Shown piece after piece: positions 1-64,000 of a stretch of 64,000 nucleotides of DNA. The notes beneath the pieces are model-generated. The model searched no databases. It was not told where the DNA came from and worked only from the letters and a program-made list of their open reading frames with translations. This DNA is from Planctomycetia bacterium (GTDB lineage: Bacteria > Planctomycetota > Planctomycetia > Pirellulales > JACPPG01), in the NCBI GenBank assembly GCA_016191115.1, contig JACPPG010000050.1, forward strand, positions 12,390 to 76,389. Reading direction: 5' to 3'. The first letter of the stretch is position 1. The number at the start of each line of letters is the position of its first letter. The position numbers were made by a program, and so were the translations under genes.

Positions 1-126
1 GACTTTGTCCCCGCTCCCGAACCGTCGACCATGGTTCTTGGGGTCCTCGGCATGGCGGGATTGATTGCGTGGCGGATGAGTTGTCGGCGGAATTGTGGTG
101 CGAGAAACACGTCCAATTTGGGCTGA
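1..126 (+). CDS. 3' end of a PEP-CTERM-anchored protein (gene starts upstream of window)
   Basis: Frame 1 reads DFVPAPEPSTMVLGVLGMAGLIAWRMSCRR... and ends at TGA 124-126. PEP motif, hydrophobic helix and basic tail together form a PEP-CTERM sorting signal. Confidence 0.5.
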   Translation, partial: DFVPAPEPSTMVLGVLGMAGLIAWRMSCRRNCGARNTSNLG

Positions 127-207
127 CGTGCGTACCTTTACGGAACGCGGTCTTAACACATGAATCGCCAGCCCCTTCGTTCCATCCCTCGCTAAAAGGA
201 GAAAATC

Positions 208-804
208 ATGAGCAAAGCCAACCTTTTCGCTGCGACACTGGCACTGTTTCTGCTAGCGACGGTGTCCGTTGCGGCCGACAACGCGGCCGGAGCTGATAAA
301 TCCAAGGCGGCCAACGCCGCGACCGTGAGTCCGCAGTCGGTCGTCTACGACGCCGCTTCCGCGTTCGAGTTCTTGAAGTCGTTGACCGGCGAGTGGGAAC
401 GCTCGGGCGACGAGCACGACCACGGCGGCAAATCGCAGTCGGTCGCTTTCAGGGAAACGGCGGCCGGGAGCGCTGTCATGGAGACGATCTTTGCGGGCGA
501 GCCCATGGAGATGATCTCGATGTACCACATGGATGGCGACAAGCTGCTTCTGACTCATTACTGTGCACTGCAGAACGCGCCGGTCATGAGGTTCGAGAAG
601 AGCGACAGGCCGGGCGAGATCAAATTCGTCTTTCATGGCGGCACGAACTTCGATCCCCAGGTCGACGCCCACGTTCACGAGGGCGTGATGCGGATCAAGG
701 ACGCCAATACGCTCGAGTCGTCGTTCGTCGGCTATACGGGCGGCAAGCCCGATCAACGCCCGCACGGCGTGCTCAAGCGCAAGCCGGCCAAGGCGACCAA
801 ATAG
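208..804 (+). CDS. secreted hypothetical protein
   Basis: ATG 208 is preceded by AAAGGAGA. Signal peptide MSKANLFAATLALFLLATVSVAA. No catalytic motif recognised. Confidence 0.7.
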   Translation: MSKANLFAATLALFLLATVSVAADNAAGADKSKAANAATVSPQSVVYDAASAFEFLKSLTGEWERSGDEHDHGGKSQSVAFRETAAGSAVMETIFAGEPMEMISMYHMDGDKLLLTHYCALQNAPVMRFEKSDRPGEIKFVFHGGTNFDPQVDAHVHEGVMRIKDANTLESSFVGYTGGKPDQRPHGVLKRKPAKATK

Positions 805-861
805 CCGCACCTCGGGTTCTCCGAACAAAGGTGCCACCGTGCGCGCCGAGCACCTCGCGGC

Positions 862-1344
862 ATGAGCACATTCTCTGAGCTGACAAATCGCGAAAAGACC
901 GTCGAGCTGGTGCGGTGGATGTGCGTCCTGCCGGCGGTTGCGGTTGGCGGATTGGCCGCGCAATACGCCAGTGGCGTCCTGTATCGACTCGCCGTCCAGG
1001 GCTGGGGCGCCGCGGCGGAGTCGAATGTCACGTTGTCGTTGCAAGTCGTGCTGCGCCTTTTGGTCGAGACGGCGGCGATCCTGGCCGGCGCATGGGTGGC
1101 GCCGCGCAACCGTCTCGCGACCGCTCTTGTGTTGGCTGTTGGTGGGGCGATCTTGGCGCTCTTCACCCATGTGTTGAGCCAAAGTCACCGCGGCGCCACG
1201 AACTACCTGCACTTCGCCGCTGAAGCAGGCGGGGCCGCCGTGGCGGTTGCGTGCATCTACTACGCCCAGAAGAGGCGCCAGCGCCAGACGCGGCCTGAAT
1301 CGTCAGTAGATCCCGGGGATCAGCCTGACGTGCGGGCGCGGTAG
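862..1344 (+). CDS. hypothetical integral membrane protein
   Basis: ATG at 862. About four hydrophobic segments (VLPAVAVGGLAA, LLVETAAILAGAW, ALVLAVGGAILALF, GGAAVAVACIYY). Confidence 0.55.
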   Translation: MSTFSELTNREKTVELVRWMCVLPAVAVGGLAAQYASGVLYRLAVQGWGAAAESNVTLSLQVVLRLLVETAAILAGAWVAPRNRLATALVLAVGGAILALFTHVLSQSHRGATNYLHFAAEAGGAAVAVACIYYAQKRRQRQTRPESSVDPGDQPDVRAR

Positions 1345-1958
1345 GCGTCGTACTCTTGGCCGAATTGAATCAGCAGCAATCGCTCCTCGGAACGGATGCG
1401 CGCCACGAGCACGGGCACTATGAGCGCCGTCAGGATCAGGCCCACGCCGGAACGAAAGGCCAAGGCCCAGCCCAGCGAATTGACGAGCAGGCCCAGGTAG
1501 CTCGGGTGGCGGATGAATCGGTAGACGCCGGTCGTGACCAGCTTGTGCCCCGGCTGGATCGCCACGAGCCCGCTGAATCGATTGCCCAGCACGTACACTG
1601 GCCAAAGTCGTAGGGCGCCGCCGGCCGCGAAGAGCGCGACGCCGATCCACCGTGTAAGGTCGCCGTCGATGGTCCAGAAATCGCGACGGTCCGTGTAGGC
1701 GGGGAGATAACCGGCCAAAAGTCCGATGACCGAGAATGCGGCGATGACCCAGCGATTGCCGCGATCCTCGCGGACTCCCGGGCTGATATTTCCGCCGGCG
1801 AAAAACGCCGCGACGCCCAATAGACAGGTCACCACGGCCAGCGCGATCAACGCCTGGTGCGCGGCAAAGTTCTGCAGTCCGCCCCAGCCAAGAACGGCGA
1901 GGCCGAACCAAAGCGCTGTGCCCCCGATGGCGAGTGAGAATCTGGCGAGTGGTGACAT
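1320..1958 (-). CDS. isoprenylcysteine carboxyl methyltransferase (ICMT)/phospholipid methyltransferase family membrane protein
   Basis: Motif block LVTTGVYRFIRHPSYLGLLV ... ARIRSEERLLLIQFGQEYDAY is typical of the ICMT family. ATG at 1958 is preferred over GTG at 1991. Confidence 0.7.
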   Translation of the reverse strand: MSPLARFSLAIGGTALWFGLAVLGWGGLQNFAAHQALIALAVVTCLLGVAAFFAGGNISPGVREDRGNRWVIAAFSVIGLLAGYLPAYTDRRDFWTIDGDLTRWIGVALFAAGGALRLWPVYVLGNRFSGLVAIQPGHKLVTTGVYRFIRHPSYLGLLVNSLGWALAFRSGVGLILTALIVPVLVARIRSEERLLLIQFGQEYDAYRARTSG

Positions 1959-2030
1959 GGACGGCGGCAGGCTAAAAGTCGGCGGTGACACGCCCCCGAT
2001 GCCGCCCGGGGGGACACGGGTGGCCGACCG

Positions 2031-3938
2031 TCAACCGCGCCCGGCCTGTTTGCGGCTCAACCACAGCTCGACCAGTCCCTTGGCGTCGGCGCCGTAGTTC
2101 TTTTCGAGCGCCACGGCAAACTCGGTGCCGGCCCGCAGCGCCGATAGGAGCGCCTGAAATCGCGGTTGGCTGGCCATCAGGAACCGCACGAAGTTGTAAG
2201 CGCGCGAGCGCGTCTCGGCGTCGAGATTCGTGGCAGTCAGGAAACTGTAGTCGCCTGGCGGCGAAGTGCGCTGCGCCTCATCCGCCCACTGCTTGACGAG
2301 CGGGCTCTTCGGCTCGACGCGAACGGCGATCGAGCGGGCCGCGCCGGCCGCGAACCACGCCGGCACATTGCCCAGGCTTTGCACGTACGCGCCGGCTACC
2401 TGTTCGGCCACGAGCGCCGGCAGCCCGGCTTCACCCTCGGATGAGACCGCCAGGCAAGCGTACGATTCCAGCCCTTTGGCGCGCCAGTGACCGGCGGCGC
2501 CCTTGGGCACCTCGCGCTCTTCGACCATGCGGGCGAACTCGGCATAGTCGAACGACCGCTTGAAGAGGTACAGCACCAGGCTCCCCTTCACCAGCGGCGC
2601 CTTGGGATCGAGCTTGAGCCATTTGGCGATCTTCGCCTGTTCCGACTCGGCCAGCTCGCCCAGCTCGGCCAGCCGGGGCGCGGACACATTGCCGATGAGG
2701 ATGAAGTTGGCCGTCTGCGATTGGCCGGGCTGCTCGTCGGGCAGCGCGAGCGCCCAGGTCTTCGCGGCCTGCGTCAGCCGCCTGGCCGCCAACTCGTCGT
2801 GCGACAGTTTCGCGGCCAAAAGCTCCTCGACCACGACCGTCAGCGGCTGAGAGGAGTCCGCTCCGTCGAATTTGGCCCCGTCCTTGATCCAAGTCTCGAA
2901 CCGCCCGATCAATTCGTCCGCCAGGGGAGGCTTCTCCAGCGGCATGCGGTCCCCCTCCGTGCCGCGAAGTTTCTTAATGATCAAACTTTCCGCGGGCTTG
3001 CCGGGCTCGACGATCTTGCCGCTCGCGCCGCCGCGGAGCAGGCCAGCGAACGTCTCGAAGCGCAACTGCCCATCGGGCTGATCGCCGCCGTGGCACTTCA
3101 CGCAGTTTTCCACCAGCGCCGTGGCCAGATCGCGGTTGAACTGCACGCGTTCGTCGCCGGTGGCTTTCACGAGCCCTTCGGGCGCCGGCGCGGCGGGTTT
3201 CGCCGCCTGGCCGATGCGTGCCGAACGGTCGGCGCCGTCGAACCGCGCACCGGCGTCGATCCACGTGGCGATTGCCACGACTTCTTCTTGCGTCATCCGC
3301 GCGCCGCCGCGCGGCATCTTCCCGGTGACGAGCATCTCGACCAGCCGGCTCGCCTGGCTTGCGCCGGGCTGGATGACCGGGCCGCTGTCCGCGCCGCGTG
3401 CCAAATCGTTGAACGTGGCCATGCTCAACCCGCCGCGCGCGCCGCGGATGTGGCAGCCGCCACAACGGGCGATCAGGATCGGCGCGACGTCGGAAGTGAA
3501 GCTCGGGCCGACAGGTTTCGCGGCCGGCTTCTTGGCGGTCGCCGTCTTGACGGGCTTCGTCGAAGACTTCGCGGGCGAAGCTGGGGGCTTCTTGGCAGGA
3601 GCGGGTTTCGACGCCGGCTGCTGCGCCTTGGCCACCAGTCGCTCGGCGGCGGCGAAGCGCTCCGTAAGCCGCTCGACCCCGGCGCGCGAGGCGGCGTCGA
3701 GCGTGGCCGCCGAAAGCTTCTCGAGCGCGGCCTTGGCAGCGGTCAGGGCATCAGCGGCCTCTGTGAGCTTCTTTGCCCGCAGCAAGTCGCCAACCTGGGC
3801 GAGCGATTCGTCGACCGCGCGAAGTTGCTCTTGCGGGGCCGTCGCGGCCTCATCGGCGCGAGCGCCAACGGCAAGCGCGATCGCCAACGCGGCTAGCGTT
3901 GTCAGCATGGAGCGCATGCGAAAACGTGTGCCTCGCAT
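2031..3938 (-). CDS. secreted protein with two planctomycete cytochrome-c (PSCyt1-like, CxxCH) domains
   Basis: Two CxxCH units: ARCGGCHIRGARGGLSMATF and ENCVKCHGGDQPDGQLRFETF, each followed by a ...WI.(A/D)GA.FDG tail. Signal peptide MRGTRFRMRSMLTTLAALAIALAVGARA. The start is ambiguous (3950, 3938, 3917 or 3908). Confidence 0.7.
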   Translation of the reverse strand: MRGTRFRMRSMLTTLAALAIALAVGARADEAATAPQEQLRAVDESLAQVGDLLRAKKLTEAADALTAAKAALEKLSAATLDAASRAGVERLTERFAAAERLVAKAQQPASKPAPAKKPPASPAKSSTKPVKTATAKKPAAKPVGPSFTSDVAPILIARCGGCHIRGARGGLSMATFNDLARGADSGPVIQPGASQASRLVEMLVTGKMPRGGARMTQEEVVAIATWIDAGARFDGADRSARIGQAAKPAAPAPEGLVKATGDERVQFNRDLATALVENCVKCHGGDQPDGQLRFETFAGLLRGGASGKIVEPGKPAESLIIKKLRGTEGDRMPLEKPPLADELIGRFETWIKDGAKFDGADSSQPLTVVVEELLAAKLSHDELAARRLTQAAKTWALALPDEQPGQSQTANFILIGNVSAPRLAELGELAESEQAKIAKWLKLDPKAPLVKGSLVLYLFKRSFDYAEFARMVEEREVPKGAAGHWRAKGLESYACLAVSSEGEAGLPALVAEQVAGAYVQSLGNVPAWFAAGAARSIAVRVEPKSPLVKQWADEAQRTSPPGDYSFLTATNLDAETRSRAYNFVRFLMASQPRFQALLSALRAGTEFAVALEKNYGADAKGLVELWLSRKQAGRG

Positions 3939-4061
3939 TCTCGGTTCCATTAGACCGCGGCGTCGATTCCGCGTCTGTGACTGGCCACACGGCTGCTGTC
4001 CCTTCAACCCGCCATTATAGAAGCCGCTGGCGCCCGGCGTCCAACGGCTCGACTGCGCCGA

Positions 4062-4218
4062 CAGGGCCGTTCACAGATTCAAGCTTGCCGGCGGCGCACC
4101 GGCGGGAAAGTGGGACAGGCACCGAGACGCAACGTTGGTATGAAAGGGCTTGCGCTGTTTATGCTCGGAGCCAGTCCCATTTTCCCGCCTCGCCATTTTG
4201 AAAAACAGAATGGCCCTG
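4062..4218 (+). mobile_element. 157-bp MITE copy A
   Basis: Starts CAGGGCC and ends GGCCCTG. Flanked by ACTGCGCCGA (4052-4061) and ACTCCGCCGA (4219-4228). Near-identical to 5578-5734 and, inverted, to 61654-61810. Confidence 0.85.
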
Positions 4219-4260
4219 ACTCCGCCGATGGCGAGAAAGGTTGGCGGAGCCGCACTACAT

Positions 4261-4326
4261 TAGCCCGACGCGCCAGCGAGGGTCCGCCGCGCATCGTCTC
4301 CAATCCCTCGCTGGCGCGTCGGGCTA
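4261..4326. repeat. long perfect hairpin element (family GCCAGCGAGGG-N22-CCCTCGCTGGC), copy 1
   Basis: TAGCCCGACGCGCCAGCGAGGG (4261-4282) is the exact reverse complement of 4305-4326, with a 22-nt loop. Related copy at 30753-30826. Confidence 0.8.
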
Positions 4327-4427
4327 GTGTGTGTCTAAAGCCCTCAGCGATATCACGGCTGTGGCGAATTGCAGTCCGTGCTGCGGGCGTGGCCGGGTGT
4401 GAAAGGAGGGCAGGATGCCGCTTCCCC

Positions 4428-5132
4428 TCAATGCTGCCCGTGGTGGCGGCGGATGACCGTCTTTTTGCCGCGCATGCGCTCGGAGCGGGTGGGGCGATAG
4501 CCGTGCCGGACGGCGAACCATTCGGCGAACCGCTCGCGGTCGACCGGCCGCGAATTGCGATCGTCCAGCAGGTGTCCCAGCTCGTGAATGAGGATGTTGT
4601 TGAGGTAGAAGTCCTTGATCGACTCCTCAGTCCACATCAGCTTCCACACCCCGCCCGGCTCGTGTACCCAGCGGCCGCCGTACATGCGGGCCTCGTTACG
4701 TTGGGCCGGCTTCGGAGGCTGGTTGTAGAACTCGACCAGGTCCTCCTCAATCGGATAGAGATACAGCGCCGCGCCCCATTGCATGCCGTAGCAGGGGAAG
4801 CTCTGCTTCTTGCGCGTGATGCGGCTGAATTGGACCACTTCCAGCGGCCTGACGAACTCGGCGGGAAGCTGGTCGAGCCGCGCCCGGACCTCGGCCTGCG
4901 TCACCACGTGACGGTAGCCGCGGCCCGGTTCCTGCACGACGAAGCGATAAGGCCGACCCGATTCCGCCGGCTCGTACCAGTTCTCGGGCGGAGCGAACGG
5001 CAACCGCTGGTTGCGCTGCCCACGGGCTCTCTTGTTGTACTGAACCTTGTGCCCGGACGGGCGGGACAAGGGGGCCGTGGAGCGTTCGTGGGGGATGGGG
5101 CCGCGCGTATAGGACTTGGCGACGCCGAACAT
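4428..5132 (-). CDS. uncharacterised putative zinc metallopeptidase (HExxH)
   Basis: The ORF track extends to 5552, but that extension runs through repeat elements. The internal ATG at 5132 (MFGVAKSY...) gives 234 aa. The only motif is NNILIHELGHLLDD (HExxH). Both termini are basic and there is no signal peptide. Confidence 0.55.
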   Translation of the reverse strand: MFGVAKSYTRGPIPHERSTAPLSRPSGHKVQYNKRARGQRNQRLPFAPPENWYEPAESGRPYRFVVQEPGRGYRHVVTQAEVRARLDQLPAEFVRPLEVVQFSRITRKKQSFPCYGMQWGAALYLYPIEEDLVEFYNQPPKPAQRNEARMYGGRWVHEPGGVWKLMWTEESIKDFYLNNILIHELGHLLDDRNSRPVDRERFAEWFAVRHGYRPTRSERMRGKKTVIRRHHGQH

Positions 5133-5459
5133 GGTGAGAACCACCGCCGAGGAGGAGCCAGCAAAATGGGTAAACCGCGCATTTCGCCGTCTCCGTGGCT
5201 CGCGCGCGACGCGGTTGCGTCGCGACGACGCCGATCCTTCATGGAAACCGCCTTTGGCACGAATGGCAAAAGGCCTGTTCCCGCCTCTCAAATTCCATCC
5301 TATCGGGCGGCTGGAAGTGAAAACAAGTGAACAGAAAAAGTGCTTAGTCGGCAGGGGTTTGTGACGTTTTTTTGGCGCCCCTTGACAGTCCGGAAGAGGG
5401 TTTGCAGTCCGCTGGCGGCGGGCCGGCCGCGACAGCCGTTTTGGACGCGACCGGCCCGG

Positions 5460-5552
5460 CGCCATGGCCACGGAGGTATTCCGACGTGGCCATGCTTTCG
5501 GCGCGAACGACCATTTCAGGCCGCATGCCCACGGCGAGCGTGGGCATGGCAC
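5460..5552. repeat. double-hairpin REP-like element (family GTGCCATGGCC...GGGCATGGCAC), copy 1
   Basis: Contains CATGGCCACG-N12-CGTGGCCATG and CATGCCCAC-N7-GTGGGCATG. Homologous in inverted orientation to 18415-18489. Confidence 0.7.
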
Positions 5553-5577
5553 GCGGCAAGGCGCGATGCGTCAAGAG

Positions 5578-5734
5578 CAGGGCCGTTCACAGATTCAAGC
5601 TTGCCGGCGGCGCACCGGCGGGAAAGTGGGATAGGCACCGAGACGCAACGTTGGTCTGAAAGGACTTGCGCTGTTTATGCTCGGAGCCAGTCCCATTTTC
5701 CCGCCTCGCCATTTTGAAAAACAGAATGGCCCTG
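5578..5734 (+). mobile_element. 157-bp MITE copy B
   Basis: Same termini CAGGGCC/GGCCCTG. Perfect 10-bp direct duplication GCGTCAAGAG at 5568-5577 and 5735-5744. Confidence 0.9.
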
Positions 5735-5756
5735 GCGTCAAGAGTGGGGTGACTTG

Positions 5757-6515
5757 CTAATCCTCGGCCGCGGTTGGGCGGGCCGCCAGCCGCGGCGGCA
5801 CGGGCAGCTCGATCGTGAAGTGCGTGCCGCGCCCTGGCTCGCTCTCGACGCGAATCTGGCCGCCGTGGGCCTCGACGATCTTGCGCGCGATCGGGAGACC
5901 GAGTCCCGAACCGCCGGTCTTCGTCGAATAGAACGCCTCGAAGATGCGCGCGCGGGTCCGCTCGTCCATGCCACACCCGGTGTCGATTAAATGCAGCGCG
6001 ACGCCCCGCGGCGTCGTCTCCGTGCTGACGACGAGTTGGCCCCCGTCGGGCATGGCCTGCTGGGCGTTGATGACCAGGTTCAGTAGCGCGCTTTGAAACG
6101 TCTCCCGGTCCAGCAGCACGCCCGGCAGATCGGACTGCAAGTACGAAACGACCTCGATCCGCCCTTCTTGCGCCTTGGGGCGAAGGAAGTCGAGGACGCG
6201 GCGGACTTCCTCGTTGAGGTCGGAGGATTCCAGCCGGGGCTTGCGGACCTTGGCGAAGTTCAAGAAGTCGTCGAGCAGGTTTTGCAGCCGCTGGCACTCG
6301 CGCTCGACGACCGCGATTTTCGCCAGCGCCCGCCGCGCGCGGGGCGAGTCGTCCTGGCCGAAGTCCTCGGCCAATAGCTCCATGTTTAGACCGATCGTCG
6401 ACAGGGGATTCTTGATCTCATGCGCCAGTCCCCCGGCGAGCCGAGCAATCTCCGTGTAGTCGTCGACCAGCTTGCGGTTGACTTCCTCGGCAGACGGTTT
6501 GCGGGGAGGATTCAT
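5757..6515 (-). CDS. soluble sensor histidine kinase (HisKA + HATPase_c only)
   Basis: ATG at 6515 (MNPPRKPS...). H-box LAGGLAHEIKNPLS, N-box LLNLVINAQQAM, G-boxes DTGCGM and GGSGLGLPIARKIV. No adjacent response regulator. Confidence 0.85.
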   Translation of the reverse strand: MNPPRKPSAEEVNRKLVDDYTEIARLAGGLAHEIKNPLSTIGLNMELLAEDFGQDDSPRARRALAKIAVVERECQRLQNLLDDFLNFAKVRKPRLESSDLNEEVRRVLDFLRPKAQEGRIEVVSYLQSDLPGVLLDRETFQSALLNLVINAQQAMPDGGQLVVSTETTPRGVALHLIDTGCGMDERTRARIFEAFYSTKTGGSGLGLPIARKIVEAHGGQIRVESEPGRGTHFTIELPVPPRLAARPTAAED

Positions 6516-6655
6516 GGGGGCGACCGCGTAAAGAGCCCGGCGCGTCCGTGCCAGCCGGCCATGCTCGCGCGGCCACGGCGCATGCTGGCGACAGGCATGC
6601 CCACGCTCGAGCGTAGCATGGCGCCCGGCCATGGCTGGAGGCCCTCGAGCGGCAG

Positions 6656-8770
6656 CTATTGTTTGTCGCCGTTGCCGCGGCCGGCCAGCTCGCGCATGGC
6701 GACTTTCCGGCTGAGTTTGACCCGGTCCTGGTCGTCGATGGCGATCACTTTGACGGTCATCTGATCGCCCACCTTGCACACGTCGGCAACGCTCGTGACG
6801 TATTCGTCCGACAACTCGCTGATGTGCACCAGACCGTCCTTGCCGGGGAGGATCTCGACGAAGGCGCCGAAGTCCTTGACGCTCGTCACGCGACCGTCGT
6901 AGATCTTGCCCACCGTCACGCTCTCGGTCAGCGCTTCGACGCGTCTCAAGGCGGCGAGCGCCGCCTCGGCGTCGTTGCTGGCCACGGTAACGGTGCCGTC
7001 GTCCTCGACTTCGATGACCGCGCCGGTCGCCTCCTGGATGCCGCGGATCGTCTTTCCGCCCGGGCCGATCAACAGGCCGATCTTCTCGGGTGGAATGTGG
7101 GTCCGCAGGAGGCGCGGCGCCCACAGCGAGATTTCCTCGCGCGGCATCGAGATCGCCGTCAGCATCGAGCGGAGGATGTTGATCCGCGCCTCGCGCGACT
7201 GGGCCATCGTGGCGCGGATAATCTCCGCGCCGATGCCGTTGATCTTCAGGTCCAACTGGATGCCGGTGATGCCGTTCTGGGTGCCGGCGATCTTGAAGTC
7301 CATGTCGCCGAAGTGGTCCTCGTCACCGATGATGTCGGTGAGCAGGGTCCACTTCGTGTCGGATTCCTTGACGAGGCCCACGGAGATGCCGGCCACGGGA
7401 TTGGTGATCTTGACGCCGGCCGACATCAGCCCCAATGTGGCCCCGCACACGCTGGCCATCGAGCTGGAGCCGTTCGACTCGAGGATGTCGGAGATGACGC
7501 GGATCGTGTAGGGGAACTCCTCGGAGTCGGGCAGAACCGGCTTGACGCTCCGCTCGGCCAGCGCGCCGTGACCGATCTCGCGGCGGCCCGGCCCGCGAAT
7601 GGGGCGCACCTCGCCCACGGAAAAGGGCGGGAAGTTATAGTCGAGCATGAACTTTTTGGTGTATTCCTCGATCAGCCCGTCCACGCGCTGCTCGTCGCGC
7701 GTGGTGCCCAGCGTGACGGTGATCAATGCCTGGGTCTCGCCGCGCTGGAAGATGGCCGAACCGTGCACCCGCGGCAGCACGTCGACTTCGCACACGATCG
7801 GGCGGAGGTCCTTGGCGCCGCGGCCGTCGGGCCGGGCGCCGCTGAGGATCAAGTCCCGCACGACCCGCTCTTCCAATTGGTGCCAGGCGCGTTCGACACT
7901 CGCCACGGGAATCGCACCGGCCGCGGCCGGGTCGGGAACCAGCTCGGCCACCACCCGCGCCTTGAGCGCGGCGACGGCGTCGGCCCGGGCGTGCTTGCCC
8001 ACGGTCTGTTTGGCGGTCTTGAAGGCCGCGTAGTAGGTCTCCCGCAGGCGATCCAACAGTCCGTCGGACGGCGGAATCTCGTACTGCTTCTTCTCGACGT
8101 TCGCCTTGGCAAACAGTTCGTTCTGTAGCGCGCAGAGGTCCTTGATCAGCCGATGTGCCTCGGCGATCGCCTCGGCCATGACGTCCTCGGGCAATTCGCG
8201 TGCGAAGCCCTCGATCATCAGCACGGCGTCTTTGCTGCCGGACACGATGAGGTCCAGATCGCTCTCTTCAAGCTGATCCTGCGTCGGGAATGGCACCCAT
8301 CCGCCATCGATCCGCCCAAGGCGGACGGCGGCCACCGGTCCCTCGAACGGCAGGGGCGACAGCCCCAGGCAGGCGCTCGCGCCGTTCATGGCCAGCACGT
8401 CGGCGTCGTTCTGGCGGTCGCTAGCAAGCACGAATGACTGAATCTGCACTTCGTCGTGGAACCACTCGGGGAAGAGCGGACGGATCGGCCGGTCCACCAG
8501 ACGCGAGGTGAGCGTCTCCTTCATCGTGGGCCGCCCCTCGCGCTTGAGAAAACCACCGGGGAACTTGCCGGCGGCGGCGGTCCGCTCGCGGTAGTCGCAG
8601 GTGAGGGGGAAAAAGTCGATGCCCGGCCGCGGCGGTCCTGTCGCGGCGGCGGTAAGCACGACCGTGTCGCCGTACTGGACGAGGCAACTGCCGGCGGCCT
8701 GCTTGGCGAGGAAACCAGTTTCGATCGACAGGACACTGTCACCAATCTGCTTTTCGACACGTACTTTCAA
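6656..8770 (-). CDS. pnp: polyribonucleotide nucleotidyltransferase (PNPase)
   Basis: Full PNPase architecture: FPLTCDYRERTAAAGKFPGGFLKREGRP, a second RNase PH core, a KH domain (IGPGGKTIRGIQ) and an S1 domain (GKIYDGRVTSVKDFGAFVEILPGKDGLVHISEL). TTG at 8770 gives the conserved N-terminus MKVRVEKQIGD. The alternative ATG at 8884 would add a non-conserved 38 aa. Confidence 0.9.
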   Translation of the reverse strand: MKVRVEKQIGDSVLSIETGFLAKQAAGSCLVQYGDTVVLTAAATGPPRPGIDFFPLTCDYRERTAAAGKFPGGFLKREGRPTMKETLTSRLVDRPIRPLFPEWFHDEVQIQSFVLASDRQNDADVLAMNGASACLGLSPLPFEGPVAAVRLGRIDGGWVPFPTQDQLEESDLDLIVSGSKDAVLMIEGFARELPEDVMAEAIAEAHRLIKDLCALQNELFAKANVEKKQYEIPPSDGLLDRLRETYYAAFKTAKQTVGKHARADAVAALKARVVAELVPDPAAAGAIPVASVERAWHQLEERVVRDLILSGARPDGRGAKDLRPIVCEVDVLPRVHGSAIFQRGETQALITVTLGTTRDEQRVDGLIEEYTKKFMLDYNFPPFSVGEVRPIRGPGRREIGHGALAERSVKPVLPDSEEFPYTIRVISDILESNGSSSMASVCGATLGLMSAGVKITNPVAGISVGLVKESDTKWTLLTDIIGDEDHFGDMDFKIAGTQNGITGIQLDLKINGIGAEIIRATMAQSREARINILRSMLTAISMPREEISLWAPRLLRTHIPPEKIGLLIGPGGKTIRGIQEATGAVIEVEDDGTVTVASNDAEAALAALRRVEALTESVTVGKIYDGRVTSVKDFGAFVEILPGKDGLVHISELSDEYVTSVADVCKVGDQMTVKVIAIDDQDRVKLSRKVAMRELAGRGNGDKQ

Positions 8771-8958
8771 GGTTCTTCCGTCCTTTTCTTCCGGCGTCCC
8801 AGGATCGCGATTCCAGAGCTCAGGCGGCACAACGAGCGGCTGCCTGGCAAGGAACGCGAAAGCGCCTCGCGGGAAACGGGGCATCAAGCGGGCTGGCGTG
8901 CGCTACTGCGTCAAGGGCCTGGGAAGGCCCGTGCCAGGCAAGCGAGGTGAGAATGCTA

Positions 8959-9228
8959 CTACTTGCGGATGTCGAGACGCCGAATGATGTCCAAGTAGCG
9001 CTGCGGGGTCACTTTCTTCAAGTAATCCAGCAGCCGACGCCGGCGACTGACCATCATCAACAGACCGCGCCGACTGGCGTAGTCCTTCGTATGCGTCCGC
9101 AAATGCTCGGTCAACTCGCCAATGCGCGTTGTCAGCAGGGCGATTTGGACCTCGGGCGAGCCGGTATCGCGCTCGCCGCGCCGGAAATCCCCGATCAGTG
9201 CTTGCTTCCGCTCTTTTGTGATGGCCAT
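8959..9228 (-). CDS. rpsO: 30S ribosomal protein S15
   Basis: [70 protein letters not shown], 89 aa, directly upstream of pnp. Confidence 0.95.
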
Positions 9229-9360
9229 CTGCTCGCCGCAGTTTCTCCACGCTGGCCGGCAACCGGCCACTTCCAACACACCGCCGAACCCTTTGTTTCC
9301 CAAAGGCTCGCCTAGGGCGACTCCCACTGTAAGGTGTTTGCTACAAAACTTTAAACCGCC

Positions 9361-9388
9361 AATGTAGCAACGCCGCGCCGTTTTGCAA
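9361..9388 (-). promoter_or_regulatory. candidate sigma-70 promoter of rpsO
   Basis: On the minus strand: TTGCAA (9383-9388), 16-nt spacer, TACATT (9361-9366). This implies a leader of about 125 nt before the rpsO ATG. Confidence 0.3.
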
Positions 9389-9449
9389 CCGCAAATGGGT
9401 GGGTAGCCGTCGGCACCGCTCACGGGCGGTTTTCTACCGGCCGCACGTG

Positions 9450-9489
9450 CCAAAAACAGGAAGCCCAGGGGATGCGACCCCTGGGCTTC
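9450..9489 (-). terminator. intrinsic terminator downstream of the desaturase gene
   Basis: 12-bp perfect stem GAAGCCCAGGGG (9460-9471) / CCCCTGGGCTTC (9478-9489). On the minus strand it is followed by CTGTTTTT (A-run 9452-9456). Confidence 0.7.
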
Positions 9490-9526
9490 GCAAAGCGGGA
9501 TGACGCGCCGATTGCCAGTTGGCGCC

Positions 9527-10528
9527 TTAGGTCGCGGCGGTCCGTTGATGGGACGGCCGCTCGTGGACGACGTTCCAGGCCAGCCCCACCTTTTCCAAAC
9601 CCAGGATCATCCAGTACGTCATGTCGATCTCCCACCAACGGTGCCCGTGCCGGGCCATGCGCTGGTAGGCGTGGTGGTTGTTGTGCCAGCCTTCGCCGTA
9701 GGCCAACAGGCCGACCCACCACAGGTTGCGGCTGTCGTCCGTCGTTTCGTAGTTGCGGTAGCCCCATTTGTGCGTAGCCGAGTTGACAAACCAGGTAATG
9801 TGCAGGACGTAAATCAGCCGCAGGAACATGCCGTAGGCGACAAACGACCAGGCTGTGTACAGGTCCCACCAGAAGTAGCCGGCGGCAAACAGAGCGACGC
9901 CCAGCACCCAGTGCCAGAGGAGGAACGTCTTGTCCAGGAACGGCATCACCGGATCCTTCAAGAGATCGGGCGCGTACCGCTCGATCAACTGTTTCTGGTT
10001 CTCGCGGCCGCGGTTGGGCGCCAGCCACACCATGTGGCTCCACCAGAACCCTTCCCGCGGGGAGTGCGGGTCGCCCTCGTGATCGCTGAACTCGTGGTGT
10101 TTGCGGTGAACGGCCACCCACATCGTGGCCGGGCCCTCGCCGGCCAGCCCACCGATGAAGGCCAGGGTCCGGCGGACCCACTGGTAGCTCGAGAAGCTGC
10201 CGTGCGTCAGGCAGCGGTGATAGCCCAGCGTGATGCCGACCGCGCCGGTGAACCACCCCAGGATCAAGGTCAAAAGCAGGCCCTTCCACGTGAAGAAGAA
10301 GAGCGCCGAAAGCGCGCCGACGTGCAAGAAGGCGATCCACAGGACCACCGGCCAATCGAGCCCGCGTGCCCAACGAGTTGTCTGAGCTTGGACGAGCGGG
10401 ACTCGCTTTCGGGACTTTCTAGCCTGTAGTTTGGCGGCCCTTCGGGACGCCTTTTCGGAGCCGTGCCGTTTCAGAGTGGCTGATTTCGCGGATTGGCGAG
10501 CCTTTTCGACTGTTTCGATGGGTGTCAC
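9527..10528 (-). CDS. acyl-CoA (delta-9-type) fatty acid desaturase
   Basis: Three histidine boxes: [38 protein letters not shown] start at 10528 is preceded by GAAGGAGA. Confidence 0.85.
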
Positions 10529-10715
10529 TGACCGTCTCCTTCGGGTTCCGTTGTGGGGCTCGCGGCGTGCCAGGCTTGCGGCTTAAACCGCATCCCTATT
10601 AGGTGTTCGACGAATTCTAGGGCGGATACGCGGATCGAGTGTCATGCGCCGGTCGGCCGTTTGTAAAAGATTGGTAAGTACCGCGTCTGCTGGCAGAGTT
10701 TGAGGGAGGCGTGCG

Positions 10716-10795
10716 GGGAGGGCGAGGCGGCGAGGCTCCTGCCGAGTCGTAAAGCACCACTCCTGCTCGCGGCTCGGCGGGAGCCTCGCCCTCCC
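10716..10795. repeat. imperfect long palindrome in the divergent desaturase/ggt intergenic region
   Basis: GGGAGGGCGAGG..GGCTCCTGCCGAG pairs with CTCGGCGGGAGCCTCGCCCTCCC. Single copy in this window. Confidence 0.5.
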
Positions 10796-10920
10796 TTTCG
10801 GCGCCTCCCATCCTTGATTTCGTAACGTGGAAACACCGGCGCGCAGGCGATAGAGTGGAGCAACCTTTGTCCGACGACAATTCGCCCCAAAACCTGATAG
10901 CAGTAGGGGGACCGAGTTCG

Positions 10921-12672
10921 ATGTCCCGTTTCTCGCACATCCTGTTCGTACCGGCGGTATTGATCATGAGCTTCACGGCGAACTCCTGCCTCGCGGCCGA
11001 AGGAGGCACGCAGCCGCTGCGCAAAGTCGGCTACGATCGGCCGGCGCGCAATCCGCACCAGAGCCGCTCGGCCGTCGTCGCCGAGAACGGCATCGTGGCC
11101 ACCAGCCAGCCGCTGGCCGCGCAAGTGGGCGTCGACGTCCTCAAGCAGGGAGGCAATGCGGCCGACGCCGCCATCGCCACGAGCGCCATGATGGGCCTGG
11201 TGGAGCCGATGAGCTGCGGCATCGGCGGCGACATCTTCCTCATCTACTGGGACGCCAAGACCAAGAAGCTCTACGGCCTCAACGGCAGCGGACGCAGCCC
11301 CTACAAGCTGTCGCGGGAGATCTTCGCCCAAAAGGGAATCAAAGAGATCCCCACCGAGGGCCTGCTGCCGTGGAGCGTGCCAGGTTGCGTGGCCGGGTGG
11401 GACGACTTGCGCGTCCGCTTCGGCACCAAGAGTTTTAAGGAGCTACTGGCGCCGGCGATTGAATATGCCGAGCACGGCTTCCCGGTGACCGAGATCATCG
11501 CCGGCGGCTGGGCGTCCTCGCAGTCGTCGCTGAAGGATTGGCCCGACTCGGCCAAGACGTATCTCCCCGGCGGCCGCGCGCCGCGCGAAGGGGAGATGTT
11601 CCGCAATCCGAACCTCGCCGCCAGCTATCGCAAAATCACTAACCAGGGGCGCGACGCGTTCTATCGCGGCGATATCGCGCGGGCGATCGTCGCTTTCAGC
11701 GAGGCCAACGGCGGATACTTCTCCACGAAGGATTTCGAGGACCACACGTCCGATTGGGTCGAGCCCGTGTCGACCAACTACCGCGGCTACGACGTGTGGG
11801 AGCTGCCGCCCAACGGGCAGGGTATCGCGGTGCTGGAGATACTGAATCTGCTCGAGGGCTACGATCTGAAGAGCATGGGTCCGGGGAGCGCGGACTTCAT
11901 CCACTTGTTCATCGAGGCCAAGAAGCTGGCCTACGCCGACCGGGCAAAGTTCTACGCCGACCCGGCCTTCAACCGGCTGCCCACCGCGGAATTGATCTCC
12001 AAGCCCTACGCCGAGCGGCGCCGCAAGCTGATCGACTCGAAACGGGCCGCCATGGACGCGCCGGCGGGCGATCCCAAGCTGGCCCTTGGCGACACGATCT
12101 ACCTGACGGTGGTCGATAAGGACCGCAACTGTTGCTCGCTCATCCAGAGCAACTTCCACTCGTTCGGCTCGCAGGTCGTGCCTGGCGACGTGGGCTTTGT
12201 CATGCAGAATCGCGGGCAGCTATTTGCGCTCGACGAGCATCACCTGAACCGGTTCGAGCCGCACAAGCGCCCCTTCCACACGATCATCCCGGCCTTTGCG
12301 ACCAAGGACGGTCGGCCGTGGCTGTCGTTCGGCGTCATGGGAGGGGACATGCAGCCGCAAGGGCACGTGCAGGTGCTGGTGAACATGATCGACTTCGGCA
12401 TGAACGTGCAGGAGGCCGGCGATTTCGGCCGCGCCCGGCACAACGGCAGTCCCGAGCCGACCGGCGAACCGGTGGCCAGCGACGGCGGGAAGGTGACCGT
12501 GGAATCCGGCATCACCAACGAGACGATTGAAGAGCTACGCCGCCGCGGCCACAACGTGATGCGCTCGCGGGGCGACTTCGGCGGCTACCAGGCGATCATG
12601 ATCGACAGCGAGCATGGCACGCTCCGCGGCGGCACCGAGGCCCGCAAGGACGGCGCGGCGGTGGGGTACTGA
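10921..12672 (+). CDS. ggt: gamma-glutamyltransferase
   Basis: GGDIFLIYWD, nucleophile region LGDTIYLTVVDKDRNCCSLIQSNFHSFGS, and GGDMQPQGH. Signal peptide starts at ATG 10921 (MSRFSHILFVPAVLIM). Confidence 0.9.
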   Translation: MSRFSHILFVPAVLIMSFTANSCLAAEGGTQPLRKVGYDRPARNPHQSRSAVVAENGIVATSQPLAAQVGVDVLKQGGNAADAAIATSAMMGLVEPMSCGIGGDIFLIYWDAKTKKLYGLNGSGRSPYKLSREIFAQKGIKEIPTEGLLPWSVPGCVAGWDDLRVRFGTKSFKELLAPAIEYAEHGFPVTEIIAGGWASSQSSLKDWPDSAKTYLPGGRAPREGEMFRNPNLAASYRKITNQGRDAFYRGDIARAIVAFSEANGGYFSTKDFEDHTSDWVEPVSTNYRGYDVWELPPNGQGIAVLEILNLLEGYDLKSMGPGSADFIHLFIEAKKLAYADRAKFYADPAFNRLPTAELISKPYAERRRKLIDSKRAAMDAPAGDPKLALGDTIYLTVVDKDRNCCSLIQSNFHSFGSQVVPGDVGFVMQNRGQLFALDEHHLNRFEPHKRPFHTIIPAFATKDGRPWLSFGVMGGDMQPQGHVQVLVNMIDFGMNVQEAGDFGRARHNGSPEPTGEPVASDGGKVTVESGITNETIEELRRRGHNVMRSRGDFGGYQAIMIDSEHGTLRGGTEARKDGAAVGY

Positions 12673-12677
12673 AAGGA

Positions 12678-12759
12678 AATGATGAATGCGGAATGAAATG
12701 TGAGCGACCGCCGCTTGCAGGATCGTCTCGGTCACATTCATCATTCCGCATTCATCATT
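12678..12759. repeat. AT-rich palindromic element family 1 (AATGATGAATGCGGAATGATGAATG...), copy 1
   Basis: Left arm AATGATGAATGCGGAATGAAATGTGA pairs with right arm TCACATTCATCATTCCGCATTCATCATT. Lies between the convergent stops of ggt (12672) and the TPM gene (12768). Confidence 0.85.
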
Positions 12760-12767
12760 GGCGCGCC

Positions 12768-13865
12768 TCACCAGCTTGTGCTGGCGCCGGTTCCGCCGCT
12801 AGCGCCGCCAGCGCCGAAGGAGCCGCCGGCGTCGGAGCTTGGGCCCCCGCCGAACGAGCTTGTTCCTCCGCTCATTCCACCGGCGTCGAATCCGCCGCCG
12901 CCCATCGCGCCGCCAAAGCCGCTGCCTCCGAAGCCTTGACTGAAGTCATCCGTCAGTTGGTTCGACCGGCCCGCCCACGTTGATCGCCCCTGGTCGCCCA
13001 AGGCGTTGTTGAGCGCCATCCACCAGAGCATTCCGCCCGAGCCGCCGCGCCAGGTGCGCCGATAGCCGCTTCGCCGGCCCAGCGCCATCATCCACACCGC
13101 GAATAGCCCGACCGGCAATAGCAAGCAGCAAAAGCCGAGCGGCGCGAGCGAGGCGCCGGGGCGTCGCAACGGCTGACCCAGCGGCGGCGCGAAACCGGGC
13201 ATCTGGTGCGCGACGGGCGGGTGCTGGCCGACGTGCGGCTGATGCTGAACCGGCGGGACTTGGCGGGCCGGCGCGCCGTGTTGCACCGGCGGCGTCTGCC
13301 GTTCGGGCAGTTCACGCTCGACCGCGGTAACAGCTTTGTCTGGGTGGGCCTGGGCCTCGGGCCCTTCAATCTTGCCGGCCACGGCCGCCGCCAGGGCGTC
13401 CAGTCCCTGGGCGTAACGCCGGCCGCGAAAGTATTGGTCGCGAACTTTGTTCAAGAGCGACGAGCACCAACTGTCGGAGAGCGTCTTTTCCAGCCCTAGG
13501 CCGGTGTGGATTCGCGCCTTGCGGTCGTCGACGGCCAACACGATCAGCACGCCGTTGTTCCTGTCCTTCTGGCCCAGCCGCCACTGGTTGAAGTGGCGCT
13601 GCGCGAATTGACGGATGTCCTCGCCGTGCGTCGTGCGGATAGTCAGCACCTTGAGCTGCGCGGTCGTCTTTTGCTCCAGGTCGGCCAGGCGCCGTTCCAG
13701 CTTCTGCCGTGCGGCCGAATCGAAGACGGCCGCCGTGTCGACGACGCGCGTGCCGGGGTCGGGGATCGTGACGTCCGCGGCGGCGCGGCCCGCCGCGATC
13801 GGCGCGAACATGGCCGCCGTCAACGTGAGCAGCATCAGGATCCGGCAGTCACTCGCGACTCGCAT
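12768..13865 (-). CDS. TPM-domain (YgcG-like) membrane protein with Gly-rich C-terminal tail, paralog 1
   Basis: Signal peptide, then VVDTAAVFDSAARQKLERRLADLEQKTTAQLKVLTI...NNGVLIVLAVDDRKARIHTGLGLE (TPM fold). A TM segment and a GGSGFGG...GASTSW tail follow. Confidence 0.8.
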   Translation of the reverse strand: MRVASDCRILMLLTLTAAMFAPIAAGRAAADVTIPDPGTRVVDTAAVFDSAARQKLERRLADLEQKTTAQLKVLTIRTTHGEDIRQFAQRHFNQWRLGQKDRNNGVLIVLAVDDRKARIHTGLGLEKTLSDSWCSSLLNKVRDQYFRGRRYAQGLDALAAAVAGKIEGPEAQAHPDKAVTAVERELPERQTPPVQHGAPARQVPPVQHQPHVGQHPPVAHQMPGFAPPLGQPLRRPGASLAPLGFCCLLLPVGLFAVWMMALGRRSGYRRTWRGGSGGMLWWMALNNALGDQGRSTWAGRSNQLTDDFSQGFGGSGFGGAMGGGGFDAGGMSGGTSSFGGGPSSDAGGSFGAGGASGGTGASTSW

Positions 13866-14005
13866 GGTATCTTATGCCTCGAGGAACCGGGCAAGGCGCG
13901 CCGTAGCGATTCTGGTCCAAGCCGCCCGGCACTGCAAGCGCGGGCGCCCCGAGTGTGAAACGCGCACGCGCTTCGCGGCCAACTCCAACATGGGAGACAT
14001 ATCGT

Positions 14006-14392
14006 ATGGGATTCGTCAACGAATTCGTGGCCTTTATCAAGCGCGGCAGCGTGATCGACCTGGCGGTGGGCGTCATCATCGGCGCGGCCTTCGGCAAGAT
14101 CGTCTCGTCGCTCGTGGGCGACGTCCTGATGCCTCCGATCGGCTATCTCGTGGGGGGCGTGAAATTCACCGATCTGTCGCTCGCGCTGGGGGGCGGCGAC
14201 ACGTCGGTGACGATCAACTACGGCAACTTCCTCCAAACGGTATTCGATTTCCTGATCATTGCCTTTTGCGTTTTCTTGGTGGTGAAAGCCGTGAACTCGC
14301 TGTACCGCAAAGAGCCACCCAAGCCCGCCGAACCGCCAGCGCACGAGAAGCTGCTGGCGGAGATCCGCGACTTGCTGAAGGCCCGCGCCTGA
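14006..14392 (+). CDS. mscL: large-conductance mechanosensitive channel
   Basis: [55 protein letters not shown] lies upstream of ATG 14006. Confidence 0.9.
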
Positions 14393-14408
14393 CGATCGCC
14401 GCCCTCGG

Positions 14409-14999
14409 TCATGTCTTCGCGGGGGCCGAGAAATCGACCTTCGGCGGCTCTTCTGCCGCTTTGGGAGGCTGGAAATACTCGGCTGGAGTAACGCCTGCGA
14501 AGCGGGCGTAGACGCTCGACGGGAAACGCCGCGCGAACGTGTTCAGCGTTTGCACCGAGTCGTTGTAGCGCTGCCGCTCGACACTCAAGCGATTCTCGGT
14601 GCCGGCAAGCTCGTCCTGCAGCTTGAGAAACGATTCGTTGGACTTGAGTTCCGGGTATTGCTCCTGCAGGAACAAGAGCCGCGACAGGGCCCGCTCGACG
14701 CCGGTGGCGGCGGTCGCCCGCTCGGCGACCGTTCCCGTCTCCTGGCTTTGAAAATAAGCCTTCCGTGCTTCGGCGATGCCCAGGAAGACCTTCTGCTCCT
14801 GGCCGGCCACGCCCTTGACGGTCTCGACCAGGTTGGGGATCAAGTCGTAGCGGCGCTGCAATTGGTTTTCGACCTGGGCCCACTTCTGCTTGACGCTCTC
14901 GTCGAGGGTGATGGCCTGGTTGTACCCCTGGTAGACGCATCCGCCCACCACAAGCGCGATCACCACCACGACCAGGCCGACGAGTGGAAGCATTTTCAT
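14409..14999 (-). CDS. lemA: LemA family protein
   Basis: TM helix, then KWAQVENQLQRRYDLIPNLVETVKG...RQRYNDSVQTLN. ATG at 14999 is preceded by GGAGG. Confidence 0.85.
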   Translation of the reverse strand: MKMLPLVGLVVVVIALVVGGCVYQGYNQAITLDESVKQKWAQVENQLQRRYDLIPNLVETVKGVAGQEQKVFLGIAEARKAYFQSQETGTVAERATAATGVERALSRLLFLQEQYPELKSNESFLKLQDELAGTENRLSVERQRYNDSVQTLNTFARRFPSSVYARFAGVTPAEYFQPPKAAEEPPKVDFSAPAKT

Positions 15000-15014
15000 A
15001 GGCACCTCCGAGGG

Positions 15015-15136
15015 GAAATGACGAAGGTCGAAGCACGAATGTCTAAAGCGAAAGACAGAACGCGAATCGCTTCGCCCTTTGAACGTTCCTTATTTGGATT
15101 CATTTTGACATTCGGATTTCGACATTCGACATTTGC
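15015..15136. repeat. palindromic element family 2 (..GACATTCGGATTTCGACAT..), degenerate copy
   Basis: Shares TTGACATTCGGATTTCGACATT and GAAGCACGAA with 17772-17877. Lies between the lemA start and the TPM paralog 2 stop. Confidence 0.65.
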
Positions 15137-15205
15137 GAGCGCGGTCACGCGGCCGCGGTTCGTGGCAATTGTAGCCCGCACCGCTCGGAAAGTCGTCCGC
15201 GATGC

Positions 15206-16051
15206 CTACCAGCTTGTGCTGGCGCCGCCGCCGCCGCTTGATCCTCCTCCGCCGAACGAGCCCCCTCCTCCTCCTCCGCCACCCCCAAAGCCCCCGCCTG
15301 AACCGCCGCTCCACGTTGAGCGGCCCGATTCGCTGAGCACGTTGCCGAGCACGCTTCCCCAGTACACGGCCTCGCCCACGCCGCGCCACACGCCGCGATT
15401 CCGCTGCCGCCGACTGATGAACGCCAAAAACACAATGATGGCGAAGGGTAACAGGGAACAGCACAGACCGAGCGGAAGCTGCGTGGGCTGGTGCTGCTTC
15501 GGTTGGTGCCGAACCGGTGGCACGCCTTCCAGCTTGACGCCGCCTGAGTCGTCGGCGATCTTGTTCGCCACCGCTACGACGAGTGCGTAAAGGCCGTCCG
15601 AGTATCGACCGGAGCGGAAGTATTCATCGCGAATCTTTCGCAAAAGCGTGCCGTTCCAGCCGTCGGGCAAGGTTCCCTCCAGCCCATAGCCGGTGTGAAT
15701 CCGCGCCTTGCGGTCGTCGACGGCCAGCACCACGAGCGCGCCGTTGTCCTTGTCCTTCTGGCCGAGCTTCCACAGGTCGAAGTGGCGCTGCGCGAACGGA
15801 AAAATATCCTCGCCGCTGGTCGTGCCGACGGTGAGCACCTTCACTTGTGCGGTCGTCTGCCGCGCGAGCTCCGCCAAGTGCTGTTCCAGCTTCTCCCGCG
15901 TGGTCTGGTCGAACACGGCCGCCGTGTCGACGACGCGGGTACCCGGGTCCGGCACGGTCAGTTCGGCATGGGCCCAACGCGGCGCTAGCAGGAGCATCAG
16001 CCCGGCCAAAGCGGCTCGCGCGGCCAAGCGAGGATTACCAGGAATCGGCAT
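15206..16051 (-). CDS. TPM-domain (YgcG-like) membrane protein with Gly-rich tail, paralog 2
   Basis: ATG at 16051 (MPIPGNPRLAARAALAGLMLLL). VVDTAAVFDQTTREKLEQHLAELARQTTAQVKVLTV...DNGALVVLAVDDRKARIHTGYGLE. The tail GGGGGGGGSFGGGGSSGGGGASTSW ends exactly like paralog 1. Confidence 0.8.
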   Translation of the reverse strand: MPIPGNPRLAARAALAGLMLLLAPRWAHAELTVPDPGTRVVDTAAVFDQTTREKLEQHLAELARQTTAQVKVLTVGTTSGEDIFPFAQRHFDLWKLGQKDKDNGALVVLAVDDRKARIHTGYGLEGTLPDGWNGTLLRKIRDEYFRSGRYSDGLYALVVAVANKIADDSGGVKLEGVPPVRHQPKQHQPTQLPLGLCCSLLPFAIIVFLAFISRRQRNRGVWRGVGEAVYWGSVLGNVLSESGRSTWSGGSGGGFGGGGGGGGGSFGGGGSSGGGGASTSW

Positions 16052-16754
16052 AACGTCCCAGGGCCTCGACGTCGCCGTAGAGTTGCTGAAACGTGGACCA
16101 GTCGATCGCGCGGGGCGCTTCGAGCACGCGCCACGCGCCTTGCAGCTTTTGGCCCACGACGCCCTCGACTTCCGCGAGCATCGCCTCCGGCGGTAGCGGC
16201 TGGCGCCGGTCCTTGAGCCACAACAGGCCCCGCAGCGTGCGCAGCAAGCCCGCGAGCGACGGGCCGGTGGCACGGCGGATTGATTCGTCGTTGGCGCCGT
16301 CGGTCACCGCGGTTTGCCGCATGGCGAGCGCCAGGGTCTTAAGCTCGCGCTCGCATTGCAGCCGCACGTGCTTCGGGTCGAAGACAAGTGAAGCGAACGC
16401 ATCGTCGCCGAAGACGACCAGGTGCTCGACTTGAATCTCGATCAGTTCCAGCGGATAGGAGTCGAGCGAGGCCCTGAGGAAATCAGGCGTCAGCACCAAG
16501 GGCGCGGCGATCCGGGCCCGGCCAAACAAATGCCCCTCTTCGGCCAGCCGGCGCAGCGCGGCCAGCTCGACCGTGGGCATGACGACCACGCTTTGGGCCG
16601 TCTGCCGGCGCGGATCGAAGCGGGGGCCGGCGATCGGACCGTACAGAGTCAGGCTCTGCACGCGGTCCTCGGTGTGGTCGAGCAGCCGCCTTGCATAGTG
16701 CCGCACGGCATCACGCATCGAGGCAGGCACGGCCGCCAATCCAGGGAGTTCCAT
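16035..16754 (-). CDS. hypothetical protein translationally coupled to ftsY
   Basis: ATG 16752-16754 overlaps the ftsY stop 16754-16756 (ATGA). 239 aa, no motif recognised. The 3' end overlaps the TPM paralog 2 start by 17 nt. Confidence 0.55.
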   Translation of the reverse strand: MELPGLAAVPASMRDAVRHYARRLLDHTEDRVQSLTLYGPIAGPRFDPRRQTAQSVVVMPTVELAALRRLAEEGHLFGRARIAAPLVLTPDFLRASLDSYPLELIEIQVEHLVVFGDDAFASLVFDPKHVRLQCERELKTLALAMRQTAVTDGANDESIRRATGPSLAGLLRTLRGLLWLKDRRQPLPPEAMLAEVEGVVGQKLQGAWRVLEAPRAIDWSTFQQLYGDVEALGRYADSW

Positions 16755-17698
16755 CACGCGCCCTTCCCCTCTTTCGGCTTGATCAAATCCTCGAACATCG
16801 CTTCGACGAACTGGTCTGGATCGAAGGGCGTCAGGTCCTCGGCCTTTTCGCCGACGCCCAGGTACTTCACCGGCAGACCGACTTGCTGGCGGATGGCAAC
16901 GATCACGCCCCCCTTGGCCGTGCCGTCGATCTTCGCCAGAACGATGCCCGTGCACTGCACCGCCTCGGTGAAGCTACGGGCCTGGCTGATGCCGTTCTGG
17001 CCCGTCGTTGCGTCGAGCACCAGGAGCACCTCATGCGGGGCGCCGGGGACGCGCTTGCCGATGACGGAGTGGATCTTGGTCAGCTCTTTCATCAGGTTCT
17101 GCTGCGTCTGCAGTCGGCCGGCCGTGTCAACGATGCACACGCCGGCGCCGGTTTCGATAGCCTGGCTGACAGCGCGGTGCGCTACGGCGGCCGGATCGCT
17201 CTTCGCTTCTCCGGTGACGATTTCCGCCCCCAGGCGGCCGGCCCAGATCGTGAGCTGCTCGACGGCCGCCGCGCGAAAGGTGTCGGCCGCGCCGAGGACG
17301 ACCTTCTTGCCCTGCGACTGGAACATCTTGGTCAACTTGGCGATTGTAGTCGTTTTGCCGGCCCCGTTCACGCCGGCGACCATGATCACCGTGGGCCCGC
17401 TTGGGGCGAAGCGGATCGGCGCCTCCGGTTGCGCGACGAGTTCTCTGAGCTTTTTCGTCAAATTGGCGACCACGTCCTTCATCTCGACGATGCGGCCACG
17501 GAACTCGACGCGGACGTGCTCGATCTCTTGCTGCGCCGCCGTGACGCCCATGTCGGTCTTGATGAGGATCTCGAAGAGCTCCTCGAGGAAGGCATCGTCG
17601 ATCAAGCGGCCTTCGCTCTTAAAGAGGTCGCGGATGTCCGTATTGAGCAGGTTCTTGGTCTTGGCCAGCCCCTGCTTGATCTTGTCGAAGAGACCCAT
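16754..17698 (-). CDS. ftsY: signal recognition particle receptor FtsY (NG domains only)
   Basis: MGLFDKIKQGLAKTK..., GVNGAGKTTTIAKL, DTAGRL, TGIVLAKIDGTAKGG. ATG at 17698. Confidence 0.92.
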   Translation of the reverse strand: MGLFDKIKQGLAKTKNLLNTDIRDLFKSEGRLIDDAFLEELFEILIKTDMGVTAAQQEIEHVRVEFRGRIVEMKDVVANLTKKLRELVAQPEAPIRFAPSGPTVIMVAGVNGAGKTTTIAKLTKMFQSQGKKVVLGAADTFRAAAVEQLTIWAGRLGAEIVTGEAKSDPAAVAHRAVSQAIETGAGVCIVDTAGRLQTQQNLMKELTKIHSVIGKRVPGAPHEVLLVLDATTGQNGISQARSFTEAVQCTGIVLAKIDGTAKGGVIVAIRQQVGLPVKYLGVGEKAEDLTPFDPDQFVEAMFEDLIKPKEGKGA

Positions 17699-17771
17699 CG
17701 TGGGTGGTGCCTGAGTGAGTTCGGGTTGGGGAGGGACGGTGGGGGATGTCGGGGAAGGACCCTTTGGGAAT

Positions 17772-17877
17772 AACGAATGTCGAAATCGGAATGTCAAAAG
17801 AAGCACGAACGTCGAAGCTCGAAACAATTCGCGTTTCGTGCTTCGGATTCCTTTCGACATTCGGATTTCGACATCCG
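17772..17877. repeat. palindromic element family 2, copy 2
   Basis: Left arm CGAATGTCGAAATCGGAATGTCAAAAGAAGCACGAACG pairs with right arm CGTTTCGTGCTTCGGATTCCTTTCGACATTCGGATTTCGACATCCG. Lies between the nusB stop and the ftsY start. Confidence 0.8.
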
Positions 17878-17896
17878 TCACTCCCCCCGCGCGGCG

Positions 17897-18304
17897 TTAC
17901 TTTTCGCGGTGTCCTTCCAGGAACCGGTCGAGGATGCCGTTGACGAACTGGGCGCTGTGCGCGGTGCCGAACCGCTTGGCCAGCTCGACCGCCTCGTTGA
18001 TCGCCACGCGGCCGGGCGTCGTAGTATACAGAATCTCGTAGGCCCCCAGCCGGAGCACGTTGCGATCGGTGGCGGCCATTCGCTCCAGGCTCCAGTTGTC
18101 GGCGGTGCGCGACAACAGGGCGTCGAGCTCGCCCTGATTGCGACGGACGCCGGCCACGAGCGAGCGGGCGAACTCGGCGAGCTCTTCGCCTTGCAGACGT
18201 GCGCGCAGGAACTCATCACCCCGCGCTGGCCCGGCACTGGGGTTCAGATCGTCCTGAAACAGGACTTGCAATGCAACTTCGCGCGCTCGGCTGCGTCGGG
18301 CCAC
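17897..18304 (-). CDS. nusB: transcription antitermination factor NusB
   Basis: ARRSRAREVALQVLFQ..., NWSLERMAATDRNVLRLGAYEILY, INEAVELAKRFG. GTG start. Confidence 0.9.
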   Translation of the reverse strand: MARRSRAREVALQVLFQDDLNPSAGPARGDEFLRARLQGEELAEFARSLVAGVRRNQGELDALLSRTADNWSLERMAATDRNVLRLGAYEILYTTTPGRVAINEAVELAKRFGTAHSAQFVNGILDRFLEGHREK

Positions 18305-18414
18305 TGTGAGAACCCAAAATACAGGATGGAGTCAGGATCGAGAGGACGGCTTCGCTTCGGGCCACGCGACCCTGGGGGCGCCTGGTGTCGTGTCTGGCTT
18401 AAAACGTGTCGCGA

Positions 18415-18489
18415 GTGCCATGCCCACGCTGGCCGTGGCCACGCGGCGGCGGGCACGGCCACGTCGGAGTACCTCCGTGGCCATGGCAC
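18415..18489. repeat. double-hairpin REP-like element (family GTGCCATG...CATGGCAC), copy 2
   Basis: The reverse complement aligns with 5460-5552 at both ends (TGCCATGGCCACGGAGGTAYTCCGACGTGGCC ... AGCGTGGGCATGGCAC). Lies between ribH and nusB. Confidence 0.7.
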
Positions 18490-18514
18490 CCACCTTCTTA
18501 CGCCAGACGCGACA

Positions 18515-18985
18515 CTAGGAGGGCAACTGGCCGAGCAGATGGAGCATTTCCAATGCCGCCAGCGCGCACTCGCTGCCTTTATTGCCTACGTTGCCCCCGG
18601 AGCGATGGATCGCCTGTTCGAGGGTATCGCAGGTCAACAAGCCGAACAATACCGGAAGGCCACTGCGCACCGATAGCTCGGCTAGTTGCAAGCTTACGGC
18701 GCGATTGATGTGCTGGTCGTGCGTGGTTTCTCCGCGGATGACCGCGCCCAGGCAAAGCACCGCCGCGAACTGGCCGCTGGCGGCCAGCCGCGCTGCGACG
18801 ACCGGAATCTCCCACGCGCCCGGCACCCAGGCGACCGCGATCTGCTCGTCGCGCACGCCCTGCGCGGCGAGCGTCTCGAGCGCCCCGGCCAAAAGCCGCG
18901 ACGTTACGGATTCGTTGTACCGCGACACGACGATCGCCAGTTGCGCCTGCGTGCCCTCGGGTTCTCCGCGAAAGGTTCTAGGCAT
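18515..18985 (-). CDS. ribH: 6,7-dimethyl-8-ribityllumazine synthase
   Basis: LAIVVSRYNESVTSRLLAGA, WVPGAWEIPVVA, LGAVIRGETTHDQHI, NKGSECALAALEM. ATG at 18985 is preferred over GTG at 19000. Confidence 0.9.
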   Translation of the reverse strand: MPRTFRGEPEGTQAQLAIVVSRYNESVTSRLLAGALETLAAQGVRDEQIAVAWVPGAWEIPVVAARLAASGQFAAVLCLGAVIRGETTHDQHINRAVSLQLAELSVRSGLPVLFGLLTCDTLEQAIHRSGGNVGNKGSECALAALEMLHLLGQLPS

Positions 18986-19044
18986 GGGCCGCACCGGCAC
19001 TTTGCGGACTGGACGTGCGACAGGCGAGCTTCGTCATTCGGCGC

Positions 19045-20358
19045 CTACTGCACGAGACTGTTGATCAGGTTCTCCAGCATTTCCTGGCGGCCGCTTTGGT
19101 TCGCGGCGGCGTCCCCCTTCTTGAGCATATAGGCTTCGAGCGATTTGAAGCCGTGCTTGCCGCCTTCGATCTCCGCGCCCACGCCCGAGTCCCAGCTTGC
19201 GTAGCGATTCTTCAGGAACTCGGCCAGGCGGCCGTCGGCGCGGATGGCGGCGGCGATCTTCAGTCCGCGCGCGAACGCATCCATGCCGCCGACGTGGGCG
19301 TGGAATAGATCGACCGGCTCGAAGCTCTCGCGGCGGACCTTGGCATCGAAGTTAAGGCCGCCGGTGGTGAAGCCTCCGTACTTCAAGAGCACGAGCATGA
19401 TTTGCGTCGTCAAGTAGATGTCGGTCGGGAATTGGTCGGTGTCCCAGCCCAGCATCAGGTCGCCGTAGTTGGCGTCGACCGAGCCCAGGAACCCCTGCAT
19501 GGCGGCGTATTCCAACTCGTGCTGCATCGAGTGGCCGGCCAGCGTGGCGTGATTGGCCTCGATGTTCATCTTCACGTTCTTGTCCAGGCCGTACGCGCGG
19601 AGGAAGTTGACGCACGCCGCCACGTCGAAGTCGTACTGGTGCTTGGTCGGCTCCTTGGGCTTGGGCTCGAAATAGAACTGGCCCGTGAAGCCAATCTCGC
19701 GGGCGTAGTCGACGGCCATGTGCATGAAGCGGGCGAGGTGATCGAACTCGCGCTTCATGTCGGTGTTCCACAGGTTCTGGTATCCCTCGCGGCCGCCCCA
19801 GAACGTGTAGCCGGCCCCGCCCAGCTCCTTGGTGACCTCCAGCATCTTTTTGACCTGCGCGGCGGCGAAGGCGAAGGCGTCGGCGTTGGGGCTCGTGGCG
19901 GCGCCGTGCATGTAGCGCGGGTTGCTGAACAGGTTCGCCGTTCCCCACAGGAGCTTGATGCCGGTGCGCTGTTGCTCTTCCTTGAGCACCTTGACGACCG
20001 CGTCGAGGTTCTTGTTGGTCTCGGCCAGCATGGCCCCCTCGGGCGCGACGTCGCGGTCGTGGAAACAGTAGAAGGGGACGCCCAGCTTCTCCATGAACTC
20101 GAAGGCGACGCGGGCGCGGTTCGTGGCGTTCTCGACCGAGTCGACCGGCCCTTCCCACGGCCGCAGCATGGTGCCCGGGCCAAACGGGTCGCTGCCGGCC
20201 CCGCGGAACGTGTGCCAGTAGGCGACGCTGAAGCGGAAGTGGTCCTTCATCGCCTTCCCTTCAACCAGCTCGTCGGCGTTGTACTGCTGGAAGGCGAGGG
20301 GGCTTTTCGCGCGCGAGCCCTCGTAGCGGATCTTCTGAACCTCGGGGAATGCGGCCAT
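19045..20358 (-). CDS. xylA: xylose isomerase
   Basis: [41 protein letters not shown]. 437 aa. Confidence 0.93.
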
Positions 20359-20530
20359 AAGTGTGCCCTTCTCGTCGTCGGGAGTGGGTGAGCTGGGATT
20401 CCAAGTCGCGGCGCATCGATCCGCGGAAACATCATCCTACCGGCAGTTCCCCCGCTGGCAATCCGGGGGCACACTCTCCTACTTCCCTCGCCCCTTGCGG
20501 GAAAGGGGTCGGCGGTGAGAGGAGCGGTCA

Positions 20531-20652
20531 AATGATGAACGATGAATGCGGAATGATGAATGGAGGATCGCGAGCGTCGTGCGGAGGTTTACGGGGCAGT
20601 GAATCGCGCGACATTCCCCTCCTCAGCCCATTCATCATTCCGCATTCATCGT
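20531..20652. repeat. AT-rich palindromic element family 1, copy 2
   Basis: AATGATGAACGATGAATGCGGAATGATGAATGG ... CCATTCATCATTCCGCATTCATCGT. Lies in the divergent xylA/ABM intergenic region. Confidence 0.8.
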
Positions 20653-20705
20653 GGGTCGCCTATGATGACGCAGCCATCCCGATTCAAGCCCTCCGGAGTT
20701 GCTCG

Positions 20706-20993
20706 ATGATCTACGCCAATATCTGGTTGACCGTCAAGGACGCCAAGGACGTGCCGGAGATTCGCGAGCTATTGCGCGAGCAAGGGAAACTTTCGCGGGC
20801 CGAGCCTGGCTGTCTGCGGTTCGAGGTGTACCACTCGCAGGCCGATGAGACGCGGTTTCTGCTGTGCGAGCGGTGGGCGTCGCAAGAGGCGCTCGACGCG
20901 CATCGCAAGGCCAAGGCCTACACCGAAATCTACCAGCCCAAAGTGCTGCCGAAGGCCGAGCGGCAGGGGCACGTGTGCACGCTTGTCGAGTAG
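20706..20993 (+). CDS. antibiotic biosynthesis monooxygenase (ABM) domain protein
   Basis: MIYANIWLTVKD...GCLRFEVYHSQADETRFLLCERWASQEALDAHRKAKAY, 95 aa. The ORF-track extension upstream runs through the repeat. Confidence 0.7.
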   Translation: MIYANIWLTVKDAKDVPEIRELLREQGKLSRAEPGCLRFEVYHSQADETRFLLCERWASQEALDAHRKAKAYTEIYQPKVLPKAERQGHVCTLVE

Positions 20994-21012
20994 GCTTCTG
21001 AAACGAAAACGT

Positions 21013-21120
21013 GTGTGCCACGGCTTGTCCCGAGAGGGCAAGCCGTGCTGATTCGGGCATCGGCTTCACGACTCCGACGTCCTCTCGCATTGCACTGCTT
21101 CCCTCGAAGCAGTGGCACAC
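21013..21120. repeat. bipartite hairpin element family 3 (GTGTGCCACGGCTTG...GAAGCAGTGGCACAC), copy 1
   Basis: 9-bp terminal inverted repeat GTGTGCCAC/GTGGCACAC. Internal hairpins CACGGCTTG-N-CAAGCCGTG and GCACTGCTTC-N4-GAAGCAGTG. Lies between convergent gene ends. Confidence 0.8.
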
Positions 21121-21165
21121 CGCAGTCGGCATTGACCTGGTTTTACTGCAGGTCGTGTGCTTCCG

Positions 21166-22941
21166 TCACGGCCCCGATGCCGCACTCTTCGCCGCAGTCG
21201 TCTGGGCCCGCACAAACGCCAGCACCGCGTCGAGGGCCGGGTCGCGATTGGCGAAATAGTCCTCCGAGCTCAATTCGACCCGGAAATCCGGCGCCACCCA
21301 GATCCGGCTATCGGTCGGGTAGGCGTGCTGGTGGTAGCGGGTCGAGATGCTCAGAGCGGCGCCGCTGTAGGGGAGCACCACGCCGGTGCTCTCGCCGGCG
21401 GCCTTGGGGCGCGAGCCAGTCGGCTCGCCGACGAACACCGCCTCGGTCAATCGGTCGAGGTCGTTGGTGAAGTTCTGCGCGGCCGAAAACGTGCCGCGGC
21501 CAACCAGGGCGTAATAACGCGCTTGCGGGTTGTCGCGCTCATAGTGAATCAAGGTTTTCAACAAATTGAGATACAAATAAGTGTCGCCGCCGCCATTGTG
21601 CCGCAGATCGACGATCACCGCTTTCGGGCGCTGGCTCTCGAACTGCGCCTGCAGTCGATCGGCGAACCGATCGAGCGTGTCCCCCTTCTGGCCGCCCACC
21701 GAATTGAACTGGAAGTACAGGGCTTCGGCATCCGGCAGCGGCTCGAACCAGTACGCCGTCTCCATCTTCGACATGTAGCGCGGCGGGGGTGGTGCGTCGG
21801 CAAGCCGTGAGGGAGGCAGGTCGCCATTGTACCGCGGACCGTCGGCCGGTTCGATCGCCACGGTGCGCGTCTTGCCGGCGCGATCCACGACGTCTAGTGA
21901 TAGCGGCCCCTCGGCGGGCATCAGTCCCAACGACTTGAGCAGCCACGGCTTGACCAGCTCGAACGGGCCAAGCCAGATGATGCCCATCGGATTGTCGCGG
22001 CTTTCGACGGTCGCCAGCAATTGCTTGAGGCGCTCGATGTCGGCGCCGCCCAAGCGCTCGACGCGGCAGCCGATCAGGTCGCGGTAGGGCTCGGCGGCGT
22101 CGATCACGAACAGTCCGTCGCTGAAGAAGTACAGCCGCAGCGGCAGGGTCTTTCGACCGCCAAAATGGGGCCGGGTGTGGCCGTCGCCCAAGAGCACCAG
22201 CGCCTTTTGTATTTCGGCCAGGATGTCACCGTCGGTGAGATCGGCGACTTTCGCGCGAATTGTTTGGACCGCTTCGGTGAACCGCGCGGCCCGGTCCCCT
22301 TCGCGCCATTGGACGTGCATCCGCGCGGCTTCGCGCAGCAAGTGATCGAGATCGCGCCGCCACTTCTCACCGCGATCGACCTTGTCGGCGTCGACCGGCA
22401 GCGCCGCCAGGCGGATGAATCGCGGGTCGTCGCGCAAGAACTCGAACCGCGGGTCGGTCCGCATCACGTTCGAGTGCTCGTGCCGCGCGGCCAGTGCTCG
22501 CTCGAGCCAATCCATGGTCCGCTCGCCGTCGTGCGACTGGGCGTACATCCGGGCGATCTGGTATTCGTTGTGGCCGCCCGCCGCGTCGAACCCCAGTTCG
22601 ATCAGCTTCTCGTAGGCGGCGATGGCCCGGTCGTAGTGTTCCGTGCGTTCTTCGCAACGCGCCAGGCGGTTCCAGCTTGGCTGGTGGTAGGGGTTGACCT
22701 CGACCAGGCGCCGGTAAAGAGGCAGAGCCTGCTCGTAGTTGAACGCGCGGAATTGCTTCTCGGCGTCCTGGACCAGGGCCAGATACTCTTCCGGCGGTAG
22801 CGTCGCGGTCCGCGGCTGCGGAACTTCGCCCGCGGCATCCTCGGCCGAGGCGACCGCCAGACCGCCGCGGCTGGCGGCCAGCCCTAGAAGGACAGACAAG
22901 ACCAACAACTCACGTCCGGTGGGTAAGGATGCGCATCGCAT
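21166..22941 (-). CDS. secreted TPR + S41-family (tail-specific-like) peptidase domain protein
   Basis: Signal peptide MRCASLPTGRELLVLSVLLGLAA. TPR-like N-terminal region. C-terminal VIVDLRHNGGGDTYL...GRGTFSAAQNFTNDL is typical of peptidase S41. Confidence 0.65.
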   Translation of the reverse strand: MRCASLPTGRELLVLSVLLGLAASRGGLAVASAEDAAGEVPQPRTATLPPEEYLALVQDAEKQFRAFNYEQALPLYRRLVEVNPYHQPSWNRLARCEERTEHYDRAIAAYEKLIELGFDAAGGHNEYQIARMYAQSHDGERTMDWLERALAARHEHSNVMRTDPRFEFLRDDPRFIRLAALPVDADKVDRGEKWRRDLDHLLREAARMHVQWREGDRAARFTEAVQTIRAKVADLTDGDILAEIQKALVLLGDGHTRPHFGGRKTLPLRLYFFSDGLFVIDAAEPYRDLIGCRVERLGGADIERLKQLLATVESRDNPMGIIWLGPFELVKPWLLKSLGLMPAEGPLSLDVVDRAGKTRTVAIEPADGPRYNGDLPPSRLADAPPPPRYMSKMETAYWFEPLPDAEALYFQFNSVGGQKGDTLDRFADRLQAQFESQRPKAVIVDLRHNGGGDTYLYLNLLKTLIHYERDNPQARYYALVGRGTFSAAQNFTNDLDRLTEAVFVGEPTGSRPKAAGESTGVVLPYSGAALSISTRYHQHAYPTDSRIWVAPDFRVELSSEDYFANRDPALDAVLAFVRAQTTAAKSAASGP

Positions 22942-23181
22942 GAATCGCCTCGCCTGATTGGATGCAGGGTCTCGCACAGGGTCGCCCGGGCGCAGCGCGA
23001 CCGCTCCCGCCCGTGGGGCCCCCGGCCCAGTCTATTCGCCGCTCAGAGGGCTTTCTTGGGGCTGAGGAGACAGCGGCGTAGAAATAGCCGCGCGCAGAGA
23101 GCCACCTCAGCGCTCAATAGAGCAGGAAACGCCCACGTCTCTTTCGGCCGTGGGGCGGCTGAGTCAAGGCGCGCGAAGGAA

Positions 23182-24177
23182 CTAGGCGGCCTGCTTCTTC
23201 CCTGTCTTGCGTCGCACGAAGAGAAGGCCGATTCCGCCAAGGATCAGCAGCACATATGTCGCCGGTTCGGGCACGCCCATGTCGCTGGCGGTGTACTCAA
23301 ACCCCCACCATACGCCGCCATAAAGCGTGACTGCATTCTGCCACACGCCGTTTCCGCCTAGCGTCCGGGTGTCGTCGGCCAGAATCACCTGAAACTGGAC
23401 GGACGCTACGGGACTCCCCTCGTATTCGTTCTCATTGATCTTGGGCACGTCCAAGAACCACCCTCCTTGGCCGCGGCCGGGTTGGGCAGGGTTGGTCAGC
23501 GCGAGAGTGCCCGCGGTGCCCGGCGTAAGCCCTCCGTCGTAAAAGGGGGAAGAGTTGTCGCGGGTGGTGAAGGTAGCGTCGGTGAAGTTGTCCAAGCCCG
23601 TCGCGAGCGCCGTTCCGCGGATCGTGCCGTTCAGTCCCTGAATCCAGCGGAGATTGTTCATGGCCGGCGCGCCCGGCTGCGGGATGTACTTGAGATTCAA
23701 GACGGCGCCGCCGCGCTCACCCATGAGTCCATCCCCCGCATAGGTCGCCCCATTGGCGGTGTACGCCGTCGGCTCACTGATGACCCACGGATAGTAGTCA
23801 ATCGTGGTGATCCCCGCCTCGACTTGGGCCTCCTGGGCCGCGCCGGCCCACGTGAAAGTCCAGGCCTCGCCCGAGGGGCCGGACCCGTTCGCGGGATTGG
23901 CGGCCAGAAACGTCGCCAAACCGGTGTTGATCCAAGGGCACTGCCCCGGCGGCATCGTTTGAATCGTACTGACCGCGATTGCGGGATACGGATTAGCCGT
24001 GGAGGTGTTGATGTCGTCGCCGAAGATGCGCGGCCCGTCCTGCTGCTGCGTGCCACCGTAGGCATTGCTCGGCGCGAGCAAAACGCCGCCGGCCAGCAAC
24101 ATCATCGCGGTGAGCAGCGGAACGATGTGCCGTGCTCTTGGAGTCACGGAACGCGTGCCCGTGATCTGGTGTCGCAT
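23182..24177 (-). CDS. PEP-CTERM sorting-domain secreted protein
   Basis: ATG at 24177 is preceded by GGGGAGAA. N-terminal signal/TM segment. C-terminus is VPEPATYVLLILGGIGLLFVRRKTGKK. Confidence 0.8.
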   Translation of the reverse strand: MRHQITGTRSVTPRARHIVPLLTAMMLLAGGVLLAPSNAYGGTQQQDGPRIFGDDINTSTANPYPAIAVSTIQTMPPGQCPWINTGLATFLAANPANGSGPSGEAWTFTWAGAAQEAQVEAGITTIDYYPWVISEPTAYTANGATYAGDGLMGERGGAVLNLKYIPQPGAPAMNNLRWIQGLNGTIRGTALATGLDNFTDATFTTRDNSSPFYDGGLTPGTAGTLALTNPAQPGRGQGGWFLDVPKINENEYEGSPVASVQFQVILADDTRTLGGNGVWQNAVTLYGGVWWGFEYTASDMGVPEPATYVLLILGGIGLLFVRRKTGKKQAA

Positions 24178-24610
24178 GGTTTCTCCCCTGATGAAGTGAA
24201 AAGCCCTGTGGGCCCCGAACTTGTGATGATTGATTCGCGCGCGGACCGGCGCGCGAGGTGCGACATGAGACGTACGGCTACGGCGCAATGGGACTCCCGA
24301 AGCGATGGGCGGCAATCGGTCTGCGCTGGCGAAAGGCGGGAACCACTCGTGGCGAACGGAAGAGACGCCCCGCGGATTTCGCCGTCGAGAAGAATCAGCA
24401 ACGCCGAATGGGCCTGGCTGTGAGTCGCGGCCGTCGCGCGGCCATGGACCGTCGCAGGCCGAGGGAGGTGAAGAGAGAACCGCTAAAGACGTGCGCGAGC
24501 ATGCGCGCGAACATGAAGGTGCTGTCGCCGGCCCAGGAACTCGACCTCTCCAGGTCATTAGCGTACTCCCTCACAATCGCCTGCCGGCTTGCACGCCCAC
24601 TTGGCGGCAC

Positions 24611-24639
24611 AATCTACCCGTGCCCAGCGGCATTGTCAA
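24611..24639 (-). promoter_or_regulatory. near-consensus sigma-70 promoter facing the PEP-CTERM gene
   Basis: Minus strand: TTGACA (24634-24639), 17-nt spacer, TAGATT (24611-24616). An AT-rich tract (24640-24660) sits upstream, which is unusual in this GC-rich context. Confidence 0.35.
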
Positions 24640-24756
24640 TAAATTTCAGAAAATTAAGCTTGGCGCTAGCCGGGCCGCGGATCGCAAGGGGGGATTGGTT
24701 TCCGGCCGGGACAGACGAGCGCGAAACCAGGCCACGGCAAACTGCCACTGTCCTAA

Positions 24757-25572
24757 CTAACCAGTTACCCGCCGCAGCACCCAGTCGCCCAGCCGGGGCC
24801 ATAGCGCGGCCAGGGCCACCAGCAGCCGGGCCCGGCCTGGAACCACGATCTCCGGCTGCCGCCGCTCGCAGGCCCGCACGATTCGCTCGGCCAGGTATTC
24901 GGGGCGCAGCAGGTTGAGCTTCACGCCCGCCCCCGGCTTGTTGGCAGCGTCGGGCAGATCACTTGAGTCGCCGGAGCGGGCCAGCGGCTCGCGGCGCGGC
25001 TCGTCGCGGGCGATCGGTCCCGGACAGACCAAAAGCACGTGCAGCCCCCGCGGCTCAAGCTCCAGCCGCAACTGCGCGGTGTACGCCGAGAGGGCAAACT
25101 TGCTGGCCGGGTAGGCCCCCATGTAGCGGGTGGCTGACTTGCCGGCCAAGGACCCGATATTCACCAGGTGCCCCCGCCGCGCGAGCAAATGCGGCGCGGC
25201 GGCGCGGGTACAGCGGACGACGCCGATCAGGTTCAGTTTCAAGAGCTCCTCGAAATCCTCGGGCGTCGTGTCCAGAACGGCGCCGCGGGCCGAACGGCCT
25301 GCGTTGTTCACCAGCACGTCCAATCGGCCGAACCGCTCGATGGCGCCGGCCACGAGAGCGTCGACCGATTCCTGCCGCGTCACGTCGGCTTCGATCCCCG
25401 TGACGTCGAAGCCTTTCTGCGCCAGGTCGCGGGCCGTTTGATCGAGCTTCTGCCGGTCCCGAGCGGCGATCACCACGCGCGCCTTCCGCGCGGCAAACGC
25501 CGTGGCAATCGCCCGGCCCAGGCCGCTTGAACCGCCCGTGACCACCACGATCTTGCCGTTCCAGGAATCCAT
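24757..25572 (-). CDS. SDR family oxidoreductase
   Basis: KIVVVTGGSSGLGRAIA, NNAG, YPASKFAL. ATG at 25572. Confidence 0.85.
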   Translation of the reverse strand: MDSWNGKIVVVTGGSSGLGRAIATAFAARKARVVIAARDRQKLDQTARDLAQKGFDVTGIEADVTRQESVDALVAGAIERFGRLDVLVNNAGRSARGAVLDTTPEDFEELLKLNLIGVVRCTRAAAPHLLARRGHLVNIGSLAGKSATRYMGAYPASKFALSAYTAQLRLELEPRGLHVLLVCPGPIARDEPRREPLARSGDSSDLPDAANKPGAGVKLNLLRPEYLAERIVRACERRQPEIVVPGRARLLVALAALWPRLGDWVLRRVTG

Positions 25573-25627
25573 GAATCGACTCGTCTTGCTAGGTCGCGGC
25601 CCGCCGCGGAACGAACGTACCCGGACA

Positions 25628-26173
25628 TCACTCGATGGCCTTGAAACTTGTCGCCGTCCATTCGACGTCCAGATTGGTGCCCAACACATTCCTCTGGTAG
25701 CGGCGCGGGTAGCCGTAGCGCGGGTCGAACTCGCCGCGAAAGACCGTCTCGGTCACGGCCAGCACGCCGAATCCGCCCGGGGTCTCGGCCGAGTCGAAGT
25801 CCTGCCGGATCGTTTCGAGCTGGCCGGGCACGGTCCAGTATTCCCAGGTGCGCGACTGCGCGGGGACCACGCCGTCGCGCGTCATCCGCGTCACACGGCC
25901 GACGCGGACTTCGATGTGCACCGGTCCGGGGCGCCCGCCGCCGACCATGATGTCCATGTCGTAGCTGGCCGGGCCGTTCTCCGTCCAGCGGCGGGCCGCC
26001 GCCTCCAGGTCCTCGCGCGTCACCCGCGGCAAGGTCTCGCCACGCCGGGCGATGGAAATCGCAAATATCACTCCGACGGTGAGGGCCACGCCCAACAGAA
26101 CGCCCAGGGCCACGGCCGGCGCGCGCGACCGCTTTCGCGTGGAAGGCAGCGAGCCGTTTTTGTTTGGTTCCAT
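25628..26173 (-). CDS. hypothetical membrane-anchored protein
   Basis: ATG at 26173 (MEPNKNGS...). Single TM segment APAVALGVLLGVALTVGVIFAISI. No motif recognised. Confidence 0.55.
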   Translation of the reverse strand: MEPNKNGSLPSTRKRSRAPAVALGVLLGVALTVGVIFAISIARRGETLPRVTREDLEAAARRWTENGPASYDMDIMVGGGRPGPVHIEVRVGRVTRMTRDGVVPAQSRTWEYWTVPGQLETIRQDFDSAETPGGFGVLAVTETVFRGEFDPRYGYPRRYQRNVLGTNLDVEWTATSFKAIE

Positions 26174-26245
26174 CGGCGATCCGACCGGTACGAAGTCCAG
26201 ACCTCGTGCGTGATCCTGGTGTGTGACTCCGCCAGTGCGTGATCC

Positions 26246-26300
26246 GTGTGCCACTGGCTCTGCCAGTGCGAGGGCCACATTGGCGGAGCCAGTGGCACAC
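26246..26300. repeat. 55-bp palindrome with family-3-type termini
   Basis: GTGTGCCACTGGCTC (26246-26260) is the exact reverse complement of GAGCCAGTGGCACAC (26286-26300). Confidence 0.8.
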
Positions 26301-26450
26301 AAACGACTGTTCGGACCAAGTTCCCAAATGGTGAACCTGAAAGGCCAGCCGCCGGGTCTCGTCAATCGGCCAGCCGCGCGGTACGTTTGCGGCACGCCGG
26401 CCACATTCTCCCCTTGCGGCGCGCCGTTGGTCAACCACGCCTGGCATCGC

Positions 26451-27893
26451 ATGGCACAGTCCGCGAATCAGAATCGCGCCCGCACCAAGATCATCGCCAC
26501 CGTTGGACCGGCGTGCCGCGAGGATGCGCAACTGGCCGGGCTGTACGAAGCTGGCGTCGACATCTTTCGCCTCAACACGGCGCACGGCAACCAGTCGGAC
26601 CACGAAGCGACAATCGCCGCCATCCGCCGCACAAGCCAGCGCGTCAAGATGCCCATCGGCGCGCTCGTGGACCTGGCTGGGCCGAAAATTCGCTTGGGCG
26701 AACTGGCGGGCGGGCAGGTCGATTGCCGCCTGGGCGCGACGTTCCGCTTCGTGCGGGGCGCGTCCGCCAGCCGGCCTGACGAGTTGGTCACGACCTACGA
26801 CCGATTGCTCGACGAGTTGGAAGAAGGCCGCTCGATCATGCTTGCCGACGGAACGGTATCCATGCTTGTCGAAAAACTGTCGCCCGATGCCGCCACCGTC
26901 CGCGTCACGCAACAGGGTTCGATCCGCAGCCGGCAGGGCGTCAACCTGCCGGGCGCACGGATCAGCCTGCCGGCGATGAGCGACGCCGACCGGCAATATG
27001 CCGCCTGGGCCGCGGCACAGGGCGCCGACTTTGTCGGCCTGAGCTTCGTTCGCTCGCCCGACGACGTGCGCCAGCTCAAATCGCTCCTGCGGTCGCACGG
27101 TTCGCCGGCGCGGGTGATCGCCAAGATCGAGAAGCAGGAGGCGCTCGACGAGCTCGAAGCGATCGTGGCCGCGGCCGACGGCCTGATGGTTGCCCGCGGC
27201 GACCTGGGCGTTGAGATCGACGTGGCGCGGATGCCGGTCGTGCAGAAGGAGATCGTGGCCACGTGCAACCATTGGCAAAAGCCGGTCATCATCGCCACGC
27301 AAATGCTCGATAGCATGCAACGCTCGTCGCACCCTACGCGGGCCGAAGTGACCGACGTCGCCAACGCCATCCTCGATGGTTGCGACGCCTGCATGCTGTC
27401 GGGCGAGACGGCGATCGGCGAGTTCCCCCGCGCCGCGGTCGAGATGATGAACCGCATCGCCCTGGCGACCGAGCCCCTGTACCGCCGCCGGCCGTTGTCC
27501 AGCGCCCCCGAGGTATTGCCCGAAGGCTTGCGCGAGGTGACGCAGGCGGTCGTGTTGGGTGCCGGGCACATGGCGCAAAAGCTCGATGCGCGGCTGATCG
27601 TCGTGGCCAGTCACACCGGCGCCACCGCCTTGGCCCTGGCCAAACAGCGGAGCTTCATCCCGACCGTGGGCGTCAGCGACGGCGACGCGACGCTGCGGCA
27701 GATGACGCTGTACTGGGGCGTCACGCCCCTGGCCGGCGCTCCGACCGGCGACATGGCGGCGCTCGTTGGGTACGTGGTCGAGTGGGGCCGCCGCGAAGGC
27801 ACGCTGGCCACGGGGGACAAGATCGTGCTCGTGACCGGAACGGGCCTGGCCGGCAGCGGTCACAACGCGGCCATCGTGCACGAAGTAAGGTAA
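26451..27893 (+). CDS. pyk: pyruvate kinase
   Basis: TKIIATVGP, FRLNTAHG, GPKIRLG, MVARGDLGVEI, ATQMLDSM. ATG at 26451. Confidence 0.92.
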   Translation: MAQSANQNRARTKIIATVGPACREDAQLAGLYEAGVDIFRLNTAHGNQSDHEATIAAIRRTSQRVKMPIGALVDLAGPKIRLGELAGGQVDCRLGATFRFVRGASASRPDELVTTYDRLLDELEEGRSIMLADGTVSMLVEKLSPDAATVRVTQQGSIRSRQGVNLPGARISLPAMSDADRQYAAWAAAQGADFVGLSFVRSPDDVRQLKSLLRSHGSPARVIAKIEKQEALDELEAIVAAADGLMVARGDLGVEIDVARMPVVQKEIVATCNHWQKPVIIATQMLDSMQRSSHPTRAEVTDVANAILDGCDACMLSGETAIGEFPRAAVEMMNRIALATEPLYRRRPLSSAPEVLPEGLREVTQAVVLGAGHMAQKLDARLIVVASHTGATALALAKQRSFIPTVGVSDGDATLRQMTLYWGVTPLAGAPTGDMAALVGYVVEWGRREGTLATGDKIVLVTGTGLAGSGHNAAIVHEVR

Positions 27894-28103
27894 ATCCCTG
27901 GCCCGCTAGCTACCTTCCGTGACCCTTCTTGAGTTCCTTCGCCTCCCCGCCACTCCCCGTATTCTTGGCGTCCTTGGCGGTTCCCAATGTCTTTCTTTTG
28001 TTGCCAATTGCGGCATCAGCCTGCGCGGCGGTTCCGCCGACCAGTCGTGACTAACACGATGGGGGAATCACCGACATTGATTGCGGGGGAAGGGAGAATC
28101 GCC

Positions 28104-29003
28104 ATGACGCGCGCGGCCAGTTTGCTTAGGAGACGTGGGATTGCTTGGGGACTGGTGCCTGGGGTTCTGCTGGCCGCGGGATGGCTGGCCTTCGTGCCGG
28201 CTGCCGCCCGCGACGTCGATGACGAACGGGCGCCGGCCGCCGACGAGCCCGATGATCGTCCACCGGACGACAGGCCTCCGCCAGGACGTCCACCGCGACG
28301 GTCAAGGGATCGGGATTTCGAGCGGCCGCACGGACCACCGCCGCGCGAGGCGGACGAGCGCGAGCTTGACCGGCCGCGCGGTCGGCCGCCGTGGCGCGGC
28401 GAGCGCGATCGCCCTGAGGCGGATCGACCAGCCCGTGGCCCGGCCGATGAGAGATTCGACGGCCCGCGCCGCGAGGCCGGTGATCGCCTTGGTCCCCCGC
28501 CCTCGCGAGACCGTCGGGAGCGCGACTTCGATCGTGCTGATGGCTCGCCGCCTCCACCACGGCCCCGTGATCGGCCAGGGCGCGACTTCGATGGTCCGGA
28601 TGGTCCGCCTCCGCCGCCGCGCCGGTTCGACGGCCCGCCGCCGCGCGGGCCCGAAGGGCGCGACTTCGATGGTCCGCCCGGTCCGCCTCCGCCGCCACCG
28701 TGGCATCGCCCAGAGCGCGATCGCGACCGCTTGGATGGTCCGCCGCCGCCACGGAACCGCGCGGCGCGCGACTTCGATCGCGACGACGGGCCGCCACCGC
28801 GGCGCCGCTGGCACCGAGAGGGTGACCGCCCTCTCGGTCCACCGCCCGGTGCGGACGAGGGACGCGGGTTCGGTCCGCCCGACGGCGCGCCACCGCCGCC
28901 TCGGGAGCGGCGCGACTTCGACAGGCCGCGGCGTGGACCCGAAGAGCGTATCGGGCCGCCACCGCGTGAGGACCAGGATCGCGAGCGTGGCCGCGAGGAC
29001 TAA
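28104..29003 (+). CDS. secreted low-complexity Pro/Arg/Asp-rich repeat protein
   Basis: Signal/TM segment MTRAASLLRRRGIAWGLVPGVLLAAGWLAFVPAAA. About a dozen degenerate units of the type R(D/E)FD(G/R)P.GPPPPP follow. Confidence 0.6.
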   Translation: MTRAASLLRRRGIAWGLVPGVLLAAGWLAFVPAAARDVDDERAPAADEPDDRPPDDRPPPGRPPRRSRDRDFERPHGPPPREADERELDRPRGRPPWRGERDRPEADRPARGPADERFDGPRREAGDRLGPPPSRDRRERDFDRADGSPPPPRPRDRPGRDFDGPDGPPPPPRRFDGPPPRGPEGRDFDGPPGPPPPPPWHRPERDRDRLDGPPPPRNRAARDFDRDDGPPPRRRWHREGDRPLGPPPGADEGRGFGPPDGAPPPPRERRDFDRPRRGPEERIGPPPREDQDRERGRED

Positions 29004-29090
29004 TGATGAATGCGGAATGATGAATGATGAATGTTTGAGCCCGCGCTGGGGCCTTTTCATTCATCATTCATCATTCGCGGGTTCATCATT
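29002..29090. repeat. AT-rich palindromic element family 1, copy 3
   Basis: AATGATGAATGCGGAATGATGAATGATGAATG ... CATTCATCATTCATCATTCGCGGGTTCATCATT. Abuts or overlaps the stop codons of both convergent genes (TAA 29001-29003; TGA complement 29086-29088). Confidence 0.8.
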
Positions 29091-29703
29091 GGTTTGGAAA
29101 ACCGTCCAGCCCTTCGTCGAGCGGCACGCCGAAGCTGTTGAGCGCCATCGACACCAGGTTGTATTGGCCAACGGTGAAGACAAGGTCCATCAGTTGCTTC
29201 GTGTCGTAGTGTTTGGCCAATGCGTGCCAGGTTGCGTCGCCAATGCACGCGTCGGCGTGCAATTCGTCGGTGGCCGCAAGCAGCAGGCGATCCAACTCGG
29301 CCAGGCCCGCGGCGCTCGGCCCTTGGCCGATCCGCCGCAGGTCGTCGTCCGAGAGGCCGACGCTCTTGCCGATTCGCACGTGCTGGGCCCACTCATATTC
29401 GGCGCGGCACAGCCAGCCGATACGGAGGATCACGATTTCGCGGTCCCGCGGCGGCATCGCGTTGCGCCGCAGGATGTGCGAGCCGAACGTGAGCCAGTCG
29501 CGGGCCAGGTCAGGGTGATGGGCCATCGTTTTGAAGACGTTGTACAGCCGGCCGGCCTGCGCGAATGGCTCGAGCAAAGCCCGCTGGTCCGGCGTCCACG
29601 ATTCCTTCTCCACTGGCGGAATACGTGGCGTGGCGGGCCGCGGCGACGCCGCGCGCCGATTGGACCGGTTTCGATTGTCGCCGGTTTCGCGGGCATCGGT
29701 CAT
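29086..29703 (-). CDS. carboxymuconolactone decarboxylase (AhpD-like) family protein
   Basis: ATG at 29703. NVFKTMAHHPDLARDWLTFGSHIL...REIVILRIGWLCRAEYEWAQH resembles the CMD family. Disordered basic N-terminus. Confidence 0.65.
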   Translation of the reverse strand: MTDARETGDNRNRSNRRAASPRPATPRIPPVEKESWTPDQRALLEPFAQAGRLYNVFKTMAHHPDLARDWLTFGSHILRRNAMPPRDREIVILRIGWLCRAEYEWAQHVRIGKSVGLSDDDLRRIGQGPSAAGLAELDRLLLAATDELHADACIGDATWHALAKHYDTKQLMDLVFTVGQYNLVSMALNSFGVPLDEGLDGFPNQ

Positions 29704-29747
29704 CGGAATCACCTCGTTGGGCCGTTCCTTTGAGCCCCATTTCGCAT

Positions 29748-29858
29748 GTGTGCCACGGCTTGTCGCGACAGCGCAAGCCATGCTCCCTCACCGGGCAGCC
29801 CGCCCTGACGTTGACGTCGCGGCGCGCTTCGCACTGCTTCTGCGAAGCAGTGGCACAA
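29748..29858. repeat. bipartite hairpin element family 3, copy 2
   Basis: GTGTGCCACGGCTTGTCGCGACAGCGCAAGCCATGCT ... GCACTGCTTCTGCGAAGCAGTGGCACAA. Confidence 0.8.
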
Positions 29859-29910
29859 CCCATTTGGTTCCGTGCGCCCTCTTTAACGGAAAACCGCGCG
29901 GCACGGAGCG

Positions 29911-30717
29911 TCATCCTATTCGCGCGGACTGCCCACCGTCGACCGGCAGGAGGACGCCGGTGATGAATTTCGCCTCGTCCGAGGCCAGGAACAGCGCCGC
30001 GTGCGCCACGTCCCAGGCGGTCCCCATCTTCCCGCCCAGCGGCACACGCGCGTTGCGATCGCGGATCAGGTCCTCTTTCGGGATCCCCAGCCGCCGAGCC
30101 AAGCCCTCGATCGCCATCGGCGTCTCGATCAGGCCGGGCATGATCGCATTGACGCGGATTCCGTACCGCGCGTTGGCCATGGCGACCGCCAGCGTCATAG
30201 CGTTGATGCCCGCCTTGGAAACCTTGTAGGCCGTGAGCTCGGTTGCCGCCGCCACGGCCGCCAGTGAAGAGACGTTCGTGATCGAACCGCTTCCCTGCCG
30301 CCGCATCACCGGGAGGACGTGTTTGCAGGTCAAAAACGCGCTCTTCAGGTTGACGCGCAGAATTTCATCCCATGCTTCGACGGTGACCCGCGACAGCTCG
30401 TCGTCGCCGGCGCCGATGCCGACGTTGTTGTGCAAAACGTCGATCCGGCCGTACGCGGCAAGGCACGCTTCGGCGACGGCCTGGCACGCCGGCTCGCTGG
30501 TGACGTCGGCCTGGCAGACGGTTGACTCCCCACCCTCGCGGTCGATCATCGCTTTGGTATCGTGGGCCGAAGCCGCGTCGCGGTCCACCAATAGGACCCG
30601 CGCGCCTTCGCGGGCGAAGAGGATGGCGGTGGCCCGTCCGTTGCCGATCGTGTCGCCGGGCGTTTGGCCAGCCCCCACGACGATCGCGACTTTCCCGGCC
30701 AGTCTCATGGCATCCAT
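29911..30717 (-). CDS. SDR family oxidoreductase (FabG-like)
   Basis: KVAIVVGAGQTPGDTIGNGRATA, HNNVG, YKVSKAG, PGLIETP. Start is at 30717 or 30708. Confidence 0.85.
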   Translation of the reverse strand: MDAMRLAGKVAIVVGAGQTPGDTIGNGRATAILFAREGARVLLVDRDAASAHDTKAMIDREGGESTVCQADVTSEPACQAVAEACLAAYGRIDVLHNNVGIGAGDDELSRVTVEAWDEILRVNLKSAFLTCKHVLPVMRRQGSGSITNVSSLAAVAAATELTAYKVSKAGINAMTLAVAMANARYGIRVNAIMPGLIETPMAIEGLARRLGIPKEDLIRDRNARVPLGGKMGTAWDVAHAALFLASDEAKFITGVLLPVDGGQSARIG

Positions 30718-30752
30718 CTTTCGCAGTCGTTGTTCCCCGCTCTCCGGCATAC

Positions 30753-30826
30753 TAGCCCGAAACGCCAGCGAGGGTACGCCACGCGCCACTCTAAATCCCT
30801 CGCTGGCGCTACTTGCGCTTCGGGCT
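30753..30826. repeat. hairpin element family GCCAGCGAGGG-N22-CCCTCGCTGGC, copy 2
   Basis: TAGCCCGAAACGCCAGCGAGGG, a 22-nt loop (similar to the copy 1 loop), then CCCTCGCTGGCG...CTTCGGGCT. Lies in the divergent SDR/esterase intergenic region. Confidence 0.7.
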
Positions 30827-30948
30827 TGTGTTGAGCGAGTCGGACCGTGTCTCTATGGCACGACATGCTAGATCGACATGCGCTCATCCGGCTGATACGA
30901 TCAACGCAACGCCTGACATTTCGGGTCACGAAGCAAAAGGCACCTTCG

Positions 30949-31686
30949 ATGCGCAACACGATTCTTGTCGTTTTGATCGTCCTGGTTTGCAGCATTGATC
31001 GAACGGCTACCGGCGGCGACGCGCCAAAGCAATCCTCGGCACGGCTGGAAACCCAATTGAAAGTGTCGCTCAACTACCTCGTCTATCTTCCTGAGGACTA
31101 CGACAAAAAAGAGTCGTGGCCGCTACTTCTGTTTTTGCACGGAGCCGGCGAGCGCGGCGACGATGTCGAGCTGGTGAAAAAGCACGGGCCGCCGAAGCTC
31201 ATCGACCAGGGCAAGTCGTTTCCGTTCATCGTCGTCAGCCCGCAGTGCGCCAAGGACCAGTTCTGGCACTTGCAGCTTCGGGAATTGACCGCGCTACTGG
31301 ACGAGATCGAAGCCAAGTATAAGGTCGATCGGGACCGCGTCTACTTGACCGGTTTGAGCATGGGCGGTTTTGGCACGTGGGCACTGGCGGCCTATACGCC
31401 GGACCGCTTCGCCGCCATCGTGCCGATCTGTGGTGGCGGCGAAGCTTTGTCGGCGCGGCGCTTGTCGCAACTGCCGATCTGGGCCTTCCACGGCGGCAAG
31501 GACCCGGTCGTTCCGCTCGCGCGGTCCGAGGAAATGGTCGAAGCGGCCAAGAAGACCAACGACCAGGTCAAGCTAACCGTCTATCCGGAGGCGGGGCACG
31601 ACTCCTGGACCGCCACGTACGCCAATCCGGAACTCTACGAGTGGCTGCTGGCCCATCCGCGGAAGGCGGCCGCCAAGGCCGAATAG
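30949..31686 (+). CDS. secreted alpha/beta hydrolase (carboxylesterase/PHB-depolymerase-type esterase)
   Basis: Signal peptide MRNTILVVLIVLVCS. LLLFLHGAGERG, nucleophile elbow GLSMGG, FHGGKDPVV, GHDSW. Confidence 0.8.
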   Translation: MRNTILVVLIVLVCSIDRTATGGDAPKQSSARLETQLKVSLNYLVYLPEDYDKKESWPLLLFLHGAGERGDDVELVKKHGPPKLIDQGKSFPFIVVSPQCAKDQFWHLQLRELTALLDEIEAKYKVDRDRVYLTGLSMGGFGTWALAAYTPDRFAAIVPICGGGEALSARRLSQLPIWAFHGGKDPVVPLARSEEMVEAAKKTNDQVKLTVYPEAGHDSWTATYANPELYEWLLAHPRKAAAKAE

Positions 31687-32320
31687 ACGCGGGTCTTACT
31701 TGGCTTTTGCGCCTCTAGTTCCAGCCCTTGGCGCACCCCGCGGATTTTGCGCGGCGGTTCGCCCCCGGCCTCCGTGACCATTGGTACAGGAGGCCGCTTT
31801 CTGGCAGCGAGCTGCGAGGGTTGATTCGAGACGGCGGAAACGCCGCGACGGGCTGCACGGTCAAGGGCAATTCCGGCCCGGCTACACTCTGTCGGCTGCC
31901 CGCACGACGAGATTGTAGCCAACGGCCGGATGGCGAACGCGAACAGATTCCGTCCCAAGAGTCTGGGCGCGAAAGCCCCTCGACCGTGGTTCGACTCGAC
32001 ACCATCGACTGACTGCCAGCACGGCGACCGCCGGCCCGGCGTGCGTCCCGCTATTCCCCTATCTGCCCAGGGAGCAGGCACGGCGCTGGGCTGGCATCCC
32101 TTCACCCCCCCCTTCACCCGAACCAGGCCGAGCAAAGCTGTAATTGGAACGAAACGCACCCGGCACGGACGCGCAAGGTCAAGCGCGCCGGCCGGTAGCG
32201 CTCGGTGTACGATGGAATCTTAACCGTCGTGCGTCCGACCGACGCGATCAGAAAGAGACAGAGCGGTGCGTGGCCGCGCGGGGGCCGGACGCGACACCCT
32301 AAGAGAGGACCATCTTGGCC

Positions 32321-32938
32321 ATGCTTAGCGAGACCGCCTGCGACCCCCAGCAGCTCATTCAATTGGCCAAGGCGCGCGGCACAGGCGCTTTGGGGCAGCT
32401 TCTGGAGCTGTACGCCAACTACCTCACCCTGTTGGCCAGCGTGCAGATCGGGCGGCAGTTGCGCGGCAAGGTCGATCCGGCCGACGCAGTGCAGGAGACG
32501 TTTCTCGAGGCGCATCGTCATTTTGGAAGTTTTCGGGGTCACACCGAAGCGGAGCTGGTCGCCTGGCTGCGGCAAATCCTGGCTGCGCACCTGTCGAATC
32601 TCCTCCGCCGCTACCTGGGTACCAAGGGTCGCGACGTGCGGCTCGAGCGGACGTTGGCCGCCGATGTGGATCACTCTTCCGCGGTCCTCGACCGGCAACT
32701 CATCTGTCCTGGGGAGTCCCCCAGCCAGCACGCGGCGCGCCGCGAGCACGCCGTGCTGTTGGCCGATGCGCTCGCGCGGTTGCCGGCCGACTACCGGGAA
32801 GTGATCGTACTGCGGCACATCGAGGCGATCCCCTTTGCCGGCGTGGCGCAGCGCATGGGCCGCAGCGAGGACAGCGTGCAGAAGCTGTGGGTCCGCGGCC
32901 TGGCGCGGCTGCGGCAGGAAATGGGAGCACACGCGTGA
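32321..32938 (+). CDS. ECF-type RNA polymerase sigma factor (kinase-associated)
   Basis: Region 2 DAVQETFLEAHRHFGSFRG. Region 4 YREVIVLRHIEAIPFAGVAQRMGRSEDSVQKLWVRGLARLR. The TGA stop overlaps the kinase GTG start. TTG at 32315 is an alternative start. Confidence 0.88.
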   Translation: MLSETACDPQQLIQLAKARGTGALGQLLELYANYLTLLASVQIGRQLRGKVDPADAVQETFLEAHRHFGSFRGHTEAELVAWLRQILAAHLSNLLRRYLGTKGRDVRLERTLAADVDHSSAVLDRQLICPGESPSQHAARREHAVLLADALARLPADYREVIVLRHIEAIPFAGVAQRMGRSEDSVQKLWVRGLARLRQEMGAHA

Positions 32939-35748
32939 CGCCCAATTGTCAACCCGAACACGACGTGGGACCGGGCGACAACGCGGCGCCAGCCGGCCGC
33001 GTCGATCGGGCAGCGGACGACCCGCGAGTCGTTCGCGCCGTCGCAGAATATGTCGCGGCGCTCGAGGCCGGCCAGCACCCGAGCCGGCAGGAGTTGCTCG
33101 ATCGCTATCCCGAAGTGGCCGACGCGGTCGCGGCTTGCCTGGACGGATTGGCGGTGGTATTCGCGGCGGCGCCCGGCTTGCGGTCGCTGTCCGGCGGGCA
33201 CTCGGCAAGCGGCAGCGCGGCCGACGTGCCGCGATCATTGGGTGATTTTCGTATCTTGCGCGAGATCGGCCGCGGCGGCATGGGCGTGGTGTACGAGGCG
33301 GAGCAACTATCGCTGGGCCGCCGCGTGGCGGTCAAGGTCCTGCCGTTTGCCGCCGCGCTCGACGGGGCGCGGCTGCGACGATTCAAGAACGAGGCCCAGG
33401 CCGCCGCCCAGCTTCACCACACGAACATCGTTCCCGTGTACGCGGTGGGCTGCGATCGCGGCGTGCACTTCTACGCCATGCAGCTCATTGAAGGGCGGTC
33501 GCTGGCCAACGTCATTCAAGAGCTGCGCGGCGACGGGCAAGAACCGCTCGGCTCGCGCGGCGCGGATGGGGCCGAGGATACCGATCCGTGGCCGGCGAAC
33601 GCGCACGCGCCAAGCGCTGAACCCGCCGCCGCGGCAGAGGCCCTGGCCGCGCAGAGCACCGCCTCGGGGCGCCACAGCGGCACGCTGGCGCAGATCTCGC
33701 ACGAGCGCAAGACCAGCCGCTCGGCGTTCCATACCACGGTCGCGCGATGGGGCATTCAGGCCGCGGAGGCCCTCGAGCACGCCCATCAGATGGGCGTCAT
33801 CCATCGCGACGTGAAGCCGGCCAACGTGCTTGTGGATGCGCAGAGCAAAATCTGGATCGCGGATTTCGGACTCGCGCAGTTTCATGCCGAAGCCGGCTTG
33901 ACGGCCACGGGAAACATGGCCGGCACGATTCGCTACATGAGCCCGGAGCAGGCCTCCGGCGAGCGCGTCGTGCTGGACCATCGCACCGACATCTACTCGC
34001 TGGGAGTCACGTTGTACGAGTTGCTCACCGGGAGGCCGGCGTTCGACGACAGCGATCGCCGCGTGCTCGCGCGGCACATCGCGGCCGAGGAACCCCGCGC
34101 GCCGCGGGCGATCGACAAGACGATCCCGGCGGACCTGGAAACGATCGTGCTGAAGGCCATGGCCAAAGCGGCCGCCGACCGGTACGACACGGCCCAGGCG
34201 CTGGCCGACGACCTGCAGCGGTTCCTCGACCAGCAACCGATCCGCGCGCGGCGGCCCACGCCGATCGAGCGGGTCGTGAAATGGTCGCGGCGGCACCGGC
34301 CGGTGGTGGCGTCCGGCGTGCTCTTGTTGTTGCTGGCGGCGTTGGGACTACTGGCCAGCACCGTCCTGATCGCCCGCGAGCATGCCAAGACCAAGGCAGC
34401 CTACGCCAGCGAGCGCATCAAGGCCCAGGAGGCCGACCAGCAGCGGCAACAGGCCGAGGCGCGGTTCCGCCAGGCGCGTCGGGCGGTGGACCTGTTGGCC
34501 GAGATCGGCGAGGACGAGCTGACCGACGCACCGTTCATGCAAAACGTCCGCCGCCGCATCCTGGAAGCGACCTTGGACTACTACCAGGACTTCATCGAGG
34601 ATCGCACCGACGACGCGGCGCTACAGGCCGACTTGATCGCCTCGCGGACGCAGGTGCAGCGCATTCTCAGCGATCTGGCCGATCTGCGCGGCTTCGGCCA
34701 GACGATGAAGATGGCCATGCTGCTGGAAGAGCGCGACGCGCAGCGCGACCTGGGACTGTCGCAAGAGCAGATCGACGAGATCGAAGCGGCGCAAAAGCAA
34801 AGGTGGGACCGCGGCTCGCCCGATCGCAAGTTCCACGAGCTGTCGGCCAGCGAAAAGCACGACCATTTTCAACAAGAGGCCGAAGAGCAAGCGGCCGCCA
34901 TCCGCGGGTGGCTCACGCCCCAGCAGCAGGCACGCCTGAAGCAGATCGAGCTGCAGGTTCGCGGGCTGTCAGCGTGGACCGACACGGACGTGGAGCAGGC
35001 CCTGGCGCTCTCGGACGAGCAGCGGGCGAGCATCCGGGCGTTGGTGGATGCGTCGCACGGGGCGGGCCCCGGATTCGATTGTCCGCCGGAGGACGGCCCC
35101 CCGCGGGGACCTCCGCCGGGCGAGCGTCCGCCAGGCGAGCCGCGGCCACGTGAGGCTTCATTTGACGAGCCGGCGCGGCGCGAACCGCCCCCACAGCCGC
35201 CGCACGAACCGCGCGATCAGGGGAACGAAGGTCCAAACGCATTGATTCGTCGCCAGATCGAGAGCCTTTTGACGAGCCAGCAGCGGCAGTCCTGGGCGGA
35301 GCTCATCGGTGACACCTACCTCGGACGCGCCATGCGACCGCGCCCACCCGGCGAACCACACGGTCACGGCCCACGCGGCTTCGGCGACTTTGGGCCCGGA
35401 GATCACCGGCCCGGAGGGCCGCCGGGGCATGGTCCGGGCGGACCGAGAGCTCACGGCGACGGCCCGCCCCGACGCGGACCCGCGCCACCCGGTGACGATG
35501 GCGGACCGAGAGAACGCTTCCGCGATTCAAGCGAGCCACAGCCGAAGGGACGCGAGCCACGAACAGAGCGAAACCCCATGCCCGAGCGGCATGCGGACGA
35601 GGATAGGTCAGAGGGCCGGGCAGAAGTGGAAAGCCAGGGACAGTTCGATGGAGGAAGAGTTTCATGCGATCGAGGATTACGAACAAGAGACGAGGCGTGC
35701 GTTACTTTCAACCGCAATTGGAGGCTCTGGAAGATCGCTTGTGCCTGA
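32935..35748 (+). CDS. membrane Ser/Thr protein kinase with LTxxQ-motif and Pro-rich extracytoplasmic region
   Basis: GTG 32935-32937 overlaps the sigma stop 32936-32938 (GTGA). Kinase motifs GRGGMGVVYEA, VAVKVL, HRDVKPANVL, DFGLA, SPEQ. TM helix VVASGVLLLLLAALGLLASTVLIA. After it come LTPQQ/LSDEQ/LTSQQ/LSQEQ motifs and GPP-rich tracts. Confidence 0.88.
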   Translation: MTPNCQPEHDVGPGDNAAPAGRVDRAADDPRVVRAVAEYVAALEAGQHPSRQELLDRYPEVADAVAACLDGLAVVFAAAPGLRSLSGGHSASGSAADVPRSLGDFRILREIGRGGMGVVYEAEQLSLGRRVAVKVLPFAAALDGARLRRFKNEAQAAAQLHHTNIVPVYAVGCDRGVHFYAMQLIEGRSLANVIQELRGDGQEPLGSRGADGAEDTDPWPANAHAPSAEPAAAAEALAAQSTASGRHSGTLAQISHERKTSRSAFHTTVARWGIQAAEALEHAHQMGVIHRDVKPANVLVDAQSKIWIADFGLAQFHAEAGLTATGNMAGTIRYMSPEQASGERVVLDHRTDIYSLGVTLYELLTGRPAFDDSDRRVLARHIAAEEPRAPRAIDKTIPADLETIVLKAMAKAAADRYDTAQALADDLQRFLDQQPIRARRPTPIERVVKWSRRHRPVVASGVLLLLLAALGLLASTVLIAREHAKTKAAYASERIKAQEADQQRQQAEARFRQARRAVDLLAEIGEDELTDAPFMQNVRRRILEATLDYYQDFIEDRTDDAALQADLIASRTQVQRILSDLADLRGFGQTMKMAMLLEERDAQRDLGLSQEQIDEIEAAQKQRWDRGSPDRKFHELSASEKHDHFQQEAEEQAAAIRGWLTPQQQARLKQIELQVRGLSAWTDTDVEQALALSDEQRASIRALVDASHGAGPGFDCPPEDGPPRGPPPGERPPGEPRPREASFDEPARREPPPQPPHEPRDQGNEGPNALIRRQIESLLTSQQRQSWAELIGDTYLGRAMRPRPPGEPHGHGPRGFGDFGPGDHRPGGPPGHGPGGPRAHGDGPPRRGPAPPGDDGGPRERFRDSSEPQPKGREPRTERNPMPERHADEDRSEGRAEVESQGQFDGGRVSCDRGLRTRDEACVTFNRNWRLWKIACA

Positions 35749-36605
35749 GCGTCACGGTCACGAGCGTGGCGGTGGCCAACGGCAACGAGCTGAGGATCAC
35801 GGGCGATAGCGCCGCCGACACCGTCAACATCGCCGATGCCGGCAACGGTCACATCGAGGTCACCGACGCGAGCGGCACGCTACTCGGCTCGGCCGACAAC
35901 GTCACGCGCGTCAAGGTAAATACCAAAGGTGGCGAAGACGTCGTCAACTACGCGCTGACGGGTCCGCTGACCAACAGCGAATCGGTGACCATCTACCTCG
36001 GCACAGGCGAGGGAGACAGTGCGAACATCGACCTGTCGCAGGGCGTCACCGGGGCGAACCTGCGGATGTACGTCGAGGGGAGCGCCGCGGCCGACACGAT
36101 CGCCGCCACGCTCGGACCGCTGTCCGACGCGCGCGTCGGGCTCACGATCGACGGACGCGCCGGCGACGACAATATCTCGGTCACCAGCGCGGCCGCCGAC
36201 ATCCAGGAAGACGCGTCGCTGCGCGTCCAACTCCTAGGCGGAAGGGGAGATGACAACATCACCACCACCTTTGACGGAGAATTGCTCGGCGACTTCCGCT
36301 ATGCCGTCAACGGAGGGCAAGGCGCCGACACCATCGCGAGCGATTTGACGGTCGCTTCGGGCAGCACCGGCAGGTTGTCCGCCTCGGCCGCGGGCGGCGC
36401 CGGCGTGGATACCGTCACGCTGAACGTCAACGACAACTCGGCCGACGACAACGGCGACAGCGGGCTCGATCGGCTGCACGCCGTGATCTTCGATCCTGAC
36501 GAGTCCGACATCCTTACCCATACCGACAACGTGACAGAAGTCACGGGCTTTGGTCTCGGGCACGGGCGCGGCTGGCCGCGCGGCGGCTTCGGGGGCTGCT
36601 CCTAA
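35664..36605 (+). CDS. secreted G-x-G-x-D repeat (beta-roll/beta-helix-like) protein, paralog 1
   Basis: GGAGGA RBS lies 8 nt before ATG 35664. N-terminal RRGVRYFQPQLEALEDRLCLS leader. Repeated GxGxD units (GTGEGDSANI, GRAGDDNISV, GGRGDDNITT, GGQGADTIAS, GGAGVDTVTL). About 50-60 percent identical by eye to 36905-37810. Confidence 0.75.
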   Translation: MRSRITNKRRGVRYFQPQLEALEDRLCLSVTVTSVAVANGNELRITGDSAADTVNIADAGNGHIEVTDASGTLLGSADNVTRVKVNTKGGEDVVNYALTGPLTNSESVTIYLGTGEGDSANIDLSQGVTGANLRMYVEGSAAADTIAATLGPLSDARVGLTIDGRAGDDNISVTSAAADIQEDASLRVQLLGGRGDDNITTTFDGELLGDFRYAVNGGQGADTIASDLTVASGSTGRLSASAAGGAGVDTVTLNVNDNSADDNGDSGLDRLHAVIFDPDESDILTHTDNVTEVTGFGLGHGRGWPRGGFGGCS

Positions 36606-36904
36606 GCCCGACGGAGAAAGCAATTCTGGAGTCGCGGGGGCACGAGCGTTCCGTGCGCGCGTCCCCGCGCTCCCCTTCCTTCGCGGCAGGCCATCGGCGC
36701 ATACATCCTGACGTGTTCGTAAGATTCGATCGCGCTTGCGCGAGCGCGAAGCATGCACGCGCGTGTCGAATCGCGGCGCATGCCCCCAAGATTGACTGTG
36801 CCTTGTCGCACAGCTTCCGCGATTTGCAGTTCCCTTCTAGAATGCGCGTAGTGCCCGGGCCGGTCGGCGGGCCATGAGGGGGGTTCGGTAAGGGAGTCGT
36901 TGTG

Positions 36905-37810
36905 ATGCAATCCCGGAATTACACCAGTCGTGGGCTCTTGCGCGGATATCGGCCGCGCGTCGAGGCGCTGGAACCAAGACTTTGCCTGAGCGTCACGGTT
37001 ACGACCGTGGCCATCAACGGAGGAAACGAGCTAAAGATCGTCGGCGATGCGGCCGCCGACACGGTCAACATCACGGATCAAGGCAATGGCCAGGTCGCCG
37101 TCACGGACTCGGGTGGCGGGGCGCTGGGCTCGGCCGACAACGTCAAGCTCATCAAGGTCGACATGGGGGACGGGCAGGACGTGGTAAACTACACGCTGGC
37201 CGCCCCGCTCACCAACAGCGAAGCAATCAATATCAAGCTGGGGAGCGGCGCCGGCGACACGGCGAACCTCGATCTGTCGCAGGGCGTCAACGGCGCCAAC
37301 CTTTATGTCGGCGTCCAAGGGACCTCGGGCGACGACACCATCGCGGCCTCGATCGGCAACGTGTCGGCCGGCGCGCACGTCGGGGTCTACTTCAACGGCC
37401 GCGACGGCAACGACAACTTGTCGCTTACAGCGACAGGGAACATCGATGCCGACTCGTCGCTACGGACGGCTCTCTTCGGCGCCAAGGGCGAGGACTCGAT
37501 CAACACTTCGTTCACCGGCCAGATCCTCGGTCGACTCAGCGTGGCCTCGGACGGCGGTCGCGACAACGACACGCTCGTCACGGAGATCACCGCCGACGCG
37601 GGGAGCACCGGCAGGCTGAAGGCGTTTTCGCATGGCGGTCCCGGCACCGACAACGTGACCCTCAACGTCACCGACAATTCGGGCGCCGGCAGCGCCAGCA
37701 CGCTGGCGAAGCTGCACGCCGTCATCTTCGACCCACGCGCCATCGACACGCTCGTGCACACCGACAACGTGAAGGTGTTGGGCCACGGTCATGGCCACGC
37801 GCATGCGTAG
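36905..37810 (+). CDS. secreted G-x-G-x-D repeat protein, paralog 2
   Basis: AAGGGAG RBS. Leader GYRPRVEALEPRLCLS. Collinear with paralog 1. The C-terminus is GHGHGHAHA. Confidence 0.75.
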   Translation: MQSRNYTSRGLLRGYRPRVEALEPRLCLSVTVTTVAINGGNELKIVGDAAADTVNITDQGNGQVAVTDSGGGALGSADNVKLIKVDMGDGQDVVNYTLAAPLTNSEAINIKLGSGAGDTANLDLSQGVNGANLYVGVQGTSGDDTIAASIGNVSAGAHVGVYFNGRDGNDNLSLTATGNIDADSSLRTALFGAKGEDSINTSFTGQILGRLSVASDGGRDNDTLVTEITADAGSTGRLKAFSHGGPGTDNVTLNVTDNSGAGSASTLAKLHAVIFDPRAIDTLVHTDNVKVLGHGHGHAHA

Positions 37811-38025
37811 CTGGCGATAGTGCGGCACAGCGGCGTTGTGACCATTTGGCCCCCGGTGATTCACCGGGGGCTAATTTGCGCGCGAGGGCACACTGCGTTT
37901 CACCGTAGAAAATCGGCCCAACGTCAAAATGGGCGGTTTGGACGCCGTTTGTGCATTTTGAGGTGTATTACGGAGGCACGCGTCTCCGATAAGAATCTCA
38001 CGGGACCAACAGGGAGGGCGATTCC

Positions 38026-38340
38026 GTGAGACGATCCACGCGCTATGCGCTCGTCGCGGCGGCGCTATTGCTAGCAACCGGTGCGGTCGGCGGCCCAGCG
38101 TGTCACGCCGTACACCCGCCGGGGCCGCCTCCGGTCATCGATTGCTACCGGCCGTACTGGGGCGGTCTGCGCGGGTGGGGATTCTTCTTTGGCCAGGCAG
38201 GCTACCCAGCCTACACGGTCAACAGCCCGCCGTACCGCTTCAATACTTGCGGGTTCCCGCCGCTTTCGGAAAGCTCGTACTACCCGTACTACGGCACGGG
38301 CATCAACCAATATCCGCGCAGCTTCCAGTACAACTGGTAG
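38026..38340 (+). CDS. small secreted aromatic/Pro/Gly-rich protein
   Basis: GTG at 38026 is preceded by GGGAGGG. Signal peptide MRRSTRYALVAAALLLATGAVGG. The mature part is rich in Y/F/W/P/G (RPYWGGLRGWGFFFGQAGYPAY...SYYPYYGTG...FQYNW). Confidence 0.6.
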   Translation: MRRSTRYALVAAALLLATGAVGGPACHAVHPPGPPPVIDCYRPYWGGLRGWGFFFGQAGYPAYTVNSPPYRFNTCGFPPLSESSYYPYYGTGINQYPRSFQYNW

Positions 38341-38695
38341 GCAGCGAGCGGCTTTTCGCGCGGTTCGCAGCGGCTGACGTTCGAAGACCCTCCGGGGTAA
38401 ACCCGGAGGCTCGCTGGAACGGCATGGGCGCCTCGGGCGCGGCGCGCGGCGTGCGGCGTGCTCTTTTCGCCTCGCGGCGTCCGGAACGCACGGCGGCGTT
38501 GCTCTTTCGCAACGTCCTTCCCCGGGGCGGCAGTCCTGATTTCCGACTAATTTCGGATCCTTCATGTCTTGCGCCTGCCGGCGCGGCGCACTTCCGCGCG
38601 GATTGAGCTATGGTTGCCTTTGCCCGGTGAACGGCGAGAATGCTCTACGTGATGCACACCCTGAATACTCGTCCGCGTTGAAAAAGGAGGTTGCC

Positions 38696-38986
38696 ATGAA
38701 GCGCTTGTTCCTTGTGCTGCTCGTGTTCGGCGTCCTGGCGTTCGCGGTGAGTACGCCCGCGCAGGCGCGGCGTTATTGGGGCGGATACTACGCTCCCTAC
38801 TACGCCGGCTACTACGGCTACCCGACCTACTACGGCGCCGCCTACCCCGCCTACTATGGCGGCTACGCGTATCCCGGCTACAGCACGTACTACAATGCGT
38901 ATTATCCGGGCTACTACACGCCGTACGCGACGCCGTACTACGGCTACAGCTACTACTCCGGGTACCCCGGTTACTACGTCTGGTGA
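38696..38986 (+). CDS. small secreted tyrosine-rich protein (about 31 Tyr in a 72-aa mature region)
   Basis: Strong RBS AAGGAGG (38684-38690) before ATG 38696. Signal peptide MKRLFLVLLVFGVLAFAVSTPAQA. Mature sequence is RRYWGGYYAPYYAGYYGYPTYYGAAYPAYYGGYAYPGYSTYYNAYYPGYYTPYATPYYGYSYYSGYPGYYVW. Confidence 0.7.
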   Translation: MKRLFLVLLVFGVLAFAVSTPAQARRYWGGYYAPYYAGYYGYPTYYGAAYPAYYGGYAYPGYSTYYNAYYPGYYTPYATPYYGYSYYSGYPGYYVW

Positions 38987-39031
38987 CGAGGCGGCCCGTG
39001 AGGCACGCCGTTGCGATTGCCTGATCGGCGC

Positions 39032-39074
39032 CATGCCCATCCTCCTTCGGCCCTGCTGAAGACGGATGGGCATG
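39032..39074 (+). terminator. possible terminator hairpin after the Tyr-rich gene
   Basis: CATGCCCATCC (39032-39042) pairs with GGATGGGCATG (39064-39074), followed by TTCTATTC. The 21-nt loop is large, so this call is weak. Confidence 0.3.
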
Positions 39075-39161
39075 TTCTATTCATGGCCCGCGCATGGCAC
39101 CCTACACGAACGTCGCGCCGTGCGTTGCACTTCCACGCCGCATCGTCGATACTAGGCGTGC

Positions 39162-39470
39162 ATGGGCACGCGGGCGGGCAAGAACGGACAGAGGCGCAAG
39201 AGACTCTCGACGCGGACTCTCCGCGCGCTTACGCCCGTCATAGCGATTGCGATCGCCGTAGCGTGCCCGTGGGCCGTCCGGGCGATGGATGCGACCGAGG
39301 CGGCGCGGATCGCCCGCGAGTATCTGGACAGCGGCGACAGCGATGACCGCGCCGCGCTCGCGGAGCGACTCGCGGAATACACGGGCGATATCGCCCGCGT
39401 GCTCCGCGCCCTCAGTGCCCGGTCTTACGAGGCGGTCGAGCCGGGCTCAGGACTTTGCGGTTCTCCTGGG
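39162..39470 (+). pseudogene. probable 5' remnant of a secreted protein gene
   Basis: ATG at 39162 gives signal peptide RTLRALTPVIAIAIAVACPWAVRA and a short helical segment (EAARIAREYLDSGDSDDRAALAERLAEYTGDIARVLRALSARSYEAVEPG). The frame then degenerates and runs by chance into the antitoxin ORF. Confidence 0.3.
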
Positions 39471-39581
39471 GGCCCCTTCGGGTTTCCGTGCGTTCCTCCG
39501 TTCCTCGCGGCCTTGCTTACCCGCTCGGTGCAAGGGATAATTCCTAGGGTAAGGCGGTCGTCCGATAGAAAGGAGGCAACG

Positions 39582-39827
39582 GTGCTGCATTCCACGGTGA
39601 CGAAGAAGGGTCAAACAACGATTCCCGGCGAAGTTCGTGCCGCACTCCGGATCAAACCGGGTGACAAGCTTCGATACGAGGTCGAAGGGGACCGTGCCAC
39701 GATCCGCGTTCACCTTGGCGTCAAGGGGCTCAAGGGCGCGCTCGCCAGCGACAAGGGCAAATCGCTCTCCTTCGCGCAGATACGGCGGGCGGCCGCGGCG
39801 GCTCGCCGTCGTGGGGGCGCGAAATGA
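39582..39827 (+). CDS. AbrB/SpoVT-MazE family antitoxin
   Basis: AAGGAGG RBS before GTG 39582. STVTKKGQTTIPGEVRAALRIKPGDKLRYEVEGDRATI is a SpoVT-AbrB swapped-hairpin motif. The stop overlaps the toxin ATG (ATGA). Confidence 0.75.
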   Translation: MLHSTVTKKGQTTIPGEVRAALRIKPGDKLRYEVEGDRATIRVHLGVKGLKGALASDKGKSLSFAQIRRAAAAARRRGGAK

Positions 39828-40227
39828 GCAAGCGGCGGCTGGTGGATACCAATCTGATTATTCGGCACCTGGTCCAGGATAACCAGCGGCAAGCGTCGCC
39901 GGCCGGCTCTTCGAAGCCTGCGATCGCGGTGCCCTGACGTTGGTCGTGCTGCCGGCGGTGGTTGCCGAGTGTGTTTTCGTCCTGGAGTCGTTCTACAACC
40001 ACGCACGCGCTGATATCGCGCGGACGATGGTCCATTTTTTGAGTAGCCCAGGCATTGAGCTGCCGGACGTCGCGGCCCATCTCGACGGGCTAAATCGCTA
40101 CTCGCGGAGCAAAATGCACTTCGTCGACTGCGTGATAGCGTCGGCCGCGGCCGCGCTTGGCCTGCCGGTTGCGACTTTCGACAGCGATTTCAAGAAGTTC
40201 CCGGACCTGATGATCGACCTTGATTGA
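39824..40227 (+). pseudogene. PIN-domain (VapC-like) toxin, frameshifted
   Basis: ATG at 39824 reads MSKRRLVDTNLIIRHLVQDNQRQA, then ends at TGA 39935-39937. A different frame continues ..RLFEACDRGALTLVVLPAVVAECVFVLESFY...FVDCVIASAA...TFDSDF to 40227. The shift lies near 39884-39905. Confidence 0.7.
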
Positions 40228-40269
40228 CGCGTGGGCACGGGACCCGATTCTCGCCTATAATCGAGCAAG

Positions 40270-40524
40270 ATGCCCCCCGTCGACGACAATCTGGAAAAAT
40301 CGCGGCAGCCGCCGTGGTACGGCGACCAGGACGAAAACGGCGTCGATTTGTCGTTGATCCGGGAGAACCTCAAGCTGACACCCCACGAGCGCCTGCTGCG
40401 CGGCGACCGTGCCCGGCGCAGCGCGCTACGGCTGCTGGAATATGGCCGACGACAGCGAGAGGAAAACGCCGGAGGTGAGCGATCTGGAGAAGATCGCGGC
40501 GATTCTCGCGCGCCACAAGGTTGA
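40270..40524 (+). CDS. small hypothetical protein (possible partner of the downstream nucleotidyltransferase)
   Basis: ATG at 40270. Motif DENGVDLSLIRENLKLTPHERL. The 3' end overlaps the next gene by 83 nt. Confidence 0.4.
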   Translation: MPPVDDNLEKSRQPPWYGDQDENGVDLSLIRENLKLTPHERLLRGDRARRSALRLLEYGRRQREENAGGERSGEDRGDSRAPQG

Positions 40525-40969
40525 ATTCCTTGTCGTCGGCGGCCAGGCCGAGCTTCTGATGGGGAGCCCCCGCGTCACGTATGACACCGATTTATGCTAC
40601 GCGCGGACTGAGCAGAATCTGGATCGGCTCGCCGACGCACTCAAGGAAATCGACCCATCGCTGCGCGGCGCGCCGCCAGACCTGCCCTTGGTGCTGGATG
40701 CCCGCGCCTTGGCCTTCGGGAACAACTACACGCTCAACACGGCCGTGGGGCCGCTTGACCTGCTGGGCTGGGTTGAACCGCTGGGAACGTACAAGGAGCT
40801 TTTGCCTTGTGCCGAGACCTACAAACTCGGCGGCTTGACCGTACAGACGATTGGCCTCGATGACTTGATCCGCGTCAAGGAGCACGTCGGCCGCGCCAAG
40901 GACCGCGAGTCGCTCCTTCAGTTACTGGCGATCCGCCGGCTGCGCAACGAGGTTCAAGGCTCAAAGTAG
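40442..40969 (+). CDS. putative nucleotidyltransferase-fold protein (AbiEii/MNT-like, uncharacterised)
   Basis: LEKIAAILARHKVEFLVVGGQAELLMGSPRVTYDTDLCY resembles the G-x-x...D-x-D core of minimal nucleotidyltransferases. 175 aa. Confidence 0.45.
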   Translation: MADDSERKTPEVSDLEKIAAILARHKVEFLVVGGQAELLMGSPRVTYDTDLCYARTEQNLDRLADALKEIDPSLRGAPPDLPLVLDARALAFGNNYTLNTAVGPLDLLGWVEPLGTYKELLPCAETYKLGGLTVQTIGLDDLIRVKEHVGRAKDRESLLQLLAIRRLRNEVQGSK

Positions 40970-41003
40970 CGGCAGCCGGTCGAGCCAAGAATCGCGTGCA
41001 AGA

Positions 41004-41231
41004 TCAAGCGGCTCCATGCGACAGCCTCCGGGCCGCCTCCTGGTGAATGCGTCGCTCGTCCCAGTCCGCGTGCTCCGCGCGGAGGTGACTCAAGAACATG
41101 CGCCGGGCGCTGGCGAACATCCCGCTCGCGATGCGCAGCCGCTCAGCCCCCGATTTGGCGCGGATAACGCGCGCCATATCATCGTCGATCACCTCGAAGC
41201 TTGCCGGTAACGGCCGTTTGCTGGAGTCCAT
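41004..41231 (-). CDS. small hypothetical protein
   Basis: ATG at 41231, 75 aa, helical (AERLRIASGMFASARRMFLSHLRAEHADWDERRIHQEAARRL). Confidence 0.4.
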   Translation of the reverse strand: MDSSKRPLPASFEVIDDDMARVIRAKSGAERLRIASGMFASARRMFLSHLRAEHADWDERRIHQEAARRLSHGAA

Positions 41232-41312
41232 CTCTGCAACGTACCTCGGTGGGCAACTGGCGGCAAGCGACGTGGCCCGCGAGAGATTTCGTTGCCTCCG
41301 CTAATGCTCGCT

Positions 41313-42014
41313 CTAAACGCCAGCCAATTCCAGAAATCGTGCCGCCAGCTTCGGGCCGGCGCCCGCATCCTCGTGCTTGAAAAAGACGTATGCTTCGTCC
41401 CAGCCCTCGGAGCGCAGCCTCTTGATCCATTCGCCGAGGTCCTGATCGTTGTAGGCTTCGCGCCGCAAACGCACGTAGCCGAAGCCGGCTGTTTTGACCA
41501 GGTCAGAACTCGGGGTGTCGTCCACGTCGCCGATGCACAGCGCGCACGAGTTCTTGCGAAGGCAGTCGAACACTTCGTCGTCGAACCAGCTTTCGTGCCG
41601 GAACTCGAAGGCGGCCTGCGTCTCCACGTCGATCAGGCCCAAAAAGGCTTCCAGCCGCGGCAGGTCCTTCTTGAAGTCAGGCGGCAATTGGAACAATAAT
41701 GGCCCCAGCCGCCGCTCTAAAACTCTTGCGGTGCGAAGCAAGTAGTCGGTCTCGTCGACCGCGTCCTTCAGCCGCCTGTGGTGCGTGATCCGCTGCGACG
41801 CCTTGAGCACGAACCGGAATCCTTCGGGCACCTGTCCCGCCCACGACTCCAGGACGCTCGCCTTGGGCATCCGGTAGAACGTGTTGTTGATCTCGACGGT
41901 CGAGAACCGCTGGCCGTAGTAGCTCAGCATCTGGTTCTGCGGCAGTTTTTCGGGGTAGAAGCTTCCCTTCCACTCCTTGTAGCTATAGCCGCTGGTGCCG
42001 ACAAAGAAGCGCAT
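41313..42014 (-). CDS. DUF72 (YecE-like) domain protein
   Basis: MRFFVGTSGYSYKEWKGSFYPEKL...FSTVEINNTFYRMP...LFQLPPDF is the characteristic DUF72 N-terminus. Confidence 0.8.
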   Translation of the reverse strand: MRFFVGTSGYSYKEWKGSFYPEKLPQNQMLSYYGQRFSTVEINNTFYRMPKASVLESWAGQVPEGFRFVLKASQRITHHRRLKDAVDETDYLLRTARVLERRLGPLLFQLPPDFKKDLPRLEAFLGLIDVETQAAFEFRHESWFDDEVFDCLRKNSCALCIGDVDDTPSSDLVKTAGFGYVRLRREAYNDQDLGEWIKRLRSEGWDEAYVFFKHEDAGAGPKLAARFLELAGV

Positions 42015-42090
42015 GGGTCGTCAAATTCATCGAGAAGAAGGTTAGCGTTGCGCAGCGGCTTTGAAAGTCTGGCAGGGAAGCATCCCTCCA

Positions 42091-42393
42091 TCATCCGTCT
42101 TCGCCCACGAGCCTGAGGAATTCCTCGACGGCCTGCTTTCCATAGACGGGCTGCCGAAACTGGCGAGCTTTGCGGAAAGGCCTTCCGGGCTTGAAGCCTG
42201 CCTCGATGAGCAGCCGGCGGATGACCGACAACTCCTTCAAAGATGATGCCGTCAGGCGAATTTCGTCCCCCTTTTTGTACCGTTGGCCCTCTCGCTTGAG
42301 CCGCTTGGCGTTCTGCCGCCGCACGTGACCGTTTCTGCGGAAGAATTGCGCGAGTTGTTCGGCAGTCGAGCTAGGGGCCATGAGTCCCGCCAT
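42091..42393 (-). CDS. small basic hypothetical protein
   Basis: Open frame with several candidate starts (42435, 42393, 42381). No motif recognised. Confidence 0.35.
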   Translation of the reverse strand: MAGLMAPSSTAEQLAQFFRRNGHVRRQNAKRLKREGQRYKKGDEIRLTASSLKELSVIRRLLIEAGFKPGRPFRKARQFRQPVYGKQAVEEFLRLVGEDG

Positions 42394-42456
42394 TTGTCGC
42401 GGACATTGAATCCGCGGCGACGTTTCTTGCCACAACTACCAATAATCGCCGCGGCT

Positions 42457-44067
42457 TCACCGCCGTTCAAGTGGCGCATACCGGGCGATGATCGCTTTGG
42501 CCGCGCGCAGGCCGTCCAGGGCCGCGCTGACGATGCCGCCGGCGTAGCCGGCGCCTTCGCCGATGGGATAGAGTCCCGACAGGCCGGCGCTTTCGAGCGT
42601 ATCAGCACTCCGCGGAAAGCGAACGGGCGAGCTGCCGCGGGCCTCGGGACCGACCAGCGTCGCACTGGCCAGAAACCGCCCACGCCAGCGGCGATCCAGT
42701 CGCGGCAGCCCGTCGTGCAGCGCTTGCGCGATCACCGGCGGGACGAGCGACGCGACTTCGGCCGGCACGACCGCCCGCGCGTAGCTCGACGGAATGGCGC
42801 CGTGGCTCGCCCGATGCGCCAAAAAATCGCCGGCCCACTGGATCGGGGAGGCGTACTCTCCGCGGCCGATTTCGAAGGCGCGCCCTTCGTATTGCCGTTG
42901 CAGGGCGACGCCCGCCAGCACGTGCGACGAGCCGAAGTCGGTCGGCTCAAGCGTGACCATCATGCCGCTATTGGCATAAGGTGACGCGCGGCGCGACAGG
43001 CTCATGCCGTTGGTGCTGAAATAGCCCGGCTCGCAGGCGCTGGCGATCACTTGCCCGCCCGCGCACATGCAGAAGCTGAACACGTTGGGCTGGCCCCGCG
43101 CGATCAGGCTGTAGTCGGCGGCGCCGAGCTTCTCTTCCAACTTCGCCGGCCCGTACTGAGCGCGATTGACTTGTTCCTGCGGCTGCTCGATCCGCACGCC
43201 GAACTGAAACGGCTTTTGGACCATCGGCACGCCGCGGCTCAAGAGCATTTCGTACGTATCGCGGGCACTGTGCCCGATGGCCAGCACGAGCAGCGAGCAA
43301 GGGATGTATCCGGAGGAGGTTATCACACCGCGGAGGCGCCCTTGGCTGGTGTCGAGGTCCTCGACGCGGCAGGCAAAGCGGAATTCGCCGCCGGCCTGCT
43401 CAGTGCGCTGGCGCAGGGCCTTCACCACGGCCGGCAGCCGGTTGCTGCCCAGGTGAGGACGGTAGTCGTACAGGATCGAGGGCTTCCCCTTGCAGTCGGC
43501 GAAAAGCCGCAGAATCCGCTGCACGTCGGGGCCTGCGGAGCGGCAGGTGAGCTTGCCGTCGCTGAAGGTGCCGGCGCCCCCTTCGCCGAAGAGATAGTTG
43601 CTCTCGGGATCGAGCGGGCCGCCGGCGTCGAAGGCCTGCACGTCGCGAACGCGGGTCCGCACCGACTGACCGCGCTCCAGGACCAGGGGCCGATACCCGG
43701 CCTCGGCGAGAAAATAGGCGGCCGCCATGCCGGCCGGACCGGAGCCAACGACGACCGGCCGCTGGGCAAGGGGTTCGCTGCCCGGCGGCGGCAACTCGAA
43801 GGGCGCTTCGTGGTACAGTTCGGCGGCGATACCCTCGCGGCCGCCCGAGAGGCGCGACACGACGAGCGGCTCGTCCTTCGAGAGCACGACTTCGGCCGCG
43901 TAGATGAAGTGCAGATCGGCCTTGTTGCGCGCGTCCAGGCTCTTGCGGAGGATCCGCCATCGCCGGATGTCGCTGTCGAGGACCCCTAGCGCCCGGGCCG
44001 CACGCTGGCGGACCGCGTGCTCGCTTTCGTCGATCCCCAGACGAATGTTCGAGACGCGGATCGACAT
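42457..44067 (-). CDS. FAD-dependent oxidoreductase (COG2509-like)
   Basis: N-terminal MSIRVSNIRLGIDESEH..LDARNK, Rossmann VVVGSGPAGMAAAYFLAEAGY, FGEGGAGTFSDGKL, GEGAGYAGGIVSAALDG. Confidence 0.75.
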   Translation of the reverse strand: MSIRVSNIRLGIDESEHAVRQRAARALGVLDSDIRRWRILRKSLDARNKADLHFIYAAEVVLSKDEPLVVSRLSGGREGIAAELYHEAPFELPPPGSEPLAQRPVVVGSGPAGMAAAYFLAEAGYRPLVLERGQSVRTRVRDVQAFDAGGPLDPESNYLFGEGGAGTFSDGKLTCRSAGPDVQRILRLFADCKGKPSILYDYRPHLGSNRLPAVVKALRQRTEQAGGEFRFACRVEDLDTSQGRLRGVITSSGYIPCSLLVLAIGHSARDTYEMLLSRGVPMVQKPFQFGVRIEQPQEQVNRAQYGPAKLEEKLGAADYSLIARGQPNVFSFCMCAGGQVIASACEPGYFSTNGMSLSRRASPYANSGMMVTLEPTDFGSSHVLAGVALQRQYEGRAFEIGRGEYASPIQWAGDFLAHRASHGAIPSSYARAVVPAEVASLVPPVIAQALHDGLPRLDRRWRGRFLASATLVGPEARGSSPVRFPRSADTLESAGLSGLYPIGEGAGYAGGIVSAALDGLRAAKAIIARYAPLERR

Positions 44068-44084
44068 GATTCGAGGGGCGGCGG

Positions 44085-44120
44085 AAAAAAATCAGCGGCC
44101 CGCAAAAGGCGGGCCGCTGA
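44085..44120 (-). terminator. intrinsic terminator of the cold-shock gene
   Basis: 12-bp perfect stem TCAGCGGCCCGC (44092-44103) / GCGGGCCGCTGA (44109-44120). On the minus strand it is followed by TTTTTTT (A-run 44085-44091). Confidence 0.75.
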
Positions 44121-44156
44121 CTGAATTCTAAAGGGCACTTCCGATCGACGCGGGCG

Positions 44157-44369
44157 CTAGGCCGGCGTAACCGACGCGGCCCGCGGGCCCTTGCCCTTGG
44201 GGCCACCCCCTTGGTCGACGGTGTATTCGACAGCCTGCCCTTCGGTCAGATTGTCGAACTGACGGTCGGCGACGCTGGAATGGTGGAAGAAGACATCCGC
44301 ACCATCCGAGCTCTGAATGAAACCGAAGCCCTTGTCATGCACTAACTTTTTGATCGTACCCGACGCCAT
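44157..44369 (-). CDS. cold-shock domain protein
   Basis: GTIKKLVHDKGFGFIQSSDGADVFFHHSSV (RNP1/RNP2 motifs). AAGGAG lies 8 nt before ATG 44369. Confidence 0.9.
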   Translation of the reverse strand: MASGTIKKLVHDKGFGFIQSSDGADVFFHHSSVADRQFDNLTEGQAVEYTVDQGGGPKGKGPRAASVTPA

Positions 44370-45032
44370 ACTCGCCACTCCTTAAACACAAGACCACGAA
44401 AAACACGCGACGGAGAAGTTACTCACACCCCGACGCCACAAAAGTGCTCTTGGCCGAAACCACCTGCCCAGATGCACTTACAACACAAGCTTAGCTCTCT
44501 GACACGCTTCTCCGACGCGAATGGCCCGCGATAATCGTTGGCGAGGATCGTCAAAACACTCACTTCTCCGTGCCAAACTCAAGAAAAGCGTCGCTCTAAG
44601 ATTACGGGAAACCGTACCTTGCCGCAACCCATCTATACCACTTTTTACCCCGCCGCGAACCCCCTGGTTTTGGCCGCGGGGCTCCGGCCAGGGGCGCGGC
44701 GAAAGGGCCTCCAACGCATAGCGAAAGTCTGCGGGTCGGGCAAGGTGCGGGAGGCTGTTCCGCGGGTGCGGCGTCGGCGCCGGCCGTCCCCCCGCGTGGC
44801 GACAAGATGTCGCGGTTTTACGGAATGCGCGGCGCTGCTGACGCTAGGTCGCCGGTATCTTTTCGCCAGCTTCTCCCCCGGGCGTGGACATTGCCAAAGA
44901 ATCATGGCGTTCCGCGTGCGGCCGCTGTGCCGGGCGTGCCGATGATTCGTTTGTTGACGCTTGTTCCCTCCGACCCACCCCCCCTCGTAAAAGTCGGGCC
45001 ATCTTCCCGCTGGCCTGACTCCCCGCCGCCCG

Positions 45033-46088
45033 ATGTCCCCCCTCCGTGCGTTTTTCCAATGCGCCTCGGCGCTCTTGGGCGCGATCGCGCTAATTGGCGC
45101 GGGCGTCGCTCAGGCGCAGACCGTTTGGCGGCTGCCCGAGGTGGACCACGTCTCGACGCCGATCGAGCAGGTTCCGCCGGGGATGGTCCCGGGCCAACCG
45201 CCGCCCGACGTGCCCGCCGGGCTGGTGCCGGCCGACGGCTTTCCGCTGCCCGTCCTTCCTCCGAAGCAGGGGCTGATCGCGATGGCGTTCGGGCCCAGCA
45301 GCAACCTGCCCTGGTCCTGGCAATTCCTTCCGGACGGACTGATCTACCGCTCGTACCTGGCCGGCGTGAAGGAGCCGCGCTTCGCCTCGGTGTGGTCGCA
45401 CAGATCAGGCAGCGGAGCACCGCCAACGGATAACGCCACCACGCTGTGGGACGTGACGCTAGGCGGCCGCGTCGGGGTATTGCGCTATGGCACGCCAAAC
45501 GCCTATCGGCCCGAAGGTTTCCAGATCGATCTCGAAGGCGCGGCCGAGCCACGGCTCGACCCATTGGCGCTGAGCACGCCGCTGATTTCCACGGACTATC
45601 GCTTCGGCCTGCCGATCACCTACGGGCGCGGGCGGTGGCAGTTCAAAACCGGCTACTACCATCTCAGCTCGCATCTGGGCGACGAGTTCATGCAGTTGAA
45701 TCCCGGTTTCCAACGGATCAACTATGTCCGCGACTCGGTGATGCTCGGCATCGGCTACTTCTGGACCGACAACCTGCGGCTGTTCGGCGAGTTCGACTAT
45801 GCCGTGGGCGTGGGCGGCGGTTCGCAGCCGGTGGAACTGCAATGGGGGGCGGACTACAGCCCCGCCAAGCCCGGCGGCGCCCCGTTTGCCGCGCTCTATG
45901 GCAACATGCGCCAGGAACTGAACTACGGCGGCTTTGTCGTGGTGCAGGCCGGCTGGCAATGGCGCGGCGGCCTGGCCTTGCACACGTTCCGCCTCGGCAT
46001 GGAGTACGTCAACGGCAAGAGCACGCACTTCGAGTTCTTCAACCAGTTCGAGCAGCGGATCGGCTTCGGGCTGTGGTACGACTATTGA
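45033..46088 (+). CDS. putative outer-membrane beta-barrel protein (DUF1207-like)
   Basis: Signal peptide ...LLGAIALIGAGVAQA. Alternating beta-strand pattern. C-terminal ...GFGLWYDY ends in an aromatic residue. Confidence 0.5.
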   Translation: MSPLRAFFQCASALLGAIALIGAGVAQAQTVWRLPEVDHVSTPIEQVPPGMVPGQPPPDVPAGLVPADGFPLPVLPPKQGLIAMAFGPSSNLPWSWQFLPDGLIYRSYLAGVKEPRFASVWSHRSGSGAPPTDNATTLWDVTLGGRVGVLRYGTPNAYRPEGFQIDLEGAAEPRLDPLALSTPLISTDYRFGLPITYGRGRWQFKTGYYHLSSHLGDEFMQLNPGFQRINYVRDSVMLGIGYFWTDNLRLFGEFDYAVGVGGGSQPVELQWGADYSPAKPGGAPFAALYGNMRQELNYGGFVVVQAGWQWRGGLALHTFRLGMEYVNGKSTHFEFFNQFEQRIGFGLWYDY

Positions 46089-47422
46089 TCGGTAACGGGC
46101 GGCTCGTGCCCTGCCAAACGGCCGTAGCCGAGCAAGTCGGGCGCCAACAGCCATAAGAGGCCAACCACGGCGAGCGTGCCCAGCCCGCCGGAAACAACCG
46201 AGAAGGTGGTGCCGAAGGTCACCGCCGCCTCGCTGGGATAGGCCAGAACGTCGTGGGCCATCGACGTAAAGAGCGAAGCGACGAGCCCCGATTCGAATGC
46301 GCCCAGCTCGTTCGATGCGCCGATGAACATGCCGTTGATGGCCGAGACGCGGCCCCGCATCTCGTCCGGCGTGAGCACCTGCACCAGGGTGTGCCGTATG
46401 ACGACGCTGATGTTGTCCAAGGCGCCGGTCAGCAACAGCATCAGAAGCGAGAGCGGAAACGACCGGGACAATCCAAAGATGATCGTGGCGACGCCAAAAC
46501 CGGCGACGCTCCACAGCATGGCGCGACCGGCCTTTTTCATGGGTGGACGGTGGGCGATCACAAGCGCCATGACGACCGCGCCCGCCGCCGGCGCGGCCTC
46601 CATCCATCCCAGCCCCCGCGGACCCACGGCGAGGATGTCCTTGGCATACACCGGCAAGAGCGCGGTGGCGCCACCCAGCAGCACGGCGAACAGGTCGAGC
46701 GTGATGGCGGCCAGCATGACTTTCTGCCGCCCGACGAAACGTGCCCCCGCCACGAGCGATTCCAGCGTCAGCCCTTCGGTGGATTGCGTCACCGGTCGGC
46801 GGCGGACCATCGCCAAAAGGGCGAAGAACGCCAGGGCCGCCGCCGCATGACACGCGTAGACGATCGCCGGACCGTGGGCGAAGGCCGCGATCAGCAAGCC
46901 CGCCAGGGCGGGCCCCAGCACGAAGGCCAGTTGAAAGGCGCCCGTGCTCCAAGTGACCGCGTTGGGAAACGCCGCGCGATCGACCAACTGCGGCAATAAC
47001 GACGCCCGCGCCGGTTGGCTGAACCCGCGGGCGACGGCCACGACCAGGATGAGGGCGTACAGAGTCCAAAGCGGGGCCGAGCCCAGCGACACGACCGCCA
47101 GCCCTGCGGCGGCTAACGCCGTGACCGCCATCGTCGCCAGAATGATGTTGCGGCGGTCGAAGCGATCGGCCACGTGCCCGGCGAGTAGCGCGAGCGCAAG
47201 CACCGGCACAATCTGCACCAGGCCCACCAGCCCGAGCGCCAAGGGCCAGCCGGTGCGCTGATAGATTTCGTAGCCGACGGCCACGACCTGCATCTTGTAG
47301 CCGACGACGGACAAGAAGTTGCCGGCCAGGAACAGGCGGTAGTCGCGCGCGCGGAGCGCGGCGTAAGGGTCGTGCTGCGGAGGCGCTCGGCGGGCTTCGC
47401 CGGTCGGGGATTCGATGGTCAT
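46082..47422 (-). CDS. MFS transporter
   Basis: About 12 hydrophobic segments. N-terminal YRLFLAGNFLSVVGYKMQ and GHVADRFDRR loop are typical of the MFS_3/EntS-like group. Confidence 0.8.
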   Translation of the reverse strand: MTIESPTGEARRAPPQHDPYAALRARDYRLFLAGNFLSVVGYKMQVVAVGYEIYQRTGWPLALGLVGLVQIVPVLALALLAGHVADRFDRRNIILATMAVTALAAAGLAVVSLGSAPLWTLYALILVVAVARGFSQPARASLLPQLVDRAAFPNAVTWSTGAFQLAFVLGPALAGLLIAAFAHGPAIVYACHAAAALAFFALLAMVRRRPVTQSTEGLTLESLVAGARFVGRQKVMLAAITLDLFAVLLGGATALLPVYAKDILAVGPRGLGWMEAAPAAGAVVMALVIAHRPPMKKAGRAMLWSVAGFGVATIIFGLSRSFPLSLLMLLLTGALDNISVVIRHTLVQVLTPDEMRGRVSAINGMFIGASNELGAFESGLVASLFTSMAHDVLAYPSEAAVTFGTTFSVVSGGLGTLAVVGLLWLLAPDLLGYGRLAGHEPPVTDQ

Positions 47423-47626
47423 GCCGGGTGACCCGCGTCGCGTCGGCCACCTGGTCGACGATTTTCTGTCATGTCAGAGTGTTTGTAATTGTTCTTAACT
47501 ATGCAGCGGGCTGCGCATCGGCTCCTGATGCTAGACGCCACGTGGACATAGAACCAGACCAGATGGTGGGCCGTGGGTTCGCTTGTGGGCCCACCCGTCG
47601 CCGACCGTGAGCGCAACGCGCGTGTG

Positions 47627-48670
47627 TTACGTCGTAGTCGTTTCCCGGCACACGACTGCCAAGGCGTGCGCCGTGGCACACCGCGACACCCCGGGACCGA
47701 GTTCGGCCGACAGCGAGACTACATTGGCCGCCAGCCGCATCCGATCCATGACGTGCCTCGCCAGGAACTCTCCCTGACCCGACAGGACTATGGTCGCGGG
47801 CGCGGGCTTCATGCGCCCCACGACATTACGCAGGGCAATGGCGATTTTCGCCGCTTGCGAAGTGCGGATCGCCGTGGCCGCGGCCAGCGCGTCGGCGTCG
47901 CTGAACATCTCGCGGTCGGCGCAGATGCTCCGCGCAAGTCGATCGCGGGCGCACTCCCGCGTCGCCGGACGTCCGTCGGCGGTGCCGGTCAAGGTCGCGT
48001 CCTCGGGCAGATCGCCCAACGTGACGTAGGCGTCGAGGGTCATGGCAAAAAGCTCGTGCGCGGTCGGGCATTGCCGGCCTCGCCATGGTAGTGTCGTCGC
48101 CACGGCGCAGACCGGGCTGCGAACCACGCCCGTATACACGAGTTCCCCGGCGGCGAGCCGCTCGGGATCAGTCGCGCCGGATGCCGCGGGACCCCCATCG
48201 ACGATCGGGATGATGTCCGTGGTCGTGCTGCCGATATCGACGAGAAGTCCAGCGCCTGACGTGACGAACCGGGCGGCGAAACGCGCGAGCGCGTGCCAGT
48301 TCGCGGCGGCGGCCGCCAGCGGACGCTCGATTGCTGCTTGCGGGGAGGCAAACGTGCCATCCGTCAGATAGATGCTTAGGCCGCGCCCGGCCGCAGCCTC
48401 GGCGAGCGCGGCGACGATCGCCGCGACGCCCTCGCGCTTCGTCACGAAGCAGTCGGCCAACTCGCCTGTCATTGTGGCCGCAATATGGTCGGCGCGCGGG
48501 GCGGCTTCGATCAGCCGAGCGATTGCATGAGTCAGACGCGCCGGTTCTCTCCACAGCGGGAACTCATGCGACGCGACGAAGCCGAGGCCGTCGGCCGCCT
48601 TCAGGTTCGCGCCGCCGACGTCGAGGGCAAGGATCGCCGGCGGTGGGCCGTGTGCGGCGGACAGAGTCAT
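47627..48670 (-). CDS. hydantoinase/oxoprolinase-like ASKHA protein (family associated with H4MPT-linked C1 transfer)
   Basis: LALDVGGANLKAA, LLVDIGSTTTDIIPI, ELVYTGVVRSPV. The call rests on recalled family resemblance only. Confidence 0.5.
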   Translation of the reverse strand: MTLSAAHGPPPAILALDVGGANLKAADGLGFVASHEFPLWREPARLTHAIARLIEAAPRADHIAATMTGELADCFVTKREGVAAIVAALAEAAAGRGLSIYLTDGTFASPQAAIERPLAAAAANWHALARFAARFVTSGAGLLVDIGSTTTDIIPIVDGGPAASGATDPERLAAGELVYTGVVRSPVCAVATTLPWRGRQCPTAHELFAMTLDAYVTLGDLPEDATLTGTADGRPATRECARDRLARSICADREMFSDADALAAATAIRTSQAAKIAIALRNVVGRMKPAPATIVLSGQGEFLARHVMDRMRLAANVVSLSAELGPGVSRCATAHALAVVCRETTTT

Positions 48671-48788
48671 GCGCAAAATGGCCTTTCCAGCCCTCGTCCG
48701 GCCGAGAGCGCGCGGATGCGAGCTTCGGGCTTAGCACGGCGCCGCGAGGGCGCGTCACTACCCGCATGCCGCTCCGCTGAAGCGGAAC

Positions 48789-49823
48789 CTACGTCCGCGC
48801 TTCCGTCCAAACCCGGCCGTCGGGCGTGAATTCTATGCGATCCAGCGTGAAGGACAACGCGGGCTCGCGGCCGGTGGCCACGTCGAGCATCGCCGCGGCC
48901 AAGTTGCCGCGCGCGGCGGCGCGCAGTCCAACGAACGAGGTCGTCAGCCGTGGATTGATTTCGATCACCACGTCGTCGTGGCCGGACGGCTCGGCCCCCA
49001 GCACCAGGTCCACCCCGATGTAGCCCCGCGGGGCGCCGAGCGTGGCGACCGCTTGCGCGGCCCAGCGCGTCGCACGGCGGGCTAGATGGGGTGCGAGCGG
49101 CAGTTCGCCGCCCAGGTATTTGAATCGGCCATCGTCGCTGAGCTTTTGGCGACACGGCGGCAGCGTGACAATCCGGCCTGGTCCACAAAGTAGCGCCACA
49201 CTAGCGGCTAAACCGGGACGGAATTCCTCGACGCGAGCCGATCGCAAGCCGTTCGGCGACCCATCGTGATCCGACGGCGTCCGAAGCAGCCGCACCCCCA
49301 CCGAACCAGCACCGTCGCGCGGCTTCGCGACCAGCGGATACAAGAGGCTCCGTGGCGGCTTTTCGTCGTGCGACCATACGCCGCCCTTGGGCACCGGCAC
49401 GCCCGCGGCCGCCAGATGCTCGGCCGTCGCCTGTTTGTCGCTGCAAAGCCTGACGATGGCCGGTCCTGGACCGAGCACGCGCCCGCCATGAGCCAGGACG
49501 CGCTCGACGTGCGCGGCGAGCAGCCCATCGCACTCCGGCGCGATCACAATCGTCCAGTCCGCGGCGGCCGCCTCGCGGTCGAATGCGGCGAGGTATGCCT
49601 GGCTAGCGACCTTAATCGACCGCACTCCCTGCATGAGCGGCAGCGTGTGGCAGGCGTCTCGCAAGATCGAGACCTGTGTGCCCGGGAGCGTGGCGAAGTC
49701 GCTCGCCACGGCCGCGACCATGGCTGCGCCCTCGACAGCGAGCGCGGTGAAATCAGCGGCCGAGTCGCCGGGCGCCTCAAAGAGCCCGCCACCCGTCGTG
49801 AACTCGAAGACGAATATTTGCAC
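48789..49823 (-). CDS. ATP-grasp domain protein (MfnD-like ligase family)
   Basis: GTG start. QIFVFEFTTGGG pre-ATP-grasp N-terminus. PLVAKPRDGAGSVGVRLL and IGVDLVLG...VVIEINPRLTTSF are ATP-grasp motifs. Confidence 0.5.
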   Translation of the reverse strand: MQIFVFEFTTGGGLFEAPGDSAADFTALAVEGAAMVAAVASDFATLPGTQVSILRDACHTLPLMQGVRSIKVASQAYLAAFDREAAAADWTIVIAPECDGLLAAHVERVLAHGGRVLGPGPAIVRLCSDKQATAEHLAAAGVPVPKGGVWSHDEKPPRSLLYPLVAKPRDGAGSVGVRLLRTPSDHDGSPNGLRSARVEEFRPGLAASVALLCGPGRIVTLPPCRQKLSDDGRFKYLGGELPLAPHLARRATRWAAQAVATLGAPRGYIGVDLVLGAEPSGHDDVVIEINPRLTTSFVGLRAAARGNLAAAMLDVATGREPALSFTLDRIEFTPDGRVWTEART

Positions 49824-49907
49824 GCCAGCGCCGAGGCACGCGAACCGTTCTTCTCCGTGCCTCCGTGTCTCCGTGGTTATCCGCCTGCTTCGCCCGTCGC
49901 CTCGCTC

Positions 49908-50225
49908 TCAAAAGATCCCCAACTGGTCCCGCGCTTCTTCGGTCATGCGATCGGGGGTCCAGGGCGGGACCATCACCAGCTTTACTTCCACGTCGGTGAC
50001 GCCCTCCAGCCGGCCGAGAACGTCCTTGGATTGCTGGATCAACTGCGGCCCGGCCGGGCAGGCGGGGCTGGTCATCGTCATCTCGATCGACACCTTCGAC
50101 TTGCCTTCCTCGGCATCGGCGATCGTCACCAGGTAAACGAGACCCAAGTCGACGATGTTGACGAACAGCTCCGGGTCGACAACCTGCTTGAGCGCCTCGC
50201 GGACGCTGTCTTCGTTGAGTGACAT
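49908..50225 (-). CDS. DUF59 (SufT-like) Fe-S assembly protein
   Basis: VREALKQVVDPELFVNIVDLGLVY...MTMTSPACPAG. Confidence 0.8.
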   Translation of the reverse strand: MSLNEDSVREALKQVVDPELFVNIVDLGLVYLVTIADAEEGKSKVSIEMTMTSPACPAGPQLIQQSKDVLGRLEGVTDVEVKLVMVPPWTPDRMTEEARDQLGIF

Positions 50226-50278
50226 GATAAACTCGTCCTTCATTTGCCCGCTGCGAACGCCGGTCGCCTAAGCACGCG

Positions 50279-50713
50279 TCAAAACAGATCGGCCATGTGC
50301 TCGCCGCCGTGTTCCGGGTTGCCAATCAGTTTTTGCCCCGCGGGATCGACCACGAAGTCCAGCGCCTCGAGCGGAATCTGGCCGACGAGCACCGGACTGT
50401 CGGCCGGCACTTCGGAGACTTCCACGGTGCATTCGCGGCCTTGAATCGTCAGCCGAACGACGTCGTAGATACCAAATTCCGCCGGCCCTGACGTCGTGCG
50501 AAACTTGCGCGACCGCACGCGATCCAGGCCGAGTTGTGCAATCAGCCGCTTGGGAAGCGAGAGCATTGTCGCGCCCGTATCGACAAGTGCGTCCGTGACC
50601 TCCACAGATCGAACCTGATCGGCCGCGAGCAGCCCCAGCTTAACGCGCGTCAGGTCTTGCACGTTCTCGATCTTGGCGGCCACCAGCACCTTGCCCACAG
50701 TCGTGGTCTCCAT
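50279..50713 (-). CDS. retropepsin-like (clan AA) aspartic protease domain protein
   Basis: ALVDTGATMLSLP contains the D-T-G active-site signature in a 144-aa single-lobe protein. Confidence 0.6.
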   Translation of the reverse strand: METTTVGKVLVAAKIENVQDLTRVKLGLLAADQVRSVEVTDALVDTGATMLSLPKRLIAQLGLDRVRSRKFRTTSGPAEFGIYDVVRLTIQGRECTVEVSEVPADSPVLVGQIPLEALDFVVDPAGQKLIGNPEHGGEHMADLF

Positions 50714-50788
50714 CGGAGGACCCTCGCTCTTGGACGTTTGCCGCGACGTCGTGACGCCGCGTAGCCGCGGCGGCTAAACACCTATCGC

Positions 50789-51103
50789 CTAGTCGTTTAC
50801 TTTAACCATCACGGCGTCGCCTTCAACCTTCACCTCATGCGCCACCGTAGCGCGCGTGGCCGGCATGGTCAACGCGCGGCCGTCGCGGATGTCGAACTTG
50901 GCGCCGTGCCGGGGGCAGGCGATCTGGTAGCCGTCGAGCGTGCCCTCGCCCAGCGGCCCCCCGTCGTGCGTGCACACGTCGTCCAGCGCCCAGAACCGGC
51001 CGCCGACGTGGAACACCACGACCAGCCGATCATCGACCTCGAAGATCTGTTTCCCGGGGTCGGGTATGTCGGAGACTTTGGCGACGCGAACGAAGTCGGA
51101 CAT
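50789..51103 (-). CDS. Rieske [2Fe-2S] ferredoxin
   Basis: CTHDGGPL ... CPRHGAKF (CxH ... CxxH). Confidence 0.85.
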   Translation of the reverse strand: MSDFVRVAKVSDIPDPGKQIFEVDDRLVVVFHVGGRFWALDDVCTHDGGPLGEGTLDGYQIACPRHGAKFDIRDGRALTMPATRATVAHEVKVEGDAVMVKVND

Positions 51104-51196
51104 GGCGGAATAGTAGGCAGTAGGCGGAGGGCAGCCAACAAAGATGTTTAGCCGCCGCGGCCACGCGGCGCGGCAGCGGACGAGGGAGCCCCAGCG

Positions 51197-52507
51197 TCAC
51201 TCATATTCCCGGATGCGGCGGCCGATCGCTTCGCCCAGCGCTTCGCGGACGCTCTCGATCGTGATCCGGTCGAAGACCTGCTGGAAAAAACCGGCCACGA
51301 TCATGCGGATCGCTTCCTTGCGCGACAGTCCGCGGCAGCGGGCGTAGAAAATCTGCTCGTCGTCGACCCGGCCCGCCGTCGCCCCGTGCGTGCAGCGGAC
51401 GTCGTCGGCCTGGATTTCCAGCCCCGGGATCGAGTCGGCCCGCGCGTGCTCGGAGAGCATGAGGTTGTCGTTGCGCTGGTAGCCGTCGGTTTTCTGGGCG
51501 CCCGGATCGACCTTGATCATGCCGCGCCACACAAGGCGCGAGCGGTCCTGCAGCGCCCCTTTGTACAAAAGATCGCTGCGGCAGTGCTCAGCCTGGTGGT
51601 GCTGCATAGTGTTGTAAGTCAACTGCTGCTTGCCTTCGGTGAACATGACGCCGTTGACCTGCGCTTCGGCGCCCGGACCGATGAGGGCCACGTGCTGCCG
51701 CACGTGCGCCAACCGGCTGCCGAGTGCCCCGATCGTCCACTGCAAGCGGGCGTCGCGATCGACCAGCGCCTTCTGGTGGGCGAAGTGCCACACGCCAGAA
51801 CCCCAGTTCTGCAGGTTCACGTAGCGAAGGCTTGCGCCAGGACCGACGAAGATTTCGATCGCCCCGCAGTGCAAGCCTGGCGCGTCGCCGCCGCCGGCCG
51901 TTTCGGCCAGGAGCGTGGCCGCGGCGCCTTCTTCGAGAATCACGAGCGTTCGGCCGAAATCGACGCCGCCGGGCGTCAGTCCGTTGAACACGTGCAGCGG
52001 CCGATCGATCGTGACGCCGCGGGGAACGAAGAGCGCCGTTCCGCCCGACCAACAGGCGGCGTGAAGTGCCGCGAATTTATCGAGCGCCGGGTCGACGATC
52101 CGCCGGGCGAGGTACGGCCGCAGAGTTTCGGGATGCTCGATGAGCAGCCGATCGAGGCTGCCGAAGAGCACGCCTTGCTCGGCCAACTTGCCGGCCGCGC
52201 GCGTGGCGAGCGAGCGGCTGTTGAGCGAGACGTCGCTACCGGCCAGGTCGACGCCGCGCGTCAACACCGGCTCCGGAACCTCCGCGTCGCCGTCAGCTTC
52301 GCGCGGAAGGCCGAAGCGGTCGAGGTGAAAGAGCCGCAGGTCGGTCCGCATCCACTCTTCATCGCTGCGCGACGGCATGTCGAGCCGCTGGAACGTGTCC
52401 CAGGCCTTGCGCCGCTCGTCGACCAGCCACCCTGGCTCATCGCGCGCGTTTAGAAAGGCGTCGAACGCCTCTTGCGTGAAGCCGGATTGGGTAGCGGTGG
52501 ATGACAT
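51197..52507 (-). CDS. sufD: Fe-S cluster assembly protein SufD
   Basis: ATG at 52507. C-terminal ..SEHARADSIPGLEIQADDVRCTHGATAGRVDDEQIFYARCRGL is typical of SufD. Confidence 0.85.
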   Translation of the reverse strand: MSSTATQSGFTQEAFDAFLNARDEPGWLVDERRKAWDTFQRLDMPSRSDEEWMRTDLRLFHLDRFGLPREADGDAEVPEPVLTRGVDLAGSDVSLNSRSLATRAAGKLAEQGVLFGSLDRLLIEHPETLRPYLARRIVDPALDKFAALHAACWSGGTALFVPRGVTIDRPLHVFNGLTPGGVDFGRTLVILEEGAAATLLAETAGGGDAPGLHCGAIEIFVGPGASLRYVNLQNWGSGVWHFAHQKALVDRDARLQWTIGALGSRLAHVRQHVALIGPGAEAQVNGVMFTEGKQQLTYNTMQHHQAEHCRSDLLYKGALQDRSRLVWRGMIKVDPGAQKTDGYQRNDNLMLSEHARADSIPGLEIQADDVRCTHGATAGRVDDEQIFYARCRGLSRKEAIRMIVAGFFQQVFDRITIESVREALGEAIGRRIREYE

Positions 52508-52563
52508 GAGCGGTGGATCGGTTTCGGAAATGGTGCTCGCAGAGCACCCTACGGGATTCACGA

Positions 52564-52639
52564 AATGATGAATGCGGAATGATGAATGATGAACGACTGG
52601 ACACTTTCATTCATCATTCATCATTCCGCATTCATCATT
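52564..52639. repeat. AT-rich palindromic element family 1, copy 4 (inside the suf operon)
   Basis: 30-bp perfect stem AATGATGAATGCGGAATGATGAATGATGAA (52564-52593), complementary to a tract within 52606-52639, with a 12-nt loop. Lies between the sufB stop (52652) and the sufD start (52507). Confidence 0.85.
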
Positions 52640-52651
52640 GCTCGCGGGCGG

Positions 52652-54067
52652 CTACCCGACCGTCCCCTCCATCTGCAGCTCGATCAGGCGGTTCATTTCC
52701 ACCGCGTACTCCATTGGTAGCTCCCTGACCAAGGGCTCGATGAAGCCACTGACGATCATCGTGCTGGCCTCGGCCTCCGACAGCCCACGGCTGGTCAAGT
52801 AGAACAACTGCTCCTCGCCGATCTTCGAGACGCTGGCCTCGTGACCGACCGTCACGTCCTGCTCGTCGATCTCCAGGTACGGATACGTGTCGCTGCGGCT
52901 GCGGGAATCCAAGATCAACGCGTCGCACACGACGCTCGACTTCGCCTTGCGGGCCCCCGGGTCGATCTTCACCAGCCCGCGATAGCTGGCGCGGCCGCCG
53001 TTTTTGGAGATCGACTTGGAAATGATGCGGCTCGACGTGTTGGGAGCGCTGTGTACGACCTTGGCGCCGGCGTCCTGGTGCTGGCCGGCCGAGGCGAAGG
53101 CGATCGACAGGATCTCGCCGCGGGCCCCCGGCTCGAGCATGTACACGGCCGGGTACTTCATCGTCAGCCGGCTTCCCAGGTTGCCGTCGATCCATTCCAT
53201 CAGGGCGTCTTCGTAAGCGACGGCGCGCTTGGTGACCAGGTTGTAGATGTTATTGGCCCAGTTCTGGATCGTCGTGTAGCGGCAGCGGGCGTGCTTCTTG
53301 ACGATGATTTCGACCACGGCTGAGTGCAAACTCTCGGTCGAGTACATCGGGGCGGTGCAGCCCTCCACGTAGTGAACCTGCGCGCCCTCGTCGACGATGA
53401 TCAGCGTCCGCTCGAACTGGCCCATGTTCTCGGCATTGATGCGGAAGTAGGCCTGCAGCGGGAACTCGATCCTTACGCCCTTGGGAACGTAGATGAACGA
53501 CCCGCCCGACCACACCGCCGAGTTGAGCGCGGCGAACTTGTTGTCGGTCGGCGGGATGATCGTGCTGAAGTATTGCCGCACGAGGTCCGGGTACTCGCGC
53601 ACGGCCGAGTCGGTGTCGGTGAAAATGACGCCCTGCTTGCTAAGATCCTCGCGCAAGGAGCCGTAGACCACTTCGCTCTCGTACTGCGCCTTCACGCCGG
53701 CCAGGAACTTCTTCTCGGCCTCGGGAATGCCCAGCTTGTCGAACGTGGTCTTGATCTCGTCGGGCACGTCGTCCCAACTGCGGCCCTGATGGTCCGAGGG
53801 CTTGATGTAGTAGAAGATGTCCTGGAAGTTGAGATCGATCCGGCCGCCCCACCGCGGCATCGGCTTCGAGTTGAAGATATCCAGGCTCTTCAGACGGAAG
53901 TCGCGCATCCACTGCGGCTCGTTCTTCATGTCCGAGATCTGGTGGATAATCTGGGCATCGAGCCCTTTGCGGCTCTTGAAGATGTATTTCTCGGCGTTGC
54001 GAAAATCGTACTTGTTGATTTCGCCCAGCGCGACGCCGTCCGTGTCTTGCTTGAGATCGGTTGCCAT
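52652..54067 (-). CDS. sufB: Fe-S cluster assembly protein SufB
   Basis: 471 aa. NKYDFRN..., [30 protein letters not shown]. Confidence 0.93.
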
Positions 54068-54155
54068 GATGGATCGCCTACTGCGTCCTTTGTTTGCCCC
54101 AGGTACGCTCCTCCTAGCGGAGGAGGCTAAACATTCGTCTTCGCTCGGTTGTTCG

Positions 54156-55028
54156 CTACGATGCGGCGGCGGCCGGATTCTTGGCTTCCGTCGCCTGATG
54201 TTGCATGGCCGCCTCTTCGGCTGCCGCGTCGGGGTAGTCCGCGCGGATGCGATCGTACCCCTTCTTGTGCAGCTCCTCGGCCAGCTCGGCGCCGCCGGTC
54301 TCGACGATCCGTCCGCCCAGCATCACGTGCGTGAAGTCGGGCCGGTTGTGTTCCAACAGTTTGTCGTGGTGCGTGATGATCAGGATGCCCATGTCGGCCC
54401 CGCCGATTTCCGCGATGCTCTGGCTGGCCAGCCGCACGGCGTCGACGTCCAGACCGCTATCGGTCTCATCGAGGACGGCGAACTTGGGCCGCAGCATGGC
54501 CATCTGCAGGATTTCGGCCCGCTTCATCTCGCCCCCCGAGAACCCATCGTTGACGTAGCGGCGGGCGAACTCCGGGTCCATCCGCAGTTGCTCCATTTTC
54601 GCTTTGAGTTCCTTGCGGAAATCGCGCATCGGCAATAGTTCTTCGCCCTCTTTGCGCTCCGGACGGCGAACGTTCGTCGCCGCGTGGCGCAGAAAGTCGG
54701 CCATCTTCACGCCGGGGATCGACATCGGCCGCTGAAACGCCAGGAACAGGCCGGCGCGGGCTCGCTCATTGGGCTCCAACTCCAGGACGTCGACGACGTG
54801 GCCGTCGGCTTGAACCAGCTCGATCTTGCCTTGCGTCACCTGGTAGCCCGGGTGCCCCATGATCGCATAACCCAGCGTGCTCTTGCCCGAACCGTTGGGT
54901 CCCATCAGGGCGTGGGTCTCGCCGCGCTTGATCACGAGGTCGACGCCGCAAAGGATCTGCCGCTCGCCGACCGAGACGTGCAGGTCGCTGACGCGCAACG
55001 TTTCACGTTGTGGATGGGTGTTGTGCAT
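54156..55028 (-). CDS. sufC: Fe-S cluster assembly ATPase SufC
   Basis: Walker [10 protein letters not shown], signature FSGGEMKR, Walker [12 protein letters not shown]. The C-terminal Ala-rich extension is unusual. Confidence 0.92.
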
Positions 55029-55054
55029 GGTCTTCTGCCGTCGTTCCCTCGAAA

Positions 55055-55705
55055 TTAGCCCGTTATTTTCTGGTGGTCGAACAACGGCTCCTTCTCTTCC
55101 ACGGCCACGTAGCCCGAGTGGTGCGGCAGCGGCAACTCGTCGTCGACCTTTTCACCCAGCTTTCCGGCCGTCGACAGCCAGTGCATCGCGCCTTGGCCCG
55201 TTGTCTTCTTTGCCAGGCGATGTCCCTTGATCTTGTCCTGGATCCGCATCAGGCCTTCGAGCAGTGCTTCCGGGCGCGGCGGGCAGCCGGGCACGTACAC
55301 ATCCACCGGCACCACGAGATCGACCCCCTTCACCACGTGATAGCCATACTTGAAGTACGGGCCGCCTCCGACCGTGCAAGCCCCCATGGCGATCACAAAC
55401 TTCGGATCGGGCATCAAGCTGTAGAGCCGGCGCACGCGGCTGGCCATCTTGTAGGTCACCGTGCCGGCCACGATCATCAGGTCGGCCTGCCGCGGCGTGG
55501 CGCGGAATGCGCCCGCGCCGAAGCGGTCCATGTCGAACCGGCTGGCTCCGGTAGCCATCATCTCAATCGCGCAGCAAGCCAGGCCGAACGTCATCGGCCA
55601 GATGCTCGACTGGCGGGCCCAGTTCGTGGCCTGCTCGACCGTGGTAATGATGAAGTTCTCCTCCATCCGACCTTCGATCCACGGTTGCGTCGGTGGTTGT
55701 GTCAT
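55055..55705 (-). CDS. nuoB: NuoB/Nqo6-family [4Fe-4S] protein, orphan copy within the suf operon
   Basis: [22 protein letters not shown] and [10 protein letters not shown] supply all four N2-cluster cysteines. A non-conserved C-terminal tail of about 60 aa follows. No nuoA/C/D genes are adjacent. Confidence 0.75.
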
Positions 55706-55785
55706 AGCGTCTGTTTTCCGTCGTGTGACCGGCGAGCCGCGGGCGGCTTGCGGCAGGGTTAAAACCCGCCACTATAACCGCGCCG

Positions 55786-56403
55786 CTAGTTTGTCTCAAA
55801 CTGGCAGCAGTTGTGCCCGTCCAACCGGCACTGCGAAAGGCGCACCGGCTGGTCGAGCAGTTTGGCGAACAACATCTTCTCGACCGCGCAGATGCCGCGG
55901 TCCTTCTCGGCCAACTCCGGGTAAGGGCATTCGGCCACGGTCAGCACCGGCAGCTTGTCGCTGCCGCTCACGTCGATCGGCACGCGCCGCTCGCCGAACA
56001 GCCGCCGCAGCGATTCCAGCCGGGCTGAAAGCGTCGTGCCCCCCACGGATTCGCGGTACATCGCCGCCATCGCGGTGGCGATCCGCTCCAACAAGCCGCG
56101 GCGCACCTCCTGGTCCTTGACCGCACGAATCTCGTCCCACAAGACGACGGCCAAGTCCGAGAAATTGTTGCCGGCCTGACGTCGCGCCTTGTCGGTAAGC
56201 GAATAGCGATGGCTTGGCCGCCCACGCCCAGCGCGGGCCACGTCGCGTTCGATCAGCCCTTCGCCCATTAAGCGGCTTAGCCGCTGCCGCACGGCGGTGG
56301 CCGTAACGGCCGTGGCCGCCGCCATTTGCGAGACACTCATTGCGCCGTCGCGGCGGAGCAATTCCAGCAACTGGCCGTCGGAAGTGGTTGAGCTGGTGTG
56401 CAT
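55786..56403 (-). CDS. sufR: SufR-like winged-helix transcriptional regulator with C-terminal Cys cluster
   Basis: HTH MSVSQMAAATAVTATAVRQRLSRLMGEGLIE. C-terminal cysteines in ECPYPE...GICAVE...CRLDGHNCC. First gene of the suf operon. Confidence 0.65.
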   Translation of the reverse strand: MHTSSTTSDGQLLELLRRDGAMSVSQMAAATAVTATAVRQRLSRLMGEGLIERDVARAGRGRPSHRYSLTDKARRQAGNNFSDLAVVLWDEIRAVKDQEVRRGLLERIATAMAAMYRESVGGTTLSARLESLRRLFGERRVPIDVSGSDKLPVLTVAECPYPELAEKDRGICAVEKMLFAKLLDQPVRLSQCRLDGHNCCQFETN

Positions 56404-56449
56404 GGGTTCTCGTGGCCTTCGGCTGGTCTCTCCGGGGCCTCACATATCC

Positions 56450-56497
56450 ATCTTATTCATTGCGACAATTTTGACAATAGAATATGTCAAAAATTGC
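56450..56497 (-). promoter_or_regulatory. candidate sufR promoter with overlapping palindromic operator
   Basis: Minus strand: TTGTCA (56472-56477), 16-nt spacer, TAAGAT (56450-56455). Near-perfect inverted repeat ACAATTTTGACA (56465-56476) / TGTCAAAAATTG (56485-56496) in an AT-rich patch. Confidence 0.35.
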
Positions 56498-56616
56498 ACG
56501 TCGCCGCTTTCGGATTGCCTTAAATCCTTGACTTTTTGGCACTTCAGGCGGTAAAAGTGCTTGCCCCCGTGCCGCTCCCTCCTAACCCCTATTCCCCAAC
56601 CCATAAGCCGCTACCC

Positions 56617-57045
56617 ATGCCCTGGCTCCCCAAAAAGTCGCTCGTGGCGCCGGTCGATTTTTCTGACGAGTCGTTCGCCGCTCTGGACACCGCCTTGGAC
56701 ATGGTGGCTGCGGCGTCGGACATTCACCTGCTCTACGTGCTGCCGGTGCTCGACCCGGCCGAGCCCGGCGTGATCTGGACCACGGTCGACAACTCGGTCC
56801 GTGAAAAGCACGCCCTCGATGCCCTCCGCGAACGGCTCAAGGAGAAGAAGTACCAAGGCTTGAAGATGGCCGTCTTGTTTGGTGATCCTGGCAGCGAGAT
56901 CGCGCATTTCGCCCAGGACAACAAGGCCGAGCTGATCGTCCTGCCGTCGCACGGCCGCACGGGCTTGCGGCGGCTGTTGATCGGCTCGGTGGCCGAAAAA
57001 GTGGTCCGCCTGGCCCATTGCCCGGTGTTGGTGCTGCGGACATAA
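56617..57045 (+). CDS. universal stress protein (UspA family)
   Basis: ATG at 56617. LVAPVDFSDES..., ELIVLPSHGRTGLRRLLIGSVAEKVVRLAHCPVLVLR. Confidence 0.88.
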   Translation: MPWLPKKSLVAPVDFSDESFAALDTALDMVAAASDIHLLYVLPVLDPAEPGVIWTTVDNSVREKHALDALRERLKEKKYQGLKMAVLFGDPGSEIAHFAQDNKAELIVLPSHGRTGLRRLLIGSVAEKVVRLAHCPVLVLRT

Positions 57046-57228
57046 GCTGCGACTTCGAGCTGGCGCTTCGGAACGGGAAGAGGCTCCCTCCGAACCGTTG
57101 CCTGCCTGAATCGACGGCCAAGCAAAAGCTTGGCCTCCCCACCGTTTGTCGATGCGATTCGTCGAGGTGGCCCACGCGCCACGTCGACGCGCTGTTCTGC
57201 CACTCTCGTTTCACAGGAGACCCCAGCA

Positions 57229-58218
57229 ATGCAACCGTCTCACACAGCATGGAGTATTGGACACAAACACGACCGCGCGCAGCGAGCAGGGCTGACGCTC
57301 GTCGAACTATTGGTGGTGATGTTCATCATCGGGGTATTGATTGCGCTTTTGCTCCCCGCTGTTCAAGCAGCGCGCGAGGCGGCGCGCCGCGCTCAATGCA
57401 CCAACAACCTGAAGCAATTGGCGTTGGGCGTGCACACCTTCCACGACACCATGCAGGGAATGCCACGCAGCCGGACGAGATGCTTGCACAGCACGTGGCT
57501 GGCCGACGTGTGGCCATTTGTCGAGCAGCAGTCGCTTGCCCGATTGTGGGATCCGGCCAGTTCGTTCTTTGCCCAATCGGCCGAGACCCGCACCGCGCAG
57601 GTGGCGATCTACTACTGCCCGTCACGGCGGGACGCGCCTCAACTGAGCGAGCCGGGTCAGGACGACCGTTTGGCGGCTGTCGATCTGCGGGGCGCCCTGG
57701 GCGACTACGCGGGCTGCATCGGCGATGGAATCGCGGGAGGCAAACGCGCCGACTACGCGGATCGATCGGCCAACGGAATGTTCCTCTCGCACAGCGAGTT
57801 TGGCGCCGGCTGCGGCGGCGCCGATCCGTACTACCGCTTCAACGCCGAGCGATTTTACGTGAACTTTCAAGCCGTGACCGACGGCACGAGCACGACGCTC
57901 CTGGTCGGTGAGAAGCACGTGCCGCCGAGCGCCTTCGGCTACCGCCTGCTGGACGGCAAGGAGATCGACGACAACGCGATCTATAACCCGGACCATCTCG
58001 GGACGACGGGGCGTTTCGCCGGCCCGGGATTCCCGCTGGCTCGGTCAGTCGATGAACCGGTCAATATGAACTTCGGCGGCCTGCATTCCGGCGTATGCAT
58101 GTTCGCGCTGGTCGACGGCAGCGTGCGTGGCGTGTCCACGAGCATTGAAAAGGAGTTGCTGGGAACGATCGCTTCGCGAAACGACGGTTTGCCGGTTGGT
58201 GAAATCGGCGTCAACTGA
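57229..58218 (+). CDS. DUF1559 protein with prepilin-type N-terminal methylation motif
   Basis: GLTLVELLVVMFIIGVLIALLLPAVQAAREAARRAQCTNNLKQLALGVH is the standard DUF1559 N-terminus. ATG at 57229. Confidence 0.88.
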   Translation: MQPSHTAWSIGHKHDRAQRAGLTLVELLVVMFIIGVLIALLLPAVQAAREAARRAQCTNNLKQLALGVHTFHDTMQGMPRSRTRCLHSTWLADVWPFVEQQSLARLWDPASSFFAQSAETRTAQVAIYYCPSRRDAPQLSEPGQDDRLAAVDLRGALGDYAGCIGDGIAGGKRADYADRSANGMFLSHSEFGAGCGGADPYYRFNAERFYVNFQAVTDGTSTTLLVGEKHVPPSAFGYRLLDGKEIDDNAIYNPDHLGTTGRFAGPGFPLARSVDEPVNMNFGGLHSGVCMFALVDGSVRGVSTSIEKELLGTIASRNDGLPVGEIGVN

Positions 58219-59302
58219 GATTTGCCGCTTGGTGCAGGGCAGCGAGTGCGCGCGGAAAAAACCGCTCCACCACCTCGAAGAATTCCGCCGGCGAGGCCAC
58301 GTGCGCCACCCGCGTGCGGAATTCGCGGGCGCCGGGCCGGCCTTGCGCGTAGCAACAGGCGTACTTGCGCATCAGGATCGTGCCACGATCCTCGCCGAAG
58401 CGCTCCGTCACCAGCCGGTAGTGATGGAGCAGAAGCGCGCGCTCTTCTTCGGGCGTAGGGCCGGGCGGAATCTCTTCGCCGCGCAATGCGGCGCGTGCCT
58501 GTTGGAACAGCCACGGCTTCCCCAGCGCCGCCCGCGCGATCATCACTCCGTCGACCTCGTAACGGCGGAACGCCTCGACCACCTTGGCGGCCGAATCGAG
58601 GTCGCCATTGCCGATCAGCGGAATCCGCTTCAAGTGCGGCTTGATCTGGCTGATCCGCTCCCAATCGGCCGAGCCGCCGAAGAAATCCTGCGCCGTCCGG
58701 CCGTGTACCGTCAGCGCCGCCGCACCCGCATCCTCGATCACGCGGGCGACCTCGATCGCGTTCACGTTCTGCCGCGTGCAGCCCAAGCGGATCTTGGCGG
58801 TGACGGGCGTCGGGGCGCAAGCGGCAACCACGCGTGCCACGATCGCTCCCACCCGCCCGGGACACTTGAGCAGATACGATCCGCTTTGGGCCGCGACCGT
58901 GACCTGCTTGACGGGGCATCCAAAATTGATGTCGACGACGCTGACCTTGAATTCGTGCGCCAGCCGCGCGCCGACGGCGGCCAGCGTCTCAGGATCGTTG
59001 TCCCAGATCTGAACGGCCAGCGGCCGCGGCTCGTCCTTGACGCCCCACAACCGGTCCGGGAACTCGCCGTCGCGCTCGTCCTTGGCCAGAAATCCCCGGG
59101 CACTGATCATCTCCGTGGCCTGCAGGCCCGCGCCGCCGAACTCGCGAACGATTTGCCGATAAGCGTAGTTCGTGAAGCCGGCCATCGGCGCTTGCAGCAC
59201 CGGCGGATCGACAATCACATCCCCGATCTTGAGCGGCCGCACGGCGACGGCCGATTGTGGGCCATTTTGAGCGTCTGGTGATCGGTCGAGAGTGATCGAC
59301 AT
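58211..59302 (-). CDS. dusB: tRNA-dihydrouridine synthase
   Basis: VLQAPMAGFTNYAYR, VDINFGCP, TVHGRT, NGDL. Confidence 0.88.
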   Translation of the reverse strand: MSITLDRSPDAQNGPQSAVAVRPLKIGDVIVDPPVLQAPMAGFTNYAYRQIVREFGGAGLQATEMISARGFLAKDERDGEFPDRLWGVKDEPRPLAVQIWDNDPETLAAVGARLAHEFKVSVVDINFGCPVKQVTVAAQSGSYLLKCPGRVGAIVARVVAACAPTPVTAKIRLGCTRQNVNAIEVARVIEDAGAAALTVHGRTAQDFFGGSADWERISQIKPHLKRIPLIGNGDLDSAAKVVEAFRRYEVDGVMIARAALGKPWLFQQARAALRGEEIPPGPTPEEERALLLHHYRLVTERFGEDRGTILMRKYACCYAQGRPGAREFRTRVAHVASPAEFFEVVERFFPRALAALHQAANLS

Positions 59303-59371
59303 GACAAAGTGACAACCTAGCGAGCCGAGGACTTTATCGCCTCGTAGTCCTCCGCGGCGCTCAGCACCCGC

Positions 59372-61516
59372 TCACGGAGCCGCCGCGCCCGGCACCGTCA
59401 CGAGCGCCCCGGCCAACTGTGCGGCGCCGGTCGTGGGCGGCAGCACCAGCGTGGCGTATTCGGCGATGTCGATATTGTAGTCGGCCAGCCGGCCAAGGAA
59501 GGAGAGGGTCTCGGCCGTCTGTTCGTGAACGGCCACGAGCGCCGCGTGCGCGTCGGCAGGGTTGGCAGACGATTGAATGGCGTGAGTCGCACGATTCTTG
59601 TCGGCACTCACGACCGCGGCGGCGTGCTCGGTTGCCGCCCGCTGCGCCTTGGGGATTTCGGAGGCCAGCCGCTGAATCGCCGCCGATCCGGACAGCTCCC
59701 GCGGCAGTTCGTTGAGCGCCAGCCGGTACCCGCCAACGTGTGGCGGAGTCGTTGGCGCAAGCCATCGGCCCCCAGCCGGCCGTCCGGCAGCCACGGTCAG
59801 CGTCCATTGCGCCACGAGCGAATCGGCTTGCGACGCTTGCGCGTCCGCTTCGGCGGCCATTCGCGCGGCTCGCACGATCAATGCGTCGGCTGCCGGCGCG
59901 GCCGTGTCGGAAAGCATTGCGGCCAACGTGTCGATCTGCTCGAGCTGCTGGGCCATAACCGCGTGCCGCGCCGCGCTCTGGTGTGCCTGCCAATACGCCA
60001 CGATGGCTTCGCGCCGCCGCGCAGCGGGGATTGCCGACACATAATCCGCTAGCGCGGTCGGCTCGACATGGCGCTTGCCACCGTCGTAGCTCCAAAAGAG
60101 CACGTCCGTCAGATGGCGCGCTTGCTCGGCCGGCGTCACGTCATAGAGGCCTTGGTACAAGCCTTGAATAGCGGCCGAGGTCGAGCTCGATCCCGCGGTG
60201 CCGCCGGCGGTGTCCTGATCCGCGGTCGACGGCTTTTGCGCTTCGTGCCGCGGCGCCGCGGACCCTTGCGCTGCGGGGGACGCCGTGCCGGCCTCGGGTT
60301 GAGCCGGCGCGCCCTCGCCCGACGCCGCCGGAGCGCCCTTGGGAAAGTTGGTCGACGGCGGCGGCACGTGCGCCGGCGCGCCGGCGCGCGGCGGCGTTTG
60401 CGCCGCGGGGGGAGTGCGCACCGGCTGATTGAAGCCCGCCCGCTCGACCCCGCTTCCCGCGCCTTGGGCGGCGCCTCCCGGAGCGGCGCCCGTGCCTCCG
60501 CCGGCGACGACGCCTGTTGGAACCGTCGACGGCTTGATGAGCATGGCGACGAGCGCCTCGGTGGTCGGCGCAGTCACCGGGACGGAAAGCGCGTACTCGG
60601 CGATCTCGTTGTTGTACGTTCGCACGTCGCTCACCAAGGCGCGGCGTTGCTGTGCCAACTCGTCGACAAGTGACAGCACGAGCGGCAGGTCGGCCTGCCC
60701 GCCGTAGTACGATTCCTCGATCGCCTCGACCGCATCGCTGGCGGCCGCGACCGCGGCGGCGCGGGCCTCGATCGCGCCGCGGCGCACCGGCAGCGTGCGG
60801 TCGATCAGCACGGCGCGCGCCGGCGCGACTCGGCCGGCAAACACCTGGTCGAGAACCGTCTTGTAAGGTCCCACGTGCGGTACGTCGGCCGGCAAGGGGA
60901 GCGGCTGCGTGGTGGGTAGACGCATGGCGGCGGCCAGTTCGTACTGCGCGGCGACAAGCGCCAACTCGGCATCGTGCTGGCGCGCTTGAGCCGCGGCCAT
61001 GCGCGTGGCCAGGACGTGTTCCGCCGTCGAAGGCTGCTGGTCCGGCGCGCTGGCCGGCTTCAAGCGTTCGAGCTGCTGCGCCTCGTCCCAGTTGAAGTTG
61101 TAGTCGGCCAGCGCCGCCGCCAGCTTCCAGTAGCTCTCGGTCGTGCGCAGTTGGGTTGCGCGGTCGAGCGATGCCCGCAATGCTTCGACGAGCGTCACGG
61201 ACCGGCCGGTGATCTGGCCACCTTCGGGAGCAACCAGGGCCGTCCTCAATAGATCGGCGGCCTTGCGCTTTGCGGGGCGCGGTTCCACCGGCACGAGCGG
61301 CCCGGCGGGCTGGCTCGGTGGTTCGGCCGCGCGTGCGGCCGCGCGGCCGCGCGCGGGGTCCTCGCCCGGCGTGGCGGCGCCAACGCCGGAAGGGGCGGCA
61401 GGGGGCGTGATGCCCGGCGCTGCCGGTCGATGGCCCGTGCCGGCACCAGGTCCCTTCGTCTGGGCCTGCGGAATCTGGGCCACCAGCATCGTGATCACAA
61501 GCGCGGTCGCGTGCAT
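59372..61516 (-). CDS. secreted protein with two TolC/OEP-like helical repeats and Ala/Pro-rich linkers
   Basis: GGGAGGAG RBS before ATG 61516. Signal-like MHATALVITMLVAQIPQAQ. Two units end ..YNNEIAEYALSV and ..YNIDIAEYATLV. The ORF-track extension to 61828 runs through MITE copy C. Confidence 0.5.
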   Translation of the reverse strand: MHATALVITMLVAQIPQAQTKGPGAGTGHRPAAPGITPPAAPSGVGAATPGEDPARGRAAARAAEPPSQPAGPLVPVEPRPAKRKAADLLRTALVAPEGGQITGRSVTLVEALRASLDRATQLRTTESYWKLAAALADYNFNWDEAQQLERLKPASAPDQQPSTAEHVLATRMAAAQARQHDAELALVAAQYELAAAMRLPTTQPLPLPADVPHVGPYKTVLDQVFAGRVAPARAVLIDRTLPVRRGAIEARAAAVAAASDAVEAIEESYYGGQADLPLVLSLVDELAQQRRALVSDVRTYNNEIAEYALSVPVTAPTTEALVAMLIKPSTVPTGVVAGGGTGAAPGGAAQGAGSGVERAGFNQPVRTPPAAQTPPRAGAPAHVPPPSTNFPKGAPAASGEGAPAQPEAGTASPAAQGSAAPRHEAQKPSTADQDTAGGTAGSSSTSAAIQGLYQGLYDVTPAEQARHLTDVLFWSYDGGKRHVEPTALADYVSAIPAARRREAIVAYWQAHQSAARHAVMAQQLEQIDTLAAMLSDTAAPAADALIVRAARMAAEADAQASQADSLVAQWTLTVAAGRPAGGRWLAPTTPPHVGGYRLALNELPRELSGSAAIQRLASEIPKAQRAATEHAAAVVSADKNRATHAIQSSANPADAHAALVAVHEQTAETLSFLGRLADYNIDIAEYATLVLPPTTGAAQLAGALVTVPGAAAP

Positions 61517-61653
61517 GCGGATCTCCTCCCAGGCGCACCTCAACCCCACTAGCGCGCAAGCACTTTCCCCAGCCTGACCGGTTCCGGCGAAGGCGTCAAC
61601 AGGAGCTTCCGGGGCCGGCCCTTTTCGCGACGGAGGACCGCCGCCTTGAGGAC

Positions 61654-61810
61654 CAGGGCCATTCTGTTTTTCAAAATGGCGAGGCGGGAAAATGAGACTG
61701 GCTCCGAGCATAAACAGCGCAAGCCCTTTCAGACCAACGTTTCGTCTCGGTGCCCGTCCCACTTTCCCGCCGGTGCGCCGCCGGCAAGCTTGAATCTGTG
61801 AACGGCCCTG
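61654..61810 (-). mobile_element. 157-bp MITE copy C (inverted)
   Basis: CAGGGCC...GGCCCTG termini. Perfect 11-bp duplication GCCTTGAGGAC at 61643-61653 and 61811-61821. Confidence 0.9.
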
Positions 61811-61926
61811 GCCTTGAGGACGACGCATGTAGACAAATGGGCAAGTGGCCGCTTATTTTGTTGGTGGACTGAAGGGACGAACCCCTCGGCTCGCTAGCTT
61901 CAGAATGGAAACCGCGAGGACGCGCG

Positions 61927-63288
61927 ATGCTGACCGTTCTAGGACCGGCGGATCGGCAGCCGTTTTGCGATCGTGTGTCGCGGCGCAACTTTCTGAAGAT
62001 CGGCGCGCTCGGGGCGACTGGGCTGACCTTGCCGGATCTCCTGCGCGCGGAAGCGGCCGCCGGCGTCCGCCATTCGACGAAGTCCATCATCCTCATCTAC
62101 CTGGTGGGCGGGCCGCCGCACCTGGATATGTTCGATCTGAAGCCGCGGGCGCCGCGCGAGGTGGCCGGCCCCTTCCGCCCCATCGCCACGAACGTGCCGG
62201 GCATCGAGATTTGCGAGCACATGCCCAGGCTGGCGCAGCGGATGGACCGGATGGCGATCGTCCGCTCGATCTGCGACTGCCAGGCGGACCACGACGCGTT
62301 CCAGTGCTACACGGGTCACGATCCGCGCCGCGCGGCGGTGGCAGGGGGCTGGCCGACGCTGGGCTCCGCGGTGGCCCGGCTGCAAGGACCGGCCCAGCCG
62401 GGTGTGCCGCCCTACGTCAGCCTGTGCTACCCGTGTACGCACCCGCCCTACAACGAACCGGGCCCTGGGTTCCTCGGCGTCGCGCACACGCCGTTCCGGC
62501 CGCTGGGGGAAGGCCGCGGCGACCTGGTCCTAACGGGCATCACCTACGACCGGCTGCACGATCGCCGGCGCCTGCTGGCGGCCGTCGATCGCTTCCGCCG
62601 CGACGCGGACGGCAAAGGGGCCATGCGGGGCCTCGATGCCTTCACCGAGCAGGCGATGGGCGTGCTCACGTCCTCGCGACTGGCCGAGGCCCTGGACCTG
62701 TCGCGCGAGGACCCGCGGACCGTCGAGCGGTACGGCACCGGCGATCCCACGGTGTTTATCGACGGCAACGGCGCGCCCCGCGTGCCGCAGAGCTTCCTGG
62801 CCGCGCGGCGATTGGTCGAAGCGGGCGCCCGCGTCGTCACTCTCAACTACAGCAAGTGGGATTGGCACGGCCACCCGTACGGTTCTTGCTTCGATCGTTG
62901 CCGCGAGGACATGGAAGTGCTGGACCGGGGCTTCTCGGCGCTCTTGGATGACCTGCGCGATCGTGGACTGGAGCGGGACGTGACCGTGGCCGTGTGGGGC
63001 GAGTTCGGCCGCACGCCGACGATCAACGCCAACGTGGGGCGCGATCACTGGCCGCGCGTGGCGTTCGGCCTCTTGGCTGGCGGCGGGCTGCGGACCGGGC
63101 AGGTGATCGGCGCCACGGACCGCCTGGGGGGCGAACCGGTCGAGCGCCCGGTCAAGTTCGGCGAGCTATTCGCCACTCTGTACCGCACGCTGTCGATCGA
63201 CGCGGCGCAAACGACAGTCGCCGACCTGAACGGCCGGCCGCAATACCTGGTGGACGCCGGCGCCGAGCCGCTCCGCGAGCTGATCTAG
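61927..63288 (+). CDS. DUF1501 (sulfatase-fold) protein with twin-arginine signal
   Basis: SRRNFLKIGALGATGL Tat motif. KSIILIYLVGGPPHLDMFDLKP, and a C-terminal GRDHWP motif. Confidence 0.88.
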   Translation: MLTVLGPADRQPFCDRVSRRNFLKIGALGATGLTLPDLLRAEAAAGVRHSTKSIILIYLVGGPPHLDMFDLKPRAPREVAGPFRPIATNVPGIEICEHMPRLAQRMDRMAIVRSICDCQADHDAFQCYTGHDPRRAAVAGGWPTLGSAVARLQGPAQPGVPPYVSLCYPCTHPPYNEPGPGFLGVAHTPFRPLGEGRGDLVLTGITYDRLHDRRRLLAAVDRFRRDADGKGAMRGLDAFTEQAMGVLTSSRLAEALDLSREDPRTVERYGTGDPTVFIDGNGAPRVPQSFLAARRLVEAGARVVTLNYSKWDWHGHPYGSCFDRCREDMEVLDRGFSALLDDLRDRGLERDVTVAVWGEFGRTPTINANVGRDHWPRVAFGLLAGGGLRTGQVIGATDRLGGEPVERPVKFGELFATLYRTLSIDAAQTTVADLNGRPQYLVDAGAEPLRELI

Positions 63289-63324
63289 CAGCCCGAAGCC
63301 GCACGGCCACTTGCTTCTCGCACC

Positions 63325-63433
63325 GTGTGCCACTGCTTCGTTAGAAGCAGTGCAAGGCTGCGATTCGTAGTATGTCGACGCCTGACAGCGCTCCAAAGCA
63401 CGGCTTGCCCGTGCCGGTCAAGCCGTGGCACAC
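63325..63433. repeat. bipartite hairpin element family 3, copy 3 (inverted)
   Basis: GTGTGCCACTGCTTCGTTAGAAGCAGTGCAAGG ... AGCACGGCTTGCCCGTGCCGGTCAAGCCGTGGCACAC. Lies between convergent gene ends. Confidence 0.8.
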
Positions 63434-63473
63434 CGCTGGTGGCGCACTTGCTGTCCGCCGTGCCAACTCTCGC

Positions 63474-64000
63474 CTAGTACGGCGCGTCGACCAGCAGCGA
63501 CTCGGGCAGATCGACCAGCCGCGAGCGGAGGTACTCGCCCAGGCTTTTGGCCTGCGGGTCGGAGCGGATCGAGGACGACACGCCCTCGCCCAACAGGCCG
63601 ACGACCACGAAGTTGATCGCCCGCAAATTCGGGAACTCGAAACGCCGCACGGTCAATCGGTCGGCCTCGGGCACGAGTTCTTTGAAGCGTTCGACGGTGA
63701 GGAACGACGCCAGCCAGGCGTAGCCCGGGTCGCTGCGGGCCCATATGCCGACGTTGGCGTTGCCCCCCTTGTCGCCCGAGCGGGCGCCGAAGATGGTGCC
63801 CAGCGGCAGCCGCCGCGTCGGGCCCGAAGGCGCCGCCGACGCAGGTTTGGCGCTGGCGGCGGCGTTGTCCGCAGGCTTCTTTTCGCTTGAGTCCGATGCC
63901 GGTATCGGAACGCGCGTCCCGTCGTCCAGCACCACTTCCTGCATGATCACATCGGCGGGCACGAGCGCCGGCCAGTAGACGCCGTACGGCGTCGCCTCTT
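63474..64000 (-). CDS. 3' part of an AtuA-like (DUF1446) family protein, truncated by the window end
   Basis: The frame stays open to position 64000. FGARSGDKGGNANVGIWARS and the C-terminal domain resemble the acyclic-terpene-utilisation AtuA family (from memory). Confidence 0.5.
   Translation of the reverse strand, partial: EATPYGVYWPALVPADVIMQEVVLDDGTRVPIPASDSSEKKPADNAAASAKPASAAPSGPTRRLPLGTIFGARSGDKGGNANVGIWARSDPGYAWLASFLTVERFKELVPEADRLTVRRFEFPNLRAINFVVVGLLGEGVSSSIRSDPQAKSLGEYLRSRLVDLPESLLVDAPY

Follow-up and report, generated by a model that had tools for sequence, protein, structure and literature searches.

The 64-kb stretch of planctomycete DNA analysed here ("the window") harbors three copies of a 157-bp repeat. 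With a probability of about 0.85, this repeat is a non-autonomous ISAs1-family MITE, for which an ISAs1 transposase encoded elsewhere in the genome provides mobility in trans. The three copies are independent insertions, each with exact ends and its own target-site duplication (TSD), and related autonomous ISAs1 elements from the same phylum possess near-identical tips and 10-bp TSDs. An initial annotation of the window had already proposed a MITE, and the present analysis supports this reading on every point that the window allows to be tested. The element displays terminal inverted repeats (TIRs) at exact boundaries shared by all copies, a TSD at each site, and a small size, and it carries neither a gene nor a transposase. 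The copies, found in different contexts (n = 3 within the 64-kb window), are near-identical, with identities of 96.8-98.1%.

Copies, boundaries and target-site duplications

The three 157-bp copies, with the positions and orientations first given for them, were confirmed by inspection of the flanks, by alignment, and by BLASTN (Table 1). All three start with CAGGGCC and end with GGCCCTG, as initially annotated. These motifs are the sharp limits of similarity: the ends are identical in the three copies, and identity collapses outside. Probes of 28-30 nt for the two termini, with up to three mismatches allowed, yield three matches each in the window and none in 100 dinucleotide-preserving shuffles of it. 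A low-stringency BLASTN search of the 64 kb reveals no fourth or partial copy. The G+C content of the element is 58.6%, compared to 65.6% for the window. Its lack of coding capacity, also part of the first description, is confirmed: no gene is found in the 157 bp, and the single open frame has no conserved start codon. This frame has no homologue in a collection of 5.8 billion proteins, in which it was also sought as spurious gene calls over other copies.

Table 1. Copies of the element, their TSDs, and further repeat families of the window
Feature	Position	Strand	Description
MITE copy 1 (c1)	4062-4218	+	157 bp; one substitution relative to the three-copy consensus
MITE copy 2 (c2)	5578-5734	+	157 bp; two private substitutions
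MITE copy 3 (c3)	61654-61810	- (inverted)	157 bp; three private substitutions
Left TSD, copy 1	4052-4061		ACTGCGCCGA, 10 bp
Right TSD, copy 1	4219-4228		ACTCCGCCGA, 10 bp; 9/10 relative to the left TSD, one mismatch
Left TSD, copy 2	5568-5577		GCGTCAAGAG, 10 bp
Right TSD, copy 2	5735-5744		GCGTCAAGAG, 10/10 relative to the left TSD
TSD, copy 3, one side	61643-61653		GCCTTGAGGAC, 11 bp
TSD, copy 3, other side	61811-61821		GCCTTGAGGAC, 11/11
REP-like hairpin repeats	4257-4282/4305-4330, 30748-30774; 5458-5495, 5520-5555, 18412-18490
A+T-rich repeat AATGATGAATGCGGAATGATGAATG	12735-12759, 20531-20575, 20629-20659, 28997-29046, 52564-52645
GTGTGCCACGGCTTG/GAAGCAGTGGCACAC family	21013-21049, 21087-21129, 29748-29784, 29843-29867, 63325-63358, 63397-63442

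The few differences that had been noted between copies amount to 6 variable columns out of 157 in the three-copy alignment, and every variant is confined to one copy. Copy 1 is 98.1% identical to copy 2 and 97.5% identical to copy 3 (BLASTN), while copies 2 and 3 share 96.8% identity (counted from the three-copy alignment). Differences that are exclusively private form a star-like pattern; this pattern, together with a TSD that has already mutated, points to a burst from one master copy. The recent activity proposed in the initial annotation is therefore a reasonable view, to be softened by the one to three substitutions that separate each copy from the consensus and by the mutated TSD.

The same annotation held that a TSD of 10-11 bp brackets each copy. 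This is borne out, the duplications being of 10 bp with one mismatch, 10 bp, and 11 bp; in the case of copy 3, the TSD must be 11 bp because the boundaries of the element are fixed. Three different sequences are duplicated, one set per copy. For a fixed position, the probability of matching 10 nt with one mismatch or none is ~3e-5 per copy, and the three TSDs together are therefore far beyond coincidence. At one of the three sites, an empty allele would read ...GGCTCGACTGCGCCGA joined straight to TGGCGAGAAAGG.... Missing TSDs or inconsistent ends, which had been named as observations that would speak against a transposed element, occur in none of the three window copies.

Two further arrangements were considered and rejected. 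Inter-copy recombination would give chimeric TSDs, and these are seen in none of the three copies; as each copy keeps its own matched TSD, no recombination has taken place between them since insertion. A composite transposon formed by copies 1 and 2 around the ORF at 4428-5552 is at odds with the matched TSD that each of these copies possesses, and the outer flanks differ.

Probable assignment to the ISAs1 family

Elements of the ISAs1 family possess inverted repeats (IRs) of 14-22 bp starting with CAGGG and 10-bp direct repeats (DRs) (PMC11946415). ISArsp11 has the IR CAGGGCTGATGCAAAGTCG and a 10-bp DR (PMC6305408). Both ends of the MITE start with CAGGGCC, and its duplications of 10, 10 and 11 bp have the ~10-bp length of the family. 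Moreover, closely similar ends are found in elements that encode an NF033564 transposase. In a Planctomycetaceae MAG (locus L012), the terminus CAGGGCCATTCACTGTTTCAAAATGCC is directly continuous with the 3' end of an ORF. The NCBIfam model NF033564 ("ISAs1 family transposase") matches this ORF at 97 bits, for a cut-off of 70. The L012 fragment, used as the query of a homology search, retrieves 1912 relatives. The C-terminus of their transposases, LF(A/T)(K/R)LGI(L/F)K(Q/K)*, overlaps the right IR and is nearly invariant because this IR encodes it. Where the motif would be located, the MITE reads PFSRLAILKN.

Contigs with these transposase genes provide full-length elements of 1264-1282 bp: 1264-1267 bp for L058-L062, 1280 bp for L070, and 1282 bp for L066-L069. 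Over 22 nt, the right tip of the MITE is identical to the IS right ends at 19 positions and to the IS left ends at 10-12; for the left tip, the corresponding values are 18/22 and 15-16/22. Since the right-end identities exceed the left-end ones, both tips of the MITE look like an IS right end. Perfect 10-bp duplications flank full-length ISs on long ENA contigs, as in L066 (CGTCTCCGCC), L067 (TCCAGAGAAC) and L070 (GGGCTCTGCG). At L069, the duplication matches at the 9/9 positions visible before the contig end; L068 is degraded. No duplication is visible at the five full-length ISs on short metagenome contigs (L058-L062). Our assumption is that, in these, a repeated element has been assembled with chimeric flanks, which is the probable reason.

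The family could be a different one. IS231-type elements, of the IS4 family, make 10-12-bp TSDs and have known miniature derivatives. A MITE of IS4 or of another DDE family with long TSDs might thus resemble ISAs1 at its ends by coincidence: TSDs of 10-11 bp also fit parts of the IS4 family, the resemblance to ISAs1 elements does not go beyond the outermost 22-30 nt, and no cognate transposase has been observed in this genome. We consider this improbable, however, as the CAGGG tip is a stated ISAs1 hallmark (PMC11946415) and the tips of the MITE share 19 to 21 of 22 positions with ends that adjoin an NF033564 gene or come from the clade of one. Furthermore, this ISAs1 clade itself makes 10-bp TSDs, and the right end of the MITE keeps the conserved C-terminal coding motif of the clade. 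An ISAs1 affiliation is therefore retained.

Some features of the planctomycete ISAs1 clade deserve mention in their own right. Its transposase is always called as two ORFs, the first of 207 or 238 aa (DDE_Tnp_1_assoc) and the second of 151 aa, an observation covering L066 (2441-2520), L058-L062, L067-L069, L057 and L012. ORF2 lies in frame +1, with both frames open over ~20 codons. The ORF1/ORF2 junction is strongly conserved and consists of a CCCCTTC-NNNN-GAAGGGG hairpin followed by C-TTTTT-CCCCC; among the 120 clusters listed at 90% identity, a length of exactly 151 aa prevails. Members of the ISAs1 family are usually described as single-ORF elements. The junction is a candidate site of programmed +1 frameshifting or slippage. 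In L069 (1661-1683) and L056 (2167-2186), an older GGCCCTG right end is found upstream of the full-length IS, at 11-13 nt from its left end, and a new copy has therefore inserted right beside an older one. The older right end of L069 terminates a decayed 3' region of an ISAs1-type transposase.

Searches for a transposase, a parent IS and further copies

The window itself contains no transposase detectable at E <= 1 by tblastn with both ORFs of a full-length ISAs1 relative, in agreement with the initial annotation. A longer element with the same termini and a transposase gene had been suggested as a search target. Related ISAs1 elements were indeed found, while a parent with identical ends was not: none of the retrieved ISs possesses the same ~60-nt ends, and only the terminal 22-30 nt are common to them and the MITE. 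Locus L012 came from a scan of genome contigs with a pattern for both tips, CAGGGCCRTTCNNNNNTTCAAR, having 15 specified bases. The matches listed are mostly due to chance; among them, L012, L022, L050 and L003 are useful loci, and none corresponds to the 157-bp element. In the metagenome collection, a 38-nt interior probe has no match, and a scan with CAGGGCCATTCNGTTTTTCAA gives three chance matches, all inside genes. No other copies were detected in viral contigs (scan) or in plasmids (BLASTN). A peptide from frame +0 (nt 31-108) was tried as a remnant transposase C-terminus; its score of 19-20 bits, against 15 bits for a reversed-sequence control, is not relied on.

Genomic context

All three copies are intergenic. 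Copy 1 lies between the stop of the minus-strand ORF at 4428-5552, for which the codon-position G+C pattern supports coding, and the start of a PSCyt gene (2031-4007, minus strand). On the other side of this ORF, copy 2 separates its start from the stop of a histidine-kinase gene (5757). Copies 1 and 2 are thus found between co-directional genes and are probably transcribed. Copy 3 resides in a divergent region, between a DUF1501 gene (start 61927, plus strand) and a minus-strand gene. The reading frame of the latter happens to run open through the element, and its plausible start (MHATALVITMLVAQ...) lies ~140 bp beyond copy 3.

The flanking genes display planctomycete hallmarks, namely PSCyt1 and DUF1501 domains. 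The PNPase of the window (6656-8887, minus strand) is MBI2826117.1 at 100% identity, and the next-best PNPase matches, 87-88% identical, are labelled Pirellulales. The closest relatives (L063-L065) share ~80% DNA identity with the window, and their homology to it stops inside the histidine-kinase gene adjoining copy 2. The 157-bp element is absent from the 22-kb loci of these relatives, in which the gene order beyond the kinase differs. The order S15, PNPase, histidine kinase is common to L063-L065 and the window and ends at copy 2 (window 5757-5800). In L063-L065, the kinase is followed by genes for an esterase and a TPR protein; in the window, the ORF at 4428-5552 and the PSCyt cytochrome come next.

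Inverted repeat and hairpin

The tips of the element, CAGGGCCGTTC and CAGGGCCATTC (the right tip being also given as GAATGGCCCTG), match at 10 of 11 positions. Over their first 65 positions, the two arms agree at about 44 after a 10-nt gap (BLASTN). The 7-bp terminal inverted repeat of the initial annotation is hence an inverted repeat of greater length than proposed. With arms matching to this extent, the whole element is predicted to form one long hairpin. Its predicted folding energy is -41.5 kcal/mol as DNA (z = -5.6) and -81.4 kcal/mol as RNA (z = -6.9).

Such a hairpin might also be expected of a palindromic repeat of REP/REPIN type, which would owe its spread to recombination or to a single-strand transposase of the RAYT type and would not be a DDE element of cut-and-paste or copy-paste mode. 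REP families have been reported in Planctomycetes (PMC3733652), and other short hairpin repeat families are abundant in the window, where they adjoin copies 1 and 2. Against this view, REP/REPIN repeats would be short palindromes without TSDs, while the three copies measure 157 bp and all have site-specific 10-11-bp TSDs and exact, identical ends. We know of no REP/REPIN mobilisation that gives such TSDs or such ends. In addition, 157 bp with CAGGG tips is a misfit for the 20-40-bp GTAG/CGTC REPs. A REP/REPIN origin is consequently very unlikely.

A duplicated gene for a structured RNA, or a duplicated hairpin with a regulatory role in cis (sRNA, terminator or RNase target), is equally unlikely; in this view, the hairpin would be the function. 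The RNA fold is very stable, as given above, the two copies between co-directional genes are probably transcribed, and promoter-like sites occur 19-20 bp from copies 1 and 3. However, the whole window has no Rfam match at the gathering threshold, and a relaxed threshold returns only sub-threshold matches to models of eukaryotic miRNA hairpins. A consensus scan finds no sigma-70-like promoter and no intrinsic-terminator pattern inside the element. Its orientation relative to the neighbouring genes is inconsistent, and gene duplication fails to explain the TSDs. In a secondary, exapted role, the very stable hairpin of the inserted MITE might serve to signal RNA processing or to stabilise RNA between genes transcribed together; no positive evidence for this was found.

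The two promoter-like matches, at 4014-4043 (minus strand) and 61830-61859 (plus strand), are situated outside the element and point toward the PSCyt and DUF1501 genes, respectively; they are two cases of simple consensus matches. No sign of regulation of the neighbouring genes by the element was found.

Other repeats are present in the window (Table 1). G+C-rich, REP-like short hairpin repeats adjoin copies 1 and 2 and also occur elsewhere, and two of them match unrelated positions in L063-L065. Members of an A+T-rich family, AATGATGAATGCGGAATGATGAATG, occur in either orientation and in places form local inverted pairs; such a family is striking at 66% G+C. A further dispersed family (GTGTGCCACGGCTTG... 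and ...GAAGCAGTGGCACAC) forms paired hairpin-like units at three loci. Finally, a degenerate repeat at 28328-28929, either tandem or interspersed, has units of ~50-77 nt (...GGCGCGACTTCGAT...CCGCCGCC...) and probably encodes a proline/arginine-rich repetitive protein segment.

Independent assembly

Although the window stems from a MAG and repeats are poorly handled by short-read assemblers, it is a negligible prospect that the copies are an artefact of assembly: such errors do not yield precise and differing 10-11-bp TSDs at three sites, and the copy-3 junction is identical in an independent Logan assembly. The Logan contig (L051, from SRR12113392) is identical to the window over 2216 bp, reproduces this junction base for base, and stops 26 nt inside copy 3, where a de Bruijn assembler is expected to break on meeting a repeat.

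Proposed mechanism and significance

As an ISAs1-family MITE, the element would have kept just the ends that a transposase binds, which are predicted to be the terminal inverted repeats starting with CAGGGCC. It would be mobilised in trans by a DDE transposase of ISAs1 type, the gene for which would lie elsewhere in the genome. This transposase would cut the target with a 10-11-nt stagger, and repair would then produce the flanking direct duplications. A cognate transposase is presumably present in this genome, or was formerly. A single master sequence would have given rise to the three copies, in a burst of fairly recent date. The long hairpin would most simply be a by-product of two like ends, both of the IS-right-end type, and not a function under selection.

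If so, ISAs1-type DDE transposition is active, or was until recently, in an uncultured planctomycete lineage. The element could serve as a ready marker for strain typing and help to explain contig breaks in assemblies of this organism. The ISAs1 family also gains a miniature derivative, none having been found described so far: a full-text search of the literature, incomplete in coverage and with ISfinder outside its scope, returned no ISAs1-derived MITE. A broader claim is put forward tentatively and with considerable doubt. According to it, this would be the first described lineage of ISAs1-derived MITEs, a recently active right-end/right-end palindrome with 65-nt arms in a Pirellulales-like planctomycete, belonging to a clade with repeated miniatures and a two-ORF, +1-frame transposase. 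In any case, the element is an ordinary kind of mobile DNA and leaves the understanding of transposons unchanged.

Comparison with known systems

A separate miniature element was observed in an Isosphaeraceae MAG, on a 1.8-Mb contig (L022, 2622-2757). This 136-bp element has a perfect 22-bp TIR, CAGGGCCATTCACAGTTTCAAG, which matches the left tip of the window element at 20 of 22 positions, whereas its interior is unrelated and its length is different. It was seen as a single copy, and its flanking repeat is of only 7 bp with one mismatch (ACCGGCA / ACCGGCC). Its existence suggests that this IS clade has spawned miniature derivatives more than once in Planctomycetota.

Bacterial MITEs of like build include the IS231-derived MIC231 and the Neisseria Correia elements. 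The cyanobacterial MaeMITEs have been described as MITEs as well (PMC2779907). Like the element reported here, MaeMITEs are short, non-coding, bounded by TIRs, multi-copy, intergenic, flanked by TSDs, and hairpin-forming (PMC2779907). All three, however, derive from IS families other than ISAs1.

With the ISAs1 family itself (ISAs1, IS1358, the E. coli H-repeat elements, ISArsp11, and Frankia Francci3_2330/2941), the MITE shares the CAGGG IR, of a length within the 14-22 bp of the family, and the ~10-bp TSD. Members of this family are 1.2-1.5 kb long and encode a transposase, while the MITE is of 157 bp and lacks one. The arms of the MITE are complementary over ~65 nt, far past the ISAs1 IRs, and both of its tips are of the IS-right-end type. 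One of its TSDs is of 11 bp, compared to the 10 bp quoted for the family.

Relative to the planctomycete ISAs1 clade (L058-L062, L066-L070 and L012), the MITE displays no similarity past the terminal 22-30 nt, and these elements, which come from other organisms and samples, are not its direct parent. Both nevertheless have in common the right end CAGGGCCATTCAC.G.TTCAAAATG and 10-bp TSDs, and the C-terminal coding motif that the clade carries at its right IR is still recognisable in the MITE.

Follow-up and report, generated by a model that had tools for sequence, protein, structure and literature searches.

Sulfur-globule proteins (Sgp) are reportedly rich in Gly and in aromatic residues, especially Tyr, as Brune in 1995 and Pattaragulwanit in 1998 are said to have found. 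They are Sec-exported envelope proteins that have been described as keratin-like or plant-cell-wall-like (PMC10386293). SgpA, SgpB and SgpC of Allochromatium vinosum and other sulfur oxidisers resemble the protein of this study in being small, Sec-exported and repetitive with regularly spaced residues (PMC10386293). However, when the two are compared by their descriptions, the Sgp proteins belong to sulfur-globule-forming Proteobacteria and serve in sulfur storage, whereas the protein studied here comes from a planctomycete, has a far higher Tyr content and carries Trp/Arg caps.

A second bacterial precedent is the 57-residue segment of the Vibrio cholerae adhesin Bap1 (Bap1-57aa), a disordered adhesive peptide rich in aromatic and basic residues that binds lipids at nanomolar concentrations (PMC12965690, PMC10102183). 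The likeness lies in an exported, disordered, pseudo-repeat segment that sticks non-specifically to lipids and abiotic surfaces by avidity (PMC12965690, PMC10102183). However, Bap1-57aa is a loop inside a folded beta-propeller/beta-prism adhesin and not a free-standing chain, Trp, Phe and Lys abound in it (consensus WbpKpnmY, core WFFG), where the present protein has 43% Tyr, and the two have no sequence relationship.

The Bacillus proteins CotC, CotU and CotG have a very high Tyr content and are rich in Lys and Asp. Like the present protein they are small Tyr-rich structural proteins, and they become cross-linked and insoluble (PMC7944565). They differ in being made in the mother cell of Firmicutes and in having no signal peptide, whereas the planctomycete protein has a predicted signal peptide and contains neither K nor D in its mature part.

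Eukaryotic Tyr-based materials include the high-Gly/Tyr keratin-associated proteins, FUS-type [G/S]Y[G/S] domains, mussel foot proteins, extensin and HMW-glutenin (GYYPTSPQQ) repeats, and oocyst-wall proteins. In these, Tyr "stickers" spaced by G, S or P lead to cohesion, phase separation or oxidative cross-linking, and many of the proteins have signal peptides. Walls with dityrosine have been described (PMC2726925, PMC4776368). All of these belong to another domain of life and have no homology to the present protein, which is much shorter, has a far higher Tyr content and is without their Lys/DOPA/Gln context. Exported Gly/Tyr-rich structural proteins are known already; what is new here is a family of such proteins, its end-cap architecture and its phyletic home.

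A tyrosine-rich gene and its product

The gene lies within a window of 64 kb, by which we mean the whole stretch of planctomycete DNA that was analysed (GC 66%); all positions given below refer to it. The following features were assigned:

38684..38690, + strand: Shine-Dalgarno sequence AAGGAGG, read directly, 5 nt before the ATG
38696..38986, + strand: coding sequence of the Tyr-rich precursor, 96 aa, stop included (from the translation; GC3 0.88 versus GC1 0.49)
38696..38767, + strand: predicted Sec-type signal peptide MKRLFLVLLVFGVLAFAVSTPAQA, with K/R n-region, hydrophobic core and AQA cleavage motif
38768..38785, + strand: N-terminal Arg/Trp cap RRYWGG of the mature chain (first decile of the family chains: 19 W, 30 R)
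38786..38962, + strand: Tyr-rich core of YY doublets and single Y spaced by G/A/P/S/T (from composition and lag-4 periodicity)
38864..38893, + strand: unit YAYPGYSTYY within the core, matching Y.YPGY[ST][ST]YY
38963..38983, + strand: C-terminal cap YPGYYVW with Trp last (YPG.YVW is shared with the relative L071)
39033..39073, + strand: terminator-like hairpin (ATGCCCATCC...GGATGGGCAT) followed by GTTCTATTCAT, from the fold of 38984..39095

Positions 38696 to 38986 are a genuine protein-coding gene. The reading frame runs from an ATG at 38696 to a TGA ending at 38986, and its full 96-residue translation is MKRLFLVLLVFGVLAFAVSTPAQARRYWGGYYAPYYAGYYGYPTYYGAAYPAYYGGYAYPGYSTYYNAYYPGYYTPYATPYYGYSYYSGYPGYYVW. 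Values of GC1/GC2/GC3 in this frame are 0.49/0.50/0.88; four of the five alternative frames have a GC3 of 0.42-0.54, and the antisense frame at 0.86 is riddled with stop codons. Tyr is encoded by TAC and TAT in a ratio of 26:5. An in-frame upstream extension to an ATG at 38564 has a flat GC profile (0.61/0.57/0.61), and the start was therefore placed at 38696. The ribosome-binding site reported by the first-pass annotation was confirmed at the position listed above, and any SD-like motif is present in only about 10 of the 31 crudely called genes of the window. Chance can be ruled out as the source of the Tyr enrichment (the binomial tail for at least 31 Tyr in 72 residues at a 3% background is 4e-28), and the two most Tyr-dense ORFs of the 64 kb in six frames are this one and its upstream neighbour. 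At the DNA level the repeat is weak (a 12-nt tandem with 2.6 copies), so the periodicity of the protein does not come from a recent DNA expansion.

The gene is also called on Logan contig L001, whose sequence matches the window exactly. The exact Tyr-rich protein is absent from a large protein collection, in which the 104-aa product of the upstream neighbour is present as MBI2826144.1 from a "Planctomycetia bacterium" MAG. As the neighbour carries an NCBI accession while the Tyr-rich protein is absent, the GenBank annotation apparently skipped this ORF, and the gene seems to have been omitted from it.

The precursor is predicted to be exported via a Sec-type signal peptide. A clean signal peptide ending in ..STPAQA had been proposed, and it is supported, as a prediction, by the helix in an AF2 model and by simple sequence criteria, namely K/R, an AxA motif and a hydrophobic core of 15 residues. 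This model, run on the single sequence, gave a pLDDT of 94 for the signal peptide helix and about 45 for the remaining chain, with no fold for the mature part. The low pLDDT is compatible with a disordered mature chain, for which it is weak evidence because a single sequence was used. An RR directly behind a cleavage site is generally unfavourable for Sec export in E. coli, and since RR stands right behind the AQA motif here, the exact cleavage site is uncertain; cleavage after AVS rather than AQA is possible and would add six residues to the mature chain. A Tat signal was considered and rejected on three grounds: only one KR, a strongly hydrophobic core, and one R or K in the members of the family.

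With cleavage after ..STPAQA, the mature chain comprises 72 residues (Y31 G12 A8 P8 T4 S3 R2 W2 N1 V1) with a mass of 8.67 kDa, a pI of 8.6 and a net charge of about +2. Our recount agrees with the first-pass annotation that 31 of the 72 residues are Tyr (43.1%), that the chain consists almost wholly of Y, G, P, A, S and T (66 of 72), and that it ends in W (..GYYVW), a residue that belongs to an end-cap conserved in the family. D, E, K, H, C, L, I, M, F and Q are lacking. There are 11 YY doublets and 9 single Tyr residues with no YYY, and a Tyr-free stretch never exceeds 3 residues. The Tyr "stickers" take every second to fourth position and are separated by one to three G/A/P/S/T "spacers", small or turn-forming residues; apart from the RR at its start, the chain carries no charge. 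The claim that YY doublets recur every 3-5 residues needed correction, for the actual spacing is 4-12 residues with a mode of 4. Autocorrelation of Tyr peaks at lag 4 (z 3.2), and lag 2 is avoided (z -4.3). Prolines occur about every 8 residues, and YPGY turns are present.

The gene is monocistronic, having its own strong SD, a gap of 355 nt to the upstream gene and a hairpin downstream. The 112-nt segment 38984..39095 folds with -56.4 kcal/mol (z = -3.7 versus shuffles), and its hairpin at 39033..39073 was missed by a simple terminator scan because the loop exceeds the limit of the scan. The downstream gene lies 175 nt away. A promoter scan found none, and an Rfam scan of 37800..39400 yielded a sub-threshold chance match only. 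The neighbours in the window, and one gene farther out, are the following:

21166..22977: S41 peptidase with TPR repeats, 16 kb from the Tyr-rich gene
32887..35748: Ser/Thr kinase
35664..36605 and 36902..37810: two paralogous secreted proteins
38026..38340: 104-aa aromatic-rich secreted protein (MBI2826144.1), the upstream neighbour

A MazE/PIN pair, a DUF2204 nucleotidyltransferase and a DUF72 protein are also close by, and dehydrogenases, pyruvate kinase, an FAD protein, an MFS transporter and an ATP-grasp protein lie farther out. No peroxidase, laccase, tyrosinase or other oxidase and no sulfur-oxidation gene was found among the 19 larger ORFs scanned (19-50 kb), and no radical-SAM enzyme or P450 among the window ORFs scanned. 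The 104-aa neighbour was considered as a paralogue of the Tyr-rich protein and rejected, the similarity being not significant (174 of 3000 shuffles reach the score); a protein search with this neighbour found only itself.

Relatives of the protein and the wider class

Standard searches came up empty. Pfam and NCBIfam scans of the Tyr-rich protein, the 104-aa neighbour and ten members of the wider class described below gave nothing relevant, and phmmer returned 0 hits from 1.8 billion representative proteins and nothing from the PDB. Word-seeded HMMER searches, run on 5.8 billion proteins once with E <= 0.01 and once with E <= 10, turned up 47 candidates that share 5-mers with the query, none of which survived scoring. 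A genome locus search produced 599 raw pattern matches, of which 0 were confirmed by tblastn. The 599 raw matches and the 47 proteins sharing 5-mers suggest that composition correction, and not a real absence of relatives, lies behind the empty HMMER-type searches. A check against described families gave no Pfam hit at E <= 10, including the YTV model, for either the Tyr-rich protein or its 104-aa neighbour. The model of the planctomycete YTV cell-wall proteins (Pfam YTV) is thus unmatched, although the neighbour contains the letters YTV, and the plant-type glycine-rich protein family GRP (PF07172) does not match the Tyr-rich protein either. GRP did give a sub-threshold 19.5 bits for L113, an unrelated Gly/Cys-rich alphaproteobacterial protein. 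A literature search on Tyr-rich planctomycete or periplasmic proteins found nothing pertinent. The first-pass annotation recognised no described bacterial family; this holds for Pfam, NCBIfam and the PDB, but bacterial precedents of the same kind do exist in the sulfur-globule proteins and Bap1.

A composition-tolerant search had been proposed at the outset, and searching with degenerate DNA patterns recovered relatives. A first pattern, degenerate DNA for YYxxYYxxYY, matched at least 120 loci in species-representative genomes, and translation of these revealed dozens of small ORFs consisting of a signal peptide and a Tyr-rich tail. Among the matches listed, a 118-aa protein from a Gemmataceae MAG (L071; MRKLMLTLVVFGASLVTLAATPSQANAWWGRWG...YYYPGVYPGVYVWP) stood out. 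Its signal peptide scores 51 against that of the Tyr-rich protein versus 18.7 +/- 4.0 for shuffles (z = 7.9), and the mature parts score 189 versus 125.6 +/- 11.9 (z = 5.4), with 0 of 2000 shuffles reaching the observed score for signal or mature part. Y.YPGY[ST][ST]YY and YPG.YVW are common to these two proteins only, among the at least 120 genome matches listed. A second pattern, DNA encoding Y.YPGY[ST][ST]YY, gave 59 loci on metagenome contigs, about 21 of which hold ORFs of 85-160 aa with the same plan as the Tyr-rich protein. They have a signal peptide much like its own and a mature start rich in Trp and Arg, followed by YY or YYY units that P, G, S or T keep apart, and a Trp again at the end. 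We define the family as L071 plus these approximately 21 metagenome ORFs. Most relatives lie on metagenome contigs, whose soil origin was taken from the contig identifiers.

Aligned at their N-termini, the family proteins read M[RK][KS]L.L.L..G..LG...TP[AS]Q[AS].A and continue into an aromatic/Arg start. The signal peptide MKRLFLVLLVFGVLAFAVSTPAQA aligns with this consensus through Q[AS], and it also resembles those of the L145/L169/L160/L172 group (z = 4-6). Mature chains begin with, for example, QWRWRRGY, RWWRGGY, AWWWRGR or QMFRRGYGGYY, and with AWWGRWG in L071. Pooled, their composition is Y 0.34, S 0.15, P 0.11, G 0.105, T 0.07 and A 0.06, and there is almost no D, E, K, H, I, L or C. Trp is bipolar along the chains, the first and last deciles holding 19 and 22 and the middle 80% only 9, and Arg is concentrated at the start (30 in the first decile). 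GGAGG-type SD motifs stand 5-10 nt upstream of about 21 of 23 family genes, suggesting that the products are likely to be abundant, and GC3 is 0.61-0.92 versus a GC1 of 0.34-0.50.

For the close pair L126/L173, the Nei-Gojobori method gave a dN/dS of 0.11, or 0.09 when applied to the Tyr-rich part, and for the pair L147/L177 a value of 0.32. A subgroup of 107-aa proteins from five samples ranged from 0.02 to 0.25, the Tyr-rich part taken alone included. Failure of related genomes to conserve the reading frame had been named as grounds for dismissing the gene; the relatives keep the frame, with dN/dS of 0.02-0.32 in close pairs. These values show that the family is under purifying selection.

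A profile HMM was built from 19 relatives with the Tyr-rich protein left out. The protein scores 80.2 bits on this profile versus 56.5 +/- 4.5 (maximum 74.2) for 1000 shuffles of its mature part, and with the null2 composition correction 30.8 bits versus 4.8 +/- 7.2 (maximum 26.6). When L071 was also left out, L071 scored 60.1 bits and the Tyr-rich protein came second with 28.5, other Tyr-rich exported proteins reaching at most 20.9 bits among the genome matches listed. Its lead on the family profile over Tyr-rich proteins that are unrelated is a modest one (28.5-30.8 versus 20.9-24.9 bits). The protein has the family's form of signal peptide, the Trp/Arg start and end Trp, the YY core and similarity to the profile; among the members it has the most Tyr, with little Ser and more Gly/Ala than the mean. 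On this evidence it is a divergent member of a conserved, unannotated planctomycete family, and not the one-off for which it might have been taken from its own sequence.

The family loci that can be placed by taxonomy are Planctomycetota. All-against-all BLAST of the ORFs flanking the family loci found no conserved gene neighbour across subfamilies, and synteny is seen among close orthologues only. The L071 and L180 loci carry DUF1559 and N_methyl genes and L142 carries a BBP2 porin, which we take to be typical of planctomycetes.

The family sits within a wider, unannotated class that spans several phyla, common descent with which is unproven. Among the matches listed, its hosts are Planctomycetota, Alphaproteobacteria (Bradyrhizobium, Pseudolabrys and others), Acidobacteriota and Verrucomicrobiota; the loci include L042, L014, L075, L032, L046, L041, L080, L030, L020 and L076 (YYRP, GYY and Gly-zipper proteins). 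Like the family, these proteins have a signal peptide and behind it a tail of 50-100 aa, 30-49% of which is Tyr, and their C-terminus is often W or F. Some are locally richer in Tyr than the chain studied here, as in the tail of L042 (49%). They differ in their repeat units (YYRP/basic or GGYY) and signal peptides, some have a linker or a Gly-zipper, and on the family profile they reach at most 25 bits versus 28.5-30.8 for the Tyr-rich protein and 60 for L071, among the matches listed. Of 42 small exported Tyr-rich proteins from diverse phyla among these matches, 14 end in W and 5 in F, and several have G.F.F-like tails. The class members present in public records are all named "hypothetical protein", and no Tyr-rich Pfam family was matched.

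Proposed function and rival explanations

Tyr-driven cohesion operates in low-complexity domains, where a sticker grammar of Tyr and Arg has been worked out. By analogy, the present chain should associate strongly with itself once exported. We tentatively favour the notion, which falls a little short of an even chance, that the Tyr-rich protein is a disordered, self-associating "sticker" protein that provides a cohesive or adhesive material of the envelope or matrix. After export, the chain, judged by its composition, would stay without a fixed fold; long beta-strands are made unlikely by the prolines about every 8 residues and by the YPGY turns. Multivalent Tyr-Tyr, Tyr-Arg and Tyr-Trp contacts, again suggested by composition, could then drive self-association, and the associated chains would form a dense coat, gel or glue that holds little water, in the periplasm, in the envelope or at the cell surface. 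Such a coat or glue would, in the manner of its closest analogues, the sulfur-globule envelope proteins and the aromatic Bap1 peptide, give cohesion, or adhesion to glycans, mineral or other surfaces, adsorption to glycans and surfaces taking place through aromatic stacking, and the conserved Trp/Arg ends may anchor or nucleate the assembly. As an unproven addition, oxidative Tyr-Tyr cross-linking might harden the material if an oxidase were supplied from elsewhere in the genome. The roles suggested by the first-pass annotation, namely a dityrosine matrix, an amyloid-like fibre, a holdfast or adhesive component, or metal or quinone chemistry, are speculative.

Several other explanations should be weighed against a cohesive or adhesive material. 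A sacrificial redox buffer or pigment precursor, which would scavenge oxidants and radicals in the periplasm or be turned by a tyrosinase or laccase from another part of the genome into a melanin-like or dityrosine polymer protecting against UV and desiccation, is rather unlikely. The 43% Tyr without other reactive side chains would suit it, as would the metagenome contigs, taken as soil from their identifiers, on which most relatives lie, and dityrosine coats occur on the spores of Bacillus and yeast and in oocyst walls (PMC7944565, PMC3744438, PMC2726925). However, no oxidase was seen among the 19 larger ORFs scanned at 19-50 kb or conserved beside the family members, and a mere radical sink needs neither conserved Trp/Arg caps nor repeat spacing. 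The caps also bear on a role as a secreted defensive or antimicrobial peptide, comparable to the NLP/CNC peptides of nematodes, which bear signal peptides and are Gly/Tyr-rich. We consider this improbable: the protein is small and Gly/Tyr-rich with a signal peptide and a slight positive charge, yet this charge amounts to no more than about +2, amphipathicity is lacking, no immunity, transporter or processing gene is found nearby and no neighbour is conserved. Strong purifying selection, as estimated from dN/dS, together with the conserved caps and a housekeeping-like, stand-alone gene would fit a structural role better.

The C-terminal aromatic residue might alternatively mimic the signal of outer-membrane proteins, so that the product would be an envelope-targeting or regulatory peptide, delivered to the outer membrane or sensed by a PDZ protease (DegS, or the tail-specific S41 type). 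In favour of this are the frequent terminal W and F among the 42 listed proteins, the W within the last few residues of family members and the S41 peptidase with TPR repeats in the window. Yet the family W is often not the final residue (..VWP, ..YWGY, ..WYPR), a chain of 72 residues with 8 prolines cannot make a barrel, and the S41 gene is 16 kb off and of a common type, which leaves this idea little chance of being right. Very improbable is a RiPP precursor with aromatic residues cross-linked by a radical-SAM enzyme or P450. Cyclophane-forming enzymes do act on repeated aromatic motifs, and those of the protein resemble their substrates, but its N-terminus has the look of a classical Sec signal and not of a leader peptide, and neither the ORFs scanned at 29-50 kb nor the surroundings of the relatives yielded a radical-SAM enzyme, P450, protease or transporter. 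Finally, a spurious ORF, that is, a TAC-rich non-coding stretch open by chance, would account for the exact sequence missing from the large protein collection while the neighbour is present with an NCBI accession. It is effectively excluded by the GC3 of 0.88, the SD, the predicted signal peptide and the hairpin, the relatives with dN/dS of 0.02-0.32 and conserved architecture, and the call made by another pipeline.

If the cohesive or adhesive material is taken as the working view for the family, it may extend further. It is possible, though doubtful, that exported Tyr-rich mini-proteins of this "sticker-only" kind constitute a widespread, unrecognised class of material-forming proteins in bacteria. 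The planctomycete family and the YYRP/GYY proteins of other phyla would then make coats or glues, condensate-like or cross-linked, in the periplasm or at the surface, with Trp/Arg caps that control assembly. Such a class would have been hidden by the composition filters of BLAST and HMMER and by some annotation pipelines. The contrast between zero hits over billions of proteins and dozens of conserved relatives recovered with degenerate DNA patterns marks a blind spot of these searches.

Should the inference hold, bacteria would have free-standing, Sec-exported counterparts of the Tyr-based materials of eukaryotes, such as keratin-associated proteins, FUS-like domains and mussel glues. The minimal format of 70-100 residues would, if this is true, suit synthesis and testing as underwater adhesives or condensate formers. 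For the planctomycetes themselves, the family would add a component to an envelope and cell surface that are poorly understood.

Annotation of the tyrosine-rich gene and its neighbours

The tyrosine-rich ORF was apparently left out of the GenBank annotation of the MAG. The Logan gene call yields its 96-amino-acid product, the adjoining gene carries an NCBI accession, and an exact look-up of the 96-residue sequence in a collection of 15 billion proteins showed it to be absent there. The genes considered here lie in the window as follows:

21166..22977, minus strand: protein of 603 aa that combines TPR repeats with a peptidase domain of the S41 type (tail-specific, C-terminal processing), listed solely in view of the aromatic C-termini described in the last section, to which any connection would be conjectural
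35664..36605, plus strand: secreted protein, 313 aa, in tandem with its 302-aa paralogue
36902..37810, plus strand: secreted paralogue, 302 aa
38026..38340, plus strand: MBI2826144.1, "hypothetical", 104 aa, directly upstream of the tyrosine-rich gene
38696..38986, plus strand: the tyrosine-rich protein, 96 aa
39162..39827, plus strand: MazE/AbrB-type antitoxin, just downstream of the tyrosine-rich gene
39940..40227, plus strand: PIN toxin, paired with the antitoxin

MBI2826144.1 carries a signal peptide, contains two cysteines and has a chain rich in aromatic residues; it shares R.YWGG with the tyrosine-rich protein and, like it, ends in tryptophan (..FQYNW). The whole-sequence similarity between the two is not significant, as its score was reached by 174 of 3000 shuffles, and a search over 5.8 billion proteins found no homologue of MBI2826144.1. 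At their N-termini the tandem paralogues read ..LEALEDRLCLS and ..VEALEPRLCLS, a weak likeness to the LEPR-XLL motif that NCBIfam matched below threshold, and one of the two ends in a His/Gly tail, GHGHGHAHA; neither carries a Pfam domain. As the AbrB domain is confined to residues 145-181 of the 221-aa antitoxin ORF, the real start of this gene is probably much later than called.

Exported tyrosine-rich proteins in other bacteria

Among the genome matches listed, seven exported proteins on alphaproteobacterial contigs (L042, L014, L075, L119, L016, L040 and L045) have tails that are nearly pure YYRP repeats, with up to 49% Tyr and up to 22% Arg, and many end in tryptophan (..YYRYYW, ..GYVTPW, ..GFGPFW). 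No annotated names were found for this group, and a Pfam scan of three members (L042, L075 and L119) matched no family. In Bradyrhizobium and relatives (L032, L046, L013, L074 and L031, also among the matches listed), a signal peptide is followed by WRGGGWGWG, a glycine-zipper-like hydrophobic segment and a GYY/YYGG tail terminating in ..RRW or ..GYW; one of these proteins, WP_247425729.1, is a "hypothetical protein" in RefSeq.

The listed Bacteroidota matches (L003, L034, L010, L117, L094, L103, L011 and L029) are long, lipoprotein-like proteins of 320-600 aa, in which a conserved ..Y(A/E)xRIRRFH.. motif is followed by W/Y-rich stretches (e.g. YYSPYY). Metagenome contigs hold two more conserved groups of small Tyr/Trp-rich proteins (L155/L159/L176 and L139/L150/L157/L168/L175), both with lipoprotein-type signals (..LGGC and ..LVGC) and both near-identical across several samples; one is of 86 aa and GYY/GYR-rich, the other of 122-123 aa with the C-terminus ..YYSPYWWYW.

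Aromatic C-termini across the wider class

The last residue of the 42 small exported tyrosine-rich proteins among the genome matches listed (L002-L121) is tryptophan in 14 and phenylalanine in five, a frequency far above background. Several of these tails (GAGFYFRF, GINFGIRF, GPGFGFRF) recall the signal that outer-membrane proteins carry in their C-terminal strand.
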